Notes under the pieces: model-generated
Databases searched by the model: none
What the model saw: the letters and a program-made list of their open reading frames with translations, nothing else
What the model was told of the DNA's origin: nothing
Origin: Naegleria gruberi
Lineage: Eukaryota
DNA: 3,633 bases
Strand: one strand, 5' to 3'
Assembly: GCA_000004985.1 (NCBI GenBank)
Contig: GG739217.1
Part shown: positions 1 to 3,633 of the stretch, piece by piece
How the letters are laid out: each line of letters opens with the position of its first letter
Position numbering within the stretch: the stretch's first letter is position 1
Translations under genes and position numbers: made by a program

Positions 1-400
1 ATGATATTAATAACATATCAGCTGGAAATGAACAATCTTCCTCAACCTTAACAATATCACCTACTTTTAAATCACATGTATATACTTGTTCAATCATATT
101 AATACCATTATTATTACTATTATTATTATTATTATTCATGGAATTATTTCCTCCTCTTCTTAATACATTTGTGGTCATCATGTTAATTTTACGATCATTT
201 AAATATCTGAGAAAATCTTCACCTCCCTCTCTTATCATATTCACTCCGATAATGAAAATTACAGGGAGAACTGCAGTGATGGGTGTGATGGGTGAAACAC
301 CTGGTATTAAGGCAAATATCATTGTAATGATAAAGTAAATATTACCAATTTTACATAATTGATATATTAAATTAAGAATTATAAAATTCCACCATGTATA
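1..400 (-). CDS. P4-type phospholipid-transporting ATPase (flippase), internal exon, partial; it continues beyond position 1. It encodes 'YTWWNFIILNLIYQLCKIGNIYFIITMIFALIPGVSPITPITAVLPVIFIIGVNMIREGGEDFLRYLNDRKINMMTTNVLRRGGNNSMNNNNNNSNNNGINMIEQVYTCDLKVGDIVKVEEDCSFPADMLLIS'.
   Basis: I reverse-complemented and translated by hand. The frame is open for 133 codons. Motifs of the Drs2/ATP8/ATP9 family are in the expected order and spacing: 'KY…F' before TM1, 'N-x-YF…IPGVSP' (TM1 and luminal loop), 'M-I-R/K-E-x-x-E-D…R…D…N' (TM2 exit), then 'VLR', 'VGDIV.V' and 'PADMLLIS'. The last matches the canonical 'PADLLLLSSSE', which is cut by the window edge. The other two minus frames and the plus frames are interrupted. 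Confidence 0.85.
107..136. repeat. (ATT)10 trinucleotide microsatellite with one ACT interruption. On the minus strand it is (AAT)n encoding the Asn homopolymer 'NNNNNNSNNN' inside the P4-ATPase CDS.
   Basis: Ten consecutive ATT units (one ACT) read on the plus strand and translated on the minus strand. The run sits between 'VLRRGG' and 'INMIEQVY…VGDIVKV', a position where P4-ATPases normally have only a short beta-hairpin. Confidence 0.85.
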
Positions 401-460
401 CTATTAGTTTACAACAATATTAAGATATAAATTATTTCAATGAGATTAATAATAACATAC
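401..460 (-). other. Spliceosomal intron of 60 nt, phase 0. Minus-strand sequence is GTATGTTATTATTAATCTCATTGAAATAATTTATATCTTAATATTGTTGTAAACTAATAG.
   Basis: On the minus strand the exon ends '…ACT ACA AAG' (…TTK) and is followed directly by GTATGT. At the other end, TAATAG is followed by 'TAT ACA TGG' (YTW…). Removing the 60 nt joins '…NYISTTK' to 'YTWWNF…', recreating the conserved P4-ATPase 'I-S-T-T-K-Y-x-x-x-x-F' motif, whereas read-through gives 'KVCYY*'. The intron is about 83% A+T. Confidence 0.7.
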
Positions 461-948
461 CTTTGTAGTAGAAATGTAATTGGATGAAAAGCGTTTTCTT
501 CTCAAACCTAAAAACCACTTTTTAGTAGCCTTTGAATTTAATTCCCAATTATTAATATGTACAATATGTGATTCACCTTCATCTTCCTCTTCTATGGTAT
601 TATTATTATCATGTTGTTCCGATAATTTAAATGAATTATTACAATTTGATCCTGGTAATGATGAGGTTGCTGATGTTGGCATATTACTATTAGGTGATTG
701 TAATATTATTATATTATTATTCTTATCATCTTGATGAGGTTGACCAGCTGATGATGGTGATTTAAGAATATTACTTGATTGATGAGGAGATTGTTGTTGA
801 TAATAATAAGGATGATCATCTAAATGTAAGGGATCCAACAAACCAACTGAACTTCTATTTGAAAAGGAATCTAATAATTCCCTATCTGATGATGAACCAC
901 CACTTGGAGTTGATACTCTATCTTTATGATAGTGTAAATCTATTGTTG
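461..948 (-). CDS. P4-type ATPase, upstream exon, partial; it continues 5' into the N-run. It encodes a Ser/Asn/Gln-rich low-complexity N-terminal tail, then '…SHIVHINNWELNSKATKKWFLGLRRKRFSSNYISTTK'.
   Basis: A 163-codon open frame abuts the N-run, in phase with the downstream exon across the 60-nt intron. 'HIVHINN' corresponds to the P4-ATPase 'R-x-I-x-x-N' start motif (Drs2 'PRIIHIND'). '…NYISTTK' corresponds to '…NHISTTKYN'. Codon usage (AGA, GGT, TTA, CAA, AAT) matches the downstream exon. The only in-frame Met visible is in '…SPNSNMPTSA…', and the true start may lie inside the N-run. Confidence 0.75.
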
Positions 949-2603
949 NNNNNNNNNNNNNNNNNNNNNNNNNNNNNNNNNNNNNNNNNNNNNNNNNNNN
1001 NNNNNNNNNNNNNNNNNNNNNNNNNNNNNNNNNNNNNNNNNNNNNNNNNNNNNNNNNNNNNNNNNNNNNNNNNNNNNNNNNNNNNNNNNNNNNNNNNNNN
1101 NNNNNNNNNNNNNNNNNNNNNNNNNNNNNNNNNNNNNNNNNNNNNNNNNNNNNNNNNNNNNNNNNNNNNNNNNNNNNNNNNNNNNNNNNNNNNNNNNNNN
1201 NNNNNNNNNNNNNNNNNNNNNNNNNNNNNNNNNNNNNNNNNNNNNNNNNNNNNNNNNNNNNNNNNNNNNNNNNNNNNNNNNNNNNNNNNNNNNNNNNNNN
1301 NNNNNNNNNNNNNNNNNNNNNNNNNNNNNNNNNNNNNNNNNNNNNNNNNNNNNNNNNNNNNNNNNNNNNNNNNNNNNNNNNNNNNNNNNNNNNNNNNNNN
1401 NNNNNNNNNNNNNNNNNNNNNNNNNNNNNNNNNNNNNNNNNNNNNNNNNNNNNNNNNNNNNNNNNNNNNNNNNNNNNNNNNNNNNNNNNNNNNNNNNNNN
1501 NNNNNNNNNNNNNNNNNNNNNNNNNNNNNNNNNNNNNNNNNNNNNNNNNNNNNNNNNNNNNNNNNNNNNNNNNNNNNNNNNNNNNNNNNNNNNNNNNNNN
1601 NNNNNNNNNNNNNNNNNNNNNNNNNNNNNNNNNNNNNNNNNNNNNNNNNNNNNNNNNNNNNNNNNNNNNNNNNNNNNNNNNNNNNNNNNNNNNNNNNNNN
1701 NNNNNNNNNNNNNNNNNNNNNNNNNNNNNNNNNNNNNNNNNNNNNNNNNNNNNNNNNNNNNNNNNNNNNNNNNNNNNNNNNNNNNNNNNNNNNNNNNNNN
1801 NNNNNNNNNNNNNNNNNNNNNNNNNNNNNNNNNNNNNNNNNNNNNNNNNNNNNNNNNNNNNNNNNNNNNNNNNNNNNNNNNNNNNNNNNNNNNNNNNNNN
1901 NNNNNNNNNNNNNNNNNNNNNNNNNNNNNNNNNNNNNNNNNNNNNNNNNNNNNNNNNNNNNNNNNNNNNNNNNNNNNNNNNNNNNNNNNNNNNNNNNNNN
2001 NNNNNNNNNNNNNNNNNNNNNNNNNNNNNNNNNNNNNNNNNNNNNNNNNNNNNNNNNNNNNNNNNNNNNNNNNNNNNNNNNNNNNNNNNNNNNNNNNNNN
2101 NNNNNNNNNNNNNNNNNNNNNNNNNNNNNNNNNNNNNNNNNNNNNNNNNNNNNNNNNNNNNNNNNNNNNNNNNNNNNNNNNNNNNNNNNNNNNNNNNNNN
2201 NNNNNNNNNNNNNNNNNNNNNNNNNNNNNNNNNNNNNNNNNNNNNNNNNNNNNNNNNNNNNNNNNNNNNNNNNNNNNNNNNNNNNNNNNNNNNNNNNNNN
2301 NNNNNNNNNNNNNNNNNNNNNNNNNNNNNNNNNNNNNNNNNNNNNNNNNNNNNNNNNNNNNNNNNNNNNNNNNNNNNNNNNNNNNNNNNNNNNNNNNNNN
2401 NNNNNNNNNNNNNNNNNNNNNNNNNNNNNNNNNNNNNNNNNNNNNNNNNNNNNNNNNNNNNNNNNNNNNNNNNNNNNNNNNNNNNNNNNNNNNNNNNNNN
2501 NNNNNNNNNNNNNNNNNNNNNNNNNNNNNNNNNNNNNNNNNNNNNNNNNNNNNNNNNNNNNNNNNNNNNNNNNNNNNNNNNNNNNNNNNNNNNNNNNNNN
2601 NNN
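949..2603. other. Unresolved or masked sequence: 1,655 consecutive N.
   Basis: Read directly from the sequence. Open frames on both flanks run into it, so it hides the 5' end of the P4-ATPase gene and the 3' continuation of the cyclase-like exon. Confidence 1.
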
Positions 2604-2705
2604 GATAAGATTGCATGACACATTTTCCTTTCAATCACACCAGCAATGACTGGTCCAGTATTCACACCAATTCTAATGTTCACAATGAGTTGATCATTCG
2701 AATTC
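2604..2705 (-). CDS. Coding fragment with a class-III nucleotidyl (adenylyl/guanylyl) cyclase catalytic-domain signature: '(RNSNDQ)[28 protein letters not shown]…', continuing 3' into the N-run.
   Basis: The hand translation matches the ORF track once GTG-as-M is corrected to V. '[14 protein letters not shown]' matches the cyclase-homology-domain consensus 'R-[IV]-G-[IV]-[HN]-x-G-P-V-[IV]-A-G-V-[IV]-G' in 11 of 14 positions against the mammalian AC C2 '[25 protein letters not shown]'. 'ERKMCHAIL' aligns loosely with '[10 protein letters not shown]'. The frame is open from the TGA at 2708..2710 into the gap. AG at 2706..2707 is a possible acceptor, but the upstream exon boundary is undetermined. 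Confidence 0.4.
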
Positions 2706-2795
2706 CTTCATATAAATCAATAGTTTATCATTCAAAGGATGAGACATTTCATAGAGTTTGTGATACCATAAATATATCTGTTGGATCCAAAACTG

Positions 2796-3479
2796 TTACA
2801 TTTTGGAAAATAAATTTTGTTGAGCATTGTAAAAGTTTCTTGTATTTTCTTGAGTTGAAGAAGTTAAGTAATCGGTCATTACTTCTTCAATACCAAAACA
2901 ATATTGAACTTTTGCATTGAATGTAATTGTAATGTTGAGCTGTTGCAAGTATAATAGAACAGATTCATATCTTAATAAGGAGTAAATTTGTTCAAATTCA
3001 CTAGGTTTAAGCTTTTCATTCCAATATCTGGTATCTCCGTATTGGGCTAAACCTGACAAACCAAAAAAGGTAAGAATTTCACCCAAATAAAAAGCTGAAA
3101 ATTGTAAATGACCAATCACATTTGAAAATAATCCAACATTTGTGAAAGTGAATAGGGCTGACTTGGCATTCTTATAAGTTTCATAATATAACATTCCACT
3201 ACATAATGGAATGATTAACGCAAGAATTCCAATAGCAATTACAAGTGTAACATTTGATTGAAGTGCCTTTGATACAATATTTGAATCTAGGGAAGCTTCC
3301 AATGTTGTTTTCTTATTCAATTGTTGATAAATTTTACCAATACAATCCTTGGAAATTTCCTTTTCAAATAATTTGACAATTCTTCTAAAATATAACAAAT
3401 CATATTGAATGTAGGCAATCAATGTACATATAAGCACCATTACACCGATTACAAGGTAAAAGAACCAACTCCGACTCAA
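2796..3479 (-). CDS. ORF of 228 codons for a polytopic membrane-protein segment. Hydrophobic spans are '[23 protein letters not shown]', '[23 protein letters not shown]' and '[37 protein letters not shown]'. The family is not recognisable with confidence and the 5' end is unresolved.
   Basis: Only one of the three minus frames is open across about 700 nt; the other two carry dense stops, as I checked by hand for 2800..3110. Codon usage matches the P4-ATPase exons. The ORF-track 'M' at 3479 is TTG, not ATG. The first ATG is codon 13 ('…GVMVLICT…'), inside the first hydrophobic span. The ORF ends at TAA 2796..2798. It is probably part of the same gene as the cyclase-motif exon, because that exon needs upstream exons on this strand. 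Confidence 0.5.
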   Translation of the reverse strand: [227 protein letters not shown]

Positions 3480-3633
3480 ACATCAAATTAAAAGTTGATG
3501 CCTTACTTCTGTCAACATAGGTATTACAAAAATCCTCATAAATCTGAGTGATTGGAAATTTGTTAAGCCACAAATAATGAAATTTGAAATAGGATACATA
3601 AATTGAGAACTCATCATTTTTTCAATAATTTCC

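Follow-up and report, generated by a model that had tools for sequence, protein, structure and literature searches.

How does a class III cyclase signature come to stand at the edge of an assembly gap, with no room upstream for the rest of its domain? The window, by which we mean the whole stretch of 3,633 bp that we analysed, is in fact an entire scaffold of Naegleria gruberi, tiny and unplaced, in an assembly of 1,977 scaffolds (PMC9928731). Two contigs of about 1 kb flank a gap of 1,655 N (948 + 1,655 N + 1,030; Table 1), dimensions that suggest a single small-insert mate pair. Frame 2 of the minus strand reads for 34 residues, from 2707 to 2606, and then enters the N-run. Within this reading lies a 16-residue motif (2680-2633) that adjoins the gap. 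A preliminary description treated the reading as a short exon and offered three explanations for it: a truncated or degenerate cyclase-like module, an unusual splice pattern or a pseudogene fragment.

A cyclase signature at the gap edge

The signature that had been reported for 2604-2705 is indeed present in the letters. Taken alone, the motif peptide scores 24.9 bits (E = 1.8e-5) against Pfam PF00211, for which the gathering cut-off is 21.9 bits; it aligns with columns 97-121 of 183 and carries the beta4 pattern RIGxHxGxxxxGVxG. When all three minus frames of 2604-3633 were scanned with the profile, a match appeared in the motif frame only, at about these same columns, and the search neither failed nor pointed to a non-cyclase family. 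The motif is also 61% identical to residues 808-825 of the homologue encoded on contig L002 (described below), and its DNA agrees with L002 11397-11469 at 45 of 73 nt, the top position within the L002 exon. Judged by these comparisons, the motif is a genuine class III cyclase fragment.

Could it instead be a chance look-alike inside a non-cyclase protein? The match is only ~25 residues long, but its score exceeds the gathering cut-off, and the membrane region that precedes it in collinear order belongs to proteins that, wherever they are full-length, finish with a cyclase domain. Moreover, the flanking RNSN and KGKxxMQSY match those same relatives. We reject a chance origin, to which we assign practically no probability.

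Intact relatives and their layout

A protein search with the membrane open reading frame (ORF) upstream of the motif gave XP_002668205.1 (P0001), a "predicted protein, partial" of N. gruberi that is 99% identical to it. A protein 58% identical (P0002) led to contig L001; P0003 and the 68.5-kb contig L002, from a Naegleria-like organism, came from a further search. In the intact order, a multi-pass membrane region and one further transmembrane helix come first, then a PAS domain and a coiled coil, and a full cyclase domain closes the protein. The L002 gene is called as four collinear pieces, with introns of 55 nt and 109 nt, and its spliced product scores 57 bits for PAS and 175.5 bits for Guanylate_cyc (columns 3-182). 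The same domain order is found in P0130, P0004 (N. fowleri FDP41_003059) and P0005 (N. gruberi); together with L002/L003, L001/P0002 and XP_002668668.1 (P0006, N. gruberi), these are the Naegleria-type membrane PAS-cyclases. The class III AC/GC domains (PF00211) include those of cyanobacterial PAS-adenylate cyclases, which are ~50% identical to the catalytic domain of the homologue. Two partial cyclases of N. gruberi from the same PAS-cyclase family, P0008 and P0014, sit on leftover scaffolds of 1,230 and 1,323 bp, which suggests a systematic difficulty in assembling or cloning members of this family.

Table 1. Features of the window and of the relatives used for comparison (positions refer to the window unless another contig is named)
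Feature	Position	Strand	Basis or remark
Sequenced stretches	1-948 and 2604-3633		both ~28-30% G+C
Assembly gap, 1,655 N	949..2603
P4-ATPase exon 2 (YTWWNF...VGDIVKVEEDCSFPADMLLIS)	1..400	minus	PF16209, PF00122; runs off scaffold end
P4-ATPase intron, 60 nt, GTATGT...TAG	401..460	minus	read from sequence
P4-ATPase exon 1 (window part), low-complexity N-terminal extension to ..NYISTTK	461..948	minus
P0001 model, 451-aa "partial protein"	1-948 and 2800-3362
Multi-pass membrane region remnant	2961..3633	minus	residues 94-338 of spliced L002 homologue
Frameshift 1, 1 nt fewer than in L001 (..AAT TTC AT-TAT TTG TGG..)	3577..3582	minus	frame translations against P0002/L001
Frameshift 2, 1 extra nt (GAG-T-TGG)	3466..3470	minus	DNA alignment, 1-nt gap in L001
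Deletion 1 junction, 41 codons, in frame	2955..2963	minus	alignments with relatives
Pre-helix conserved segment (..ITFNAKVQYCFGIEEVMTDYL..LDPTDIFM..SHPLNDKLLIYMKEF)	2700..2966	minus	precedes last transmembrane helix in relatives
Frameshift 3, 1 nt missing in A-run	2801..2804	minus	DNA alignment
Frameshift 4, 2 nt missing (ATGG--TATCAC against ATGGAACATTAC)	2764..2767	minus	DNA alignment
Deletion 2 junction, AGGAATTC	2700..2707	minus	alignments to L001, L002 and family
Cyclase-domain island, 25 residues, beta4 region, PF00211 columns about 97-120	2633..2707	minus	profile and L002 alignments
Deletion 3 junction, in purine-rich GAAAGGAAAA	2629..2634	minus	protein and DNA comparison
Last cyclase strand fragment, LKGKCVMQSY (relatives: VKGKGKMQSYLL)	2605..2634	minus	other frame than motif; enters gap
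Match to L002 homologue residues 94-448	3632-2700	minus	tblastn; membrane region and pre-helix segment
Match to L002 homologue residues 808-825	2686-2633	minus	tblastn; motif
Match to L002 homologue residues 875-887	2643-2605	minus	tblastn; LKGKCVMQSY against VKGKGKMQSY, other frame
L002 piece 1			multi-pass TPR_TmcB region
L002 piece 2			membrane region
L002 piece 3			one transmembrane helix, PAS domain and coiled coil; ends ..LGDISCFFSDM
L002 piece 4			cyclase piece, begins VGFT..; carries a 48-residue stretch and VEVKGKGKMQSYLL
Introns compared	L001 about 2189-2234; L002 9870-9924		L001 boundaries by eye

A collinear remnant with broken frames

A tblastn comparison of the spliced L002 protein with the window gave a collinear map of three blocks (Table 1), the first of which, the membrane region and pre-helix segment, matches L002 with E = 1.6e-68. 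The membrane region remnant is 57% identical to L001 over 227 aa (E = 1e-81, tblastn) and 38% identical to L002. For the pre-helix segment, identity to L001 is 50% over 92 aa (E = 7e-25, tblastn; the DNA alignment agrees). The 5' part of the gene is beyond the scaffold end. With the Naegleria PAS-cyclases the window thus shares a collinear membrane region (57% amino acid and about 75-79% nucleotide identity to L001), the pre-helix motif ..LDPTEIFM..PLxDKLxIYMxEF, the beta4 motif NIR[IV]G[IV]NTG..AGVIG and the last-strand VKGKGxxxxYLL. Unlike them, it has four frameshifts and is without a 41-residue conserved segment; nothing is left of the last transmembrane helix, PAS domain and coiled coil, and of the cyclase domain, columns 1-~96 and ~122-175 are gone.

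The frameshifts emerged from DNA-level comparison as four small indels of 1-2 nt each, and they make two excursions from the frame of the first block. In one, from ~3580 (-1 nt) to ~3468 (+1 nt), homology continues in another frame for 37 codons (HYLWLNKFPITQIYEDFCNTYVDRSKASTFNLMFESE) until frameshift 2 restores the original one; the listed ORF opens with a TGA (3482-3480) that is itself a by-product of the frameshifts. The other runs from 2804-2801 (-1 nt) to ~2766 (-2 nt), where frameshift 4 returns homology to the previous frame.

This second excursion changes the meaning of the space upstream of the motif. It had been pointed out that only some 110 nt lie between the exon and the stop of the membrane ORF, and that stops crowd the other two minus frames there. 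These observations hold: the membrane ORF (3479..2796) ends in a TAA at 2798-2796, ~110 nt upstream of the GTG at 2683, and all three minus frames of the interval contain stops. But the TAA is not the true end of the membrane ORF, nor is the interval a non-coding gap. In fact, the TAA is created by frameshift 3: the homologous frame reads N-V-T there and homology continues past it, so that, via two small frameshifts, the interval proves to be conserved coding sequence (NVTVLDPTDIFM..YHKLYEMSHPLNDKLLIYMKEF), 50% identical to L001.

Two other ways of filling the interval were considered and dropped. It contains a look-alike of the first cyclase strand (NVTVLDPTDI / YGITNSM, resembling VTVLFxDIxGFT), for which columns 1-20 stayed unaligned; with it included, the Pfam score was 27.1 bits, little above the 24.9 bits of the motif alone, and NVTVLDPTDI corresponds to the conserved pre-helix ..LDPTEIFMEH.. 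in L001 and L002. A ciliate code, with TAA and TAG read as Gln, would be meant to open the upstream frames; TGA stops persist, and the organism is Naegleria.

The same interval decides the case of an unusual splice. An intron GTAACA...GAAG (2798-2706) would join ..NLFSKM of the membrane ORF to the motif and so yield a functional truncated or degenerate cyclase-like module. The splice would be in frame, and the P0001 model appears to use a donor near this position, as inferred from where it departs from the ORF. In L001 and L002, however, the bases of this putative intron are conserved coding sequence, and even the spliced product would be without cyclase columns 1-96 and about 122-175, hence without any catalytic residue. 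The frame, moreover, breaks again at 2634-2629, with two more frameshifts upstream. We have rejected this intron as highly improbable. Of the explanations originally offered, then, the truncated or degenerate module and the pseudogene fragment stand, and the short exon and the unusual splice, whose interval is conserved coding sequence, fall.

The membrane region and the pre-helix segment meet at an in-frame deletion. The lost segment (..AANWNELIYGDVTKPxDDPVIGLYPSLD..) is conserved in L001, L002, P0127 and P0130, and the intron that relatives carry in it is also absent from the window. The position of this intron differs between the two contigs: after ..AAN in L001 and after ..DDPVIG in L002, 14 codons apart.

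Two large deletions flank the motif

What became of the N-terminal half of the cyclase domain? At 2707-2700 two homologies overlap on the bases AGGAATTC, because the readings R-N-S and K-E-F share them. Read from upstream, the junction gives ..K-E-F, and homology to L001 and L002 ends right after GAATT; in the cyclase frame, AGG AAT TCG AAT gives RNSN, which fits the R-[DN]-[FY]-N that precedes beta4 in the family. The upstream homology ends at 2700, and the matched motif block opens just 13 nt further on, at 2686. Missing at this point are 343-361 codons (n = 4 relatives) and an intron, with the helix, the PAS domain, the coiled coil and cyclase columns 1 to about 90-96. The claim that the N-terminal half of the domain is not encoded upstream is thus borne out: ~360 codons of every intact relative are deleted here. 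The transmembrane helix and PAS domain that stand between membrane region and cyclase in L002, P0130, P0005 and P0004 are absent from the window.

The junction coincides with an EcoRI site, GAATTC (2700-2705). This is probably a coincidence, the site being explained by conserved Glu-Phe codons (GAATTT in L001 and L002); an origin by restriction or ligation is the less likely alternative.

On its other side the motif ends just as abruptly. About 158 nt are missing (52-53 codons between AGVIG and KGKG in four relatives), the frame changes, and AGVI is joined to the distal KGKxxMQSY strand. The strand fragment LKGKCVMQSY reaches a BLOSUM score of 33, the best of 1,106 10-mers in six frames and a value attained by 17 of 20,000 shuffles. 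The last 31 bases match L002 at 11628 in 22 of 31 positions, the best in the exon (next best 17/31), and 1 of 3,000 shuffles does as well; against the sequence that normally follows AGVI they match in 12 of 31. We therefore discarded a reading of ERKMCHAIL as degraded GRKKFAYDLW. The codon after AGVI is GAA (E), at 2632-2630, as reported, but this apparent departure from the consensus G is no substitution: the codon sits on the deletion junction itself.

In the window the two junctions read ..ATGAAGGAATTCGAATGATCAA.. and ..GGTGTGATTGAAAGGAAAATGTGTC.., and at both the retained sequences overlap by a few bases (AGGAATTC; GAAAGGAAAA). As judged from relatives, both would fit microhomology-mediated deletion.

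Catalytic capacity

A whole-domain PF00211 match (~180 residues) was found in none of the minus frames, where the profile aligns only at columns 97-121 of 183. No window frame has either of the segments with the metal-binding aspartates (F-x-D-x-x-G-F-T and K-x-x-G-D-x-Y); their counterparts in relatives, FSDMVGFT and KIKTIGDAY, fall inside the ~360-codon deletion. The transition-state Asn/Arg segment (..WGDTVNxASRME..) is missing too, and lies in the ~158-nt deletion directly after AGVI. Because both Asp segments and the Asn/Arg segment are deleted, no cyclase activity can be encoded. Nor does a continuous ORF run through the domain, in which the frame changes at 2707-2700 and 2634-2629 and upstream of which stops occur in all frames. 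Compared with the PF00211 domain, the window keeps the beta4 "arm" motif RIGxxTGPVxAGVxG, in all ~25 of 183 columns plus ~9 last-strand residues; it has lost the two metal-binding Asp positions, those for substrate recognition and the Asn/Arg pair. Going by the recorded sequence, the locus cannot encode a cyclase or any continuous protein.

The P4-ATPase across the gap

On the left contig lies the beginning of a P4-ATPase gene (PF16209, 75.3 bits), and its exon query matched hundreds of P4-ATPase N-termini. An intron splits the sequence between NxIxTTK and YT; its length is a multiple of three, it contains in-frame TAA, TGA, TAA and TAG, and its removal restores both the NxIxTTKYTxxxF motif and the PF16209 match. 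The translation of the left contig (124 aa) is 100% identical to residues 29-152 of XP_002676491.1 (P0123, NAEGRDRAFT_68473), a protein of 1,103 aa encoded on a 413,107-bp scaffold. The start of this protein falls 28 residues before the contig edge, inside the N-run, so the ATPase is a separate gene. The gap should therefore hold the C-terminal tail of the cyclase, an intergenic spacer and the first ~28 P4-ATPase codons.

How, then, can one annotated protein span both contigs? P0001 joins ..NAQQNLFSK to IVSTPSGG.. across the N-run, treating the gap and the cyclase fragments as an intron. On the sequence of its two halves, XP_002668205.1 is a chimeric model.

Taken at face value, this model would imply a single fusion gene with the cyclase N-terminal to the P4-ATPase, the reverse of the order in alveolates. 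Alveolate fusion proteins of P4-ATPase and guanylyl cyclase include Plasmodium GCalpha/beta, Toxoplasma GC and the ciliate GCs. As in these proteins, a P4-ATPase and a membrane cyclase are adjacent in the window on the same strand; no stop interrupts the ATPase frame at the contig edge (948), and P0001 joins the two. Against fusion, P0001 merely skips the cyclase fragments along with the N-run, the same ATPase starts on its own on the main scaffold, P0124 and other relatives are P4-ATPases in their own right, with matches that begin at the N-terminus, and the cyclase reading frame is broken many times. Nor is the neighbourhood conserved: what comes after the L002 homologue is a gene for acyl-CoA oxidase and no ATPase. 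In the window, no single ORF carries both P4-ATPase and cyclase domains, P0001 being the only "fusion". Compared with the alveolate proteins, the order is reversed, with the cyclase first, and there are two genes with separate starts; a cyclase of the window's family has one catalytic domain and a PAS sensor, whereas the alveolate fusions have two domains and 2 x 6 helices. We find a fusion gene scarcely credible.

A pseudogene or an artefact?

The alignments demonstrate homology, collinearity, lesions and lost residues. Homology to intact relatives combined with disabling lesions, here four frameshifts and three internal deletions, is what one looks for in a pseudogene. To explain these results, we propose that the motif is probably a surviving island in a genuine and recent pseudogene, or degenerate allele, of an N. 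gruberi membrane PAS-cyclase gene. In relatives, the intact gene specifies a multi-pass membrane region with a final transmembrane helix, then a PAS sensor and a coiled coil, and last a class III cyclase domain that is complete. The copy in the scaffold carries four 1-2-nt frameshifts and deletions of 41 codons, ~360 codons and ~158 nt; the last two flank the motif and account for the loss of the helix and PAS domain as well as of both Asp segments and the Asn/Arg segment. These lesions would be genomic rather than clone-born, and the pseudogene would lie at most ~1.7 kb upstream of NAEGRDRAFT_68473, on the same strand. Dead copies are in fact to be expected, because the family is large, with at least 81 cyclases in the genus (PMC9928731).

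The damage is peculiar in kind. It consists of indels only: in ~310 homologous codons there is no nonsense substitution, and a relative-rate test with L002 as outgroup counted 28 amino acid changes unique to the window against 23 unique to L001 (p = 0.58), a test of limited power in which only roughly >5% extra neutral divergence would have shown. By these two measures relaxed constraint on the retained sequence was not detected. Indel-only damage is unusual for an old pseudogene, and because it comes without excess change or nonsense codons the lesions must be recent or artefactual.

Were the lesions an artefact of cloning, sequencing or assembly, N. gruberi would have an intact PAS-cyclase gene here, and the deletions, with the small indels perhaps as well, would have arisen on the way to the database. 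An AT-rich plasmid insert unstable in E. coli, or a chimeric or poor read, could be the source, and would also explain why the mini-scaffold stayed unmerged. The scaffold is sized as one small-insert mate pair, and its left half duplicates a locus already in the 413-kb scaffold; redundant mini-scaffolds of this kind are often left unmerged from an aberrant clone. The absence of excess substitutions and nonsense codons fits an artefact as well, and so do junctions at short overlaps, which are typical of slippage deletions, and the presence of other cyclase paralogues (P0008, P0014) on leftover scaffolds of ~1.2-1.3 kb.

Several points speak against it. Seven lesions within ~1 kb are many for one clone, and as independent events they are far more than the single accident that cloning usually produces. 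The left contig is identical to the main-assembly protein at 124 of 124 residues, without error up to the gap-side edge, so base calling on the scaffold is accurate, and poor base calling at read tails is weakened as a cause of the frameshifts. An intact gene in the main assembly, finally, should be annotated. Among the annotated proteins of N. gruberi, none besides P0001 has the membrane region and none is an intact parent copy (P0005, P0006, P0008 and P0014 have neither the window's motif nor its membrane region), and the main assembly therefore appears to be without an intact annotated copy. The deletion junction had no match in a metagenome collection, in which a control sequence from the same contig had none either, a result that favours neither side. 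We regard an artefact as unlikely, if well worth keeping in mind. Pseudogene or artefact, the "short exon" with its truncated cyclase module is no functional feature.

Significance of the locus

Nothing about the locus is out of the ordinary: it is a remnant from a known gene family, and the piece of assembly that carries it is poor. It has little biological weight, being a single dead or garbled member of a family that numbers at least 81 cyclases in the genus, and isolated domain motifs beside assembly gaps on leftover scaffolds should not be taken for unusual domain architectures! One could still envision a very recent loss of a sensor cyclase directly upstream of a P4-ATPase flippase on the same strand, with functional or transcriptional coupling of the two wherever the cyclase is intact (in another haplotype or strain). 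We hold this to be a long shot; if true, such coupling would be a heterolobosean parallel, reversed and unfused, of the alveolate fusions between P4-ATPase and guanylyl cyclase.

The locus matters more for curation. XP_002668205.1 is a chimera and should not be mistaken for a fusion of the cyclase family with a flippase. The flippase model XP_002676491.1, for its part, appears to be without its N-terminal membrane segment, which the small scaffold supplies. It jumps from ..EEEDEG to SILKSTQFVYG.. and so skips the PhoLip_ATPase_N segment together with the first membrane helices and the beginning of the actuator domain; the stretch missing from it is encoded in window 1-590 (ESHIVHINNWELNSK..YTWWNF..VGDIVKVEEDCSFPADMLLIS). 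In the 413-kb scaffold there is probably a gap that the small scaffold fills, or a mis-model that it corrects. Within the same ATPase, an AAT/ATT repeat (100-140, minus strand) gives rise to NNNNNSNNNG, an Asn-rich insert that lies after the second membrane helix region and before VGDIVKV.

What the first reader, a model, noticed from the sequence alone, without database searches (positions are those of the whole stretch)
3483..3633. A single in-frame TGA interrupts one continuous minus-strand reading frame (3633 to 2796), and the membrane ORF has no usable 5' ATG
Upstream of the TTG at 3479 the same frame reads '…EIIEKMMSSQFMYPISNFIICGLTNFQSLRFMRIFVIPMLTEVRHQLLI', then TGA at 3483..3485, then 'C-L-SRSWFFYLVIG…'. 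That is 49 stop-free codons reaching the window edge. In DNA of this A+T content a random frame is expected to stay open that long only a few percent of the time (rough estimate), so the upstream stretch is probably coding in the same frame. The hydrophobic helix 'SWFFYLVIGVMVLICT' starts before the first ATG, which also suggests the coding region begins further 5'. A good donor-like hexamer, GAA|GTAAGG at 3501..3506, lies just upstream of the TGA, but I found no acceptor that restores this frame. The explanations are a base-call error, a pseudogenising nonsense mutation, an in-frame intron I could not delimit, or a stop-codon reassignment. The last is unlikely, because TAA stops behave normally elsewhere in the window.
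Basis: seen in the sequence. Interest (0 to 1): 0.5.

Follow-up and report, generated by a model that had tools for sequence, protein, structure and literature searches.

The report
Off-frame TGA in broken cyclase gene
The "in-frame" TGA is not in the real reading frame: this is an internal piece of a Naegleria gruberi membrane cyclase gene whose frame jumps four times on a tiny draft scaffold, through either gene decay or sequencing/cloning error, so it is ordinary.

Summary
The sequence facts are correct: TGA at 3485..3483 on the minus strand, 49 stop-free codons upstream, and no early ATG. The reading "one continuous frame cut by a single TGA" is wrong.

The window is a 3633-bp Naegleria gruberi mini-scaffold made of 949 nt, 1654 N and 1030 nt. 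Its minus strand, 3632..2700, is an internal segment of a TmcB-type multi-pass membrane / PAS / adenylate-guanylate cyclase gene. The closest relative is an intact environmental homologue, L001.

Against that homologue and a 10-member family profile, the coding frame switches A>B at ~3577, B>A at ~3468, A>B at ~2804 and B>A at ~2765. The stretch 3576..3469 codes in frame B at 37.7 bits (E 5e-13), against -2.5 bits in frame A. The TGA is simply the overlap of conserved Leu-Met codons TTG|ATG. The "terminal" TAA at 2798..2796 is off-frame in the same way.

The copy also lacks a 41-residue conserved motif. About 355 codons are missing too (TM helix, PAS domain, first half of the cyclase domain).

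Intron, recoding and frameshifting models were tested and rejected.

The cause is unresolved. I estimate a decayed pseudogene at about 50% and a Sanger read or clone artefact at about 40%. Either way this is ordinary and of low interest.

The parts
3579..3632 (-). Coding segment A1 in frame A (EIIEKMMSSQFMYPISNF). It corresponds to residues 485-504 of the L001 homologue and carries the family motif F-M-x-P-I-x-N-F.
   Evidence: Frameshift-aware alignment. DNA alignment. Family profile: 7.3 bits in frame A against -2.9 and -3.4 in the other frames.
3576..3578 (-). Frame break 1 (A to B). One base is missing relative to the homologue: window TTC-AT_-TAT, L001 TTC-ATG-TAT. An in-frame 6-nt gap lies just upstream.
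   Evidence: Joined A1+B1 scores 52.3 bits against 41.9 for frame B alone. Frame B is closed 5' by TGA 3624..3622 and frame C by stops at 3616..3611.
3469..3576 (-). Coding segment B1 in frame B (YLWLNKFPITQIYEDFCNTYVDRSKASTFNLMFESE). It contains the off-frame TGA (3485..3483, which is TTG|ATG, Leu-Met) and the pseudo-donor GTAAGG (3506..3501, inside R-S-K-A).
   Evidence: 25 of 36 residues identical to L001. Family profile gives 37.7 bits, E 4.9e-13, in frame B against -2.5 bits in frame A. Invariant family columns F, LW, N and FC are all present.
3468..3468 (-). Frame break 2 (B to A): GAG-t-TGG. Either one extra base or two missing bases. The two-missing version restores equal length with L001 (ESE-x-WFFY against GSE-Y-YFY).
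   Evidence: Nine other family members each independently place a B-to-A shift at 3450..3468.
2805..3467 (-). Clean central segment in frame A, 221 codons: transmembrane cluster plus the start of the second extracellular module.
   Evidence: No stops in frame A, against 13 and 16 stops in the two off-frames.
2963..2964 (-). Site of an in-frame internal deletion of about 41 residues. It removes the family signature LIYGD..K...P.IG.YP..D..(N)C.
   Evidence: tblastn shows a 40-residue gap. Profile columns 328-369 are absent. Nine highly conserved columns are lost.
2803..2804 (-). Frame break 3 (A to B). One base is missing within TTTTC_CAAAATG.
   Evidence: P0005 places the shift at 2813.
2764..2802 (-). 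Coding segment B2 in frame B (NVTVLDPTDIFMV). It contains the off-frame 'terminal' TAA at 2798..2796, which is GTA|ACA (Val-Thr).
   Evidence: 9 of 13 residues identical to L001's NGTILDPTEIFME. Profile: 3.6 bits in frame B against -3.5 in A and -3.4 in C.
2763..2766 (-). Frame break 4 (B to A): ATG-G__-TAT. Two bases missing, or one extra.
   Evidence: P0005 places the shift at 2775.
2700..2762 (-). Coding segment A3 in frame A (HKLYEMSHPLNDKLLIYMKEF), the end of the second extracellular module.
   Evidence: 16 of 21 residues identical to L001. Matches paralogues P0005 at 898-918 and P0046 at 812-830.
2693..2699 (-). Junction of a collinear deletion of about 355 codons (TM helix, PAS domain, first half of the cyclase domain). 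The frame changes from A to C here, and frame A hits TGA at 2696..2694. The junction falls at a shared K-E-F motif; an EcoRI site GAATTC lies at 2705..2700.
   Evidence: In intact paralogues '..EF' and 'NIR[IV]GINTG' are 355-358 residues apart; in the window they are 5-6 codons apart. Family architecture.
2604..2692 (-). Cyclase catalytic-domain fragment in frame C (QLIVNIRIGVNTGPVIAGVIERKMCHAIL). It runs into the N gap, and the last ~9 residues deviate from the family's G.KKFAYDLWG.
   Evidence: Pfam PF00211, profile positions 90-121, 22.1 bits. 13-15 of 17-20 residues identical to family cyclase domains.
950..2603 (.). Run of 1654 N, a scaffold gap between two read-length contigs.
1..949 (-). 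A separate downstream gene: the N-terminus of a P4-type (phospholipid-flipping) ATPase. It has one 60-nt GTATGT..TAG intron at 460..401. It is not part of the disrupted gene.
   Evidence: Pfam PF16209, 75.3 bits. Translation.

Best explanation
The minus strand 3632..2604 is an internal, non-functional-as-written remnant of a Naegleria TmcB-type membrane / PAS / adenylate-guanylate cyclase gene.

Relative to the ancestral reading frame, which is kept by every other family member, the sequence carries four small frame-breaking indels and two larger internal deletions.

Small indels:
- -1 nt at 3577/3576
- +1 or -2 nt at 3468
- -1 nt at ~2804
- -2 or +1 nt at ~2765

Larger deletions:
- 41 conserved residues at ~2964
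- about 355 codons at ~2697

The true frame is A>B>A>B>A>C. As a result, the TGA at 3485..3483 and the TAA at 2798..2796 are both read only in the wrong frame. The TGA is the overlap of conserved Leu-Met codons. It is not a nonsense mutation, a recoded codon, or part of an intron. The ORF has no ATG because it is mid-gene.

This part is shown; I put it at about 0.95.

The cause is inferred. I commit to a genuine decaying gene copy (pseudogene) in the N. gruberi genome at about 0.5. My reasons: base-calling errors cannot remove 123 nt and about 1.05 kb of collinear coding sequence, and two of the four small indels lie about 160-200 nt from a contig end, where Sanger reads are normally good.
For: Identity of the window: a protein search returns 'predicted protein, partial [Naegleria gruberi]' at 99% identity, with a longest contig of 3633 nt.

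The closest homologue, P0002 on L001, is intact.

Frame structure:
- A frameshift-aware protein-to-DNA alignment needs four shifts, at 3578, 3468, 2804 and 2763.
- DNA alignment localises them as 1- and 2-nt gaps.
- A family profile built without the window scores 3579..3469 at 37.7 bits (E 4.9e-13) in frame B and -2.5 bits in frame A.
- The reconstructed protein scores 316.9 bits against 237.2 uncorrected.
- Nine further family members each place the B-to-A shift at 3450..3468.
- A1 supports frame A upstream.

Family membership and architecture (TPR_TmcB, TM cluster, PAS, Guanylate_cyc).

Deletions.

The neighbouring P4-ATPase on the same scaffold reads cleanly through to both contig ends.
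Against: Against the pseudogene cause (the frame structure itself is not in doubt):
- All four small indels lie within about 205 nt of the ends of a 1030-nt contig. Under uniform placement P is about 0.025.
- The scaffold (949 nt, 1654 N, 1030 nt) looks like the two end reads of a single ~3.6-kb Sanger clone, which would mean single-pass coverage.
- The restored frames contain no nonsense codon in about 343 codons.
- 18 of 21 retained highly conserved columns are unchanged. That is the same as intact family members, which show 2-6 differences. There is no sign of neutral substitution decay.
- No independent copy of the locus could be found to confirm the lesions.
Confidence: 0.5

Rival explanations
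1. Technical artefact. The gene is intact in the organism. The small indels are single-pass Sanger base-calling errors near read ends. The two large deletions arose in the E. coli plasmid clone or through misassembly, on a scaffold that rests on one clone from a poorly sampled region.
For: - The N. gruberi NEG-M genome was Sanger-sequenced (PMC9928731).
- The scaffold geometry is two read-length contigs around an N gap.
- The indels cluster at contig ends and the central 660 nt is clean.
- There are no nonsense codons, and conservation at invariant columns is normal.
- Neither gene on the scaffold is represented elsewhere among N. gruberi proteins, so the region is under-sampled.
- The ~355-codon junction falls on a shared K-E-F motif, which would allow a short-repeat deletion in a clone.
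Against: - Base-calling cannot delete 123 nt and about 1.05 kb. Two separate collinear clone deletions plus four base-call errors must all be invoked.
- Whichever direction the read runs, two indels sit about 160-200 nt from a contig end, normally the best part of a Sanger read.
- The cyclase motif reads cleanly right up to about 25 nt from the gap.
- The partner contig (1..949) shows no frame problem.
Confidence: 0.4
2. A short spliceosomal intron removes the TGA and keeps frame A. Candidates are GT 3516 to AG 3475 or 3469 (42 or 48 nt, the same size class as the 41- and 46-nt introns of L001), or GT 3597 to AG 3475 or 3469 (123 or 129 nt).
For: Eight GT..AG pairs give a stop-free frame-A product. 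Tiny introns exist in this lineage.
Against: - The best intron model scores 217.6 bits against 273.2 for the frameshift model.
- The sequence that would be spliced out encodes, in frame B, the family-conserved YLW.N...FC..Y[VL][DE].S block at E 5e-13.
- The donors GTTGAC and GTATCC are non-consensus, compared with GTAAGT and GTATGT in the confirmed introns.
- The retained frame-A peptide IICGLTNFQSLRFMRIFVIP has no homology.
Confidence: 0.03
3. Translational recoding. Either TGA is read as an amino acid (reassignment, selenocysteine or readthrough), or the ribosome shifts frame by programme at the four sites, making a full protein from the sequence as written.
For: A formal X_XXY_YYZ heptamer, A_AAT_TTC, lies at 3585..3579, right at frame break 1 (seen in the sequence).
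Against: - Homologues do not align to frame A around the TGA at all, so there is no sense position to recode.
- The restored frames contain no in-frame TGA.
- There are no SECIS or frameshift-element matches in Rfam.
- There is no downstream RNA structure: z = 0.12, with 107 of 200 shuffles folding as well.
- Sites 2-4 have no known slippery or +1 signals.
- Four shifts in alternating directions would be unprecedented.
- Recoding cannot restore the deleted PAS domain and cyclase half.
Confidence: 0.02

Closest known systems
Environmental Naegleria-like homologue on ENA metagenome contig ERZ929261 k127_518135 (L001; protein P0002)
   Same: 57-71% amino-acid identity. Collinear from residue 485 to 840: extracellular module a, TM cluster, extracellular module b. 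It carries the N-terminal TPR_TmcB domain (PF25474).
   Different: L001 is one uninterrupted frame across three exons, with 41- and 46-nt GTAAGT..AG introns. It keeps the LIYGD...NC motif, and it continues after ..MNEF into a TM helix and cyclase linker.
N. gruberi paralogues XP_002674868.1 (P0005), XP_002675054.1 (P0046), XP_002676156.1 'adenylate/guanylate cyclase' (P0009) and XP_002682792.1 (P0010), plus N. lovaniensis and N. fowleri members
   Same: The same family-specific membrane/extracellular modules, and the same cyclase motif NIR[IV]G[IV]NTG..[IV]AGVI.
   Different: They are only about 25-40% identical and are full length (1300-1700 aa) with intact PAS and complete Guanylate_cyc domains. 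The window copy is frame-broken and lacks PAS and the first ~90 profile positions of the cyclase domain.
Ordinary unitary or duplicated pseudogenes, and frameshift errors in low-coverage draft assemblies
   Same: Homology to a functional family that can only be followed by switching frames, with internal deletions and apparent premature stops that are really off-frame codons.
   Different: For a pseudogene, it is unusual that only indels are seen, with no nonsense codon and no excess change at invariant positions. For pure read error, the two large deletions are unusual.
Programmed -1/+1 ribosomal frameshifting (viral X_XXY_YYZ sites, Euplotes +1 sites)
   Same: The frame changes within a gene, and a formal slippery heptamer lies at the first break.
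   Different: There is no stimulatory structure, no signals at the other three sites, the directions alternate, and the gene is deleted downstream.

Membership tests
Naegleria TmcB-type membrane/PAS adenylate-guanylate cyclase family | Family-specific extracellular and transmembrane modules (F-M-N-P..F.M.LW.N..FC; KD.IGKIY; ..E..N; MS.PL..K....EF) | tested here: met
   Reconstructed protein scores 316.9 bits (E 1e-97) against a 10-member profile. Alignment.
Naegleria TmcB-type membrane/PAS adenylate-guanylate cyclase family | N-terminal TPR_TmcB domain (PF25474) | not testable with these tools
   It would lie 5' of position 3633, beyond the scaffold. It is present in L001 and the paralogues.
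Naegleria TmcB-type membrane/PAS adenylate-guanylate cyclase family | PAS domain between the last TM helix and the cyclase domain | tested here: not met
   'MKEF' (2700) is followed within 6 codons by the mid-cyclase motif. About 355 residues, including PAS, are absent.
Naegleria TmcB-type membrane/PAS adenylate-guanylate cyclase family | Complete class III cyclase catalytic domain (PF00211) | tested here: not met
   Only profile positions 90-121 of 183 are present before the N gap, and positions 1-89 are missing. The C-terminal part is hidden in the gap.
Naegleria TmcB-type membrane/PAS adenylate-guanylate cyclase family | Single uninterrupted reading frame | tested here: not met
   Four frame changes plus one at the deletion junction.
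Pseudogene | Frame-disrupting lesions and loss of conserved segments relative to functional relatives | tested here: met
Pseudogene | Relaxed constraint: nonsense codons, or excess change at invariant positions | tested here: not met
   No stops in the restored frames. 18 of 21 conserved columns are retained, within the range of intact members. Statistical power is low.
Pseudogene | Lesions confirmed in independent sequence of the same genome | not testable with these tools
   No second copy was found. Reads and traces are not available here.
Spliceosomal intron containing the TGA | GT..AG removal restores the frame, and the removed sequence is non-coding | tested here: not met
   Frame-restoring GT..AG pairs exist. 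However, the removed sequence matches the family profile in frame B (E 5e-13), and the intron models score 55-60 bits lower.
TGA recoding (reassignment / selenocysteine / readthrough) | Homologues align in the TGA's frame with a sense (Cys/Sec/Trp) residue at that position; a SECIS element is present | tested here: not met
   Frame A around the TGA scores -2.5 bits. In the real frame the bases are TTG|ATG (Leu-Met), which is conserved in L001. No Rfam hit.
Programmed ribosomal frameshifting | Slippery site plus downstream stimulatory structure at each shift | tested here: not met
   A heptamer, A_AAT_TTC, is present at site 1 only. The downstream fold has z = 0.12. No signals at sites 2-4. No Rfam element.

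The most novel reading that the evidence does not exclude
The four frame changes are genuine in the genome, and the cell still makes a continuous protein across them. This could happen by programmed -1/+1 frameshifting (a formal A_AAT_TTC heptamer sits at the first break), by nucleotide-insertion editing of the mRNA, or by intronisation of the damaged stretch (GT 3597 .. AG 3469). Any of these would be a first for nuclear genes of Heterolobosea.
Probability: 0.02. Interest if true: 0.7.

Novelty: not a real feature. Interest (0 to 1): 0.08.

Why it matters
It matters mainly as a caution. An apparently long open frame "interrupted by one stop" in AT-rich draft sequence can be the product of two compensating frame breaks, and only comparison with homologues reveals this.

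Practical consequences:
- The GenBank model on this scaffold (predicted protein, partial) is a chimera. It joins a cyclase remnant to a P4-ATPase across an N gap and should not be used as a family member.
- If the lesions are real, this is one more dead copy in Naegleria's very large cyclase repertoire.
- If they are artefacts, N. gruberi has one more TmcB-type cyclase and one more P4-ATPase, both missing from the main assembly.

Neither outcome changes current understanding.

Tried and rejected
1. Stop-codon reassignment or a ciliate-type code. The clean 221-codon stretch uses CAA/CAG for Gln and has no in-frame TAA, TAG or TGA. The organism is N. gruberi, which uses the standard code.

2. 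GTAAGG (3506..3501) as a splice donor. It lies in conserved codons R-S-K-A of frame B.

3. All GT..AG introns that restore frame A. Rejected on profile score and on coding homology inside the proposed intron.

4. Treating the Pfam cyclase hit (22.1 bits against a cutoff of 21.9) as a chance match to the TM helix that follows in L001. Rejected after family members showed the same NIR[IV]G[IV]NTG..AGVI motif in their own C-terminal cyclase domains. The fragment is real, and a ~355-codon deletion follows from that.

5. The first guess about the organism (Dictyostelium, Plasmodium or a ciliate guanylate cyclase/ATPase fusion) was wrong.

6. Searches for an independent copy of the locus all returned nothing. 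These were exact-product look-ups of the ATG- and TTG-start ORFs and of P0001, a JGI metagenome protein scan and a degenerate DNA pattern scan.

7. Synteny through P4-ATPase homologues. In L002 the upstream neighbour is a RING-finger gene, not a cyclase, so this was uninformative.

8. A stimulatory RNA structure for frameshifting and Rfam elements. None found.

Full report
**1. The observation**

The sequence facts are as described. On the minus strand, the frame that starts at 3632 (frame A) is open for 49 codons. It then has TGA at 3485..3483 and continues C-L-SRSWFFYLVIGVMVLICT... to TAA at 2798..2796. TTG is at 3479..3477 and the first ATG is 13 codons later. GTAAGG is at 3506..3501.

With the local composition, an independent-base model gives 8.0% stops per codon and P(49 open) = 0.017. 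As shown below, that "something" accounts for only 18 of the 49 codons.

**2. What the window is**

A protein search with the conceptual translation returned 'predicted protein, partial [Naegleria gruberi]' at 99% identity, with a longest contig of 3633 nt (P0001). The window is therefore that whole N. gruberi mini-scaffold.

The same search returned a 342-aa protein from an ENA metagenome at 57% identity (P0002).

The scaffold consists of 949 nt, 1654 N and 1030 nt. The N. gruberi NEG-M genome was Sanger-sequenced, is 40.9 Mb and has 35% GC (PMC9928731).

**3. The key comparison**

P0002 lies on a 2845-nt contig, L001. This carries a three-exon gene fragment with 41- and 46-nt GTAAGT..AG introns.

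Across the disputed region the L001 protein reads ...SKPFMFPISNYNFMYLWLNKFGITRIYEDFCNAYVERSKKSTVTLMAGSEYYFYATIGLMIVIGLLLIAYIQYDLL...

In the window:
- FMYPISNF is in frame A.
- YLWLNKFPITQIYEDFCNTYVDRSKASTFNLMFESE is in frame B. Frame B starts at 3633 and corresponds to ORF 3400..3573.
- WFFYLVIGVMVLICTLIAYIQYDLL is in frame A again.

A frameshift-aware protein-to-DNA alignment needs four frame changes, at about 3578, 3468, 2804 and 2763. It covers L001 residues 485-840.

Nucleotide alignment localises the changes as follows:

| Site | Window | L001 | Change |
|---|---|---|---|
| 1 | TTC-AT_-TAT | TTC-ATG-TAT | one base missing |
| 2 | GAG-t-TGG | | one extra base, or two missing |
| 3 | TTTTC_CAAAATG | | one base missing |
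| 4 | ATG-G__-TAT | | two bases missing |

**4. Independent support from the family**

An exhaustive search with P0002 found 45 relatives. The named ones are N. gruberi, N. lovaniensis and N. fowleri proteins of 1300-1700 aa. Several are annotated as adenylate/guanylate cyclase.

Their architecture is TPR_TmcB (PF25474), a multi-TM region with two extracellular modules, a PAS domain, and Guanylate_cyc.

Nine of these proteins, each aligned on its own, all place a B-to-A shift at 3450..3468.

A profile built from ten family members, without the window, gave these scores:

| Sequence scored | Bits |
|---|---|
| 3579..3469, frame B | 37.7 (E 4.9e-13) |
| 3579..3469, frame A | -2.5 |
| Four-shift reconstruction | 316.9 |
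| Uncorrected frame A | 237.2 |
| Upstream 18 codons, frame A | 7.3 |
| Upstream 18 codons, frames B and C | -2.9 and -3.4 |
| A1+B1 joined | 52.3 |
| Frame B alone | 41.9 |

Frames B and C are both closed by stops between 3624 and 3611. A gene that continues 5' must therefore be in frame A at the scaffold edge.

**5. Consequences for the finding**

- The TGA at 3485..3483 is the last two bases of a Leu codon (TTG, 3486..3484) plus the first base of a Met codon (ATG, 3483..3481) in frame B. L001 has Leu-Met at the same place.
- The TGA is therefore not an in-frame stop, not a nonsense mutation and not a recoded codon.
- Of the 49 open codons, 18 are genuine frame-A coding. The other 31 are an off-frame reading that stays open with probability of roughly 0.08-0.12.
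- GTAAGG lies in codons R-S-K-A of the conserved '[DE][RK]S' block.
- The ORF lacks an ATG because it is mid-gene. The homologue has about 485 residues upstream.
- The ORF's 'terminal' TAA (2798..2796) is also off-frame: it is GTA|ACA, Val-Thr, of NVTVLDP. Homology continues past it to ..MSHPLNDKLLIYMKEF at 2700.

**6. Further lesions**

- Relative to all family members, the window lacks 41 residues that include the near-invariant LIYGD..K...P.IG.YP..D..NC signature, at ~2964/2963.
- After MKEF the sequence jumps, in a third frame, straight to NIRIGVNTGPVIAGVI. This is Pfam PF00211 positions 90-121.
- In intact paralogues that motif lies 355-358 residues downstream of the ..EF motif. A TM helix, the PAS domain and the first half of the catalytic domain are therefore absent.
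- As written, the locus cannot encode a working cyclase.

**7. Rival readings tested**

- Introns: eight GT..AG introns restore frame A, including 42- and 48-nt ones of lineage-typical size. They score 55-60 bits below the frameshift model and would splice out sequence that is demonstrably coding in frame B.
- Rfam: no SECIS or frameshift element was found.
- Programmed frameshifting: a formal slippery heptamer, A_AAT_TTC (3585..3579), coincides with break 1. However, the downstream RNA is unstructured (z = 0.12), the other three sites have no signals, and the shifts alternate in direction.

**8. Cause of the lesions: unresolved**

Points favouring a true pseudogene:
- The two large collinear deletions cannot be base-calling errors.
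- Two of the small indels lie 160-200 nt from a contig end.
- The partner contig encoding the P4-ATPase reads cleanly.

Points favouring an artefact:
- The scaffold looks like one Sanger clone's two end reads.
- All small indels lie within about 205 nt of contig ends (P about 0.025 if placement were uniform).
- There is no nonsense codon in about 343 restored codons.
- 18 of 21 highly conserved columns are intact, as in functional members.
- Neither gene on the scaffold is represented elsewhere in the N. gruberi protein set. This fits an under-sampled, possibly clone-unstable region.

No independent copy of the locus could be found.

My estimates are pseudogene about 0.5, read/clone artefact about 0.4, intron about 0.03 and recoding about 0.02.

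**9. Verdict**

Its core claim, one frame interrupted by one TGA, is wrong. What is really there is a frame-broken, internally deleted fragment of a known Naegleria cyclase family on a low-grade scaffold. This is ordinary and of low interest.

Noticed in passing
window 2796..2798 and 2764..2802 (minus strand): The TAA that ends the 227-codon ORF is also off-frame. It spans GTA|ACA of NVTVLDPTDIFM in frame B. Homology to the family continues another ~100 nt, to MKEF at 2700.
   Followed up: yes
window ~2963/2964 (minus strand): An in-frame loss of about 41 residues. The lost segment contains the family's most conserved extracellular signature (LIYGD..K...P.IG.YP..D..NC). In L001 a 46-nt intron sits inside the corresponding region.
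   Followed up: partly
window 2604..2705 (minus strand): A mid-domain cyclase motif (NIRIGVNTGPVIAGVI, frame C) follows MKEF directly, so about 355 codons are missing. The junction coincides with a K-E-F motif that occurs at both deletion ends in paralogues, and with an EcoRI site, GAATTC, at 2705..2700. The last ~9 codons before the gap (ERKMCHAIL) deviate from the family's G.KKFAYDLWG.
   Followed up: partly
window 1..949 (minus strand): N-terminus of a P4-type phospholipid-flipping ATPase (PF16209, 75 bits). It has a 60-nt GTATGT..TAG intron at 460..401 and an Asn-rich insert (NNSMNNNNNNSNNNG). Its frame is open all the way up to the N gap. No near-identical N. gruberi protein exists in the database, so this gene too seems to be represented only on this scaffold.
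   Followed up: partly
window ~921..2799 (P0001 gene model): The deposited N. gruberi protein model joins ...NLFSK (cyclase remnant) to IVSTPSGG... (upstream of the P4-ATPase). It does this by treating ~1.9 kb, including the 1654-N gap, as an intron from the GT at 2799. This is almost certainly a chimeric, artefactual model of two genes.
   Followed up: partly
window 3579..3585 (minus strand): A formal -1 slippery heptamer, A_AAT_TTC, in frame A, exactly at the first frame break. There is no downstream structure (z = 0.12). I judge it a coincidence in AT-rich sequence.
   Followed up: yes
L001 1118..1158 and 2193..2238: Very short spliceosomal introns (41 and 46 nt, GTAAGT..AG) in the environmental Naegleria-like homologue. 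The gene caller had split that gene into three separate 'genes'.
   Followed up: partly
L001 protein residues ~425-545 versus ~760-845; window 2700..2935: The two extracellular modules of the family look like an internal duplication. Both have an N-L-T-(F/L)-x-(A/T)-K-(V/I) motif early on and end in F-M-x-x-F / Y-x-x-F-x-x-x-S just before a TM helix.
   Followed up: no
L002 (Logan SRR32607936 contig, 3498 nt): The closest P4-ATPase N-terminus homologue (62% identity) has a RING-finger gene upstream, not a cyclase. So there is no conserved cyclase/P4-ATPase neighbourhood.
   Followed up: partly
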